Source: a virus | Virus record (IMG/VR): IMGVR_UViG_3300020469_002640 | Coordinates: 1 to 64,000 of that record | Length of the DNA: 64,000 bases | Strand: one strand, 5' to 3' | Shown here: positions 1-64,000 of the stretch, piece after piece | Numbering within the stretch: position 1 is the stretch's first letter | Layout of the letters: the number at the start of each line of letters is the position of its first letter | Position numbers and translations under genes: made by a program | Notes under the pieces: generated by a model | Seen by the model: only the letters and a program-made list of their open reading frames with translations | What the model was told of the DNA's origin: nothing | The model's database searches: none

Positions 1-1716
1 GAGAAGGTAATATGGAACGACGCTACTAAAGCATATGTTCAAGGTGTTATTAAGAAAGCAGCTGCAGAAGCTACTAAGCTGATACAAGCAGAGCTTAAAG
101 ACACAGACATTGTTCAGTGGCTTGTATCTTGTAGAGATATTCTCACTAAAGCAAATGGATCTTCAACACTAGGTAGGATTGCTAATATTATTGATCGGCA
201 GTCTATTAACCCGCAGTTTGCACCTGACAAGAGTATTAGGTATGCAATGCCTAAGACTTTCTTTAAAGGTATGAATGCTAAGAAGGTTACAAAGCTTAGA
301 GACTACAGAACTGGTAAAGACAGTCTTGAGAGAGATGAGTTTGACGGATGGTCAGGTGTAAGTACTACTAATATTTACATTAAAACAGATGAGCAGTTTA
401 ATAAGTACAAAGATTTGTATTTACTACAACAAGCTCAAAAAGACGACTATCAAGAAAACATTGTAGTTATCAGTCCTCCTACTATTGCTATACCTAAAGC
501 TATTAGTTTGTTGGCTCCTGGACCAGAGAAAGGGAAAGCAATGGCAGCATACAATGCTGAAGTTACTAGACAACAAGCTAAGTTTGCATACTTTCAATCT
601 TCACCACATGTTAAAAGCTATGATGAGATAGAAGTTAGCGATGAGTGGCTAGAAGACTACAAGAAAGAAGCAGCTGCAGCTGAGAAAGTTGCAACGTTTG
701 AGAACATTACACCTGCAGAGCGTCGTAAGATAGAAGAGCGCATGGTTGCTTTTACTCTTAGAGAAGACAAGAAGCGTAATGATGGTAAAAACTACACTTG
801 GGATAAGATCGAGCCTAAAGCTAAAGAACTTATGCAAAGTGAGAATACTATTTATTATGGTAGTACTGTTGACGAAGCAAAGTTTATGCTTGCTGCTGAT
901 ATTATTGGTTGCTATGCTCCTACATTTGATAAAGTTTTTCCTGAAAATACATGGTATTCTTGGAACGAGTGCAAGCAAGGTAAAATGTTTTACTATGAGC
1001 AACCGCCTGTTCGTGTATACTCAACGTATGGGGAAGACAAAGGTCAACCTGTAGAATGGGCTAGACCTGACAAGATGCAAGATCAGTGGGATACGCCGCA
1101 GCTTATTAGAGTTAGAGAAACGTATATTAAACACATTAAGAAGAACCCTAACTGTAAACACATTGATGAGTTTTTCTTACAACTAAATTCAGATGGAGGA
1201 TACACTATGGATTCATACTTAATTAAATGGCTTACTGGTAAAAAGATCCAGGCGGTCAAAGACATGCGACACTTGTCTGCGCTTAAACACATTAACCCTG
1301 AACTCTTTGAGAAGTTTAAGGAATGTTATGAAGCTGCAGAACTAGTCACTTCCAAGTCTGGAAAGTGGTTTGATATGGGTGACGAAGATGACTCTATAGT
1401 TACAGAAATCAAGAAGAATGTAAAAAGGATTGCTGCATTCCAAGCTTATTGCGAGGAAGTTACAGATCCTGCTTTGATTGCTGCTAAGAGTAGAGAGTTG
1501 TTTGTGTTAGATATGCCTAATGCAGGTGCATATGATACTAAACTTGTTTCTAACTGCCAAGAGTTGGTAGAGTACAACGAAGAAGTATCTACTTTGTTAT
1601 CTACTATAGGTGAGTTTGATGTACATCCTAACGCAGCTCCAGACATTAGTCCAGAGCTACAGAAGGAGATTAGTGTATACCTAGATGCAAAAGATAGACT
1701 CCAATGGGAAAGCTAG
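1..1716 (+). CDS. rIIA: rIIA-like protein, C-terminal part (5'-truncated by window)
   Basis: Frame is open from base 1 (EKVIWNDATKAYVQGVIKKAAAEA...) into the 247..1716 ORF, so the Met at 247 is internal. Call rests on size and position upstream of a clear rIIB; the N-terminal HATPase domain would lie outside the window. Confidence 0.65.
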   Translation, partial: EKVIWNDATKAYVQGVIKKAAAEATKLIQAELKDTDIVQWLVSCRDILTKANGSSTLGRIANIIDRQSINPQFAPDKSIRYAMPKTFFKGMNAKKVTKLRDYRTGKDSLERDEFDGWSGVSTTNIYIKTDEQFNKYKDLYLLQQAQKDDYQENIVVISPPTIAIPKAISLLAPGPEKGKAMAAYNAEVTRQQAKFAYFQSSPHVKSYDEIEVSDEWLEDYKKEAAAAEKVATFENITPAERRKIEERMVAFTLREDKKRNDGKNYTWDKIEPKAKELMQSENTIYYGSTVDEAKFMLAADIIGCYAPTFDKVFPENTWYSWNECKQGKMFYYEQPPVRVYSTYGEDKGQPVEWARPDKMQDQWDTPQLIRVRETYIKHIKKNPNCKHIDEFFLQLNSDGGYTMDSYLIKWLTGKKIQAVKDMRHLSALKHINPELFEKFKECYEAAELVTSKSGKWFDMGDEDDSIVTEIKKNVKRIAAFQAYCEEVTDPALIAAKSRELFVLDMPNAGAYDTKLVSNCQELVEYNEEVSTLLSTIGEFDVHPNAAPDISPELQKEISVYLDAKDRLQWES

Positions 1717-2564
1717 CCTTTGTAACTAGGAGAGCATTTGATATTAGATTTTCAGGTAGATCGACGGATTTCATATCTCCGTCGTTTGGTTATGGCTGCT
1801 TGTATAACTGTTCATACTGTTATATGAAGCGCCATAAACCTGATGGTCTATCAATTGCTAAAAACACAGGCGATATACTTACTGAAATAAACAATCATGC
1901 TTATTTCACACCAGTAACAAAGCCAAACCAGACGCATCCTGTTTTTACTACGTATGACATTAGTTGTAACGAAGACTTTGCTTTGCATGCTAAGTATCAC
2001 GACTGGGAAAGGATCTTTGAATTCTTTAGAGATCATCCTGTTGCGATGGGTAGCTTTGCTACTAAGTATGTAAATCCAAATCTAATTAAATTTGACCCGC
2101 AAGGTAAAATACGTATTAGATTTAGTCTTATGCCACAAAGTAGATCCGACATTCACGAGCCAGGCACATCTAAAATTATTGATAGAATAAAAGCTATTAA
2201 TGCATTTATAGATGCAGGCTATGATGTACATGTTAACTTTAGCCCCGTAATTTTATACGATGGCTGGATGGAAGAGTACGAAGAATTGTTTGATATGCTT
2301 AATGACTATGTAGACTACAAAGAACAGGTTCTAGCAGAAGTTATATTCTTGACACATAATGAGAATAAACACAAAGCTAATCTTGAAAAGCATCCGCATA
2401 CCGAGGATGATTTATGGAAGCCAGAAATACAAGAGCCTAAAATCTCTCAGTATGGAGGTAGAAACATAAGGTATAATAGGCACTTAAAATCTGCTTACAT
2501 GCATGGGTTTAGGCTTAGACATGACGAAATAATACCTTGGAACACAATTAGATATATGTTTTAA
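1704..2564 (+). CDS. splB: Spore photoproduct lyase family radical SAM protein
   Basis: CxxxCxxC motif GCLYNCSYCY, then YDISCNEDF (position of the SPL H-donor Cys), ATKYVN, RIRFSLMP, HEPGTS..RIKA, HVNFSPVI and EVIFLTH, matching the SPL motif order. Confidence 0.85.
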   Translation: MGKLAFVTRRAFDIRFSGRSTDFISPSFGYGCLYNCSYCYMKRHKPDGLSIAKNTGDILTEINNHAYFTPVTKPNQTHPVFTTYDISCNEDFALHAKYHDWERIFEFFRDHPVAMGSFATKYVNPNLIKFDPQGKIRIRFSLMPQSRSDIHEPGTSKIIDRIKAINAFIDAGYDVHVNFSPVILYDGWMEEYEELFDMLNDYVDYKEQVLAEVIFLTHNENKHKANLEKHPHTEDDLWKPEIQEPKISQYGGRNIRYNRHLKSAYMHGFRLRHDEIIPWNTIRYMF

Positions 2565-2863
2565 TGAACACTTTAAAAACAAAAACAGGAAAGCCTATGA
2601 CCCGCAAACAATTGTGGGCTCGTAGACGAAACTGGGAATTAAAAATGTTGCGATACCTTACACATGAACTTGATTTTAGATTTCATTGCAGATGCGATGA
2701 AACTAAACAAGGAGATGGAGGTCAAATTAGATCTGCAACACTTTCCCTAACAGAGTTAGATAAATATAAGAAAGCTATTGAACTATTGAAGAGTTTAACA
2801 GACAATTGGTCTGCAGAACACCAACAATTAAAACACAAAATAGATTTCTCTAAATTTGTCTAA
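2564..2863 (+). CDS. Hypothetical protein (99 aa, basic N-terminus)
   Basis: TAATG overlap with the SPL stop; fills the gap to rIIB. Confidence 0.7.
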   Translation: MNTLKTKTGKPMTRKQLWARRRNWELKMLRYLTHELDFRFHCRCDETKQGDGGQIRSATLSLTELDKYKKAIELLKSLTDNWSAEHQQLKHKIDFSKFV

Positions 2864-2909
2864 CCAATTAAAAATCAGTAAATTAGTAACCCAAATAAAC
2901 AATTAAACT

Positions 2910-4070
2910 ATGATTACACTAAACGTAATTGATGATGTGATCTCAGGATCATATGGAGATAAAAACTTCTCCGTCACGTACAGCAAAGAGCTGTATGAAA
3001 GTATGATGGTACTTAGAGGATTAGCAGATGATGCTGTTAGTATTGCAGAGTACAAAGATATTTTAGAGCAATTTAGTAAACTTGCTGTAGAAGATTATAC
3101 TAAAACAATTGAAACTGAGTGTGAGCACATTCATGTGAACAAAGCTACAGGCCAGTTTTTTCTTAAGAGTAATGGTGTAGTGTCAAGTTATCCTATGCCA
3201 CAAGCTTTGGTAGATAGAATATTTGAGTCTATCGACAAAGGCTTATCTTTCTTACCGCTTGTTAAGATGTGGACTAGGTGGCTGCGTAACCCTATACTTA
3301 GAAAGAAAGGTGTAGATGCTGACTTTTCAGAGCGCTTCTTTAACTTTGTAAATCTAAAATATGTACACCCTAAGCTAAAAGAGGAGCTCATGGAAGAGCA
3401 CGGCCTTAGCGAAGAGGTTGCAGACCGTAGAGCTACTATGTATCAGATGAAGATTACTAGCGAGGGTTTACTTAACGGCTACAAAGTATCTAGAGAAATC
3501 TTACATAAGTTTGATAGAGAAACTGGCGAGCAAGTTGACCGTTACAAACGTACATTTAATCCTGATACGGGTGAGATCGAGGGCGATGGCCTGCCTGAGC
3601 ACGTAGAGGACCGCTTATTTGAACCTGCAGTTATGGGTTCAAGTGGAGATGCGTTCTATTGCGAGGGTGTAAACGGCTATGGCTCTCCTCAACATTTTAT
3701 CAAAGTTGGATGCAGACATAGATTGCCAGATTGGTCTCATGTAGATACAAACGACAATCGCTCTTGTGTTAAAGGCTTACACTTAGGTGGTCTTAAGTAT
3801 ATCGCATGCTACAGCGGCGAGATACACAACATCTTTGTAGATCCTATGCACATTGGTGCTGTGCCTGATGACAATACAGGTGCTATTAGATGCTTAGAGT
3901 ATTTTGTTCACTCTTCTCTTGTAGGTGTCAACGGTTCTATCTATCATAGCTCTACTTATGCAGCTATGACTGATGAGCAGTGGGCAGACATGCGAATTGA
4001 AGCAGTAACAGAGTATTCAGAGTGTAAAGAGTCTTGCGACAGAGATGTAGCAGAGCTTAACGCTATATAA
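2910..4070 (+). CDS. rIIB: rIIB-like protein
   Basis: ITSEGLLNGYKV, then C-terminal VDTNDNRSCVKGLHLGGLKY...VDPMHIGAVPDD..IRCLEYFV, matching the rIIB CSxGLH...VxPxDxxxVPxD pattern. A-rich leader. Confidence 0.85.
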   Translation: MITLNVIDDVISGSYGDKNFSVTYSKELYESMMVLRGLADDAVSIAEYKDILEQFSKLAVEDYTKTIETECEHIHVNKATGQFFLKSNGVVSSYPMPQALVDRIFESIDKGLSFLPLVKMWTRWLRNPILRKKGVDADFSERFFNFVNLKYVHPKLKEELMEEHGLSEEVADRRATMYQMKITSEGLLNGYKVSREILHKFDRETGEQVDRYKRTFNPDTGEIEGDGLPEHVEDRLFEPAVMGSSGDAFYCEGVNGYGSPQHFIKVGCRHRLPDWSHVDTNDNRSCVKGLHLGGLKYIACYSGEIHNIFVDPMHIGAVPDDNTGAIRCLEYFVHSSLVGVNGSIYHSSTYAAMTDEQWADMRIEAVTEYSECKESCDRDVAELNAI

Positions 4071-4071
4071 T

Positions 4072-4103
4072 AATTAGGGGGCCTAGTGCCCCCATAATTT
4101 TTT
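4072..4103 (+). terminator. Probable intrinsic terminator after rIIB
   Basis: GGGGGC-CTAGT-GCCCCC stem-loop (4077-4093) followed by ATAATTTTTT. Confidence 0.7.
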
Positions 4104-4107
4104 CATT

Positions 4108-4851
4108 ATGAAAATAGCACTAATAGATGCAGACAGCCTACTGTATTATGAGATGGGTAAAGATACCCTAGAAGAGGCGATGGCGGGAATAAATGACAGA
4201 ATAACAACTATACTTAATACTACAAAAGCAGATGCTTATTTTGGATTTTTAACAGAAGGAAAATGCTTTAGATACAGAATTGCTAAAACAAGGCCGTACA
4301 AATACAACAGAAAACTTAGTACTAAGCCTCCAATCTTTTATGCATTACGAGAGTATATAAAACAAAGATGGGGCTTTAAAGGTATTCTAGGCTTAGAAGC
4401 AGATGACTGTGTAAGTGTTTATTCTACAAAAGTAGCAGAAACAAAAGGACAATCATATGTAATATGCAGTCCTGATAAAGATGTTCTTAGACAAGTGCCA
4501 GGAAAGCATTTTAATTTTCAAAAAATGGAATGGGTTAATACATCAGACGAAGATGCTAATAAGTTTTTGTGGATGCAAACACTTATGGGAGATTCAACAG
4601 ATGGTATACCCGGTATTCCAGGGCTAGGCGCCAAAACAGCTGAAAAAATTATTAATGCAAACGATGGAACTACATCACATGAGCAAGATGTTTTAAAAAT
4701 TTATGTAGAAAAGTTTGGTCAATACGATGGAATTTGTAAATTTACAGAGACGTTCAAACTTGTCTATTTACTCAAAACTGAGGAAGACATTCTTTATAAC
4801 ATACGGAAACCTTTAGAGCCAATAGAATTTATAAATTATCTTAATTCTTAA
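4108..4851 (+). CDS. 5'-3' exonuclease / flap endonuclease (T7 gp6 / T5 D15-like)
   Basis: IDADSLLY, YKYNRK, LEADD, SPDKD and the H3TH motif GDSTDGIPGIPGLGAKTAEKI. Confidence 0.92.
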   Translation: MKIALIDADSLLYYEMGKDTLEEAMAGINDRITTILNTTKADAYFGFLTEGKCFRYRIAKTRPYKYNRKLSTKPPIFYALREYIKQRWGFKGILGLEADDCVSVYSTKVAETKGQSYVICSPDKDVLRQVPGKHFNFQKMEWVNTSDEDANKFLWMQTLMGDSTDGIPGIPGLGAKTAEKIINANDGTTSHEQDVLKIYVEKFGQYDGICKFTETFKLVYLLKTEEDILYNIRKPLEPIEFINYLNS

Positions 4852-4861
4852 CTTTTTAGGC

Positions 4862-5590
4862 ATGACTGAAACAAAACGTAAAACTCAAATTAAAATTGTT
4901 TCCCCCTTAGAAGTCCGGGTAAATGGATATGACTCTTTAATACAAGATGTAAATTTTGGTAAAAGTGTTATGTCCATAGACCTCCCGGATGGGAGAAGCT
5001 TTACTATTGGACAAACCGCGATGTTCAATAAAATTCCTTACAAAATAAATACAATTGAAAAGCATCAAACCTCAGACTACACACTAAGAGTTGCAAACAG
5101 AACAAAATCATCTTTGCTACTTATGCCTATGTTTAATGGTGATAAGCGGCTATACATGTATGACAAACTATTATTAAATTGTTTTATAGGAAAAAATTTA
5201 GACACACTTGTTTTAGTATACAGATTTAGTGGAGACTCTACATTTTTAAGATTTGAAAGCGCACTTAAATCGTTTAAAAACTTTAAACTAACAGAAGATC
5301 CTAATGAGTACTGTGTAAAATTTGAATTTAACGTTCCAAACAAATTACTTAAAGATTTTGATTGCTTTATTACAGGTAAATATTCTGAATTTAGCACAGA
5401 CTACAAAATGCAAATCTTAAAATTTCATAAACTAGATATACAAAGTCAAATAGCATCTATTTTATTTAAATCAGAATCTCGACGGCTTGCTTTAAACGAA
5501 AAGCTTGGAGTTGAATTAGATCAAGATGCAGAATTATTAAGCATAATAGATATTAAAAAAGAAACTTTTAATCTTACAGATTATTTTTAA
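4862..5590 (+). CDS. Hypothetical phage protein (242 aa)
   Basis: Long ORF co-oriented with the exonuclease and ending at the convergent hairpin; no motif recognised. Confidence 0.8.
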   Translation: MTETKRKTQIKIVSPLEVRVNGYDSLIQDVNFGKSVMSIDLPDGRSFTIGQTAMFNKIPYKINTIEKHQTSDYTLRVANRTKSSLLLMPMFNGDKRLYMYDKLLLNCFIGKNLDTLVLVYRFSGDSTFLRFESALKSFKNFKLTEDPNEYCVKFEFNVPNKLLKDFDCFITGKYSEFSTDYKMQILKFHKLDIQSQIASILFKSESRRLALNEKLGVELDQDAELLSIIDIKKETFNLTDYF

Positions 5591-5617
5591 AGGGCGGGCA
5601 GTAGCCCCCCTTTTTTT
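5589..5617. terminator. Terminator at the convergence of + and - transcription units (possibly bidirectional)
   Basis: AAAGGG-C-GGGC-AGTA-GCCC-CCCTTT hairpin followed by a T7 tract on +; lies between two convergent stop codons. Confidence 0.75.
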
Positions 5618-5621
5618 CTTC

Positions 5622-5762
5622 CTATCTTGGTCTGCCTGAAAAAAATGCAATATAAATAAGTGGAATATATATGTGGAATTCCCAATACGGATGTATTTCT
5701 GTAGGTTCAAATGTTCTTACTCCAAATAATAATCCTGTGTATGCTCCTATCTCAATGTCCAT
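5622..5762 (-). CDS. Small hydrophobic protein, 46 aa (not in ORF track): MDIEIGAYTGLLFGVRTFEPTEIHPYWEFHIYIPLIYIAFFSGRPR
   Basis: Hand translation. ATG overlaps the TAA of the 1842-aa gene (TAATG) and the TAG stop sits immediately before the terminator. Confidence 0.7.
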   Translation of the reverse strand: MDIEIGAYTGLLFGVRTFEPTEIHPYWEFHIYIPLIYIAFFSGRPR

Positions 5763-8700
5763 TATCTTTGTCTTGTTTTATCTGTTTCTCTAACTTCTAA
5801 TACATTAAATACTGCGTCTAGACCAGGTACAAATTTAGGTGTATAATGTAGAGGGCCTGTTTTATCTTTTTGATTATTTTCTCCAAGTGCAACGTCTCTA
5901 ATTTCATCAGCTGTATTACTTGCTAACTTTACTATGTTAGAAGCCATAGAAATAAGCGGAATACCTGTACTTCTAGAATCCATAAATTCTCTAGGATCTG
6001 CAAATACAGCTGTCTCTCTATATGCTCTATTCATAATTTTATATACCTGTCTTCCTGCCCATGACTGTCGCATATCTATTTTGCCGTCGTCATCCCAGTC
6101 GCCGCCCATTAGCATTAATAGCATACCTAGAAGCATTACGCCACGAAACTCCATCATAAAAGCCCTAATGTTACCACGCTTCATATCTAGAAACTCTTGA
6201 TACATCTTTTCTTTTTCAGCTGGATCTTTAAACCTTTCTGCAAACTCTGGATTAGTAATATTTTGTGCTACAAACTGATCAAATGCAGCTCTAGCTTTCT
6301 TTTCATTTACTTTGTAAGTATTTGTTACACCAAAAGTTACAACATCTAAAGCTACTTTTGCAAGATCTTGACCATACGCACCTATAAGTTGAGCTATACC
6401 TACTTCAGCATTTATAAGCTGTTCTATTGTTATATCTCCTCCTAAATTACCAATACTTGTTGTCCAAGTACCCTGATCAAAGTTTTTAAGAATATGGTCA
6501 TAACGAGCTCTACCAAATCTTTCCATAGCTACACCTGGTAACCAAGACTTGTAGTGCATAAGCAATCTAAGAAATAACGTATTGTTATAAAGAGCTTTAT
6601 CTTCATCAGTCATAGATCCTTTAACTTTATCACTTATACGCCTAGCAACTTGTCTAAAGTTTATTTCTCCAGAGTCTTGCATGTTGCCTATTTTAACTTT
6701 GTATCTATTTCTAGCAGACTTAGATACATTAGCTATTGTTGCAGACCATTTAGGATCTTCTTCTAACTCCATAAGATCTATAATACTTTTAGAACCTTCA
6801 GGTAGCCTAGACAGCAGTGTTGGATCTCCATTTTCGTCTAACCCATAGTTTAAAGCTAACGCATATATAGCAATAGCATCAATACCTCTATCAGCCGTAC
6901 CAAGCATTGTAAACCATTTATCGTTTGTTAAATGTTTAGTTATGAATCTGCCTGATAATCTATCTGCTCTATCACTAGCAATATCAAATTGATAAATATC
7001 AAAATGTTCTGCAAGTGCTCGCATTTTAGGATCTGCAGTCATAAGAGCCTTTTGTGCCTTTGATAAGTTGTCAGGAGTAATATACACGCCTTTAGATGCT
7101 TGCTGTCTAAGACCAAACTGTCCTGCTATAAATGCACCAAATGCTACAGGAGCTTTTAAACCTAGCGTTGTTTGAGAGTGTAACATCTTTAAAGACATTA
7201 ACGTTTTAATACCGCTTAAACCTAATACATTAAAGTCTTTACTATCAACCTGAGACCCATATACGTATTGGTCTACAAAATCATTAAATACTCTAGATGA
7301 TCCTTTTGAATCAAAAATTTGTCTAGCAGTTCCAGATAAATTAGTTAAAATTTTACCAGTTAAGTTATCAGTCTGTAGTTCTGTTGCAATGTTATTTTCT
7401 AATAACATGCGCATAGTTTCTATTTCAGGTAATACATCATCTTTTAATTTGTAATCCATAGCAGCGCTACCTAGCAATAATAAACTCTTACCTAAATCTC
7501 TACTTTTTAGAGAGTGGTCTATATTACCTTTAGCATCTACAAGTGGCCGCACGTACAGTCTAGGTATGCGTCTAATAAGCTCTCCAGTGTTTTCATCTCG
7601 CATACCAAAACTAAGGTCATGCTCTCGTATTTGCATTGACTCTAACATAGATTTAGACATACCTTTAAATCCATCTTCAAGCAAATGTTCCATAGTATTT
7701 TTATGGATGTTAGCTATGAACCCAGGTCCAAGCTCTTGTCCAAACATTTCTTCAAACTCCATAGTTTTTTCTATATAAAAATCATAGAAGTTTTTAAGCT
7801 CAGGAGTGTTTTGTATTTTTTGATATTCAGGAGACACGTGCATTTCTTTAGGCTTTAAGAACCATCTACCTCCGTGACTAAGCATTGCAGTTTTAGGAAA
7901 CTTTACAATGTTATGCATTTTGTCATAAATAAGAAGTTCTCTATCAATTGCTTTTTGATTACCTTTAAACTTTCTTTTTAAATTTGTTAAGTATTGTTTT
8001 CTATATATAGGAAACTTTTTATCAAACTTTTCTTTATCTATTTCTGTGTTGTTTTGAAGCCACTGTAGATCTCCAGATTTAATAGCTTTTGCTCTAGCTA
8101 CATAAAAGTCTCTAGTGTACTTTTGTACAAGATTTCCTGTATCGTCGTTAATAATAAGATCAAAAACTTTAGTTCCTTCATAACCATTTCTTTCGCCCCA
8201 CTCTAGCAACGGAGTTTGCACATCTTCAATTTCTTCTGCAAGAGTTTTAACAGATTTTCTATGCTGGTGCTGCATGTCTGTTACAATATTGTACAAAGTC
8301 CGTAGATACGGATTATTTTGCTTAGAAAGTGTTACAAACTTTTCAGTTATAAAATCTGTAGATGTGTTAAAATCTTTAATTCCTTTTACACCTCTAGCTT
8401 CAGAAAACTCAACTGCTCTTACCATTAGCTTGTCTTCTAATGCGCTTTTTAGATTAGTTAAAAATCCTGCAGCCTGTTGACGAACTTCTGCATAGTCTTT
8501 TCTATCTTTTTCAGAAGCTTCATTGTTTAGATGCTCATTATAATCAGAAGTTTCTAAAAAGCCCATATAGAACATAGTATCAGACAAAGCTGCTTGCAGT
8601 TCTTCTAAGCTCATATAATCAGGATTTGGAACTTGTTTACCTTTTTCTGTTATAAACTCATCGTCAACTGCTAGATTTTCTAAAACATCTTTTAACTCTG

Positions 8701-11290
8701 ATTGTATACCTTCTAAGACAAACTTAACATCTTGATTTAATTGTAGTTTTCTTATTTGCCGGTCTAGTTTTGCTTTACGATCTTTAATTTGAAACCACTC
8801 TTTCCCTTTACGAAGATCTTTTTTGTCTAACTCTTGCTGCATACGCTGACTTCGAGTAATAGCTTTAGAAATCAAAATATTTAAAGATTCAAAATCTGTC
8901 ATCTCCTCTGCTACAGGTATTTGCTCTAAGAATTCGCTGTCTGATCCTATTTGTAGTGTAGTAATTTCACTAGTAATTTGTTTATCTACATATTTAAAAC
9001 GAACATGTATAGGAACAATACGCGACTTTCTTATTTTAGTTACACCATATTGTTCTAATAGTGTTTGTTTGTAGTGGCCTACTTGTATGTTGTATGTATC
9101 CATTTTTGCATCAAATGGATCTTTAACTAATTGGTATCCTTTACCAGGTACAAACTGCACATAGCCTTTTTCTATAGATGGAGATACAAATTTCCAATCA
9201 TAAACTTCAGCTGACCCGTCACTAAAAATAGCCATAAGGTCAATAGTACCACCAGTACCTTCATTTATACTTTCACCAGTTTTTCTTAATACAAATTGCT
9301 CTGTTCTAATTACTGCTTTTTCTTTAGTTCCGTTTTCTTTGTTTATTTTATCTTGAGTACCTTTAATAGCTTTTAAAATTCTAATAACTTCTTTATCAAG
9401 CTTATCAAACTGATTCTTTTTAAACGGAGAGTTTTGGAATATCTGTTGAATAGTAAGATCAGTTTTTTTAGTGTGATACTTAACTAAATCTTCCATAGTC
9501 TTGTGGCCAAGGGTACCAGATTCTTTTCTTAGATTGTTGTACCGCTCAAGAGATTCATTCTCTTTAGCTGTAAGCAGGTTCTTTTTTCTTGTCTTATGTC
9601 TTTTGTAAAAGTATTTTTTAACTTCATCAGATACACGGCCTATAATTACAACTCCTTCATACTTGCTTCCAGGTACACCGACGTAACGATCTACTTCAGG
9701 ACCATCTTCTACAAACCAAGGTTGTTTTAAGCCTAGCTGTTCAGCATTTCTACCTTCAGTTTTAAACTGATCAGAAAACTCATCTAAATTTTGCAAAACT
9801 CCTTTTCTAGGGTCTTCATTTATGTTTGGATTATCCTGAAACATTTCTAGCACTCCTTCAGTTTTAGCTCTACGTACATTTAAAGATTTAAGAATTTCTT
9901 TATTAAGCATTAAAGCAGCTGTTCTCGCATAAGGATCAGTGACAACTTTTCCAAACAGTCTGTTTATAAAATTCATTACACGTTCAAACCATCTTTGCGC
10001 TCTACTTTGTTTTTGCTTAGTGTCATTGCTTTCTGCCTGCTTAACAAGATTTTTAGCTATAAGTTTACCTATAGCTTCTTTTTTAAGCTTATTAACATTT
10101 CCACTATACTGCTCTACATAAAATTCATTATTAGCTACTTCTTTGTATATATCATAGCCTTCTATCATATTCATCATAGATGTAAATAACGGACTGCCGC
10201 TCGCCTCTAATAATTCTACAATAAAGTGGGCAGCTTCTTCAGACAGTGTGTCTATCCCAGCTTTACCAGATACAATTTGTATAACATTGTTAACTATGTC
10301 TGCTTTTGCAACAGCATTTACTATCTGACCTTCAGCATTACGTATAACTGTAGCATTCATATCTACTTTAACGCCTAACTCTTCCATGAGTTTAGACAAT
10401 GCGGAATCTAAATTTTCGTTAGCTTCACGTATATCTGCTGATTGTTGTTGATGATATATGTTGTCTGCAGACAGCAGGTCATTTGTAGTTAATCCTATTA
10501 CATTTCCTTGAGCTATACGCTCTATAAATGCATCTACTCCTGGATAGTTTGTGTGAATTCTATCTATAACTTCTGTAGGATTTGCAACTGCTTTACGTAC
10601 TCCTGTTTCTGTGCGTAATCCATAACGCTCTTCAACTTCAGCAAGCAAAGGAGACATGTCAGGTGTAGTAAACGTTCCATAGTTATCTACAGCATGTTTT
10701 ATTTGATCAGGATCAAACGCTATCATTTGCTCTCCATGAGCATAACTGATACCGTCTGAAGGAGCATCCATAAAAGTGTCTTCACCTATAAATATACCAT
10801 CATATCCTTCTCTATAAGCATTTTCAACAGTTTCACTTTTTCGCATCATATTGCCTTCAGCGTCGCGAGCTACAGCAAAATCGTCCCAAAAATTTTCATA
10901 TTTTTTTGTGCTTTTTATATTTAAAAACACAGGATGCAATTCTAACCTATCAGCCTCCATTCCTGTGCTAAATTTTGCCATGTTAATAGCTGCGTCTTTT
11001 TGATCTGTAAACCAAAATCCTGTTCTTGACCTGTCTTTATCAAATACTTCTATAGCTTCAGGTCCTGCATGGTATACAAGTTTAGGTTCGCCATTTTTAT
11101 CTACAATAACAGAATCACCAAACCAATGTTTGAATGTACGAGTTTGTGTCATGGCCCATTTCTTAAGCGCCGTTTCAGGTGCAAGGCCTACATCTTCGAT
11201 TAAAGCTTTGTAAAGAATAGACTCTTTACCATTAGGAGCTAGCACTTTTGCTACTGTCCCATTTTCATGTCTTATAATACTACAACTCAT
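5762..11290 (-). CDS. Giant virion/ejection polyvalent protein: ADP-ribosyltransferase-like + zincin-like + PD-(D/E)xK nuclease + helical C-terminus
   Basis: N-term APNGKESILY...FKHWFGD...GEPKLVYHAG...GFWFTD...PVFLNIK...YDGI...EQMIAFDPDQIK (ART-PolyVal-like). TLSEEAAHF (zincin-like). GTLGH...TE...GTIDL...VYDWKF...YNIQVGHY (RecB/Cas4-type nuclease). Adjacent to the virion RNAP. Confidence 0.8.
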   Translation of the reverse strand: MSCSIIRHENGTVAKVLAPNGKESILYKALIEDVGLAPETALKKWAMTQTRTFKHWFGDSVIVDKNGEPKLVYHAGPEAIEVFDKDRSRTGFWFTDQKDAAINMAKFSTGMEADRLELHPVFLNIKSTKKYENFWDDFAVARDAEGNMMRKSETVENAYREGYDGIFIGEDTFMDAPSDGISYAHGEQMIAFDPDQIKHAVDNYGTFTTPDMSPLLAEVEERYGLRTETGVRKAVANPTEVIDRIHTNYPGVDAFIERIAQGNVIGLTTNDLLSADNIYHQQQSADIREANENLDSALSKLMEELGVKVDMNATVIRNAEGQIVNAVAKADIVNNVIQIVSGKAGIDTLSEEAAHFIVELLEASGSPLFTSMMNMIEGYDIYKEVANNEFYVEQYSGNVNKLKKEAIGKLIAKNLVKQAESNDTKQKQSRAQRWFERVMNFINRLFGKVVTDPYARTAALMLNKEILKSLNVRRAKTEGVLEMFQDNPNINEDPRKGVLQNLDEFSDQFKTEGRNAEQLGLKQPWFVEDGPEVDRYVGVPGSKYEGVVIIGRVSDEVKKYFYKRHKTRKKNLLTAKENESLERYNNLRKESGTLGHKTMEDLVKYHTKKTDLTIQQIFQNSPFKKNQFDKLDKEVIRILKAIKGTQDKINKENGTKEKAVIRTEQFVLRKTGESINEGTGGTIDLMAIFSDGSAEVYDWKFVSPSIEKGYVQFVPGKGYQLVKDPFDAKMDTYNIQVGHYKQTLLEQYGVTKIRKSRIVPIHVRFKYVDKQITSEITTLQIGSDSEFLEQIPVAEEMTDFESLNILISKAITRSQRMQQELDKKDLRKGKEWFQIKDRKAKLDRQIRKLQLNQDVKFVLEGIQSELKDVLENLAVDDEFITEKGKQVPNPDYMSLEELQAALSDTMFYMGFLETSDYNEHLNNEASEKDRKDYAEVRQQAAGFLTNLKSALEDKLMVRAVEFSEARGVKGIKDFNTSTDFITEKFVTLSKQNNPYLRTLYNIVTDMQHQHRKSVKTLAEEIEDVQTPLLEWGERNGYEGTKVFDLIINDDTGNLVQKYTRDFYVARAKAIKSGDLQWLQNNTEIDKEKFDKKFPIYRKQYLTNLKRKFKGNQKAIDRELLIYDKMHNIVKFPKTAMLSHGGRWFLKPKEMHVSPEYQKIQNTPELKNFYDFYIEKTMEFEEMFGQELGPGFIANIHKNTMEHLLEDGFKGMSKSMLESMQIREHDLSFGMRDENTGELIRRIPRLYVRPLVDAKGNIDHSLKSRDLGKSLLLLGSAAMDYKLKDDVLPEIETMRMLLENNIATELQTDNLTGKILTNLSGTARQIFDSKGSSRVFNDFVDQYVYGSQVDSKDFNVLGLSGIKTLMSLKMLHSQTTLGLKAPVAFGAFIAGQFGLRQQASKGVYITPDNLSKAQKALMTADPKMRALAEHFDIYQFDIASDRADRLSGRFITKHLTNDKWFTMLGTADRGIDAIAIYALALNYGLDENGDPTLLSRLPEGSKSIIDLMELEEDPKWSATIANVSKSARNRYKVKIGNMQDSGEINFRQVARRISDKVKGSMTDEDKALYNNTLFLRLLMHYKSWLPGVAMERFGRARYDHILKNFDQGTWTTSIGNLGGDITIEQLINAEVGIAQLIGAYGQDLAKVALDVVTFGVTNTYKVNEKKARAAFDQFVAQNITNPEFAERFKDPAEKEKMYQEFLDMKRGNIRAFMMEFRGVMLLGMLLMLMGGDWDDDGKIDMRQSWAGRQVYKIMNRAYRETAVFADPREFMDSRSTGIPLISMASNIVKLASNTADEIRDVALGENNQKDKTGPLHYTPKFVPGLDAVFNVLEVRETDKTRQR

Positions 11291-14200
11291 TATTTACATT
11301 CTTTTTCATTGATTTTCTCCTGCACTTCTCCATCAGTACTATGTTTAAAACTAAGTTTTTTATTTTTAGAGTTATTATACTCAGCAGCTTTAGTAAAGTA
11401 GCTAGCACGTACAGGTTGTACTCTGTGTAAAGTTACATATTTTCCTTCAGCAAACTCTTTATACTGTGGACTTTTTAACAAGTCTGCAAAAGAGTCAAAC
11501 CCTGACTGCTGCGCAAACTGCTCTAACGCCGCCTGCCCTTTACCTTTAATTCCTAACACAGAATTTGCTATTCCTTTAGCTATAGTATTTCTAGTATAAC
11601 TACCTAATGCACCTTGCACTTCTACAATACCATCACTAGGAGTTCGATATTTCCCAGGCGGTATAATGCGTTTCGTAGAAACTAGTACAAAATTACCTTT
11701 ATCTAGTATTTTTTCTAAGTCTTTAGTTATATCAAGTGTATTTAATCCTGCAGCATTATCTTTTCTAATTGCAGAACCTGCATTTACTAAAAATTGTTTT
11801 TTACCTTTTAGTTCAAGCTCGCTGTAAATACCTTTACCGTCTTTAGCTACATCTTTTAGTTTAAATAATTTAGTTATATACTCTTGTTTTGTTACACTAC
11901 CAACAGTCTTTTCTCCTCCAGGCATAGAAACTGTTACATATGTTTCTGTAGATCTTAAATTCATTTCACCACTATTAAACGCTTTTGTAGTACTATCATT
12001 ATTGTAAACTCTTACCGGCGTTGCTACTGATGAGTTGTGATAATTATTTTGTACAAAGTTTTCATATATATCTTCTATACTGTCTTCTAAACCAAACATT
12101 TCAAATTTTTGAAAATATGGCTTTAATAAATCTATTACTTCTGTACTAGGTAGTACTTGGAAGAAGGCTATAGGTGAAAAGTCAAATCCAGATTGTAGCA
12201 CACTAAATACTAAAATATCATTAGCAAGAGTAGGACTCATTTCTTTTAACTCTAAAAATGCATCCGACAATAAATCTATATCTACAGTAGCTAGTTTTTT
12301 ACTAAACAATCTTAAGTTGTCTATATCAAACTCAGGATGACTAGGATCTACTACACCTTGTAGCATAGGATAGAATTCTTGTATTAATAAGTTTTCTTTT
12401 AATACAGGATCATTCTTTGCTTGTAAAATTCTAGCAGGTAAGCTTGTTTCTCCTTGAAACATTGATTTAATCATGTCTGACAGCTTTTCTCTACCTTGTA
12501 CAGCCATAGTGTTTTGTACTATATATGAGCTTATAAAAGAATCAAACTTTTGTAAGTGTTGTATTACATCATCCTCTGTCTTTTTTATATTTGGATCTGT
12601 AAGAGTGTACGCAAGCTCTTCCATTTTACGTTTAATTTCAGTATTAAACTGTTTTGCATCTACACTTTCAAAGAAGCCCGGCGCCTGATCAAAAGTGTCT
12701 CTAAGCGCAGACATAAGATTTGGCATTTTTTCTGTAGAAGAAATAGTTCGCTCTAATGCAGAAGAGTCAAAGAAATTACTTTCTTGCACTCTTTTTAATA
12801 ATGCCTGCATGTACATAACATTAGACCCACTTTTAAGTTTTGATGTATCATACTTAGTAGCATTGTTTAGTAAGTATAAATTATCTGCATATTCTTTATA
12901 TCTTAAAAAATCTGCAAGCACTTGAGCTTGATATGACATCTCTAACGGAGAAAGCTCTCCATTAACATTATTTTCAATCATGTCTCGCAATAAGTTTTGT
13001 CTAAACATTACTGGTCGAGACCCTTCTTGTATTTTGCCATACTTAGACTCTAGTTTAGATATTATTTGCTTATTAGATAAGTACGCTTTTTCTTCCTCTC
13101 TTTTATTGCTAGCAACATTTGCTGCCATAGACTGTCTAGTTTCTTTTAGCTTTACGTAGTCATCTATTACAGGTTGTGACATAAAGTATAGCACAGACTT
13201 AATAGGAACTCCAGATCTTAGCAAGTACATGTGTATCGGAGCATACGAGACGCCCGCATTTATATCAAACACAAAGTCATCCTTTGTAACATCTACGTAT
13301 CCTGAAATATACTCTGCAAGTACAGAATTAATTGAACGGCGACCTTCTATATCTTTAACTCTAGCTAGCGACTTGTTATTGCTACTGTCAAAACCTGCAA
13401 AATTTAATTCTATTTCTGCTTCATTGCTAATTTTTAATCCTACTCTTTGTGCTTTACCGTGTGCAGTTGCACTAGTTGCAACAATACCTGTTCCTCCTAA
13501 ACCGGACCACATTCTATATGACTGATTAACCATATTTTCAAATGTAAGCATTTGACTAAAGTTTTTCTTTTCAATTGCTTTACCTCCGTTTCTAAGAACT
13601 CTAATTTCATCTGCAATGTCTTTAACTTCAAAAGCTCCTACAGGTGTAATCAGCTGATCAAAACTTTCTGGATGTAATAGAACATCAGCCATAAGATCTT
13701 GCGCTCTATTCTGCAGTGCAGCTTTAATATTTTGCTCTTGTAAAGAAAGTTTAGAGAATTCTGATAACTTCATATCTTTTGAAACTTCTCTATTTTCTTT
13801 CATTACTTCTAATCGTTCTTTAGCAGTACTGTTAGAATCATCTAAATACTTAACCTTGTTTATTGCATTGTTTTCTGTGTCTAACACATAGTTAGGGAAA
13901 TACAATGTTATTTTATCAATATCATAATCGGAACCTGCTTTACCTACCATTTCTGTAGGCACCATAATAGTAGAGCCAAACTGTTGAGGTAAGAATCCTG
14001 CAATTTCAATTGCATCAATAGAATTTAACCCTTCTGTAGGAATACGGAAGCCTATAATGTTTTTAAGCTCTGGGTCTATAGCTGGGTCATTAACATCAAT
14101 TTGTCGGCCTACAAGTTCTTTAAATTTGTGTGGAACAAATACTTGCATGCGCGTTGTCTTGCCTTCTCCTGGCTCATAAAATTTAAGAACTTTAAGTCTT

Positions 14201-17200
14201 TTAACTTCTTCTTCTAATCCTAAACGAGCCCACTCTTGTGCATCATTTTGCTTTAGAATTCTAGTTTGCGACTCTAAGCCTGTAGATGCTTGCAACACCA
14301 TCAGGTCGCCAGGCATTTTACGTCGTACTACATTGTTTGTAACTACTGCGTATAGCAATGTTTCAATTTTGTTTTTTTCAAACAATTGATTTATAAACTT
14401 AGTATCTCCTTCTAACAGAGCAGATATACCTAGCATAGTATGTTTAGGAGTATCTCTTCTTTCTAACTCTTCAAGTAAAACATTTTTAAACTTAGTAACA
14501 TTAGTAAGTTTATTGTTTTTAATACCTAAACGATTTTTTAAATCTGCAAGATCTCTACGAATAATTTCTTCATTAGTAGAATGCCAATCATTTATAGTTT
14601 CATTAAATCCTTCATGTTTAGCATACCTTTCACTAATTTTTCCATTTTCATAAATATTAATTGGTAACAATGCAGTAGATTGCACACCCATTGTAACTTG
14701 CTCTTTAGTCTTAGGCGCAATTTCTAACTGTATACCTAACTCACTAAAATCAAATGTTTGTGTATTTAACGGAATACCGTTTTCATCTAACTCCATAGGT
14801 TTGTACATTCCATTTTCATAAAATGCATCAAATTCTCCATTATTATTTTTAACTCCTCCTACTTTAACTACAGACTCAAATATCATATAGTCAATATTGT
14901 TAGCAGTCATATCATCATTAATTTCTTTATATGCGCTATCCGGCATAAGCTGAGGCATAAGCGGAAACAATGCAAACTTATGGAAAGTTCTAAGCTCTAC
15001 ATTGTCTTCTATAAACGGTGCAAACACTTGCGGCTTAAGAGGAGGCAGTAATGCTATTTCTTCAGGAGCTATATCTTCTTCAAGCATAAGTTTTTGATAC
15101 ACATTTTCTTGCTCTTCACTCCATTTACCAGTTCTCCATAATAAACTTCTATATGTGTCTAAATGTATAAATCCTCCACCATCAAATTCTTCCATATTAG
15201 AATACGCATCGTCAAGTGCTGAAATATTTGCACTAGGGTCAAGCGTTAATACTGCTGCTTTATACTTTTCTAAGTATGGAGAATCAACAAGAACATCTGC
15301 TCTGTGTGCTACAGTTAGCTTATCGCTATGATCTTTTGAATGTCCTAAGTTAGGCATGTTTTCATTCATCCAAGATAATAGTTCTGCATTAGATGTAGGG
15401 TAAGTCTTTGTACCAGACACACCTGAAGTTCTTTTAAACAAGTCTGTGTATAGTGCAAGGTCTCCTAGTAATAATTTTGCTTGCTCATTTACACCTATTA
15501 AATGTAAATACGTAAGCTGCTGCGCCATTTGCATTGCAGTATTCATATTTATATTTACACCATTATCATTTTTGTCTTTGTATATTTGTTGGAACCGTTT
15601 AACTATTTTAGTATCAAGTCCAATATTTTTATACTTTCCTCCCTCAATTGCTTGGCCAAACTCTGTGTCTACAAAGTTTCCTTCTTGAATTTCTTGTATT
15701 ACTCCAAGGTTTTTAAGAGCTTCAAAGTTTTTAAAAGTTTCTTTTTCTAAAAACGCTAGAATGTCTCTATTATATTCATTAGCAAGTATTCTAATTTTAT
15801 CATCTGTAGTAGCTTTCTTTAACTGGCTAGTTGGGATACTAATAAGACCATTAAAGAATCTTAAGTTTTTACCTTGTTTATCTAAACCTTTAATTCTATT
15901 AAGTTTAGACTTAGGATTTCTAAGCTGCTTACCTGCTAATCGTATTTCATCTGCTAAATAACCTTTAAGAATATTTACCATTTTACCTTCAGACATTCTA
16001 AAATCAGGTGTAAGTCCATCTAAACTAAATGCGTATTCAGTTTTCTTATCAGCTGTACGGATTACAGGATGTGTGCCTTGTAATATTAAATTTGAATGTA
16101 GCGCTGCTATATCTGAAGGGCTTGTTTTAGAAACATGTTTAGCTTTACCGCCTACTACATTTTCTTTTGCCCCTTCAATTATGCTTACTTTAAACTCTAA
16201 TAAAGAATTCTCTGCTTTAGACCTTAGCCAATACGATCCTTTATAGTTATCTATTTCAAGTGCATTTTCTACAGCTTCATCACTAGCATTATATTTTTCT
16301 GCTATGTTGTCCATAGAAGTTTTTAAAGTAATACCAAAAGCATTCTTACCTTCCGGAGTTCTATGCTGCAAATCAATAGCCTGAATTGTGTGTTCAAGCT
16401 CTGCTTCTACAAGTGTGTTAACATTGGCTTGTATATCTCCTTCTAATATAGCAGTCATATCCGGATTTTGTGCTATTTCTTGTAGAACAAACATTACTGC
16501 ATCACTTACACTTTCATTAGACTCGTACTCTTCTATAAAAGCAGGCACATTAGAAAACTTAATACCTATTACAGATAGTACTCTTCTAGCTTGTTCTCCT
16601 GTCATAGGAGTTGTTGACCATTCTTTTATAGATTTGCCTTCAAATACTTTTTTATCAATATTAACTATAAGTTTGCCTTTAACCATTTTACCTACACCAG
16701 CACGCAGTACATCTTTAAAGTTAAGCTCCCAAGCTCTTTTTATTTGATTGTATACTCTATCACTATTACTGTTTATTGTAGTTTTGCTACCATCTCTAGA
16801 AATAAGATTCATTAAAAACTCATTATTAGATTGATTAAACTGCATAATAAATTGTGTAAGCAGTTTGATCTTAGGACCAGATAATGTTTTTATATCAGAA
16901 TCAAGACCTAATCTTTCTATTAAAAAATTAATTTCTTTTTTAGCAGATCTTAGCGACATTAATTTAGGAAGTATTTCGTCTTGCGGTAACCCTGCAAGCT
17001 CATTATACAGATAAGCCATAGTATTTCCAAAGTCTGCTAATCTAGGTAAACCGCTAGTGTTGTACTCAAAATGTGAAACACCCTCTGAGTCTACATAACT
17101 TTTAGGTAAAGTAGATAACAATAACTTAAGAGGTAAAGGCATTACAGAATTAGGATCAATTTCGTGAGATGCTATACCGTGTAGGCTATCTCTGTTGCCT

Positions 17201-20200
17201 TTATTTTCTTCAAACGCAGCTTCAATTTCTTTGTCTATGTTTATTTTCCACTTTTGTAAATACTTACCGTGCTCTTTTATTAAATACGACCAATTGTCTC
17301 GTATCTGCACTCTAGTGTCTTTAAGCTTTTCTATTTCTCTTCGCACTCCTGGAGTAGTTGGCATAGCTTCTAGCAATTTTATTTGCTTACCTATACTTCC
17401 TATAACTTTATTATATACTTTATTTTTTTCTCCCGGTCTACCGTATAACTGTACAATAACTTCACTTAAGTTTTTTGCTTTCTTTTTACTAAAGAAGTCT
17501 TCAGCAGTAAATAAATCTCTAGCTGCTGCAAGTTGAAACAAGTGAGACGTCATACCTTCCATAGCATTATTAATTAATGTAGGAGAAGGCATATTCATTT
17601 CCATATATGCTTCAGAATTTACTTCTAATAAACTAACTTTAGATGTAGGATTTGCGTAGTATCCATTATTAATATTAGCAAACAGTGTGTCTACCTGACT
17701 TGGATTAGAGAAAAAGTTTATAAGTTTTAATAGCTTATCAAAAGCTCTTTGAATAAAAGATTTTTTAACACGCTGTCCTACTTTATATGCTCCGTCTGTT
17801 AGCACATATTCTCTAAACTCTTCTGCTAACCATTCATCCGCTTCTTTGTCTGTAAACTCAGACAAGTTTTTTATCTCACCTTTAAACGTTTTAGATTTAC
17901 CTTTACGAGCTCTTACTTCATTATATAATTCTAATCGCTGCTCAGCTGTTAAATACCGTAATGTAATAGCGTGATATGCTTCGTGATATATTACACCATC
18001 TACATTCATCATATCAGATAGTAGTATTTTACTGTCTTTAGTAAATTTACCAATACCTTTATTATCTATAAGACCTCTGACAAACTCTAAAGATATTACA
18101 TCTGTAGGCATATTAGCATTAAACCAAGTTAATTGCGCATCTAAATTTATATCAGGCTGTGTTGCAAATCTATCAAGCATAAATGGAGAATCATCTTCTT
18201 CGTCTTCTTCAAAAGAAGTGTCTTCGCCGGTTTGGCCAAACTTAAGTTTCTTTTCGCCTGGTATTTGTGTACCATCATTGTTCTCTCCGCCAACTGCTTG
18301 TATTGCGCTTTCAGAAATAGATTCTTGTTCAGATGCACCCATTGCAATAGAAGGTACTTCTATACCTGCATGTCTAAGTATAGCAATATGCAGTGCATTT
18401 ACTTTATATTCATTCAGCCCCGGCTTCATAGCGTCTACTACATTAGGAACGTTTATTGTAAATGAGTCTCCAGGTTGATATGTTTTGCCTTCAAATTCTA
18501 TAGTTTCATTTACTGTAAACGTAATATTTTCAGGCGCTCCTTGCACTTGTGCTACTACTTCCGCAAATTCTTCATCGCTTAAAGGCTCTTGAGACACTTC
18601 TACAATTTCACCACTTTCATTTACAGTCGTTTCTGTGTCATCTTTGTATGGGTCAGGCTTAGATTTTTTACTGTTTTCAGCAATATCATCCATTTGTTCT
18701 GCAGTCTTTAGAGCATTTACACCAGAAATCTCATGCTTCATATACATGTTTTTATATTGTGGTGCATTTTTTTGTCCGTCAGACTTTGTTCGCATGTCTA
18801 CTTTTACAGGTATTTCTGCTTTATCTCTTCCTGCTCCTGACAATAAAAACTCAGTATAGTTATTCCACTCTTTAGTGTCAACTGTTAAATCGTCTGCTAC
18901 AATAACTTCTGTAAATACGTCATACTCAACTGCAGATTTGTTATATTTTTTACCTTTAGCTTTCTTACGTTTCTTATCATTTTCTTTTTTAGTGATAGAC
19001 CTTGCTTTAGAGTCTTTGTCTAAAGTGTTAGCATTAACGTGCGTTAAAAGAGTTCCTAAAAATTCTCTGAATTGTCCATTAATTGCTGGGGCTTTTTCAG
19101 GAAATGCTAAGTCTTGAAAGCTAATATATTTATCTCCAAATACTACAGTATCATTTTCAAAATATATAGAGTACTCTGTAAGAGTTCTACCTTTTGCAGA
19201 CTTACCAAAAAATATAATATCTTTAAGAATAGCTTGCACACCTTTACCTGCATTACCTGGATGTATTACATCTTCTTTACTAACTTCTCCTGCTTTTACT
19301 CTAAGGTCGTTTGTAGCAAAAAGTCTAAGTAAATTATATACATTTTGTTGCTGCGCATCTGTAAGTGTGCTTAAAGATCCTTTAACAAGATTACCTCTAA
19401 CACCTTTACTGTCATTAGTAGTACTATAGCTGCCTTCAGCCATATATATAAATCCATTTTTAACAGACCACTGTTTACCACCAATATTTACAACAGCTCT
19501 TCCTCCTGGCCGCTTACTCTCTTCTTTAGCTTTAGCTTTTGTTGCAACTTTTAAATCTATATGCTGTATGTCTTGTTCTTTATCTACAACTCTATGCAAT
19601 ACTCCGCCCGGACCGTCAGAAGATAAAATAGGAACACCTTTAGCTTTACCTTTTATAAAAGTATAAACAGGCTGTGTCACAGTCATAACTTCTGCACGAA
19701 CTCCTTGGTATCGTTCTTGCTCAGCAAGCACTGCTTCTTTTGGAGTGCCGTCTTCTTTAAGATCTTTGTCAGATGCATATCTATATCTGCCGTCTGCATC
19801 AAATAACTCTGCGTTAGGTAAACTAGTGTACGCAATTCCTCCATCAAATTGTACAGGCTCTAAATTAGCATCTACTAGTACAACTTTAATATCGTCTAAC
19901 TCAGTATTATCATTTGCAATAAGATCTGCAACTGTTCTAAAATTATCTTTTTTAGCTACAGAGTCGTAAAATATAATATCATCTGATAGCTCTGCATTAA
20001 TAACATTATTTTTAGTAATTACAAGAAGCTTGTTACCAGTTTTTTTAGACCAGTCAGTCATTTCTTCTGTAGCTTTGTAAAAACGAGCTTGAGATTGCGC
20101 ATGTTTTAGTCGCAAAGCTTCTTGAGGAGTTAAATCATCTCTAGACTCTAGCTCTTCTATAGTGTTTAATGCAGCAACATGACTACCTGCTGTTTTTAAA

Positions 20201-23200
20201 AACGGCAATTCAAGTACAGATGGTGCAAAATTAAAATCTCGTTCTTCTATGTTTGCATCTGCTTCTTGCGCATCTCTTGTATCAGGTTCTTTATCACTTT
20301 CTTCTTTTGTCTCTGCAGCAGGAGGAGTCATAACTTCTTGCAAATATTCATGAAAAGAATTAACAGCTTCTAAAACTTGATTTTCAAGCTCTATAGCTCT
20401 GTTGTTAGCAGGTATTCGCTTGTCGTATTCTTCAATGTCACGCCGTATTTTATCAAGCTCATCTCGTTTTTTACCTATACGTCCTGCTGCTTCTGTAAGT
20501 ATTGCATCTTCTAAAGCTGCAATTTCATTTTGCGTTCTTTTTAACTCTTCTAGTAAAAAGTCTACATCTCCTTGTGTTTCTCCCTCTTCAGATAAGATTT
20601 TTAACTGGCCTGTTGCAGGATCGTACACTTCGTCTAGCGCTTTTACGACGCTTTCTTTATATATTTTAAGATTTTTTAATGCAGTTTGTAAATTATCTAA
20701 ATCTGAATTTATAAGATCAAAATACTCATCAGATAAATTATTACTTGCAACCATCTCTCTAAGCTCACTTATAAGAGATTCGTCTATTGTAAACTTTCCG
20801 TCTTGATTACTAATAGCTAATTGTGAAAGTTCAGATTCTGTAAAGTATCCATCTTTTAAAAGATCGTCAAACAGTGTAGTAGCATCTAGTGCCCCTATAT
20901 AATCTCTAAGAGCCTCCATCTTATTTTCATAAGACATGTTAGAATCAACTACACCTTGTATAGTTCTAATTTTTTCAGCATTATCATTAAGAGTGCTAAC
21001 TTTTGCTTGCAACTTTTCTAAAGCCTTTTCCGCTTCTTGCAGTTCTATTTCAATTTCTGCTTGTATTGCTCTAGCTCCTTCTACACCAAATGCACCTCTT
21101 CTACCAATAGCATTTAAATTAACATAGTCTCTACCTTGTTTTGTAGTACGGTTTTGCACAGCACTTATAATTTCTGCTCCTTGCTCTGCTAGCGTATCTA
21201 TTTTATTTTTAAGATCCTGTATAGCTGCTTTTTGCACTTCCATGTCTGCAGCAACACCTTCTTGTAATATATCTATAGATGCTTCTAACCCTTCTAAGTT
21301 TATAGACTCTATAGTTATTTCTCTAATATTAGCAGCTTCTTGTAAAAACTCTGCATTATAAGCTTGATACTTTCCTGCTCCTTCATCTAAAAGCTCTTGT
21401 ATTACTTCTCTTTCTTCTTGAGCTTCCGGACTACTATCATCTTCTAACGCTTTTAATCTTTTAACTAATCTAAAGTCTTCAGCTGATGGAATTCTGACAA
21501 GACCTTTGCTGCTATTATCTTTATAGATTACTCTAAAAGTTTTAACATCTCCATTTTTGTTAGTATAGTCAAACTCAATAATTTTACCTTTATACCTTCT
21601 AGACAAAGATTTTTGCTCTGGATTTAAAGTTTCCTCTTCTTCCTTAGTTAACATATCTTGTATAGCGTTTTCAGTTTGTTGAATAACTAAATCACTAGCA
21701 TTAGGATCTCTAAGCATTTCTGCAAGCTTAAGCGCTCTATGTCGCCGAGCTCTTAAACGTCGTAAATCTTTTAATTTATTAGATATATCTTCTTTATTTT
21801 GCTCGTAACCTGCAGAGTCTTTTTTTCTATAGTTTTCTAACAACTCTTGCTCTTGTGTTGACAAATCTGGAGCAGTTCCATTTTGAATTTCTTTAGTAAG
21901 CTCTACTAAATCTTCTCTTACTTCGTCTATTTGCTCTAACAATGCAAAAGCTTCATCATCTTTACCTTCTTGCTCTAATCTTTCCGCTTCTTTTTCTAGT
22001 CTAGCTGCTTCTACAGCCATTTCCATAGCCACAAGATTTGCATCTCCTGGCTTAGTAAATTCTTTTATGCCTAATCTTTTCTTAACTCTTCTACCTGCTT
22101 TAGATGCATTCATACGGCGCTCTAATGGCCCGCCAACATCCATAGTATCATACAAAAAGTCATTAAACTTTTGCATAATACTTCTATTATCTTCTTCGTC
22201 TTGTGCAGGCCTGTCTTCAATTACTTCTAAACTTTCACCTGTCAATGCTTCCATTTCTTTGATAAGCATTTCTTCTCTATTGTCTACATCTTTCATAGAC
22301 GAATACGCATGCGCTAACATTTCTCTGTACTTCTCACTTATAGCAAGACCTGCAGTAGCTTCGTACACTTCTTTAATTGCAGCTGCTCTTTCTAAGTGAG
22401 ACTCTACAACTTTTTGTTTACGAGAATTTAAAAACTCTTCTCTTTCTGTTTCAGACATGTTATCTGTTTCAGTAGCAAGATTAAATTGAGTTTCAAACTC
22501 ATCATTACTCATGTTTTCAATATCACCTTTTAAAATGTCTGCTATGTCTCCATAATATCCAGCTTTAATTCTTGTTATTACATAAGAATACCAAGCATCG
22601 TGATCTGCATTTTTATACTCATAGTCATTGTTAGTAGCAATAGAAAAATCTCTTTTATCATTTGCATTTTTTTGACGTACTAAATTGTCAAAATTAGCTT
22701 TTACAGCTGCAGCCGCATCAGGATTTTCGTTCATAGCTTTAACAAGCGTAGATACATTTTCATCAGCTGTTTTAATTTCATTCCAACCTTCTACAGCAGA
22801 AAAACCATTCCAACCCATCCCATATTTCTTTTCTCCTGTTTTAGGATCTGTCTTAACAAATGACGGAAGCCCAAGCCCCCCTAATATAAACCCTAAAAAG
22901 ATTTCTTTTTGCCCTTCGTATCCGCCGTAAGCTTGAGCAAACGCATCGTCAGTATGATTTAGTATTGCACCGATAGCTTCCATGTTACCAGGATCTTTAC
23001 CTTCTGTATAGAAATATTCTGCAGCTTCTTGGCCTGATAAATTAGCTAGCCCTTGCCCACCTTCTTCTACAAATCCTTCATATAAAGGACGTTTAAGCAT
23101 TGCATATGCATGTCGTCCAATGTTTCTAAACTTACCAAAATCTTTGTATGCTTCTTTATATACTCTAGCACCGTCTTTAATATCTTCTATAATTTTATTC

Positions 23201-24279
23201 TTATAGTTTTTATTTGCAGTACGCATACCTTTTCCAAATATTCTTGGAAACATTAACATGTTACTATATCCTACAAGTGCAGCATTTGCTGCAAATACAC
23301 CATTAGAAGTTTTTACAGCAATGTTGTGCATCTTAGCTTCTTCTGCTTCACTAATAGGAGTGCCTGGATTTTCTTGAGCATACAGTGCTTTTAACTTTTC
23401 TAAAGTTTCATCGTAGTTATGTCTTGCTTCTACTCCTGACTCATAAAATGCACCGGTAGCTAATTGTCTAGCAGATCTAAGTCCATCGTAAACAGACTGC
23501 TTATTTGCAACTTTACGCATAGTATCAAGACCAGACATACCTTTTTGACCTAATAGACCTTTATTTGCTTTAATAGCAGCTTGTTTCATCATTTTACCAG
23601 CCCTAGACACTGCAAGAGCTCCTCCAAGCCCTGCAGTTAAATATTCAGATATTACAGCACCTGCGACAAAAGACAACCCATTAGCAAGTCCATCGGTCCA
23701 AAAGTTAGCAGCTCCTGAACCAAAAGCTTGGCCCAAAATATTTTGTTGTGTTTCATACGACGTATAATAATTAGGCAGCTTTTCATTTAGATGTTCATTT
23801 ATACTATCTAAACTTTTTTGAAAATCATTATTAAAAAACTTATTTAAACCTTCAGAACTAGGACCGTTTTTATAGAAGTCTTGCGCAACTTCATTTATAC
23901 CTACACCTAAACCAATTGTAGAACCTACAACATTATTAAATATACTAACAGGCATTTTAACACCGTAAGATCTAAAAGCTTTTTCAGCAACACTTTGCCC
24001 TTCTGCTCTATAGTCATCTACGTTAGGATCTAAAATATTAAACGGACGATCTATGTACTCATCGTAGCTGTCAAAGTCTCTATCTTCACCATACACGCTA
24101 GTACCTTTTGTAGCAGTGTTAGATAATGTAGTTAATCTATCTTGACTTCGTTGTCCTTTAGTTATAGGTAAAGTTTCTTTAGGAGCAGTTTGTTGTGACT
24201 TATCCGCAGACAAATCTTCTGGGCTTACTAAGCTATCCCAATCAGTTACAGATCCTCCAGTTTGTTTTTTATTTGACAT
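11290..24279 (-). CDS. Giant virion-packaged two-barrel DNA-dependent RNA polymerase (crAss/phi14:2 gp66-type) with N-terminal hydrophobic/coiled-coil region and zincin domain
   Basis: GFRIPTEG...VPTEMVGKAGSDYDIDK (DxDxD at ~13915-13929). Second-barrel motifs FDGGGFI, PLKPQVF, HKFALFPL, ESVVKVG. HEAYH...EWLAEEF zincin at ~17971-17985. Hydrophobic Gly/Ala helices in the first 470 aa. Confidence 0.9.
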   Translation of the reverse strand: MSNKKQTGGSVTDWDSLVSPEDLSADKSQQTAPKETLPITKGQRSQDRLTTLSNTATKGTSVYGEDRDFDSYDEYIDRPFNILDPNVDDYRAEGQSVAEKAFRSYGVKMPVSIFNNVVGSTIGLGVGINEVAQDFYKNGPSSEGLNKFFNNDFQKSLDSINEHLNEKLPNYYTSYETQQNILGQAFGSGAANFWTDGLANGLSFVAGAVISEYLTAGLGGALAVSRAGKMMKQAAIKANKGLLGQKGMSGLDTMRKVANKQSVYDGLRSARQLATGAFYESGVEARHNYDETLEKLKALYAQENPGTPISEAEEAKMHNIAVKTSNGVFAANAALVGYSNMLMFPRIFGKGMRTANKNYKNKIIEDIKDGARVYKEAYKDFGKFRNIGRHAYAMLKRPLYEGFVEEGGQGLANLSGQEAAEYFYTEGKDPGNMEAIGAILNHTDDAFAQAYGGYEGQKEIFLGFILGGLGLPSFVKTDPKTGEKKYGMGWNGFSAVEGWNEIKTADENVSTLVKAMNENPDAAAAVKANFDNLVRQKNANDKRDFSIATNNDYEYKNADHDAWYSYVITRIKAGYYGDIADILKGDIENMSNDEFETQFNLATETDNMSETEREEFLNSRKQKVVESHLERAAAIKEVYEATAGLAISEKYREMLAHAYSSMKDVDNREEMLIKEMEALTGESLEVIEDRPAQDEEDNRSIMQKFNDFLYDTMDVGGPLERRMNASKAGRRVKKRLGIKEFTKPGDANLVAMEMAVEAARLEKEAERLEQEGKDDEAFALLEQIDEVREDLVELTKEIQNGTAPDLSTQEQELLENYRKKDSAGYEQNKEDISNKLKDLRRLRARRHRALKLAEMLRDPNASDLVIQQTENAIQDMLTKEEEETLNPEQKSLSRRYKGKIIEFDYTNKNGDVKTFRVIYKDNSSKGLVRIPSAEDFRLVKRLKALEDDSSPEAQEEREVIQELLDEGAGKYQAYNAEFLQEAANIREITIESINLEGLEASIDILQEGVAADMEVQKAAIQDLKNKIDTLAEQGAEIISAVQNRTTKQGRDYVNLNAIGRRGAFGVEGARAIQAEIEIELQEAEKALEKLQAKVSTLNDNAEKIRTIQGVVDSNMSYENKMEALRDYIGALDATTLFDDLLKDGYFTESELSQLAISNQDGKFTIDESLISELREMVASNNLSDEYFDLINSDLDNLQTALKNLKIYKESVVKALDEVYDPATGQLKILSEEGETQGDVDFLLEELKRTQNEIAALEDAILTEAAGRIGKKRDELDKIRRDIEEYDKRIPANNRAIELENQVLEAVNSFHEYLQEVMTPPAAETKEESDKEPDTRDAQEADANIEERDFNFAPSVLELPFLKTAGSHVAALNTIEELESRDDLTPQEALRLKHAQSQARFYKATEEMTDWSKKTGNKLLVITKNNVINAELSDDIIFYDSVAKKDNFRTVADLIANDNTELDDIKVVLVDANLEPVQFDGGIAYTSLPNAELFDADGRYRYASDKDLKEDGTPKEAVLAEQERYQGVRAEVMTVTQPVYTFIKGKAKGVPILSSDGPGGVLHRVVDKEQDIQHIDLKVATKAKAKEESKRPGGRAVVNIGGKQWSVKNGFIYMAEGSYSTTNDSKGVRGNLVKGSLSTLTDAQQQNVYNLLRLFATNDLRVKAGEVSKEDVIHPGNAGKGVQAILKDIIFFGKSAKGRTLTEYSIYFENDTVVFGDKYISFQDLAFPEKAPAINGQFREFLGTLLTHVNANTLDKDSKARSITKKENDKKRKKAKGKKYNKSAVEYDVFTEVIVADDLTVDTKEWNNYTEFLLSGAGRDKAEIPVKVDMRTKSDGQKNAPQYKNMYMKHEISGVNALKTAEQMDDIAENSKKSKPDPYKDDTETTVNESGEIVEVSQEPLSDEEFAEVVAQVQGAPENITFTVNETIEFEGKTYQPGDSFTINVPNVVDAMKPGLNEYKVNALHIAILRHAGIEVPSIAMGASEQESISESAIQAVGGENNDGTQIPGEKKLKFGQTGEDTSFEEDEEDDSPFMLDRFATQPDINLDAQLTWFNANMPTDVISLEFVRGLIDNKGIGKFTKDSKILLSDMMNVDGVIYHEAYHAITLRYLTAEQRLELYNEVRARKGKSKTFKGEIKNLSEFTDKEADEWLAEEFREYVLTDGAYKVGQRVKKSFIQRAFDKLLKLINFFSNPSQVDTLFANINNGYYANPTSKVSLLEVNSEAYMEMNMPSPTLINNAMEGMTSHLFQLAAARDLFTAEDFFSKKKAKNLSEVIVQLYGRPGEKNKVYNKVIGSIGKQIKLLEAMPTTPGVRREIEKLKDTRVQIRDNWSYLIKEHGKYLQKWKINIDKEIEAAFEENKGNRDSLHGIASHEIDPNSVMPLPLKLLLSTLPKSYVDSEGVSHFEYNTSGLPRLADFGNTMAYLYNELAGLPQDEILPKLMSLRSAKKEINFLIERLGLDSDIKTLSGPKIKLLTQFIMQFNQSNNEFLMNLISRDGSKTTINSNSDRVYNQIKRAWELNFKDVLRAGVGKMVKGKLIVNIDKKVFEGKSIKEWSTTPMTGEQARRVLSVIGIKFSNVPAFIEEYESNESVSDAVMFVLQEIAQNPDMTAILEGDIQANVNTLVEAELEHTIQAIDLQHRTPEGKNAFGITLKTSMDNIAEKYNASDEAVENALEIDNYKGSYWLRSKAENSLLEFKVSIIEGAKENVVGGKAKHVSKTSPSDIAALHSNLILQGTHPVIRTADKKTEYAFSLDGLTPDFRMSEGKMVNILKGYLADEIRLAGKQLRNPKSKLNRIKGLDKQGKNLRFFNGLISIPTSQLKKATTDDKIRILANEYNRDILAFLEKETFKNFEALKNLGVIQEIQEGNFVDTEFGQAIEGGKYKNIGLDTKIVKRFQQIYKDKNDNGVNINMNTAMQMAQQLTYLHLIGVNEQAKLLLGDLALYTDLFKRTSGVSGTKTYPTSNAELLSWMNENMPNLGHSKDHSDKLTVAHRADVLVDSPYLEKYKAAVLTLDPSANISALDDAYSNMEEFDGGGFIHLDTYRSLLWRTGKWSEEQENVYQKLMLEEDIAPEEIALLPPLKPQVFAPFIEDNVELRTFHKFALFPLMPQLMPDSAYKEINDDMTANNIDYMIFESVVKVGGVKNNNGEFDAFYENGMYKPMELDENGIPLNTQTFDFSELGIQLEIAPKTKEQVTMGVQSTALLPINIYENGKISERYAKHEGFNETINDWHSTNEEIIRRDLADLKNRLGIKNNKLTNVTKFKNVLLEELERRDTPKHTMLGISALLEGDTKFINQLFEKNKIETLLYAVVTNNVVRRKMPGDLMVLQASTGLESQTRILKQNDAQEWARLGLEEEVKRLKVLKFYEPGEGKTTRMQVFVPHKFKELVGRQIDVNDPAIDPELKNIIGFRIPTEGLNSIDAIEIAGFLPQQFGSTIMVPTEMVGKAGSDYDIDKITLYFPNYVLDTENNAINKVKYLDDSNSTAKERLEVMKENREVSKDMKLSEFSKLSLQEQNIKAALQNRAQDLMADVLLHPESFDQLITPVGAFEVKDIADEIRVLRNGGKAIEKKNFSQMLTFENMVNQSYRMWSGLGGTGIVATSATAHGKAQRVGLKISNEAEIELNFAGFDSSNNKSLARVKDIEGRRSINSVLAEYISGYVDVTKDDFVFDINAGVSYAPIHMYLLRSGVPIKSVLYFMSQPVIDDYVKLKETRQSMAANVASNKREEEKAYLSNKQIISKLESKYGKIQEGSRPVMFRQNLLRDMIENNVNGELSPLEMSYQAQVLADFLRYKEYADNLYLLNNATKYDTSKLKSGSNVMYMQALLKRVQESNFFDSSALERTISSTEKMPNLMSALRDTFDQAPGFFESVDAKQFNTEIKRKMEELAYTLTDPNIKKTEDDVIQHLQKFDSFISSYIVQNTMAVQGREKLSDMIKSMFQGETSLPARILQAKNDPVLKENLLIQEFYPMLQGVVDPSHPEFDIDNLRLFSKKLATVDIDLLSDAFLELKEMSPTLANDILVFSVLQSGFDFSPIAFFQVLPSTEVIDLLKPYFQKFEMFGLEDSIEDIYENFVQNNYHNSSVATPVRVYNNDSTTKAFNSGEMNLRSTETYVTVSMPGGEKTVGSVTKQEYITKLFKLKDVAKDGKGIYSELELKGKKQFLVNAGSAIRKDNAAGLNTLDITKDLEKILDKGNFVLVSTKRIIPPGKYRTPSDGIVEVQGALGSYTRNTIAKGIANSVLGIKGKGQAALEQFAQQSGFDSFADLLKSPQYKEFAEGKYVTLHRVQPVRASYFTKAAEYNNSKNKKLSFKHSTDGEVQEKINEKECK

Positions 24280-24280
24280 A

Positions 24281-26542
24281 CTAGTAATATTGATTAATTA
24301 AAGTATCGTTCATTATATCTTGTCTTTTCTCTAACACAACTTCTTTGTTTTTATTTACATACTCTGCAAAATTTTCATGATTGTATCCCGCTTCTTCAGT
24401 ATACAAATATAAAACTTCTTGGTCACGCATAAAGTATAAACTATTGTTTTCATCTTTTTCTATAATCTTATCCTGACCTAGCTCTTTAATAATTATTTCT
24501 TCTAACTCTGTGCTGTTACGTCTTTTAGCTTCATCTAAACCTATACGTCCTTTTGTAACATCTAACCGTGCTTGAAAATAATCTCTAGTAGTTAGTTGTT
24601 TTCCACCGTTCTTTTTGTTTTGCAACATAAATGCAATTCTTTCGTTGTCTACAAAAATATGTTCTTGCATACTATTTGCAACATCATTTGCCCAAGGAGA
24701 TGTGCCATCAAGACCAGGCTTTGCTACTAATTGAGCATATTCTGTAGTAGTTTTAGCTACGCCTTGTTTTTGATAAGATACATTATAAGTGTTAGGTCTA
24801 TTTCTTAAAGGATTTCCTATGTTTGCACTTGTAAGTTGCACACTGCTCCAACTATCTCTGATACCTTCTCTATCTTCTTGTTGTGTTAAAACAAAGTCTG
24901 CTTCAGGATTAGATGCTTTTAAAGATTTATTAAACGCTGTTCTATACTTAGCTCCTTCTGGGCCTGCTGCATATTTGTAAGGTTGAGAAGTTTCATAACC
25001 ACCTTCTTTAAGCCACCCTTCATCTAACAAATCTCCTCCTAAATCAGTTTTATACGTATACATTGATTTTGCAAGCTTTTTCATCATAGGAATATCTTCT
25101 TTAGTCCAATTAGCATTAGGCATAGCTTTATTAAGAGCGTCTAGTTTTTCCATTTCATCCATAAGTTGCTCAGATTCAGTATCTATAAACATGCTAATAA
25201 ACCCTTCCTCTTGCGGGCGCTCCCAGTCTCTTACATTGTTTAAACCTTCAAAGTTTTCTACAATTTCATCACCTACATTTTTAAGAAATTCGTATCCTCC
25301 ACCTACACCATATCCAATTGCAAACATAGCTGGAACTGTAAGCTCAGCAAAAGGCCCTCCCAAGAATCCTGCAGGAGCAAACGCAGTTCCTACAATTGTT
25401 CCTGTTGACATCATATTTTCAGTAAGTTCATCTACAGAAGTTTTTTGGAATGTAGAATTAGAATTAGTAGTTAACATATTTACAGTTTCAAATAAATCTA
25501 AATATCTATTTGAACCATCTATTTCTGCTTGCTCTTCAAATGCTCCATAAACTTTTTGATACTCTGTATAAGCAGAAGTGTTTCCAGTATTTTTAGCTAC
25601 ATTAGCATATGTAGTTTCTCTTGTTTCTACAACATCATTTCTTTTCTTTTCTATTTGCTCTTCTGTTAAATCAGCATTACCTGTTATAACGCTTGCAGAA
25701 GATGTAAATGCTGATTTATTTTCATCTTTTTCTTGATATACTTTTGTAGTTGTTGGAGTACCTAACGTTGTTCTTCTGTCTGCAAACTCATTGTTTGAGC
25801 TACCAACTGCGCTTTGATACTCAGCCCGTCTAGTAAACGATCTTAACCGATCTTTAATATTAGCTTCTGCCATTGCCATAAGCTCTTCTGGAGTAGCATT
25901 AGGGTTAGCCTGCTTTAATTGTATAAGTGCAAGCCTTCTAAAGTCTTGATCTCCTACTTGACTTTGCACATATGTATTATATACATCGTTTATATATGCT
26001 TCTGTAGAATTTATATCTTTACCAAAGTTTTGCACTAACCCTGACATTTCTCCGTTATAGTCAAGCTCTAATTCGTTTTGCACTTGATATGGATTTTCTT
26101 TCCACACACCATTTTCATCTTGAATGTAAGATTGATGCTGATCAAAAGAATTAGTACCAAAATCCCAAACATTGTTACCTTTAGCTCTTTGCTCATTTAT
26201 AAATGCAAGCTCATCTTGTCTAGTTTTATAAGATTGCTGGCCAAGCTGTACACCCCTATTTGACAACAAAGAGTTAGTAGCATCATCTATTGCTAGTGAT
26301 GCTGCTCCTGACTCCCAATTACCATTTGCTGAATAATCTTGTAATATATTTTGTCCTTCTGCTTTTGCATTGTTTACAAGCCACTCGTCGCCTTTACCTA
26401 CCTGCACTTGTGCGTATGCTCTGTCTAGTAAAGATTTCTTTTCTAGAGTTTGATCATACCTATTTCGTAAAACTTCTGCAACTTTAGCGTATCCCGGATC
26501 GACATACTGACTCTGCATAGGAGTTAAATTGAATTTTGCCAT
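24281..26542 (-). CDS. Internal virion cargo/ejection protein with Gly-rich hydrophobic hairpin
   Basis: Located between the cargo and RNAP genes. Helical N-terminus; segment GTIVGTAFAPAGFLGGPFAELTVPAMFAIGYGVGGGY. Confidence 0.65.
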   Translation of the reverse strand: MAKFNLTPMQSQYVDPGYAKVAEVLRNRYDQTLEKKSLLDRAYAQVQVGKGDEWLVNNAKAEGQNILQDYSANGNWESGAASLAIDDATNSLLSNRGVQLGQQSYKTRQDELAFINEQRAKGNNVWDFGTNSFDQHQSYIQDENGVWKENPYQVQNELELDYNGEMSGLVQNFGKDINSTEAYINDVYNTYVQSQVGDQDFRRLALIQLKQANPNATPEELMAMAEANIKDRLRSFTRRAEYQSAVGSSNNEFADRRTTLGTPTTTKVYQEKDENKSAFTSSASVITGNADLTEEQIEKKRNDVVETRETTYANVAKNTGNTSAYTEYQKVYGAFEEQAEIDGSNRYLDLFETVNMLTTNSNSTFQKTSVDELTENMMSTGTIVGTAFAPAGFLGGPFAELTVPAMFAIGYGVGGGYEFLKNVGDEIVENFEGLNNVRDWERPQEEGFISMFIDTESEQLMDEMEKLDALNKAMPNANWTKEDIPMMKKLAKSMYTYKTDLGGDLLDEGWLKEGGYETSQPYKYAAGPEGAKYRTAFNKSLKASNPEADFVLTQQEDREGIRDSWSSVQLTSANIGNPLRNRPNTYNVSYQKQGVAKTTTEYAQLVAKPGLDGTSPWANDVANSMQEHIFVDNERIAFMLQNKKNGGKQLTTRDYFQARLDVTKGRIGLDEAKRRNSTELEEIIIKELGQDKIIEKDENNSLYFMRDQEVLYLYTEEAGYNHENFAEYVNKNKEVVLEKRQDIMNDTLINQYY

Positions 26543-26567
26543 AATATATTTTATATTTTTATATTAA

Positions 26568-29500
26568 CTAAACTGATGCCGAATGACTGTATCGACGAAC
26601 AGCTAGTATTCTGTTAGGATCAAATGTAGCTTCAGTAACTCCTCCACCACCTTTGCTTCCTTGATTACCACCAAGCACTATAATATTTCCATTTTCATCT
26701 GTACCTGCATAGAATCCTACATGACCTGTGTTAGCCTTATCTGAACGCTCTCTAGCTGATGTCATGTCATCATATTTTCCTTTTGGATCTCTCCACATAA
26801 CAACAACATCCCCAATTTGATAATCATCTGCAGCAACTGGTACACTATTTTTATCATTTGCAAAACTTCTAGCAGATGCAGTGCCTGCATGCTCATATCC
26901 ATTCATACCAAGAACAGATGCTGTAAAACCTGCACACCAAGCAGTTTTATAAGGATTATCTATTTTAGCTGTTCCTGCATAGTTATTAATAATTTCAGTA
27001 AGTAATCCTGTATGATCGGTTTCATTTTTACCTAAAAATGCTTTTGCTAATGTCATATTATCGTTACTAGCTAAAATTTCTTGAGCTGTATCAGAATTAG
27101 TGCCTGTGGCAGTTTGAATAACTTGTGCAGCATTATCAGCGTTTCCAGGATTATTATTTGACTGGGTATTAACTTGATTACTATTTAAAACTTTTCCGCT
27201 TTTCATATAATCTTCAATCGCCTGCTGCTGTTCTTCAGGGCTTAAAGCTCTTCCTAATACACCTGATCCTCCATCAATAGCATTTGCCATTAATATTGTT
27301 GCATCAAACGCTTTTTTATCTCTGTTAGCAGTTACAAGATTAGCAGCTGCAGTTTCTACTGCACCTATTTTATTAGCTTGTTGATCTGCTTGCATCTGTA
27401 CGTTAAACTTGTTAGCATCTTGCTTCAATTGTTTTACTGATAACTCATTACCTACATTTATAGTATCAGCTTTCATACCTAACTCAGCTTGCATATTATC
27501 AATAGTAGTTCTAGATTTAACTTCTCTATCAGTTACACCAGCATTTGCATCCATCTTTCTTTCATATGCAGACATTAAGTTAATCATATCTGCAGGACCG
27601 CCTCCGCTAGTTTTAACAAATTGTACTACTTTTTGAAAATCGTTTTCATTTATAGCTCTCTCTCTGTCAAATTTTTGATATTTAAGTTTAGGAGTTTCTA
27701 CCGCAGTCACATCTCCTACTGCTTGCATTTGTGGAGTGTTAGCAGTATATGCAGCTATAGGCGCAATCATACTTGCAGCTAAAGCAAGTTTATCTGATTT
27801 TGCGTAAGGATTTATAATATCGCCGTAAGTAGTAGTATTTCCAGATGTATTAACGCCTTTACTTATTGTAGTATTATTCGAAGTATTAATGTTATTATTA
27901 ACACCAAGTTCAGGATTATCAGAATCATATGACCCAATAACATCTACTGTATCACCTGTAAGAGGATTTATTACAGAGCCGTCTTCGTTAAAATCGCTCA
28001 TATTATACATATAAGGAGACTCTCCTGGCCCAAAGTAACTTGCACCAGTATCATAATATGTAAAATCTCCTGCTTGTCTAAAGTTTTTAGCAAAGTTTTC
28101 TTTTTCAGTTCCTGGACCTCTAACTGATTCAAGCATTGCTTCAGTAGTAGGTTTACTTCTATCTCTGTCTACAAATGCACTTAATCTATCTGAGTAAGAT
28201 TGGAGTAGTACAGGTGAATCCACAAGTGTATTGTCTTGTGGCATAGAAAGATTTTTAAAATTTCCCATCTGAGCATATCCTGCTACTTTAGAGTTTCGAC
28301 CTGCTGCCTTATCTTGTGCAGCTGCTAATGCGTCAATTTCACTTTGACTTCCACCTTCTTTTAACAACTTTTTATGAGCATCTGCAAACGAGTGTCCACC
28401 ATATCTTTTAGACCCATCTACATTTACATAATCAGAAAAGTAATAAGGCATTTCCATACCACCATGCTTTGCACTTGATACACCATCTTTAGTCTCTCCT
28501 CTTTCTACTTCTGAATCACCATCTATTATACCTCCTTGACTATGTCTATTGCCCATAAACTGAACAGCGTCTGATCCAGGTATAGGCATCATACTTCCAC
28601 CTTCAAGTTTCATACCTCCTTGTTTATAGCCTTTCTCATATTCAAATTTAGCATCTTCATTTGCATATTCAGTTCCCCACTTAGGAATAATAGGAGATAT
28701 AATTTTTCTCATTAAATTTCTAAAACCACTCTCAGTATTACCACGCTTTTCAAAACGTTTAGCATCTCTGTTATAGTTTTTTAAATATTTTTTTTCTTTA
28801 CCAGCTTCTGTTGCATCTACTAAACCTTGTTGAAAACGTCTTCTTTTGTCTTGCTCTCTCATCATTTGCTTATCATTTAAATAAGTAGCATGCGCTTCAG
28901 AACGGTATTTTATGCGATCTGGGATCTGGTCTGCAAACTGTGCCCCTCGTTGATCTAAAGGATTTATACCTAGCCTTTGCTCTCTAGGCAATACAGTTTC
29001 TTTAGTACCTCGCATGTAAGTTGTTTGATTTTCTACATCTGGGTTGTGCGGATTGTCTGCAAAAGTTCCTTTACTGTGAAGCTTAGTGCCTCCATATAGC
29101 CCTACGTTGTATCCAGGATTTTTTAAAGTATTATATTCATCTTCTGTTACATTAACATTTTCAAACGTAGATCCTAAATATCCAGAGCCGCCTCCAGAAT
29201 ATGCATTACTTCTACCTACATTGCCTAATTTAAAATCTCCTTGCTTGTATTTCATACCGCCTTCTTTTACGCGAACACCATAACTACCTTCTCCAGTACT
29301 CATTGTATTACCCATATCTGTAGTAGTACTTCCTATTCTTTCAAGCTCTTTTCTTGTTTCGTCTCTATTCATAGCAGTAAGCTCGTCGCCTATAAGAGTA
29401 GTTTGCAATCTATCTTCTTTTCTAGCTTTACCTCTTCCTAAAACACTTTTTACTATATCTACACCAGCAGATAAATCTCCAGATAATAGCCTACCTGCAT

Positions 29501-29882
29501 CTGCAGCTACTTCTGCTCCTGAATAGAACATATCAGAACCATCATCTACTAATGATGATGCTAAATTTCCTGCCATAGAAGCTCCTATTCCTCCGCCACC
29601 TGCTTCGCCCCCGATACCATCAGCTGCCGCGTCACCTGCGCCTCCTTCTCCAGGAACTACATAATTTCGTGTTTGAGCATTATATCCTATTGATCCTTCA
29701 GGAGCTCCTTTTCCAATATTCATTTCATACCCAAATGGCATATCAATATTGTCCATTTCAGCATCAAAACCTTTGTCTCCTGTTAAAGTTCTTCCTACCC
29801 AATCTCTACTTAAAAAGCCTCCAGGCTGGTACTTACGTATTTTTGAATATAAACTAGGTGCTATTTTTTTATTTTTTTTCAT
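26568..29882 (-). CDS. Virion cargo protein with C-terminal CHAP/NlpC-P60-like (TIGR02594-type) peptidoglycan hydrolase domain
   Basis: C-term AWCAGF...SARSF...IGDVVVMWR...GHVGFY...LGGNQ (Cys/His dyad). crAss-type cargo motif GNRHSQGGI..EVERGET and repeated xxGG motifs. Confidence 0.8.
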   Translation of the reverse strand: MKKNKKIAPSLYSKIRKYQPGGFLSRDWVGRTLTGDKGFDAEMDNIDMPFGYEMNIGKGAPEGSIGYNAQTRNYVVPGEGGAGDAAADGIGGEAGGGGIGASMAGNLASSLVDDGSDMFYSGAEVAADAGRLLSGDLSAGVDIVKSVLGRGKARKEDRLQTTLIGDELTAMNRDETRKELERIGSTTTDMGNTMSTGEGSYGVRVKEGGMKYKQGDFKLGNVGRSNAYSGGGSGYLGSTFENVNVTEDEYNTLKNPGYNVGLYGGTKLHSKGTFADNPHNPDVENQTTYMRGTKETVLPREQRLGINPLDQRGAQFADQIPDRIKYRSEAHATYLNDKQMMREQDKRRRFQQGLVDATEAGKEKKYLKNYNRDAKRFEKRGNTESGFRNLMRKIISPIIPKWGTEYANEDAKFEYEKGYKQGGMKLEGGSMMPIPGSDAVQFMGNRHSQGGIIDGDSEVERGETKDGVSSAKHGGMEMPYYFSDYVNVDGSKRYGGHSFADAHKKLLKEGGSQSEIDALAAAQDKAAGRNSKVAGYAQMGNFKNLSMPQDNTLVDSPVLLQSYSDRLSAFVDRDRSKPTTEAMLESVRGPGTEKENFAKNFRQAGDFTYYDTGASYFGPGESPYMYNMSDFNEDGSVINPLTGDTVDVIGSYDSDNPELGVNNNINTSNNTTISKGVNTSGNTTTYGDIINPYAKSDKLALAASMIAPIAAYTANTPQMQAVGDVTAVETPKLKYQKFDRERAINENDFQKVVQFVKTSGGGPADMINLMSAYERKMDANAGVTDREVKSRTTIDNMQAELGMKADTINVGNELSVKQLKQDANKFNVQMQADQQANKIGAVETAAANLVTANRDKKAFDATILMANAIDGGSGVLGRALSPEEQQQAIEDYMKSGKVLNSNQVNTQSNNNPGNADNAAQVIQTATGTNSDTAQEILASNDNMTLAKAFLGKNETDHTGLLTEIINNYAGTAKIDNPYKTAWCAGFTASVLGMNGYEHAGTASARSFANDKNSVPVAADDYQIGDVVVMWRDPKGKYDDMTSARERSDKANTGHVGFYAGTDENGNIIVLGGNQGSKGGGGVTEATFDPNRILAVRRYSHSASV

Positions 29883-29883
29883 A

Positions 29884-32800
29884 TTATCTTATGTATTTGC
29901 GCATTCCGGCATTGAAGGAATACAAATTTACAAAATTTTGATTTAAATTATTAAATGTTAGACGAATACCTAAATAGGTGTCAGCAAATTTTCTTTGCAA
30001 GTTCCACGGTTTAGCAGGATCAATATACATATTATGTGTATTTATTCCATACGCACCATTAACTTGCCAAGTAGCTTCAAACATATCATGCACATCCTGG
30101 TTACCTACCCAATCTACTGCCTGAGAAGTTGTAGTAAGAGAATCCCATTCTAATTGAGTATCAGCATTTGATTCTGGAAAACCAGAAGTTAATACTCCTG
30201 CAGGTGCATATGCTGTAGGAGTCATTGCAAAAGTTTCATTAGTTGGATTGCTATAAGAAGCACTTTGAAAATGTGTGGTATATAAAGCAGCTTTATCTCT
30301 AAATTTATTTATTTGCCATTTGTGTGCTATTTTTCTAACATTTTCTAAATAAGCAATTTCAGTTTTTCCTGAATGCTGAGTACTATTATATACAAAGAAA
30401 GATGTAAACCCGTCTTTATCTAATCTTTTGTACCTAACATCTCTTAAATTTCCAACTCCATACTCATCTGAAGCTCTATCAAACACTTCTGTTTCATATG
30501 ATATATTTGAAAATATTTTTGATACATCTCTTTGTTTTGGACTATTAATAACAGCCTCTACTTCAAAAGGATATGTAAATGCTTCTACATTTAATATTTT
30601 ATTTATAGGATACATCAATGAATTTTCTGTTCTTGGAGCGCAAAGATAAAAAGCTCCAGGTGTGTATACAGAATTGTGAGACCACAATCTCCAAGAATGC
30701 ATATTATGAACACCATTCCAACCTGTAGCTCCGTTTCCTGTCCAACCATCAGTTAAAAACACAAGCTCTCCGCTTTCTCCAGCTAGCATACTAGCACCTT
30801 CAACTAAAGAATAGTTATGAGTAGTACGCTCCCAAAAAGGATTAGGAAGCTCTTCCCAATTAAAGAAACTACAAAGTCCTGAAAATTCTCCTGAACCACT
30901 TTTATACGTGTATAAATGAGGTAAGTAATCATGAAAAGATCCCCACACATTTTGCTCTGGATAAAAAGAAATTGTCCATCCTACTCTAGCCCATAATTGT
31001 CTAGGCCGATCATCTTCGTCTGTTCTTGCTAACGGAGGTATTGATCTATCTGGCCTACCCTGTATAACATTGCTATCTTTAAAAGATTGTAACTTTACAC
31101 TTATGTCTATAGGAACTTCAATGTTTATAAAATCTTCTTCGTTTTTTACTGTAAAATCTAAAGTGTCAATTATCCTATCTGAAGTATACAATTTGTAAGA
31201 GTATTCAGGCTTATTACTAGAAGATATATCATTTAAACTTCCGTCAAAATTTTCTTCTGCTGTAAATGTTAACGTTTGGCTTTCAGTTCTCCACATTTTT
31301 TCTATCTTATATGTACCATTAGATACAACTCTTTCTACATACTCGCCTCCATAATGGACTTTAAGACTACCTGTAGTCATTCCAGATACTGTAAACTGTG
31401 TGATAATTTTTCTATTAGAAACAGTATTTAACTCCTGTCGTAAAGCATTTGACCCTGCGCCACTGTGTGTTATTTTATTATCTTTTATTTGCCATTTTGT
31501 ATTGTCATACGCCCACGCATCAAATGCAACGTCTTTTATAGAAACAGACTGAACATATAAAGTATCTCCTCTATCAGCCTTTCCTCCAAAAATACTAAGT
31601 TTATATGACTCTCTATTTCCTGTTTTAAAGTTTACACCAGTTGTAGTATATACACTTTGATTAGTCACTACATGAAATATGTCATCTTCTCCTAAAGCTC
31701 CAGGTAAATTTATTCTAATACCTTTAGCACCTTTCCAAGTTATAATTAATATATAGTCTGTATAAGGTTCAAGAGAAACTTTATCTAAATAGAAAAAAGG
31801 ATCATCTGGACCGTAATCCATTTGGAATGTACCAGATGATAATGCTCTAGAAGATGCGTCTTGTGCTATTTCATAGTAAAAATCTGCAGATGTATTTTGA
31901 CTACTAGAAAAATCTGTAGCATCAGAAAAGTCAGTTATAGGTAATAGTTCATTTCCATAACCAAAATCTCCATTTTCAACTTTTTCTACTCCAGGAAAAA
32001 CTTGTAACTCAAATATTTTTTCAGATGGATTATATACAATTTTACCTTCTCTATTACTTCTGCTTCTTGTTCTTCCATATGGTTCAAAAAAGTCTTTACC
32101 TTCTAGTGTAGGCAACAAAGCTCTTTTTGTTAAAAGTATTCTTTGATTTCTTTCATCCCATCCACTTACAAAACCTACACCTAGTATAGGACTATCTGGC
32201 AGCCTATAGTTCCATTTATCAGAACTAAGATTTTCTTGGAACCAAGATTCCATTCCAAGCTTACTTATTTCAACAAGTTTTTGTCCTGCCATAAATATTT
32301 TATTATTTCTTTGATCAATAAAGAAATATCCATATTTAGTAATTAACGTTGAATACTGAGATTGTGTACCTCCATATCCTTCTTCTGTTTGTAAAAACTC
32401 ATCAGGGTCTTGTGAAAATATATCTCCTGAACCTATAAATGCTTCTGACCCATCTTTCATAGTCATAGTTTGTTTACCTTTTGTAAGCAGCAAACTATCT
32501 TCCATGTGTATATATAAAAGATTATTAAACGCAGCTAGGTTCCATAACTCTCCTCTATTTTTAGGCATATCTTTGTAGTCGTTTGCTAAAAAATGTCTAA
32601 AGTTATCAGTAAGACTTCCAGGATCTGATTTTGTAGATCTTTGAACTCTAGTAGTAAAAACTGTAGGAGCAGCTATTAAATTTGGTAATGCAAACGCAGG
32701 TCGCGTATCATTTACTTTTGAATAATCTATGTTATACTTTATACTAGGCTGCGATGTTAAATCATAATATGTAGAAGGGTCGTAATGTTTTCCATCTCTA

Positions 32801-35800
32801 TCTTGTATTGCTACTTCTTTAAAAGAAGACCCAGGAACATATACGGATTCTTTACCTTCATCGTGTCTAAAGTTTACGTTGTCAGTAGTTTCAATAATAG
32901 ACATAATTGCAGAAATTCTACATCTAGGATCCATTGTACTTATACGTGGAGATAAGGTTTGTCTAAATCCATATCTACATAAAAATATATCTCCTCCAAA
33001 TATTCCATGCTCAAAATGCACAGGATTAGCCCACCCATGTATTTCTGGGTTGTATTGGCCATTTGGAGCTGACGAATATTCTGTAAAGTATGTACTAGCT
33101 GTACTTTGTTGGACAGCAGCTGTACTGTATCCTCCAACTAGCCCGTTAATATTATCTAATTGTACTGCTAACTCTTGCTCTATAGCCTCAGCTGGATCTA
33201 CAAAATTATATAAGTCTCTTCCTACTATTTGAAAACCTGTCCAAACTAAGTTTTGACTATCTATAGTATTATATACATCTGTTTTAAAAGCTTCTAAGTT
33301 TACAGTACGAACTTGAGTTGCAGCATTGCTTAAATATACAGATTTATAATCTGACTTATTTGTTCTAATACCATTGTAATCATCTATATTAAGGCTCCCT
33401 ACTTCATTTGTTACGCCTATTGCCATATGTGTTTCGCCGCCTCTATTATATAGTCTATACCCAAACCCTGCAGCAGTTGCAGTTAGTACTGTATTTCCTT
33501 CTACATATGTTTTACATCTTTCTTTTATTACATAATTTACAAGGCTTGGAAGTACTGAAGTACTTTTAGAAATATAAAAATTAGACTTTATTAATTCAAA
33601 ATTACAAGCACTATCTACATCTAACTCGTGCAAAACTCCAGGTCCTAAAAATACATTGTGCGTTGTTATTGTTTGCACTGAAATGTGTGTAGCAGGCGAT
33701 ATAGAATCTTGAGTTCGTAAAAGTTCAAAATTATAAAAAGAAAGTACATTAGTTTTTCTTTCATCATTTTTATGGTCACCAATTTCTAAAGGCAACTTTA
33801 CCCAAAAAGGTTGGCTACTACTAACTCCTTCAGCTGGATCGTTAGGACATCCTCCAAGTCTTCCTGTTTTTTTAAAATAAGGAACAACAGGGCCTTGTCC
33901 TAAAATTCTTTTATTTTTATGATCTCGTTTTGCGTGATAAATTCTAAATCCTTGAACTTTTCTTGCTATTTCTATAGGTATTTTAATATCAGTAAGATCA
34001 AATCCTAACACACGAACAGTATCGCTAACTACTCCTCCATCTGTAATTGTATGACAATAACCAGGCAAGTCAGGATTTTTAACTTTCATCCATCCTTCAT
34101 CAAAACTACCGCCTAAAGCATTAGAGACATTTGAATCATTTGGATAGTCAGCAGAGCTAAACTGCTCAGCAAACCAGCTTCCAATTGCATCAGCTAGTCC
34201 GCCTCCCGCCCAGTTAGGAATTCCTGAATCTATATAATACGACTCATGTGACACAAGTATCCAATCATTATCTTCTTGTATAGAAACTACAAGGCCATTA
34301 TAAGTTCCACTTCCTGTAGCCCAATCAGCCATGTCCCAATATATTTCATATGTAGTACCTACTTCAATAGTAGTAGGCATATGATCAACATGAAATGCTG
34401 TCATGGCAGCCATCATGTATGTAGGTATTGCATCGCCATTTTCATCTATCCATGTTAGTCCTAGTGAATTTATATCACTGTCTGTAATTGCTATATCATC
34501 AAATGTCCATTTAATATCAGGAGCGTCTGGATCTGCTAGTGACGGTGAGCTAGTACTAGTATGTTTAATAGCTGCAAACTCATTATGTGAATTTTTAGGA
34601 AAATGATGATGTCTAACTCTTGCAGGTTTTCCATTTTCATCTTTATATGCAGGATGTGCAAATGCAGGAGTAGAAGGATAAAACTCAGTTTCGTTTTCCC
34701 AATAATTCATATTGTTTGAATTTGGTTCCTGACTATAAGATTTAACATGGAAATTTTTTACATTTCCTAGTTTCATTATTTCTGCTGCATCAGCCCCCTG
34801 AAGATCAGTAGCACTAGTATCTAAATCATATTTTTCATCTAGTATAGCTTCTCGCCCAGGAATGTGATATGCATATGACATGCTACCATCATTAAGTATA
34901 AAAGCAATATAAAAAGCATATACTTCACCGCGCATATACCCTCTACGCTTATAACAATTCCAAGGATCTCTATATCCGTTTGATTTGTCTGCTTCTAAAG
35001 GCTCAACTTCTATAAAGCCATTTTCAATGTTATCTGTAATTAATGAGTATGGATCAAAATTGGAAATCTCTTTAACTGTAGCAGTTAATTTAATATCTGC
35101 TGCATAAGGTTGAAAACCTATATCTTTTGTTCCTGTTAAATTTCCTAAATATAAAACATCATCTAACTGCGTCATAGTTTTTACAGTGTCATAAGATACT
35201 TCATCAATTATTACATCTTCTACAGACGTAGAAATATATCCTTCTGTTCCTGAAAAACTTATGTCTATATGTTTATCCCACTGCTCCATACCATCCTGGC
35301 CTATTATTGCAGGATTTAAATTATTAAATGATACTTCTATATCATGCAATTGAAATGCAAATCTTTGATCTTCAATACTTTGTATAACAACTGGACGTAT
35401 AAATTTATAACAGTCGTTTATATTATTTACTCTCCATTTTATAGACTTTCCTGATTGACTTCCTGCTGCAGCACCATCATATCTTTCAATAGGCGTAACA
35501 CTTTCTACATCTTCTACAATTGGTACAGGATTATCTACTACTACAAAATTAGTTACAGTTAAATCTACATCTACATATGCTAAAGCTAATTGATACGTAC
35601 CTGTTACTAATGCCCCTCCAGAAGTTACACTGTGTAAGTTTATATTAGGAACAGGACCGCTGTGTGTAAATAAATTTAATTGATCTACATAGTTTTTATT
35701 AGTAGTATCAATCCATTTATTTGCATATATTAAACCAGGATTACCTAAACGATCTTGTCTGCTTACATTTAAAGTTCTAGGAGGATTTAAATTATCTGTC

Positions 35801-36297
35801 CAATAAACTATAAGATCTTCGTTTGCATTAATTTTATACGTTCCTGTTATAGGATATGACGCATCAAATTTTAAATTAATATCTACAGGAACTCCTGCTG
35901 CGTTTATAAACCCATTTTCCATTACTGCTCCCCATTCCGCATCACTTTCGTCACCATAAGGAAGATTTAAAAGCGTTGTATATTGATTATTACTACGAAT
36001 AATTCCTATTTCAGATCTAGCATAATGAGCGCTTTGAGTAATCTCTTCAGTTTCAGGATTTATAAAAGTATATCTATTTACAGAAAATACAATAATTTCA
36101 TCATTAGTAGTTTCTATAGTTCCAATAACTTTGTATCCAGGCAGCTTTCCTATATTAGGTCCTTCTTGAGTACCTTTTTCATTACTAACAGCACCATCAA
36201 CGTTATTAATAATTGCATTTCTTGCATACCGCCACGTTCCTTCAGGTTGATCTGAAGGATGCGTATCTCTATGCATTCCTTTTGTAAGTCTACCCAT
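29884..36297 (-). CDS. Tail stabilisation / muzzle protein (P22 gp10-like, crAss type)
   Basis: N-term KGMHRDTHPSDQPEGTWRYARNA, VYWTDNLNPPRTLN, GYMRGEVYAFYI, GGDIFLCRY, GYGGTQSQ, WTISFYP..NVWGSFHDY. Beta-propeller-like, downstream of a ring protein. Confidence 0.85.
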   Translation of the reverse strand: MGRLTKGMHRDTHPSDQPEGTWRYARNAIINNVDGAVSNEKGTQEGPNIGKLPGYKVIGTIETTNDEIIVFSVNRYTFINPETEEITQSAHYARSEIGIIRSNNQYTTLLNLPYGDESDAEWGAVMENGFINAAGVPVDINLKFDASYPITGTYKINANEDLIVYWTDNLNPPRTLNVSRQDRLGNPGLIYANKWIDTTNKNYVDQLNLFTHSGPVPNINLHSVTSGGALVTGTYQLALAYVDVDLTVTNFVVVDNPVPIVEDVESVTPIERYDGAAAGSQSGKSIKWRVNNINDCYKFIRPVVIQSIEDQRFAFQLHDIEVSFNNLNPAIIGQDGMEQWDKHIDISFSGTEGYISTSVEDVIIDEVSYDTVKTMTQLDDVLYLGNLTGTKDIGFQPYAADIKLTATVKEISNFDPYSLITDNIENGFIEVEPLEADKSNGYRDPWNCYKRRGYMRGEVYAFYIAFILNDGSMSYAYHIPGREAILDEKYDLDTSATDLQGADAAEIMKLGNVKNFHVKSYSQEPNSNNMNYWENETEFYPSTPAFAHPAYKDENGKPARVRHHHFPKNSHNEFAAIKHTSTSSPSLADPDAPDIKWTFDDIAITDSDINSLGLTWIDENGDAIPTYMMAAMTAFHVDHMPTTIEVGTTYEIYWDMADWATGSGTYNGLVVSIQEDNDWILVSHESYYIDSGIPNWAGGGLADAIGSWFAEQFSSADYPNDSNVSNALGGSFDEGWMKVKNPDLPGYCHTITDGGVVSDTVRVLGFDLTDIKIPIEIARKVQGFRIYHAKRDHKNKRILGQGPVVPYFKKTGRLGGCPNDPAEGVSSSQPFWVKLPLEIGDHKNDERKTNVLSFYNFELLRTQDSISPATHISVQTITTHNVFLGPGVLHELDVDSACNFELIKSNFYISKSTSVLPSLVNYVIKERCKTYVEGNTVLTATAAGFGYRLYNRGGETHMAIGVTNEVGSLNIDDYNGIRTNKSDYKSVYLSNAATQVRTVNLEAFKTDVYNTIDSQNLVWTGFQIVGRDLYNFVDPAEAIEQELAVQLDNINGLVGGYSTAAVQQSTASTYFTEYSSAPNGQYNPEIHGWANPVHFEHGIFGGDIFLCRYGFRQTLSPRISTMDPRCRISAIMSIIETTDNVNFRHDEGKESVYVPGSSFKEVAIQDRDGKHYDPSTYYDLTSQPSIKYNIDYSKVNDTRPAFALPNLIAAPTVFTTRVQRSTKSDPGSLTDNFRHFLANDYKDMPKNRGELWNLAAFNNLLYIHMEDSLLLTKGKQTMTMKDGSEAFIGSGDIFSQDPDEFLQTEEGYGGTQSQYSTLITKYGYFFIDQRNNKIFMAGQKLVEISKLGMESWFQENLSSDKWNYRLPDSPILGVGFVSGWDERNQRILLTKRALLPTLEGKDFFEPYGRTRSRSNREGKIVYNPSEKIFELQVFPGVEKVENGDFGYGNELLPITDFSDATDFSSSQNTSADFYYEIAQDASSRALSSGTFQMDYGPDDPFFYLDKVSLEPYTDYILIITWKGAKGIRINLPGALGEDDIFHVVTNQSVYTTTGVNFKTGNRESYKLSIFGGKADRGDTLYVQSVSIKDVAFDAWAYDNTKWQIKDNKITHSGAGSNALRQELNTVSNRKIITQFTVSGMTTGSLKVHYGGEYVERVVSNGTYKIEKMWRTESQTLTFTAEENFDGSLNDISSSNKPEYSYKLYTSDRIIDTLDFTVKNEEDFINIEVPIDISVKLQSFKDSNVIQGRPDRSIPPLARTDEDDRPRQLWARVGWTISFYPEQNVWGSFHDYLPHLYTYKSGSGEFSGLCSFFNWEELPNPFWERTTHNYSLVEGASMLAGESGELVFLTDGWTGNGATGWNGVHNMHSWRLWSHNSVYTPGAFYLCAPRTENSLMYPINKILNVEAFTYPFEVEAVINSPKQRDVSKIFSNISYETEVFDRASDEYGVGNLRDVRYKRLDKDGFTSFFVYNSTQHSGKTEIAYLENVRKIAHKWQINKFRDKAALYTTHFQSASYSNPTNETFAMTPTAYAPAGVLTSGFPESNADTQLEWDSLTTTSQAVDWVGNQDVHDMFEATWQVNGAYGINTHNMYIDPAKPWNLQRKFADTYLGIRLTFNNLNQNFVNLYSFNAGMRKYIR

Positions 36298-37232
36298 TAC
36301 CCTCTATATAATGTTTCTCGTTCATTCATATTTTCAAAAAATGCTGCATGTCTATTTAAATTAGGAACCAGTCTAACCCACTGATTCATAAACGACTCAT
36401 ACCTATCTATGTCTGGATAGTTAGCAGCGTTTCTAGCTTGAGTACAATATTGTTTCCATTTTTGGTCTGCAAAATTATAATCTATTTTGTTGCTAGGCTT
36501 GTTAAATCCTCCTAATAACATTTGTTTATATACATACCAAAACATAGCTTCTTTATAACTAACATCGTCTGGAATCAAAGGATAACAATCTTCGTCAGTT
36601 GGAAGCGCCATATAACTTAAACATACTTTACCTTCCATAAAAGATGTTTTAATATAATCTGCATCTACTATGTAAGAGTCTTCGCTTTGTGCAAATTCAT
36701 TTACACACTCATCGCAATGCATACTTTTATGGAACGTACCTGCACCATATTTTAAAGGCTCTAACCTTGCACCATTTCCAAAATAAATATTTTCAAGCAC
36801 TAGCATTCTACTTTGCAGCTCTCTAAGTTCTAACACATTAGATTTATACTGAGTATCAAATTGATTTAAATCTGCAGTAACTAGCGTAGAAGATGTTAAA
36901 GTTTCTAAATCTGCATTATATTCTCTAATATCATCTCTAAGACTTTTTATTTGAGTTACTAATGTGTCTAGCTCTGTGCTCTTTGCAGGGCTAACAGATT
37001 CGTTAACTGCAACTTGATTTATATAATACAAATCTTCAGGCAGTAGGCATTTGTTATTTTTAATAGTTAACACAGTTTGTTTTTGAACAAGTTGTGTGGC
37101 TGCTCCAATATGTTCAAGAGCTTCTCCTATCCATTCTACAGCATCTGTTACCCAATCTGCATTATTAGGTTTAAGATCTCTCATAACCTTTCTAATTACA
37201 CATTTGCATGATGTATTTTTATATACTGCCAT
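36297..37232 (-). CDS. Tail tubular / ring protein (P22 gp4-like)
   Basis: WIGEALEHIG, YIKTSFMEGKVCLSYMALPTDEDCYPLIPD..YKEAMFWY; immediately upstream of the muzzle gene. Confidence 0.8.
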   Translation of the reverse strand: MAVYKNTSCKCVIRKVMRDLKPNNADWVTDAVEWIGEALEHIGAATQLVQKQTVLTIKNNKCLLPEDLYYINQVAVNESVSPAKSTELDTLVTQIKSLRDDIREYNADLETLTSSTLVTADLNQFDTQYKSNVLELRELQSRMLVLENIYFGNGARLEPLKYGAGTFHKSMHCDECVNEFAQSEDSYIVDADYIKTSFMEGKVCLSYMALPTDEDCYPLIPDDVSYKEAMFWYVYKQMLLGGFNKPSNKIDYNFADQKWKQYCTQARNAANYPDIDRYESFMNQWVRLVPNLNRHAAFFENMNERETLYRG

Positions 37233-37243
37233 TGTATTGTATT

Positions 37244-37414
37244 TTATAAATTATCTAAGTTAGGAGTAGCAGGCTCTAAAAACCCACCATCCATTTTTTT
37301 CTTTTTAACAGGTTTACAAATATCTTTCTTATTTTTAGAATCGTATCCTGCATAGTAATACCCTTTCCAGCAAGCTTTGCCGTCAGAGCCTTTCTTTTTA
37401 CCTTTTCTAGCCAT
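37244..37414 (-). CDS. Small basic protein, 56 aa (not in ORF track): MARKGKKKGSDGKACWKGYYYAGYDSKNKKDICKPVKKKKMDGGFLEPATPNLDNL
   Basis: Hand translation. Fills the intergenic gap, starts just after the previous stop and shares C-terminal GGFLEPA with the neighbouring gene. Confidence 0.8.
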   Translation of the reverse strand: MARKGKKKGSDGKACWKGYYYAGYDSKNKKDICKPVKKKKMDGGFLEPATPNLDNL

Positions 37415-37415
37415 G

Positions 37416-37661
37416 TTAATCTATTCTTTCAATTGCTGGTTCTAAAAACCCGCCTGTTTGGTATCTCATTGGAGAAGCCATTTTTTTCTTCTTTTTCTTT
37501 TTTGTAGCCATTCCGCCTTTCTTTTTATTATTCTTTTTAGCTCCTGCAATTCTATCAGCAGCTGTAGGATTAGGATTATTATCTATTCCTGCTTCTACAC
37601 TAAGCATTCCAAATTTAGAACCACCTTTTTTATAACTTTTCATTTTTTTCATGTAACCCAT
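37416..37661 (-). CDS. Small lysine-rich protein (81 aa), putative internal virion protein
   Basis: Tight packing in the operon; YKKGG, KKKGG and YQTGGFLEPA motifs. Confidence 0.75.
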   Translation of the reverse strand: MGYMKKMKSYKKGGSKFGMLSVEAGIDNNPNPTAADRIAGAKKNNKKKGGMATKKKKKKKMASPMRYQTGGFLEPAIERID

Positions 37662-37663
37662 AA

Positions 37664-38137
37664 TTATTCTTTTTTAAATTTTAAATATGCTAAGTCGTCT
37701 GTTTTTAACAGATTAATTAGTTTTTCTTTATTACCTTTAATACCTCTTGTTGCATCAAACCTATATACAGATTTATTAGGAATTCTACATTTACCCTTAC
37801 GCCAATAAAATTTACAATAATAGCCGTCAGTATAGTATATATGCCACTTAATACCTTGTTCTGTTTCCGCATTGTATAATTCTTTACCTTCTTCTAGTAA
37901 TTCTTTTTTATATTTATTAGACTCTCCCCAATCTACTCTAGGATTGCGAGGGTCTCTTTCTTTTCTAACTATAGATAATGTAGATAAATTATTTCCCATA
38001 TCAAAAGTATTTCCATTTAAAATATCTTTTATAATTTCTATGTTAAATTCTTCACACACATCTCTAAAAAGTTTTTTATCAACAAACTCAACAGCATGTA
38101 CATATTCTTTATATATATCTTGTAAAGTATACGACAT
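37664..38137 (-). CDS. IHF/HU-like protein of crAss-like tail modules
   Basis: Helical N-term then ILNGNTFDMGNNLSTLSIVRK...KFYWRK...YRFDATR; position between ring genes as in crAss-like phages. Confidence 0.7.
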   Translation of the reverse strand: MSYTLQDIYKEYVHAVEFVDKKLFRDVCEEFNIEIIKDILNGNTFDMGNNLSTLSIVRKERDPRNPRVDWGESNKYKKELLEEGKELYNAETEQGIKWHIYYTDGYYCKFYWRKGKCRIPNKSVYRFDATRGIKGNKEKLINLLKTDDLAYLKFKKE

Positions 38138-38844
38138 TAACTACGTTGTTTTTTTGACGATTTTTTAGCTGGCTTAACTGGAGGCGGATCTTGTGCATTA
38201 TCATTTGTAGTATCTGACATTGTTCCAGCTAACAACTGAAGTTCCGTACTAGCAATACCTTGTGTTATCATTTGTATCATATCCATAGGAATAGGAAAAT
38301 CTGAATGCACATCATAACACATTGTTCCATCACAGTCAAAACCTTCTAATGCTTCTGGATCTTCAAATATACCTCTAATGTTAGCATACTGCATTCCATT
38401 TGCATTATATATATACATATAATCTTCAATCATATATGCTCTTTTAGCATTTTTTGCATACTTATCATAAGGCAGCCACTGTACTGTTATAGGATCTACA
38501 ATAGGAATAGTTTCTAAACCTGTTACATCAGATACATGCGTAATAGCGTCTCTAAAATTTAACCTAACTGTTTTAGGTATTTTAACTTGAGATTTGTATA
38601 CATCACAATTTACAGGAAGTTTGCAACACTTTGAAGCATCTACCTTTTTAAATTCAATACACTTAAGATCTTGCTCAAGGTGTCTTGTAATGTTACCATT
38701 TTTAGCAAAGTCTCTTCTAATAAACATTGCTCTGTAATACTTAATATTAAATTTTAGCTGAGCTATAGAAATATTTTCTCCAGTATTAGATCTACCTCCT
38801 CTAACTAAATTTAAAATGTTGTACGCTATTTCGTCTAGTGTCAT
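38137..38844 (-). CDS. Tail ring protein
   Basis: MTLDEIAYNIL...YRAMFIRRD...YMYIYN...RGIFEDP...FPIPMDMIQMI, the crAss-type ring protein pattern. Confidence 0.7.
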   Translation of the reverse strand: MTLDEIAYNILNLVRGGRSNTGENISIAQLKFNIKYYRAMFIRRDFAKNGNITRHLEQDLKCIEFKKVDASKCCKLPVNCDVYKSQVKIPKTVRLNFRDAITHVSDVTGLETIPIVDPITVQWLPYDKYAKNAKRAYMIEDYMYIYNANGMQYANIRGIFEDPEALEGFDCDGTMCYDVHSDFPIPMDMIQMITQGIASTELQLLAGTMSDTTNDNAQDPPPVKPAKKSSKKQRS

Positions 38845-38849
38845 GTTTC

Positions 38850-40022
38850 TTACACGTTAGTTTGTAAATATCCTTCGTATCCGCGTTGCTTGTTCCATAT
38901 ATGTGCTTGTCCTGTTCTTTTAGCTTCGTACCCCATTGCTTTATGCCAATCGTCATTTTTGCATATTGAAGGTATAAATCTAACTTTGATTCCTCTATAT
39001 TCGTTTACCATTTCTTTGTGTAGATGCCCGCAATGAGCTTCTCTAGACGTAGTTCTAGCAAACATTTCTGGTTGTTCAGTTGCCATTATAAGCGGCATAT
39101 CTGCAGCTTTAACTTTATCTCCGTGAGTAAATAAAATCATATTAGTTCCATATTCATAATACTTACGATGATCGTGTGAGTTGTTTATATTAACTCTATC
39201 ATCATTTATAAAATATGCATCTAAATACTCTCCTGAATAAAACATTCTTTCATAGTCATGATTACCCTGTATTACAACTACATCTACATCTGCGTATTGT
39301 GCTAAATAATCAATTGCTTTTACCATTAATCCGCAATATCCTACAAATGTTTCTCTCCAATCTGCTGAGTCAAACTGCGGTGTACCTTTAGTTGTAGCTC
39401 TAGTTAGCCCTTCAGAATTCATACCATCGTTACCAATAGGTAATATTATTTTTTCTATATCTAAACCTATAGCCTTTTTCATAAGGTCTTCTATAACATC
39501 CATGTACTCATCTTCAGCTTCTTCTAAACTTTGTCCTGTATATTTACCATAATGAATGTCAGGTAAAGATACTTCGTAAGCAACAGCATCTGGTTTTTCA
39601 GGTGTGCACTTTTTACATTTTTTAGATCTGCCTTCTTTTACTGGGCTGTTTTCTTCTAGCATTTGTATAATAGAATCTTTAAGTCCAGTTAATAAATTAT
39701 CTTCACTTTTAACTACTACTGAAAACCTAGACTCTCCTCCCATATTTTGCCAGTACTTTACTGACTTAATATCTTTTTTGCTAATACTGTTATCTTTAAG
39801 AAACGCATCAAACTCAGTTACTTCATGCGCATCAATATTGTTAACATTTATATTAGCTAGTTGTGAAGTTTCAAAACCCTCCATAAGCTCTATACGAGCT
39901 TCTCTAAGAGCTTCTTTACAAACTTCCGGACTAGCTTCTAGTTTATCAGCTAAACGCTTAGATCCCTCTTTTAAATAGCCTGGTCTTTTAATTAAAAATT
40001 CTTTAATTTCGTTTTTGGTCAT
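38850..40022 (-). CDS. Calcineurin-like metallophosphoesterase
   Basis: Complete motif set: PDIHYG, GND, GNHD, HGD, GHLH. Confidence 0.9.
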   Translation of the reverse strand: MTKNEIKEFLIKRPGYLKEGSKRLADKLEASPEVCKEALREARIELMEGFETSQLANINVNNIDAHEVTEFDAFLKDNSISKKDIKSVKYWQNMGGESRFSVVVKSEDNLLTGLKDSIIQMLEENSPVKEGRSKKCKKCTPEKPDAVAYEVSLPDIHYGKYTGQSLEEAEDEYMDVIEDLMKKAIGLDIEKIILPIGNDGMNSEGLTRATTKGTPQFDSADWRETFVGYCGLMVKAIDYLAQYADVDVVVIQGNHDYERMFYSGEYLDAYFINDDRVNINNSHDHRKYYEYGTNMILFTHGDKVKAADMPLIMATEQPEMFARTTSREAHCGHLHKEMVNEYRGIKVRFIPSICKNDDWHKAMGYEAKRTGQAHIWNKQRGYEGYLQTNV

Positions 40023-40405
40023 TTCTTTCTAATTTTTTCTATAGATCTTCCAGCAAAGTAAGCTCCATAGACAGTTATTAATAAAGTTTGGTATATTGGT
40101 ATATATGCAGGAGCAATACTGAATCCTCCTGCGTTTCCGTCAAATATAGATATAACTACAAACATAGCTGTAAGAAATATACATATTAATGGTCTAATGT
40201 TTTTTGACAACCAGTTATCGGACTTCATGTCTGCTTCCCAACGTCGTGTCACTTGTTCCTGCGCTTGCGACTCAGCTTGCATAAGAACTTCTTCCATCTT
40301 ACGCTTTGCTTCTAGTCTTTCTTCTTCAGTAGTTGTTAGGCTATCTATTACCCCTCCTACTTTTTCTATGACGTTTCCGCCTAATATTTTTAATAACTTA
40401 CTCAT
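40019..40405 (-). CDS. Holin (GTA 3TM holin-like)
   Basis: RWEADMKSDNWLSKNIRPL followed by two hydrophobic helices, YFAGRSIEK and a basic C-terminus. Confidence 0.85.
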   Translation of the reverse strand: MSKLLKILGGNVIEKVGGVIDSLTTTEEERLEAKRKMEEVLMQAESQAQEQVTRRWEADMKSDNWLSKNIRPLICIFLTAMFVVISIFDGNAGGFSIAPAYIPIYQTLLITVYGAYFAGRSIEKIRKK

Positions 40406-40787
40406 AATTTAAAATTAAGTCTAATGTTTTAGTTTCATCTCCTGTAACTTTAATATAAACATCAAATGTAGATTTATATTCAAAATTTTCTAAACCTTCT
40501 AACACATTATAAGATGTCCCTGAAGGAATAGTAATTCCTTTTAAAACATAATAAATTTCACTGTGATCTACATTTTCTATAGGCTTATCATCTACGTCTC
40601 TTTTTGTAACTACGCGAAGTTCTTTTTTTAAATAAATATCTACATCTACAGAATTAGAACAAGTATTAGACAGTAAAAATAAGTTTATAGTACGATTAGG
40701 TACTTTTATACTTGCACGTTTAGATAATAGTTTATAATCAACAGCCCCTGTTGCATCTCCTGCTATATGTCTATAAATACTTCCCAT
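40398..40787 (-). CDS. Hypothetical structural/tail protein (129 aa, beta-rich)
   Basis: Coupled start and stop within the tail operon. Confidence 0.7.
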   Translation of the reverse strand: MGSIYRHIAGDATGAVDYKLLSKRASIKVPNRTINLFLLSNTCSNSVDVDIYLKKELRVVTKRDVDDKPIENVDHSEIYYVLKGITIPSGTSYNVLEGLENFEYKSTFDVYIKVTGDETKTLDLILNYE

Positions 40788-42463
40788 TATTCAGTTTCTA
40801 TTATTTGTACTGCATCTACTGCTAAGTCTGCTCTATAACTTGTACCATTTTGACTTACAAAATATATATAATAATCTGCACCATTTCTATAGCTATTTAA
40901 GCTAATTGTTTTTTCTTGCCATACGCTACTATTACTTGTAAATCCAGACCAGTGTCTATTAGTGCTCGCATCTCCTGTATGTAAGTATTGTGCTAATTCT
41001 GTAGCATTACTATGATTTGCTGTAGCAGCTGTATGTATGTATACAAATAAATCTCCCATATTTGTACCATATCCATGTGCCCAAAATTTTAAATTTAAAT
41101 CATTAGTAGCGTCAATCATATTATTACTATTAAATGCAGGCATTCTTGCTACAAAACAATATGCATGTCTACCACCTGTAACTTCAGTATACATGTATTT
41201 GTCTAGGTTAGTAGTTGTATAGTGGCCCCCATTTGAAATATTTACTCCTCCAGTAGGCCCTGTTCCACTTGATCCTGTACCATCTTGTCCTAAATTCCAA
41301 CCTTTAACAGTTTTGTTAGATGTTCTAGCCCAATATGTACCGTCTGTGGCACTTGTTCCATTTACCCATCCATTGCTAGGAGACCAACTTGAAGTATAAC
41401 CTTCTTGCGTACTCTCCCCTTCAAACTGATATGTTGCTGTATGTAAAGGGTATATTACTGCTCCAAACAATGCGCCACTCGTTAGTACTCCATTATTTGA
41501 ATTACTCGATGAATCAAATACAGTAGTACCAGAGTTTTCTTCAAACTTCCAATAGCCAACTAAATTAGAACTGTTGTCATAATTACCACTGTCAGCTAAT
41601 AAGTTCATTGGTTGCCCACTATTATATACAGCAGCTATAGCATCCGCATCTAAATCAGTATCCCATATTGCACAATCATTCATAACACCATCTAAAAATT
41701 GACTGTATGTATGACTTGTAGCGTGAGATCTAATACCAAAATATATATGCGTCATTGTAGCAGTCATAGTTGAAAAACTTTGAGCTACTCCTCTTGCATT
41801 ATGTGCAGGACTACTGCTCTGACCTTCTTGTCTTAGAACTCCGTCTAAATACAATTTCATTTTACCATTGTAGTCTGTACTTTGATAAGTAAATGTTTCA
41901 CTTGTATCCCAAGTAGCTGCTATGTGATGCCATTGTCCATCTGTAAACCATCCCGCCTGCGCACCACTAAATTCTGTGTCAGAAGCAGCAGTTCCGTAAT
42001 CTGTATATATTCTACTATAAGGTATGCCATGATCTGTTGGAGAATCATTTTTAGCATTGCAAATAGAAGTAATTTTAGACCCGCTAGCATCAGTAGTGTA
42101 ATCTATTCTTACAGGCCAAGCTCGTCCTACTGCATGCACTACAGGCATTAAAATTGTAATAACATTATCAGTAGTGCCTGTGTCTGCATAATTATTTATT
42201 GAAAGAAAGTAGATAGCTTTAGCATTAGATTCTGAATCATCTAGCTTAACCCAAAAAGAAATAGTACCTCTTGTTTTATTTATTGGGTCTGAAGATAATG
42301 TAACATCTACGTAATCATTTGTACCATCAAGTGTTACACCGTAAGCATCTGTATAGCTTTCAATAGTTTGACCAGACATATTAGCAATAGTAGATTTAGC
42401 CTGGCTATCTACCTTGGCTATATCAGCTATTGCTTTATCGTCTATTTTACTTATTGTCCCCAT
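40787..42463 (-). CDS. Tail/adhesion protein with LamG (concanavalin A-like) and MAM domains
   Basis: LDGTNDYV..TISFWVK..DGQWHHIAATWD..KLYLDG..GVMNDCAIWD (LamG). TGSSGTGP..YMYTE..LKFWAHGYGTNMGDLFVY..WQEKTISL..DLAVDAVQI (MAM). Confidence 0.8.
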   Translation of the reverse strand: MGTISKIDDKAIADIAKVDSQAKSTIANMSGQTIESYTDAYGVTLDGTNDYVDVTLSSDPINKTRGTISFWVKLDDSESNAKAIYFLSINNYADTGTTDNVITILMPVVHAVGRAWPVRIDYTTDASGSKITSICNAKNDSPTDHGIPYSRIYTDYGTAASDTEFSGAQAGWFTDGQWHHIAATWDTSETFTYQSTDYNGKMKLYLDGVLRQEGQSSSPAHNARGVAQSFSTMTATMTHIYFGIRSHATSHTYSQFLDGVMNDCAIWDTDLDADAIAAVYNSGQPMNLLADSGNYDNSSNLVGYWKFEENSGTTVFDSSSNSNNGVLTSGALFGAVIYPLHTATYQFEGESTQEGYTSSWSPSNGWVNGTSATDGTYWARTSNKTVKGWNLGQDGTGSSGTGPTGGVNISNGGHYTTTNLDKYMYTEVTGGRHAYCFVARMPAFNSNNMIDATNDLNLKFWAHGYGTNMGDLFVYIHTAATANHSNATELAQYLHTGDASTNRHWSGFTSNSSVWQEKTISLNSYRNGADYYIYFVSQNGTSYRADLAVDAVQIIETE

Positions 42464-44985
42464 TATGCTATTTCTATCCAGTCCATTGACGGGTTAAAAT
42501 ATAATTGATCGTTATCTGTATCTAATGCATATCCTAATACTCTTATTATATCTCCAGAACCTGTTGGAGGATCAACTGTTGCTACACCACCATCTGTTGC
42601 TGATAAATATACTATACTACCTTTAGCTTCTGTACCTTCTATTTCTACGTGGTGTGTAACCATGCCTCGTATAAGCATACCATCTGTGCTAGGATCTGCA
42701 TCTATTGCAACTGCTAAAAGCCCAGATGCATAATCAGCACTATCCGCGTCTGATAGTTCCCAATAGCCTGTAGATTTATAACAATATATTAAACCTGCCA
42801 CTGTATCACCACCACTTGGGCCTTGACCAAAAAATACTACATCTCCATTTGCATCACCACTAGTGCTTGTACTAGTAGGTGCAAGTTCACGAATTGGAGC
42901 TCTCAACCTAGGTATTGTAGTACTACTATCACTATTAAATGTTATACACGTTGTACCATCGTCATCTTTTATATCGTTACCTTTAACTTGAAGATCACCT
43001 TCTATAAGTAAATCTTTATTTTGATCTATGGTAGCAGCTATAGCTACAGTACTAGTAGTATTTGGTGTAACATAAAATTCTAACTTACTACCACCTGCAC
43101 TATTTGTTGCGTGAGTTTCTGTTGCTATACCTTTTATTTGCAAGGTTACGTTACTGTCATCCGCACTTTTCCAATTAAGATCACCTAGACTATTAGTAGC
43201 TACAATTGAAGTGTCTGTAGATTGAAATTGAAGTCCAGGTGTTGCCCCTTCTATATATACTTGGTCAGCAAGATAAACATAATCAAGACCACGTTTCATA
43301 TAAATTTGACGATTAAAAGTATTATCATTTATAGTACCTATAGCAAACTCGTCAGCATCTTCATTGTAAACTATTTTAGCTCCATACCGAGGAGCATTTA
43401 TACTATAAGTACCTGTTTCGTAAAATGTTATACCACCACTACTATCATCATCATCTGTACCTCCAGTATCGTTACAATATATAGAAATCCAACTATTTGA
43501 TGCATTACTTGGTCCGCCCACTACTATGTTACCTGCAAAAGTACTTTGTGACGCAAAATAGCTACCTCCCTCAAAATAACTATCTCCTCCACCTACATAA
43601 AATGCATAAGCATTAGTAATAGTTTGATTTGTACCTGCTGCTGGTGCTCCTTTTATATAAACTGTAGAAGCTGTAGTAGTTGTTACAGATGCGTTTGAAG
43701 CTAATAAAATAGGCTGCTCAAACATAACGTGATGGTAGTTAGCATGTGTTCCAGAAGCAGAAGTAGTAGCATCTGTCATCGCCATAGAGTCTATATGTAA
43801 TGCCTGCCCATCAGCGCTTACTACAAGATTTCTATCATCATCTATTACAATTCCTTTTAAAGTAAAAATACTAGACAAACTTTTATCCCCTGCTGTTAAA
43901 GTTGTAGCTGTTGCAGCATTACCTGTAGTATCTTGATTTAATGTAGGAACATTATTTGCATGGATAGTCCCAGCACCGTCTGATGTTAAGTCTACAGGTA
44001 TAGTTAGATTGTTTGTAATAGAAGAAGCTCCTAAGTCTAAAGCTATTTTACCGCTCTCTATAACAAGACCGCCATTTGCTTTAAGGTCTACAGAAATTAA
44101 ATTAAGAGACATAGATATACCATCCATGCCTAAGTATACATATGGCACTGCAAATGTTCCGTCTTTTCTTAAAAATTTAGTTTCATGTATACTAGAGCCA
44201 GCAGGAACTAATCCAGCTGCATAACTGTTACCACTGCCCATTGCATCAGAAGTTAAAGTACCAGTAACAGTAAGGTTACCAGCGATAGTTGTTAGTGATG
44301 TTGCAGTATTGCCTATAGTTACATCTACTTTATCTTCAGCATCGCCACTTTGTATTATTAAGCCAGGTTGTAATTCAGCATCATGACTAGCCACAAAAAG
44401 TGATAATTTACCTTCTTCAGCACCATCGCTAGCGTCAACTACTTCACCTAGTATTTGAGCAAAATCATGCTCATCATTAGCTGCATCATCAAACCCAGAG
44501 AAACGTATTTTACCAAGATCATCACCGTCTGCTGAAGCAGAATTTTTATAAAGATGTAATTCAGGTGCTTCCGCATCTGTATTATCACTGTTAAGTGATA
44601 ACATAGGTCTTGCTGAAGTACTAGACGACACTAATAAAATATTACCATCCCATTTTAAACCAGCTTCAGAAGTTACAGTACCATCGCCATTATCGGTTAA
44701 CACTTGATTAACCGCTCCATCAACACCTGCGCCATGTAAATCTGTAATGTTATTTGTATGGATAGTATTAGCAGCACTTTGATCAGCTGTCCAATCTAAT
44801 ATTTCATCAGAAGCTATACCTAAATCAGATAATACATTATTTCCACTTCTATAACCAACTTTACCGTCACTATCTGCAACTAAAAATTTATCTGTATCCG
44901 AACCAGGATCAGTTAAATTTTCTAGATACACAGAAGATCTAAACCTTGCTTTTAAGGATTGTATGTATTGGCCTATAAATTTCAC
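42463..44985 (-). CDS. Tail fibre / receptor-binding protein
   Basis: Gly/Ser/Thr/Asp-rich, repeated beta segments (LGKIRFSG / LGDLNWKS; GKLSLFV / SKLEFYV), C-term GLLAVA..GMLIRG..VYLS..PTGSGDIIRVLGY..YFNPS. Confidence 0.75.
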   Translation of the reverse strand: MKFIGQYIQSLKARFRSSVYLENLTDPGSDTDKFLVADSDGKVGYRSGNNVLSDLGIASDEILDWTADQSAANTIHTNNITDLHGAGVDGAVNQVLTDNGDGTVTSEAGLKWDGNILLVSSSTSARPMLSLNSDNTDAEAPELHLYKNSASADGDDLGKIRFSGFDDAANDEHDFAQILGEVVDASDGAEEGKLSLFVASHDAELQPGLIIQSGDAEDKVDVTIGNTATSLTTIAGNLTVTGTLTSDAMGSGNSYAAGLVPAGSSIHETKFLRKDGTFAVPYVYLGMDGISMSLNLISVDLKANGGLVIESGKIALDLGASSITNNLTIPVDLTSDGAGTIHANNVPTLNQDTTGNAATATTLTAGDKSLSSIFTLKGIVIDDDRNLVVSADGQALHIDSMAMTDATTSASGTHANYHHVMFEQPILLASNASVTTTTASTVYIKGAPAAGTNQTITNAYAFYVGGGDSYFEGGSYFASQSTFAGNIVVGGPSNASNSWISIYCNDTGGTDDDDSSGGITFYETGTYSINAPRYGAKIVYNEDADEFAIGTINDNTFNRQIYMKRGLDYVYLADQVYIEGATPGLQFQSTDTSIVATNSLGDLNWKSADDSNVTLQIKGIATETHATNSAGGSKLEFYVTPNTTSTVAIAATIDQNKDLLIEGDLQVKGNDIKDDDGTTCITFNSDSSTTIPRLRAPIRELAPTSTSTSGDANGDVVFFGQGPSGGDTVAGLIYCYKSTGYWELSDADSADYASGLLAVAIDADPSTDGMLIRGMVTHHVEIEGTEAKGSIVYLSATDGGVATVDPPTGSGDIIRVLGYALDTDNDQLYFNPSMDWIEIA

Positions 44986-45452
44986 TATAAACTAGTAATT
45001 ATATCTGCAACTTTATAAGCTGTATCTCCGTCTTTATCTTTATAAGCTTCTAAAACTTGCTTTCTATTGTTATTATCTTTTAATGAAATATGTATCCAAG
45101 CAAAATCAAATTCATTGATCATTTGATCAAATTTTATTCCTGATTTTAATACCCATTCATATATTTCTTGATTACACATCTTACCTTCTTTCCAAAATTG
45201 CAAATCACAAGCCTCGCCTTTGCAATGCTGCGACTTAGAACTACCACCAATTGCACGATTGAGTTCCGGGTTGCGATAACCACTACTAATCCTGATAGGA
45301 CCAAGAGCGTCGCGCATAGGCTGTATAAGATTTGTAATAATCCTTTGGATGCCTTCCATATGTTTTTTTGTTGGCTCATTTTTTATGCCTAACCGTCTAG
45401 CTGTATTGCTCCGAGTAATTTCAGACAATACAAAATTTTTACTAAGTCTCAT
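44985..45452 (-). CDS. Endolysin, peptidase M15 (Zn-dependent peptidase)
   Basis: LSKNFVLSE...ISSGYRNPELNRAIGGSSKSQHCKGEACD...WIHIS (SxHxxGxAxD plus a distal His). Confidence 0.92.
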   Translation of the reverse strand: MRLSKNFVLSEITRSNTARRLGIKNEPTKKHMEGIQRIITNLIQPMRDALGPIRISSGYRNPELNRAIGGSSKSQHCKGEACDLQFWKEGKMCNQEIYEWVLKSGIKFDQMINEFDFAWIHISLKDNNNRKQVLEAYKDKDGDTAYKVADIITSL

Positions 45453-45455
45453 TTA

Positions 45456-45824
45456 CTACTCTTTAGTGAATGTTGCATATTCTACTATACATGCACCTGT
45501 ATCAGCTCTAAGATGTAAACCTGTACTTGGAGCTACACAAAAAAGTATAGCTTCTTGTGCGTGTAGTCTAGCAAAAGGAGTTTCTCCTTGCGCATCAGTT
45601 TTTAAGTATACTAAATTTCCAGTGTCTATATTTTTAAGATATACGTAAACACTAGAGCTTACACTGTTTGCTACAATTACTGTATCAGCATTTATTGCTA
45701 CACTTTCTCTAGAAAGCCCTGTAACCGGATTTGTTACTGCAAGTACGTCAGAAACGTTTAAACTTAAAGCGTTTGTAGAAACTGTTGTAGAATTTATTGA
45801 TAATGTTGTGTTTAATTTTGCCAT
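45456..45824 (-). CDS. Hypothetical beta-rich structural protein (122 aa)
   Basis: Operon position; A-rich leader; no signal peptide. Confidence 0.75.
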   Translation of the reverse strand: MAKLNTTLSINSTTVSTNALSLNVSDVLAVTNPVTGLSRESVAINADTVIVANSVSSSVYVYLKNIDTGNLVYLKTDAQGETPFARLHAQEAILFCVAPSTGLHLRADTGACIVEYATFTKE

Positions 45825-45845
45825 TTTTTAATTTATTATTAATTG

Positions 45846-46181
45846 CTAAAATGCTTCCATTACAATTTCATCTATAGAATCTTGTACTTCTTTTTTAGTA
45901 GCTTCCATAGTCATCATAATATTAGCTTGAAATCTTTTTACTTCTTCATTGTTGTTAAATATAACGATAGTAGGAACAACTACTATTTTATATTCTTTAG
46001 ACCATCTTGAGTCTGCAGCTATATCAACTCTTTGAGTTTCACAGTCTGACAGTTTTGGTAGCCAAGCTACTTCATTAGTTTTGTTAAAACTAGCATTAAA
46101 CTCAACAGCAACCATTCCATCAGGAAAATCTTGAGCTAAAACGCTAGTACAAATACAAAATAAAAAAAATAGTTTTTTCAT
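45846..46181 (-). CDS. Exported thioredoxin-fold protein lacking CxxC
   Basis: Signal peptide MKKLFFLFCICTSVLA|Q. VAVEFNASFN in place of VDFWAxWCxxC. YKIVVVPTIVIF..EEVKRF (Trx cis-Pro segment). Confidence 0.8.
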   Translation of the reverse strand: MKKLFFLFCICTSVLAQDFPDGMVAVEFNASFNKTNEVAWLPKLSDCETQRVDIAADSRWSKEYKIVVVPTIVIFNNNEEVKRFQANIMMTMEATKKEVQDSIDEIVMEAF

Positions 46182-46186
46182 AATAC

Positions 46187-46471
46187 TTATTTTAGTTGAT
46201 CAATCTTATCTTCCATCCTCAGCATTTGTGTTTTAATTTCTTTAACATCATCTTGTGTTGTCATAATAGTTTGACGTATAAGTTGATCTTTCATATCATA
46301 CTCCATGCGAGTAATTTCTGGGTCTGGAGGTAATGGTAATTTTTTAGCTTCTGCTATATCACTTTGTAATACAAACCATCCACTAATTATTGCCGCCATA
46401 AGGACAGCAATGCCTGCTAAAGTTTTTATACTTATTTGTACTGCTGTATCCTCATTTAATTCTTTTGCCAT
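46187..46471 (-). CDS. Membrane-anchored coiled-coil protein (94 aa)
   Basis: One N-proximal TM (TLAGIAVLMAAIISGWFVL), Pro linker LPLPPDP, C-terminal heptads (VKEIKTQMLRMEDKIDQLK). Confidence 0.75.
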   Translation of the reverse strand: MAKELNEDTAVQISIKTLAGIAVLMAAIISGWFVLQSDIAEAKKLPLPPDPEITRMEYDMKDQLIRQTIMTTQDDVKEIKTQMLRMEDKIDQLK

Positions 46472-46473
46472 TT

Positions 46474-47508
46474 TTAAAATATTATATAATTAATTCCTAC
46501 ACTAAAGTTGTGCCACTGTCTATTCCAATATTTATTGTATCTACCTTCTATAAACACACCTAAACTTTTATTAAATCTATATCCATATATAAGTCCTGCT
46601 GAATAGTCTAACCACTGTCCGTTATTAAACTTGTGATAAGAGTATGTATTGTCTGTATCTATATGATAAGGCATAATATTACCCCAGCTATGAAACCAAA
46701 AATCTTTTGTAAAATGATAATAATCAAATCCTAATACTGCAGAATACTCTACTGTGTTAGATAAAGCATTTCTTTGCTTTTCTACATAATCATCTATTAC
46801 TTGTGGTATTACAACTTCTTCCCATACTTCTTGGCTATTTGCTACTATTTCTCCACTGGGTGCTGAATATTGTCCATCTAATGTTATATTGTATCCCTCT
46901 TGCAGTGCCAAATATGTATAGTGTAATGTCCCATTGTCCAGCACCCAATCTGCCAGGGGGTCAAAACCATATGGCTCTGCAAGCCTTTGAACAGCTCCAA
47001 TATTAAACGATAGTTTACCTTCTTTTATTTTTAACCTAAATCTTTCTGACGCTTCAAAATATTTTATATCTGCAAACCCATCTTCTAAATACTCTACTTT
47101 GCTAACCCACTTATCTGCAACATAACGTACAAAGTGGTGTTGATTAGTATAATTAATTCCTAATCGTCTTACAAAATCAGCTTCGAACAAATACTCAAAA
47201 CCATCAACTCTACCAATGGTTGCGGCATCAGAATAAGAATTCTCTGTACCATTATAAAAAGTGTTGGCTCTGTTCTCATATCCAAATCGTTTTATCTTTC
47301 TAATACCTATAGATATATTGTAGTCAAACGGCGTTTTAACAACTTGCTCTTGCAGTGTGCCAGATGTTACAGACCATATTTGATCATCTCCCATAGATGT
47401 GCCTCCATTAATAGCTGCATAAAATGTAGAGTACTTAAATATTTTATTAAGTCCTTGAGCATTTCCTAAAAAGGGAATAAACAATAATATGACTAACAGT
47501 CTTTTCAT
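46474..47508 (-). CDS. Outer-membrane beta-barrel protein
   Basis: Signal peptide MKRLLVILLFIPFLGNA|Q. Amphipathic aromatic-rich strands. C-terminal strand NFSVGINYIIF ending in Phe (BAM beta-signal-like). Confidence 0.8.
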   Translation of the reverse strand: MKRLLVILLFIPFLGNAQGLNKIFKYSTFYAAINGGTSMGDDQIWSVTSGTLQEQVVKTPFDYNISIGIRKIKRFGYENRANTFYNGTENSYSDAATIGRVDGFEYLFEADFVRRLGINYTNQHHFVRYVADKWVSKVEYLEDGFADIKYFEASERFRLKIKEGKLSFNIGAVQRLAEPYGFDPLADWVLDNGTLHYTYLALQEGYNITLDGQYSAPSGEIVANSQEVWEEVVIPQVIDDYVEKQRNALSNTVEYSAVLGFDYYHFTKDFWFHSWGNIMPYHIDTDNTYSYHKFNNGQWLDYSAGLIYGYRFNKSLGVFIEGRYNKYWNRQWHNFSVGINYIIF

Positions 47509-57557: not shown

Positions 57558-57917
57558 TTATAGATCTTCCATAATGTATTCTACGTGTACTACACCAGCG
57601 CTATCGCCATCGTAAACACCTGTAGATAATAGAGAAATCTCTGTGGCAGCAGTGCGTTTTGCTTGTCCTGCAACAGGCTCTATAATATTAAACTCTACAC
57701 TAGATCCTACTGCAAGAGTAGCACTTAAAGCAGTAGATCCTGCAGCAAGTGCTACGTTAGTTCCACTAGCAAATGCAGTAGTTTCTGTTAAATATACTCT
57801 CGTAATTAATGCACCTGCTGGTAGTGTAATTCTATCAGCTGCTGCAGGATAGTTTCCTGCTGAAGTAACTATGCCAGTTGCAAACGATGCAACATGGACT
57901 CTTCCTAATAATCCCAT
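57558..57917 (-). CDS. Putative capsid decoration / head fibre protein (119 aa)
   Basis: Ala/Thr/Val-rich beta protein (LPAGALITRVYL...GVVHVEY) in the capsid transcription unit. Confidence 0.6.
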   Translation of the reverse strand: MGLLGRVHVASFATGIVTSAGNYPAAADRITLPAGALITRVYLTETTAFASGTNVALAAGSTALSATLAVGSSVEFNIIEPVAGQAKRTAATEISLLSTGVYDGDSAGVVHVEYIMEDL

Positions 57918-57942
57918 TTTATTTTATTTTAAAAAATTAATA

Positions 57943-58884
57943 TTATAAGTTAATTGGTGCAAATCCTGCAGAACCAATGTAACCATTTAACTGTGATTCA
58001 AATTTAGGCTGACCAGTACCTGCATTAGATAGTGCAATGTTAATCTCAATAAGATTATCTACACCATTAATAGCAGAAGTAGTACTTCCGTCTTTGCTAG
58101 CTACAATTGAATATACATCATAAACAGTTGCTGCTACAGCATAAGAATCAGGATTTTTAGGTAAATTTCTTCGGTCATAAAAACCAAATCCTACACCTTG
58201 TAAATTCTTTTCAAGATCTGCAATTTCATTACCATCACCAGAGCCAAATACAACTGTTGCATCAGGAGTACCTCCAGTAAGTGAAATAGTAGGACCTGCA
58301 ATAGTTCCTACACCTACAAGAATAAGTTTAAATGTTGTTGGGCCATATTCCCATACATTACCACTAGCACATACTCCGCCTTTAATTTGTCCGTGAAATT
58401 GAACTTCACCAGCATCTCCATCAGGAGCAGTTGCTGCTAACCAATCAGGAGCTGCTAAAGCGTATGCTGCTTGAATTAAATCTACAGCTTCTGCGTAAGT
58501 TTTACCTGTAGGTATATTTACTGTAAAATTGAACATCTCAGGAGATGGCCCATCTAATCGTACAAATTTTAATTCTAAATCACCACCTGTAGTAGTATCA
58601 TTGTTAGTAATATCTAATTCTGTTATTTGACCCACTTGAGCTACCCCAGTTTTACCACCTGCTGATATAATGTTACGGCCTTTAATCCAAGGACTATAAA
58701 CATTAGGCTTACCAGAAGCTGTACCTTGTACAAATCGAATAGAATCTGAATCCGCAATACCATCACCAGCACCTAATTCAACTGGTCCGTCTGCGCTTAA
58801 TTTTTGGATATTAACTGCCTTATCTACTTCTTTATTAGCACCAGTAGCGGCTACGTTATTTCCAATTAACAAATGTCTTGCCAT
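57943..58884 (-). CDS. Auxiliary capsid protein-like
   Basis: Position three genes downstream of MCP; Gly/Ala/Thr-rich; GSGDGNEIADLEK..GF.DRRNLP..YDVYSI. Confidence 0.6.
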   Translation of the reverse strand: MARHLLIGNNVAATGANKEVDKAVNIQKLSADGPVELGAGDGIADSDSIRFVQGTASGKPNVYSPWIKGRNIISAGGKTGVAQVGQITELDITNNDTTTGGDLELKFVRLDGPSPEMFNFTVNIPTGKTYAEAVDLIQAAYALAAPDWLAATAPDGDAGEVQFHGQIKGGVCASGNVWEYGPTTFKLILVGVGTIAGPTISLTGGTPDATVVFGSGDGNEIADLEKNLQGVGFGFYDRRNLPKNPDSYAVAATVYDVYSIVASKDGSTTSAINGVDNLIEINIALSNAGTGQPKFESQLNGYIGSAGFAPINL

Positions 58885-58906
58885 TTTGTTTTAATTTTAA
58901 TTATTA

Positions 58907-60805
58907 TTATTCATTTTTCATAAGCTCACCCATGTAAGACTTATATCGAGGATCACTAATGCCCTCTAAGATGCTGCTAACTGTCATAGCAACGATCTCT
59001 TCATGAGTATGTTGCGGTAAGTCACAGCTTGTATTTGAAGAATAATTTACAAATACAGGTTTTCTTAAATACTTTAATTTTATACTATATGGAAGTATAG
59101 ATACTAAATCCATACTTTCTTCTGTTACATTTTTTATTAAAGTGTATACTAATATAGAATTAGAATCAAATACACCTAATATTCTATTATCTGTAGGCTT
59201 ATTAAAAGGATCATATAATAAACCTAAAATATCATCATGTTGAATATATTTTATAGGTTTAGATATTCCTGGAAAGTCTTCACCTATTCCTTGTAAAGAA
59301 CTGTACAAAGATTGGCTCATAGTCCAATTATTACTTGCTGCCCATCTTTTATTTCCAGACGGATTAAAAGTAAAATAATCTGCAGCTGTAGATCTACGTA
59401 CGTCTATTTCTCCAGAGTTAAAATTTTCTATATTTGCTAATTGCATAGCATCTTGTACAGACTGTTCTTGTTGATACAGTTCCCAATATTCTGATGCAGC
59501 TAATTCAGTAAGACCTGATGCAGGAAATTCTTCAAAACCATTAGGCCCTGCTACAATTTCTATTTCATTAGGAGCACCTATTAAACCACCATCAGAAGTA
59601 TTTGTAGTTGTAATATTAAATGTTGCATAATATTCTGTATCTAATGGAATACTAATATAACTTGTAAAATCATTTGGATTTTGACTTCCTGTAGTGTCGC
59701 TCAAAATTGCACCTGTAGCTAAATCAACAGATTTTCCTTCAGAAACTAAAGTCTCTGCTAGTTGAGATGCCTGTTCATGTGTTATTAAAAAATTCCAAGA
59801 ATCTGGATCTAACTCTACAGTAAATGTACCTTCTTGATATTCTCCATTATAATTTTCATAAAATATATCTACACCAGGATTTACTTCTCCTACTTGTAAA
59901 ATACTATCTATAACCTTTTGCTCTCTACTCCAAACTGATGCTTCCATGTCTGGAATTACACTAGTGTAATGTTTATTAATTCTTATATTTGAACTTACTT
60001 GCCAAGTATCTCCATAAGTAGTTGTAAAAGGCGGATTATAATTACTTATAACTCTAAAACCACTATTTATATTAGGATTTGTTTGAAAGTGCATAGAATC
60101 AGTACCCATTGGTAAATGCGTCCAATAACCATCTACATATCCGTACTGATTAGGAGTTTGATTTGATAGATTAAGATTCCATAAGTTTCTATTAAATATT
60201 GATTTTCCTCCTATTTCGTTAATAGTAGTAACATTTGCAAAATCAATTTGTCCATTTTCAGTATTTGAAGTTGCTCCTCCTATTATATTTATTGTAGGTA
60301 TCCATCCTCTGAAATAATTTATTTCAGGAGCACCTGGGCGATTTTCTGTAATTTTTAAATCTTGAAGTTGAAACGTAAAAACTACCCTTTGCTCTTTTCT
60401 AGTTTCTAAATTAAATCTAATATCACGTCTACATCCTGGATTTTGTAAAACATTACAATAACTGTTTATATGATATAAATAATTAGTAGGTAAAGTATAT
60501 TTATCTACAAATAAAACATCAAACTGCCCACTAACTGCTGAAGGGTTACTTAAAATTCTACGTTCTTTAAAATGCACATATTCTTCTGAACTAGATACTA
60601 AACTACGTAAATCATCAATACGTTTTTGTGATTGCTCAAATCCTTGTCGGTATAAATTGTTTTTACCGTATTTGAGATTTACAAAACGCATTATAGATTT
60701 GTTAAGTTCTAAATCTATTTCTTGAGATAATAAACTGTCAGCTTGGAGTGAATTAATTTTATCCACTCCTTGCTGTACAGCTATATGCATCTTTTGTATA
60801 TTCAT
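58907..60805 (-). CDS. Neck ring protein with a large internal insertion
   Basis: N-term MHIAVQQGVDKINS..EIDLELNK..GFEQSQKRIDDLRSLV and C-term YLRKP..CDLPQHTHEEIV match crAss ring proteins; ~400 aa lie between them. Confidence 0.75.
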   Translation of the reverse strand: MNIQKMHIAVQQGVDKINSLQADSLLSQEIDLELNKSIMRFVNLKYGKNNLYRQGFEQSQKRIDDLRSLVSSSEEYVHFKERRILSNPSAVSGQFDVLFVDKYTLPTNYLYHINSYCNVLQNPGCRRDIRFNLETRKEQRVVFTFQLQDLKITENRPGAPEINYFRGWIPTINIIGGATSNTENGQIDFANVTTINEIGGKSIFNRNLWNLNLSNQTPNQYGYVDGYWTHLPMGTDSMHFQTNPNINSGFRVISNYNPPFTTTYGDTWQVSSNIRINKHYTSVIPDMEASVWSREQKVIDSILQVGEVNPGVDIFYENYNGEYQEGTFTVELDPDSWNFLITHEQASQLAETLVSEGKSVDLATGAILSDTTGSQNPNDFTSYISIPLDTEYYATFNITTTNTSDGGLIGAPNEIEIVAGPNGFEEFPASGLTELAASEYWELYQQEQSVQDAMQLANIENFNSGEIDVRRSTAADYFTFNPSGNKRWAASNNWTMSQSLYSSLQGIGEDFPGISKPIKYIQHDDILGLLYDPFNKPTDNRILGVFDSNSILVYTLIKNVTEESMDLVSILPYSIKLKYLRKPVFVNYSSNTSCDLPQHTHEEIVAMTVSSILEGISDPRYKSYMGELMKNE

Positions 60806-60820
60806 TAATCTATTATTCCA

Positions 60821-61630
60821 TTATACTGCCAACTCTTTAAGTTTTGCTCTAAGAATTGTCAACGTTCCTGAATTCTTTTTATCTTTTAAGAACACCACAG
60901 CGTCATCTAATGTGTCACCAAGTACCTCATCAATAAAGATAATTTGGTTTCCAATTTTACGAAGAACGCTAGCTGTTACCATTTCTTCAATTTCAGCTTT
61001 TACTTCTAAGTTCTTATCTTTTGCAACTTTTAAGAACTTTTTAGTTTTAGAATTTTTGATTTCATATAGAGCATTTTCTACTTGATCATCAGTCATTCTA
61101 TCTGGATTAGTATTAGATAAAAGTCTTAATACTCGTTTCATATTTTTAATATTAGCTGAAAGTTTAATAAACTCTTTGTCAGCATCTTTCTTAAATTGAA
61201 TTTCAGTATTTTTAACTTTATCTTCTCTAGTTAAATCTTGGATATAAAATCTTTTATTAAAATCTTTATCCATTTCATCTTTTGTCAAAGCTACGTGAGG
61301 ATGTTTAAGTGCAAATTTGTATTTAAGATAATCTATAATACTAATTGGCGACCCATCTTCATTTACTCCAACTTCTAATTCAACTCCTGTAAATCCTACA
61401 GCTATTGTCATTTCTGCCCAGAATGTTTTAGAATGTTTTGGCCAATCAACGTGTTCTGGGCTAACATCTAATAATTCTGTCATTAATTCTTTTTCTTCTT
61501 TAGGAGTTACTCCTTTTAAAGGTTGTCTATTTACATAAACACTACTGAGTTTCATTACAGCCTCAGCTCGCACTGCTTTTGGTAAATGATTATTAATTTC
61601 TTTACGTCTTAAGAATATTTTCTTACTCAT
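60821..61630 (-). CDS. Conserved crAss-like protein immediately downstream of MCP
   Basis: Synteny; SKTFW..., DYLKYKFALKHPHVA..FYI, LGDTLDDAVVFLKDKKN. Confidence 0.7.
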   Translation of the reverse strand: MSKKIFLRRKEINNHLPKAVRAEAVMKLSSVYVNRQPLKGVTPKEEKELMTELLDVSPEHVDWPKHSKTFWAEMTIAVGFTGVELEVGVNEDGSPISIIDYLKYKFALKHPHVALTKDEMDKDFNKRFYIQDLTREDKVKNTEIQFKKDADKEFIKLSANIKNMKRVLRLLSNTNPDRMTDDQVENALYEIKNSKTKKFLKVAKDKNLEVKAEIEEMVTASVLRKIGNQIIFIDEVLGDTLDDAVVFLKDKKNSGTLTILRAKLKELAV

Positions 61631-61697
61631 AATTTAGTACTTTTAAAGTTTTAATTAAGTGGATGTAAAGTATAACTCTCCTATAATTAATTTAGTT

Positions 61698-61723
61698 AAA
61701 GAAGTGGGGGATTGCTCCCCCAC
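61698..61723 (-). terminator. Intrinsic terminator/attenuator after the major capsid gene
   Basis: On - strand: GTGGGGGA-GCAA-TCCCCCAC (perfect 8-bp stem, GNRA loop) followed by TTCTTT. Confidence 0.85.
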
Positions 61724-61768
61724 AACCTAACCAAAAACCAATATATGTGAACCGCAACGCATTGCCTG

Positions 61769-63229
61769 TTACGAAGCTGTACAAGTGATGTCAAGCGAAG
61801 TATCAAATCGCTTAAGCGCGATACCTGCTGTTTTCAACATATGTACAGATGCACCATCCACGTCAGATGCTCTAGCCGAAGTAGAGTCAAACCCACGAGG
61901 AACTACAGAACCTGCTACGCACCATCTCATCATCTCACGACCTTTCTTAGAGATCATTTGTAGGTTTGATTGACCATCGTAATTAGATTGATCAACAAAT
62001 ACCATACGGTAAGACTCAAGTGAGTAACCTGTTACTGGGTGTTTTGCACGAGCTTGTGCAACAGCACCGTGATCAAATAATGGTAATTTTACCACATTGA
62101 TTACGTGACCATCTACATGCTCATACGAGTTAAAGTATCCAGTTAAACCTAAGTTACGACCAGATCCTGTGATGAAACGATTCTCTCCACCAACTTTCCA
62201 AGCGCCTGCAGCACCTGATACAAAGTGATTTTTAAGAGCTTCATCGAATTCACGAGCACCACCGGTACCAGTGTATAATGTAACTTGTTTAGCAGAAGCA
62301 TCAGTCATTCCGTAGAACAAGTCACCAATAATATTTTTTAATTTAGTCTCAGTCATTGTAGAGTAAGTATCTTTATTGATAACTTGCTGTAATAGACCAG
62401 GACCGATAATTACGGGCTGTCCGTTTTCATCTTTCATGTAAGTGTGTCCACTAGCATCATAAGATTTGTTACCATACCAGTAATACATTTCACACTCTTC
62501 TTTAAAGTCAAGCATGTGTAAATACTCTTCATAATCCATCCATAATTTAGTAGTAGATCCACCTTTAGTTGGTAACGAAAACTCTGCTACAAAATCTTTA
62601 GCATTACCAGACATGTGGTAAGACTTACGAACTGTAGTTAATTTGTTACGAACCATTCCTGGAGTTTCCCAGTTAGATGCATTTCCACGAGAGAAATCAA
62701 CTCCTACTGGCGCATACATAGATGCCCAAAGTGCACCTGCAGCAGCGTCTGCTGTTGGAAGAGTTGCTGATGCTGATGGGTTAACTAGTTGTACTGTGTA
62801 CACCCAGTTGCTTCCACCAGATGCCTGGTAAGGCTCTTGCATAATACGTGCTTGCACCCCAGATTGAGATACTAATACGTATGGAAATACGAAATGTTTG
62901 TCAGGGAAAGTCAACTCAAAAGTTGCTCCACCAATTCCTAAAGATGCTCCTGCATTTGCTATTGCTACTGGACGTGTTCTCAATCGTTGTGTCGCTACGC
63001 GATACTCATACTCCAAACGGTCAATAGACTTAACATTGCCAACACCTTCAGTTAAGAAGGATAGTGGAAATCTCTTGTCATCTTTACCTGATAAGTGAGT
63101 AATGATTGGAGATAGTTCAGCAGGCTTAGATAGCAAAGCATTCGCTAGACTGTTCATGTCAGTCATTTGCGAGTCATTATAAAACGTTTTTTGAACGCTT
63201 ACATTTGCTCCTTGATTTAAATTAGCCAT
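61769..63229 (-). CDS. Major capsid protein (crAss-type HK97 fold)
   Basis: 486 aa; FPLSFLTEG, NKLTTVRKSYHMSG, WMDYEEY..KEECE, IGPGLLQQV, YTGTGGAREFDEA, V.KLPLFD, ESYRMVFVD. Terminator downstream. Confidence 0.92.
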   Translation of the reverse strand: MANLNQGANVSVQKTFYNDSQMTDMNSLANALLSKPAELSPIITHLSGKDDKRFPLSFLTEGVGNVKSIDRLEYEYRVATQRLRTRPVAIANAGASLGIGGATFELTFPDKHFVFPYVLVSQSGVQARIMQEPYQASGGSNWVYTVQLVNPSASATLPTADAAAGALWASMYAPVGVDFSRGNASNWETPGMVRNKLTTVRKSYHMSGNAKDFVAEFSLPTKGGSTTKLWMDYEEYLHMLDFKEECEMYYWYGNKSYDASGHTYMKDENGQPVIIGPGLLQQVINKDTYSTMTETKLKNIIGDLFYGMTDASAKQVTLYTGTGGAREFDEALKNHFVSGAAGAWKVGGENRFITGSGRNLGLTGYFNSYEHVDGHVINVVKLPLFDHGAVAQARAKHPVTGYSLESYRMVFVDQSNYDGQSNLQMISKKGREMMRWCVAGSVVPRGFDSTSARASDVDGASVHMLKTAGIALKRFDTSLDITCTAS

Positions 63230-63282
63230 TTTTCTATCTTATTTTTAAAAGTTATATATGCAGTCGTGTTTCCACTAATTGC

Positions 63283-64000
63283 CTAAGTTAATAAATCGAG
63301 ACTTAAATCGTCAAAATCAACATTTGTCTTTCTTCTTGATGCTTTGTTAGCACTCTTAAGAGGCTTACCTGATCTAGATATTTTATCTTTAAGTGTTTTA
63401 GCACTTTTAGTTTTAGCTTTTGAATCTATGATTTTATCTAAATCAAATCCTCGATACATGAGGTAATCCATTGCTAATTTAACATCTAGTTTTGCATCTT
63501 TGTGATCCAAATCTCGCTGTGTGTAACCTTCTTTGGTTACGGGTTTAGAGATATAATCAAAAAATTTCTTTTTATCTCTAGCTGGTAAAGTTACTCCTGC
63601 AAGTTCTGTAGAATCATCTATAGTCTTGCTTAAACCGTCCCAAAATTTTTGTTGCTCTGCTTCAGATTGTTGTCTTTGCTCTTGCTGCTTTGCAATCAAT
63701 TGTTCTCTTTGTTGAGCTTGTGCTTTTACTAAAGCATCTTTTGCTCTTCCAGATCTTTCAAACAACTTGCCACTATCTTCATAATCTTCAAGAGTTTCTT
63801 CTATAAAATCCTTATCATGACCTTTAGCATGAAAATATTCAGCTAAAATAGCTTTTTGTGTTCTAACATCTTCTTTAGAAATATTCAAAGTTGAATAATC
63901 GTTTTTAGCTCCGTAAGTATCCATAAACTGTTTAGAATCTCCTCCCGCAAGAGTATATTCTAAATGCTTCTTAATTATAGGAAACTTATCAAATAACTCT
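63283..64000 (-). CDS. Scaffold-like protein upstream of MCP (5'-truncated by window)
   Basis: Frame stays open to the window end (ELFDKFPIIKKHLEYTLAGGDSKQFMDTY...). Coiled-coil and Gln-rich; synteny with MCP. Confidence 0.7.
   Translation of the reverse strand, partial: ELFDKFPIIKKHLEYTLAGGDSKQFMDTYGAKNDYSTLNISKEDVRTQKAILAEYFHAKGHDKDFIEETLEDYEDSGKLFERSGRAKDALVKAQAQQREQLIAKQQEQRQQSEAEQQKFWDGLSKTIDDSTELAGVTLPARDKKKFFDYISKPVTKEGYTQRDLDHKDAKLDVKLAMDYLMYRGFDLDKIIDSKAKTKSAKTLKDKISRSGKPLKSANKASRRKTNVDFDDLSLDLLT

Follow-up and report, generated by a model that had tools for sequence, protein, structure and literature searches.

Can a phage of a host that forms no spores carry an enzyme for the direct, light-independent reversal of a thymine lesion known from spores? 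Sunlight is among the main factors that destroy viruses in surface water, and the models made for this decay take cyclobutane dimers into account and depend on photoreactivation by the host. The classical phage enzyme for UV repair, T4 endonuclease V (DenV), needs no light to mend UV dimers in the DNA of the phage once it has infected a cell. The question is raised here by one gene in the window, the stretch of 64,000 nucleotides formed by positions 1 to 64,000 of the IMG/VR record IMGVR_UViG_3300020469_002640.

The source of the record is an uncultured marine crAss-like phage. Its host is probably a member of the Bacteroidota, since the terminase is crAss-like and a T9SS sorting domain is present in one of the phage proteins, in agreement with the non-sporulating host presumed in a first-pass annotation of the letters. 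Full-text literature searches, judged from abstracts, yielded no description of a phage-encoded protein of the spore photoproduct lyase (SPL) family of this kind; in PMC3765255 and PMC4760082, SPL appears solely in a reference or table.

Family, fold and extent of the gene product

The gene encodes 286 amino acids followed by a stop codon, its start codon being the first one after an in-frame stop (Table 1). The 5' end overlaps the 3' end of the rIIA-like gene by 13 nt, and the stop codon shares 1 nt with the start of orf99. The SPL-like identity proposed in the first-pass annotation was borne out by HMM searches, in which the best family was TIGR03886 ("spore photoproduct lyase family"; 312.5 bits, E 3.4e-93), a match far above chance level. 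The Pfam family PF20903 (SPL) was matched with 88.5 bits (E 5e-25, threshold 27), residues 9-285 aligning to positions 65-337 of the 338 in the model. Non-SPL radical SAM families were not the best matches in NCBIfam, Pfam, Foldseek or VIA-align. The TIGR03886 score falls short of the curated cut-off of 437.55 bits, and TIGR04070 (photo_TT_lyase, SplB) was matched with 90.2 bits as against a cut-off of 400; both shortfalls count against repair of spore photoproduct (SP), as does the fact that the literature searches turned up no TIGR03886-type protein assayed biochemically. By its profile matches the phage protein is best placed in a TIGR03886-like branch, outside the Bacillus SplB orthologue group.

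The AlphaFold2 model of the protein (pLDDT 96.1, pTM 0.92) had SPL with bound SP (4FHF) as its top Foldseek match (E 2.7e-20, TM 0.89). In VIA-align, 276 residues of the model were aligned with 4FHF at Z 31.6 and an rmsd of 1.9 A, the runner-up fold family, RlmN, reaching Z 14.6.

The N-terminal trimming suspected earlier was confirmed by two alignments: the TIGR03886 match spans only model positions 61-346 of 346, and the structure alignment pairs residues 1-286 of the model with SPL chain residues 58-341. About 57 initial residues of SPL's N-terminal alpha/beta domain (four-stranded sheet, three helices) are missing and the domain is therefore incomplete, a further point against SP repair. 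When all 88.5 kb of the record were searched in six frames, a single match was obtained, to model positions 58-346, and no separate N-terminal piece of SPL.

Catalytic and substrate-contact residues

Residues were mapped onto the SPL of Geobacillus thermodenitrificans (Gt) with phmmer and profile (HMM) alignments, that is, by sequence alignment only and not by residue-level superposition, the native Gt number being the chain index minus 27. Conservation was assessed in 121 sequences, comprising the window protein and 120 homologues with 73-94% identity.

Table 1. Positions in the window of the SPL-family gene, its mapped residues and the adjoining genes
Feature	Position	Strand	Basis
rIIA-like GHKL-ATPase protein, C-terminal part	1..1716	+	
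Short SPL-family radical SAM gene	1704..2564	+	ORF, HMM, AlphaFold model, structure alignment
S17-G18-R19-S20 loop, aligned with S76-K77-P78-S79 of Gt	1752..1763	+	profile alignment; PMC3467042
[4Fe-4S] motif C32-x3-C36-x-Y38-C39-Y40, aligned with Gt C90, C94, Y96, C97, Y98	1797..1823	+	alignments
Cys88 codon, aligned with H-atom donor C140 (Gt)/C141 (Bs)	1965..1967	+	alignments
K121, R139, S141, aligned with K174 (SAM carboxylate), R193 (thymine O4), S195 (SAM)	2064..2126	+	alignment
E212, aligned with E268 (thymine O4); T217 at the site of phosphate-binding R273	2337..2354	+	alignment
Predicted beta-hairpin, strands 243-247 and 253-257; tip Q249-Y250 aligned with R304-Y305	2430..2474	+	model, alignment
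Tyr284 codon, aligned with Y339 (binds O4 and N3 of 5'-dihydrothymine)	2553..2555	+	alignment
orf99, no family match	2564..2863	+	
rIIB-like protein	2910..4070	+	PHROG 609/2886
5'-3' (FEN-type) exonuclease, replication module	4108..4851	+	PHROG 107, E 1e-51

The radical SAM motif is intact as claimed (CLYNCSYCY; CX3CX2C at C32/C36/C39), with the first cluster cysteine at residue 32 and not at about 33; Tyr40 follows the motif as described, and Tyr38 additionally sits within it. The cluster cysteines are kept in 120 of the 121 sequences, the remaining one being N-terminally truncated. The cysteine of the octapeptide YDISCNED, which starts at residue 84, had been assigned to the H-donor site of SPL, and this C88 does align with C140 of Gt in both phmmer and profile alignments. 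C140 corresponds to C141 of B. subtilis (Bs), and the roles of this Cys, of Tyr98/99 and of Tyr96/97 in hydrogen transfer are described in PMC3742179. As judged from the alignments, the full hydrogen-transfer chain (Y38, Y40 and C88) is kept and is invariant or nearly so in the 121 sequences.

Contacts to SAM, thymine and phosphate were taken from the account of the SPL-SP complex in PMC3467042, according to which the backbone of the S76-S79 loop of Gt SPL holds the 3'-thymine. S17 and S20 of the corresponding loop are kept in 120 of the 121 sequences, the last one being truncated, and the aligned equivalents of the thymine-binding R193, E268 and Y339, of the SAM contacts K174 and S195 and of the loop are likewise kept and invariant or nearly so. 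The hairpin tip is aromatic throughout, Y250 being Tyr in 119 sequences and Phe in two; N254 occupies the K309 site, and R256 and Y257 are invariant in the 121 sequences.

The phosphate contacts differ. R273 and K309, proposed in PMC3467042 to hold the intra-lesion phosphate of SP, correspond to T217 and N254, the former being retained in 120 of the 121 sequences and the latter in all of them; neither is a basic residue, which speaks against SP as the substrate. The invariant R256, two residues past N254, might be a stand-in for the missing phosphate contact.

Cellular relatives, gene neighbourhood and selection

Cellular long forms (343-350 aa; Rufibacter, Spirosoma, Pontibacter) have 42-51% identity to the phage protein, and that of Rufibacter, used as a control, passed the TIGR03886 cut-off with 489.6 bits over positions 2-346. 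A tree of 78 rows, which was searched quickly, rooted at the midpoint and built without a Firmicutes outgroup, contains a short-form clade of 45 rows (SH-aLRT 99) and a long cellular clade of 24 rows (87). T217, R256, Y257 and K262 are near-invariant in an alignment of 44 sequences (37 short forms and 7 long-form metagenome proteins, named cellular genomes being absent). Many cellular long forms lack an equivalent of Cys88, and at the corresponding position of this alignment N, E, T or Y is found as well.

Cellular neighbourhoods were examined with Pfam at 62 loci with full flanks, from which six were dropped as the SPL ORF was not called at the expected place, leaving 56 loci and 112 flanking ORFs. 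A TIGR03886-type gene adjoins a TIGR04070-like paralogue at 8-9 of the 56 loci, in three phyla, and no conserved partner beyond this tandem paralogue was found among the 112 ORFs (DoxX 9, SPL paralogue 9, ABC_tran 6, AAA_21 6, Peptidase_M28 4, DinB_2 4); the photolyase family is absent among the 25 most frequent of the 86 flanking families. To see whether the short cellular forms might be prophage genes, eight of their neighbours in four genomes were scanned; these include MetK, an IS240-type transposase fragment and a bestrophin, the others having no match or a weak one.

In view of the tandem genes, the substrates of the two branches may differ, which again weighs against SP repair. The TIGR03886-like and SplB branches could divide the work, the phage protein being a repair lyase for another lesion such as an inter-strand or other methylene-bridged or dry-state pyrimidine dimer. 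The invariant Thr and Asn in place of the R273 and K309 contacts and the C140 equivalent missing from many cellular members of the branch would fit such a division, as would the increase of inter-strand photoproducts in A-form DNA (PMC3231322, citing Douki et al. 2003). However, every residue holding both thymine bases in the SPL-SP complex is kept, the fold is near-identical to that of SPL, and the tandem pairs may be plain duplicates or form a heteromer; a different lesion appears unlikely.

As to regulation, 'splB' (COG1533) has been placed in SOS regulons (PMC3323433, PMC8565304). A search for two Bacteroidetes LexA motifs upstream of 80 cellular genes found CTAA-N5-TTAG at none and GGA-N5-TCC at seven, where the background rates per 270 bp are 0.006 and 0.072; there was no enrichment, and SOS control of these genes is not supported. 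The splB of those papers may be another COG1533 family and hence is not taken as support. A protein with the TIGR03886 NCBI product name is described as UVC-induced in Curtobacterium in PMC12029717 (2025), where the gene is called undescribed in non-spore-formers.

In the phage, the SPL gene lies in the replication module between the rIIA-like and rIIB-like genes. The rIIA-like gene starts at position 87078 of the record and spans the ends of the record, which overlap imperfectly over about 330 nt; the median length of its full-length homologues is 917 aa (31 loci). The downstream orf99 is not a fixed partner, as no more than 4 of the 80 loci with SPL contain it. Clustering of 283 neighbour ORFs from the 80 loci gave no universal cluster as a candidate fixed phage partner, the largest (rIIA-like) being present in 31. 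The Pfam and PHROG matches around the SPL gene are to replication, rIIA/rIIB and nuclease genes only, and photolyase and T4 endonuclease V (Pyr_excise) genes were not found in the record.

The same neighbourhood bears on a role in base modification, in which the enzyme would act on hypermodified thymidine and not on damage. The precedent is gp53 of the Pseudomonas phage M6, which was modelled on SPL and has DNA-borne thymine derivatives as its substrates (PMC8989533). Yet at E <= 0.001 gp53 matches none of the SPL families in NCBIfam, the top families being PA0069, mobile pair B and Rv2578c, and its BLASTP alignment with the window protein is confined to 44 residues at the cluster motif (E 0.007). 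A search of the record for ThyA-like and ThyX genes found neither, which leaves 5-hmdU for base modification with no visible source; among 25 other ORFs, mostly of the replication module, Pfam and PHROG scans revealed no kinase, PLP enzyme or glycosyl/amino-acid transferase, and no neighbour is common to all the gene contexts. Base modification is considered highly improbable.

Contigs of three RNA-labelled runs, from three studies, match the SPL gene with 100% identity over 1665-1934, 1666-2113 and 2136-2366, DNA carry-over being possible; the runs were picked by matching the SPL gene itself, the matches are to contigs, and they are not taken as a sign of transcription. Runs holding at least half of the sequence words bear marine or viral metagenome labels, plus one coded organism label.

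Among the sister loci, SPL is present between rIIA and rIIB in 31 of 76 and absent in the other 45, and nine of ten near-complete sister genomes have no SPL gene anywhere; the gene is optional and dispensable in this phage lineage, a point that also counts against the proposed repair role. Close relatives are found on at least 594 IMG/VR contigs and in none of 50,697 GenBank phage records. The dN/dS values of SPL (0.056-0.126; 13 usable pairs of 80) are similar to those of rIIB (0.047-0.091) and lower than those of rIIA-C (0.14-0.51), and at syntenic loci SPL retains 73-76% identity while rIIA-C goes down to 32-37%. The SPL gene is under purifying selection. The missing N-terminal sub-domain could in principle mean that this radical SAM enzyme acts on something other than DNA, or that the gene is a decaying relic, but with dN/dS of 0.06-0.13, invariant catalytic and thymine-binding residues, a retained beta-hairpin with its aromatic tip and intact copies on so many viral contigs, either reading is barely credible.

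Predicted function and comparison with known systems

The residues and the model suggest that the protein is, with fair probability, a working, minimal SPL-family enzyme, a lyase that would reverse a thymine dimer of the SP type independently of light. The [4Fe-4S] cluster held by C32, C36 and C39 would cleave SAM, and the resulting 5'-deoxyadenosyl radical would abstract a hydrogen from a flipped-out, methylene-bridged SP-type dimer, the methylene bridge of which would then break; Cys88 would return the H atom and Tyr40 would relay the radical towards SAM, amounting to a direct reversal that requires no light. The gene would be co-transcribed with the replication genes and hence most likely repairs the phage's own incoming or replicating DNA, as an accessory cassette of some marine crAss-like phages of Bacteroidota that is absent from close relatives.

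The same chemistry could instead benefit the host chromosome, a UV-damaged host being mended so that infection proceeds, in the manner of an auxiliary metabolic gene. At least 581 cellular matches were obtained; among the 80 best, Bacteroidota account for 47, and none of these 47 belongs to a recognised marine Flavobacteriia order, so a marine host may lack its own copy. Against this, the gene lies within the replication module of the phage, with translational coupling to other phage genes; host and phage DNA are not distinguished as substrates, and host repair, to which a low probability is given, is compatible with repair of phage DNA.

A lyase for SP in phage DNA has to be reconciled with the account in PMC3231322, in which SP is seen in dry-state or A-form DNA and was not observed after irradiation in a physiological aqueous environment, a point against the proposal. 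It is tentatively suggested, as a possibility we regard as rather doubtful, that SP-type dimers are a real class of damage in environmental virions (packed capsid DNA, sea-spray drying, ice), and that a minimal SPL lineage which lost the N-terminal sub-domain has spread as a mobile dark-repair cassette at varied genome sites, reaching numerous lineages of marine phages as well as a few bacteria that are intracellular or exposed to desiccation. If true, a widespread phage dark lyase of SPL type would add a second class of virion lesion, together with repair at night or at depth. The presence or absence of the gene at one fixed rIIA/rIIB site provides a natural experiment on the link to habitat, and the 286-aa form offers a smaller scaffold for studies of SPL chemistry.

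Among the known systems, DenV is a glycosylase/AP-lyase for cyclobutane dimers, unrelated to SPL in fold and chemistry. M6 gp53 resembles the present protein in being phage-encoded, related to SPL by fold prediction and associated with thymine derivatives in DNA (PMC8989533); it differs in its length of 480 aa, in matching no SPL-family HMM and in aligning by the cluster motif alone, and it needs a 5-hmdU cluster (hydroxymethylase, 5-HMUDK kinase, aGPT-Pplase, PLP enzyme), of which nothing was seen for this phage in the ThyA-like/ThyX search and the Pfam/PHROG scans. The long forms of TIGR03886, the best-scoring family, have T217, R256, Y257 and K262 in common with the phage protein, whereas the latter is without model positions 1-60 and falls in a short-form clade of its own. 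SplB/SPL of Bacillus and Geobacillus (PDB 4FHC/4FHD/4FHF; TIGR04070) has about 21-22% identity to the phage protein, in which R273 is replaced by Thr, K309 by Asn and R304 by Gln. B. subtilis splB has a forespore-specific sigma-G promoter (PMC12029717), whereas the present gene is phage-borne in a replication operon, with a probably non-sporulating host. The two proteins are alike in the partial TIM-barrel radical SAM fold with a C-terminal beta-hairpin, in the CX3CX2C motif and in the equivalents of Y96, Y98, C140, K174, S195, R193, E268, Y339, Y305 and the S76-S79 loop.

Family assignment and genomic setting

The ORF that had been read at first pass as a gene for an enzyme like spore photoproduct lyase (SPL) scores 88.5 bits against the Pfam SPL model PF20903, over the cut-off of 27. 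In the HMM comparison with SPL families, a check proposed at that stage, the best match was to NCBIfam TIGR03886 ('spore photoproduct lyase family protein'; 312.5 bits, E 3.4e-93, model positions 61-346 of 346), with 90.2 bits for TIGR04070 ('spore photoproduct lyase'); the families are matched, but both scores lie under the respective cut-offs of 437.55 and 400. When the whole record was searched in six frames for a separate N-terminal SPL piece, a single match was returned, the SPL gene itself.

The gene lies in a plus-strand replication module comprising, in order, PolA, DnaA-C HTH, SNF2/DEAD helicase, DnaB-like helicase, AAA_24, primase and resolvase-like nuclease, followed by the rIIA-like, SPL, orf99, rIIB-like and FEN exonuclease genes. 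The stop of the rIIA-like gene and the start of SPL overlap by 13 nt. Neither a photolyase gene nor a T4 endonuclease V gene was found in the record, which leaves the SPL-like gene as the one lesion-reversal function recognisable there.

The IMG/VR record comprises 88,499 bp (100% complete by CheckV), the window being its first 64 kb. A terminal repeat of about 330 nt with a few mismatches relates window positions 1-330 to record positions 88170-88499 (about 16170-16499 of the fetched locus L002), with 2 amino acid differences over a 110-residue overlap. Because the record ends repeat each other, the phage genome is probably circularly permuted or terminally redundant. The joint of the ends falls within the rIIA-like gene upstream of SPL, which encodes about 930 aa in relatives. 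IMG/VR labels the record as linear.

The presumption of a non-sporulating host was upheld: a host among the non-sporulating Bacteroidota is well supported, because the phage encodes a protein with a type IX secretion system (T9SS) sorting domain and T9SS is a Bacteroidota system. The matches of the large terminase to crAss-like phages (identity at most 42.5%) point the same way; the GenBank phage records matched by the terminase number 159 and include phages of Bacteroides, Flavobacterium and Cellulophaga. PHROG matches were obtained for the portal and major head proteins. A run of giant minus-strand ORFs was also observed, of which the 1842-aa ORF, the sole one scanned, matched one PHROG of unknown function; such a run is what we would expect where the virion RNA polymerase or cargo proteins of a crAss-like phage are encoded.

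Predicted structure and residue map

The AlphaFold2 model, built from a 44-sequence alignment, has a mean pLDDT of 96.1 and a pTM of 0.92. The top six Foldseek entries were all SPL (best 4FHF, E 2.7e-20, query-normalised TM 0.89), with RlmN as the next family (TM 0.44), and VIA-align paired model residues 1-286 with SPL chain residues 58-341 (Z 31.6, rmsd 1.9 A, 276 residues aligned), the next fold reaching Z 14.6. Because this last pairing with SPL runs from chain residue 58 on, the phage protein as modelled is an SPL without about the first 57 residues of an alpha/beta domain at the N terminus. The trimming of this domain suspected at first pass is thus borne out, TIGR03886 positions 1-60 being absent as well.

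The window protein aligns with Geobacillus thermodenitrificans (Gt) SPL (4FHC) at E 5e-14 by phmmer and at E 1.7e-33 with the 44-sequence profile. Residue equivalences were read off these alignments, the native number being the chain index minus 27, and residue roles follow passages and section 14 of PMC3467042 and parts of PMC3742179. The CX3CX2C motif, the tyrosine after it and the cysteine at the H-donor position described at first pass were confirmed (C32/C36/C39, Y40 and C88); Y38 lies inside the motif. A beta-hairpin is predicted at residues 243-257 of the model. When the window protein was aligned with its 120 best database homologues (73-94% identity), all the kept residues were invariant, save for one truncated sequence and Y250F in 2 sequences, and the substituted positions were also fixed (T217 in 120/121, N254 in 121/121).

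Coordinates of window features and putative residue equivalences of the window protein with Gt and B. subtilis (Bs) SPL
Feature	Position	Strand	Counterpart in SPL	Match, or role in SPL
SPL gene, 286 aa	1704-2564	+		PF20903, TIGR03886 and TIGR04070 matches
Giant ORFs in a row, 1842, 4329, 753, 1104 and 2137 aa	5762-36297	-		
Type IX secretion sorting-domain protein, 825 aa	47505-49985	-		Por_Secre_tail PF18962, 38.6 bits (cut-off 27)
Predicted cluster residues	C32, C36, C39		Gt C90, C94, C97	[4Fe-4S] cluster (profile alignment)
Predicted kept residue	Y38		Gt Y96 (Bs Y97)	touches SAM adenine/ribose; influences catalysis
Predicted kept residue	Y40		Gt Y98	radical relay
Predicted kept residue	C88		Gt C140 / Bs C141	H-atom donor
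Predicted kept residues	K121, S141		Gt K174, S195	SAM contacts
Predicted kept residues	R139, E212, Y284		Gt R193, E268, Y339	5'-dihydrothymine binding
Predicted kept residues	S17-S20		Gt S76-S79	backbone grips 3'-thymine
Predicted kept residue	Y250		Gt Y305	beta-hairpin tip
Predicted substitution	T217		Gt R273	proposed intra-lesion phosphate contact
Predicted substitution	N254		Gt K309	proposed intra-lesion phosphate contact
Predicted substitution	Q249		Gt R304	

Distribution in phages and cellular relatives

A search of 5.8 billion proteins identified 3,989 matches at E <= 0.001 among 4,149 candidates, and the best 120 of these matches are all 246-290 aa long. In a 50%-identity library, 871 representative proteins reached E <= 0.001, of which 80 also reached E <= 1e-30, and close relatives occur on at least 594 IMG/VR contigs. 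Searching 50,697 GenBank phage records by tblastn with the window protein and a CX3CX4C relative returned none, in a search that may leave near-identical records undisplayed.

At least three gene contexts were observed among the best 80 IMG/VR loci. SPL stands between the rIIA-like and rIIB-like genes in 33 of them, and in other contexts it lies about 5 kb from primase or immediately downstream of a resolvase-like gene; no neighbour is common to all 80. In a second context (the L014-L038 group of loci, e.g. L014:1055-1885), the genes downstream of SPL encode a DUF932 protein (about 257-276 aa, Pfam 30 bits, 26 loci) and a product of about 85 aa (21 loci).

Presence or absence was examined at loci anchored on the rIIB-like gene, 76 of which have both rIIB and the C-terminal part of the rIIA-like gene (rIIA-C). 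SPL lies between the two in 31 loci (gap 870-1194 nt); they abut in the other 45 (gap 33-279 nt), with no SPL inside the fetched flanks. Whole-record searches of 14 long records with an SPL-less site found SPL in one, at a different place, and 9 of the 10 such records that are at least 90% complete are without it. The SPL gene is accessory, mobile and constrained. Where present, it is strongly constrained, with dN/dS (NG86) of 0.056-0.126 in the 13 usable pairs of 80, against 0.047-0.091 for rIIB, 0.074-0.335 for FEN and 0.137-0.511 for rIIA-C; in more distant syntenic loci, SPL identity is 73-76% and that of rIIA-C 32-37%.

Some relatives have an altered organisation. P0122, a 57%-identical relative of 451 aa, has a DUF4326 domain (41 bits) joined to the N-terminal side of a short SPL body. 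Three others (P0170, P0183, P0187) start within the apparent C-terminal part of an intein, just before the third cluster cysteine, as would fit an intein, or a split intein, inserted into the radical SAM motif of some short-form relatives.

Cellular relatives number at least 581, one genome per species being scanned. The best 80 belong to Bacteroidota (47, Cytophagales 34), Pseudomonadota (10), Actinomycetota (8), Myxococcota (8) and others (7). In the majority, which are long forms, the cluster motif is not reached before residue 84, and a Rufibacter long form exceeds the TIGR03886 cut-off (489.6 bits). Eleven are short forms of 284-301 aa. Two of these, 72-76% identical, are on contigs resembling phage DNA binned into MAGs, namely L084 (5.2 kb, 'Bacteroidetes bacterium' MAG) and L085 (120,283 bp, 'Rickettsiales bacterium' MAG); both are probably phage contigs with unreliable host labels. 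The other nine have CX3CX4C (Cesiribacter, Neolewinella, Legionella, a Rickettsiaceae MAG, a Burkholderiales MAG, two Paracaedibacteraceae). A large short-form sub-clade has this motif in place of CX3CX2C (relatives P0125, P0126, P0133, P0140, P0160; loci L087-L090, L093, L100, L107, L120, L136), chromosomal copies included. In Odyssella, the short SPL gene is downstream of the SAM synthetase gene metK. An SOS-motif test of 80 cellular genes and a neighbourhood test of 56 cellular loci were both negative.

A tree was inferred by quick IQ-TREE and rooted at the midpoint; its 78 rows comprise 41 metagenome proteins, the window protein and 36 of the 80 cellular loci. One clade takes in all short forms (45 rows, SH-aLRT 99, one 333-aa long-branch row inside) and a separate clade the long cellular forms (24 rows, support 87), with 9 rows outside both. 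Because the short forms share one clade, the N-terminal loss looks like one old event, no direction of change being claimed for a tree without an outgroup.

Predicted function

The interpretation advanced at first pass is supported in part: this is an SPL-family enzyme, and its predicted chemistry is very probably SPL-like, but the R273 and K309 phosphate contacts are replaced. A further consideration comes from bacteria. Of 112 flanking ORFs in 56 loci, 9 by Pfam and 8 by BLASTP were a second, distant SPL-family gene beside the cellular TIGR03886-type gene (loci L091, L095, L096, L116, L119, L141, L149, L162). These tandem or divergent pairs occur in non-sporulating Bacteroidota, Acidobacteriota and Deinococcota; the adjacent paralogues (357-371 aa, 22-25% identity, motif CPAHCQYC) best match TIGR04070 in 4/4 tested, scoring 285-324 bits across the whole model. 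That two diverged copies are kept adjacent suggests different substrates. Repair by the phage enzyme of a lesion resembling spore photoproduct (SP), other than canonical 5R-SP, is rather unlikely and is kept in consideration because of these paralogues and the changed phosphate contacts (T217 for R273, N254 for K309).

On the lesion, a review (PMC3231322) states that SP arises in DNA irradiated dry and is not observed in physiological aqueous irradiation, and that more inter-strand photoproducts form when DNA is in the A form. In PMC12029717, a UVC-induced Curtobacterium protein is tied by its authors to the B-to-A transition in dried cells and to SP in dry DNA; it bears the product name of the TIGR03886 model and may belong to that family. 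Packed virion DNA may collect SP, a first-pass conjecture that is not contradicted, and drying in aerosols and freezing as SP-forming states of virion DNA are added here as our own conjecture.

It is highly improbable that the protein is instead a DNA-modification enzyme like gp53 of Pseudomonas phage M6, to our knowledge the one phage radical SAM enzyme acting on DNA thymine derivatives that has been studied. Its authors did model gp53 on SPL (PMC8989533); however, the matches of gp53 (480 aa) are to the families PA0069, mobile pair B and Rv2578c and not to an SPL family, its alignment with the window protein is limited to the cluster motif, and neither a ThyA-like or ThyX gene in the record nor, in Pfam and PHROG scans of 25 of its other ORFs, partner enzymes for DNA modification are visible.

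Several results on this genome are added to the SPL-like reading: a map of the protein residue by residue, with two phosphate contacts lost, the rIIA-rIIB presence/absence polymorphism, the comparison of dN/dS values, the grouping of the short forms in a single clade, and the SOS-motif and neighbourhood tests, both negative. We think that the TIGR03886/TIGR04070-like gene pairs standing in tandem in bacteria are also new here. The 286-aa window protein is a short, phage-borne and accessory variant of a known enzyme family, and it is the variant that is new.
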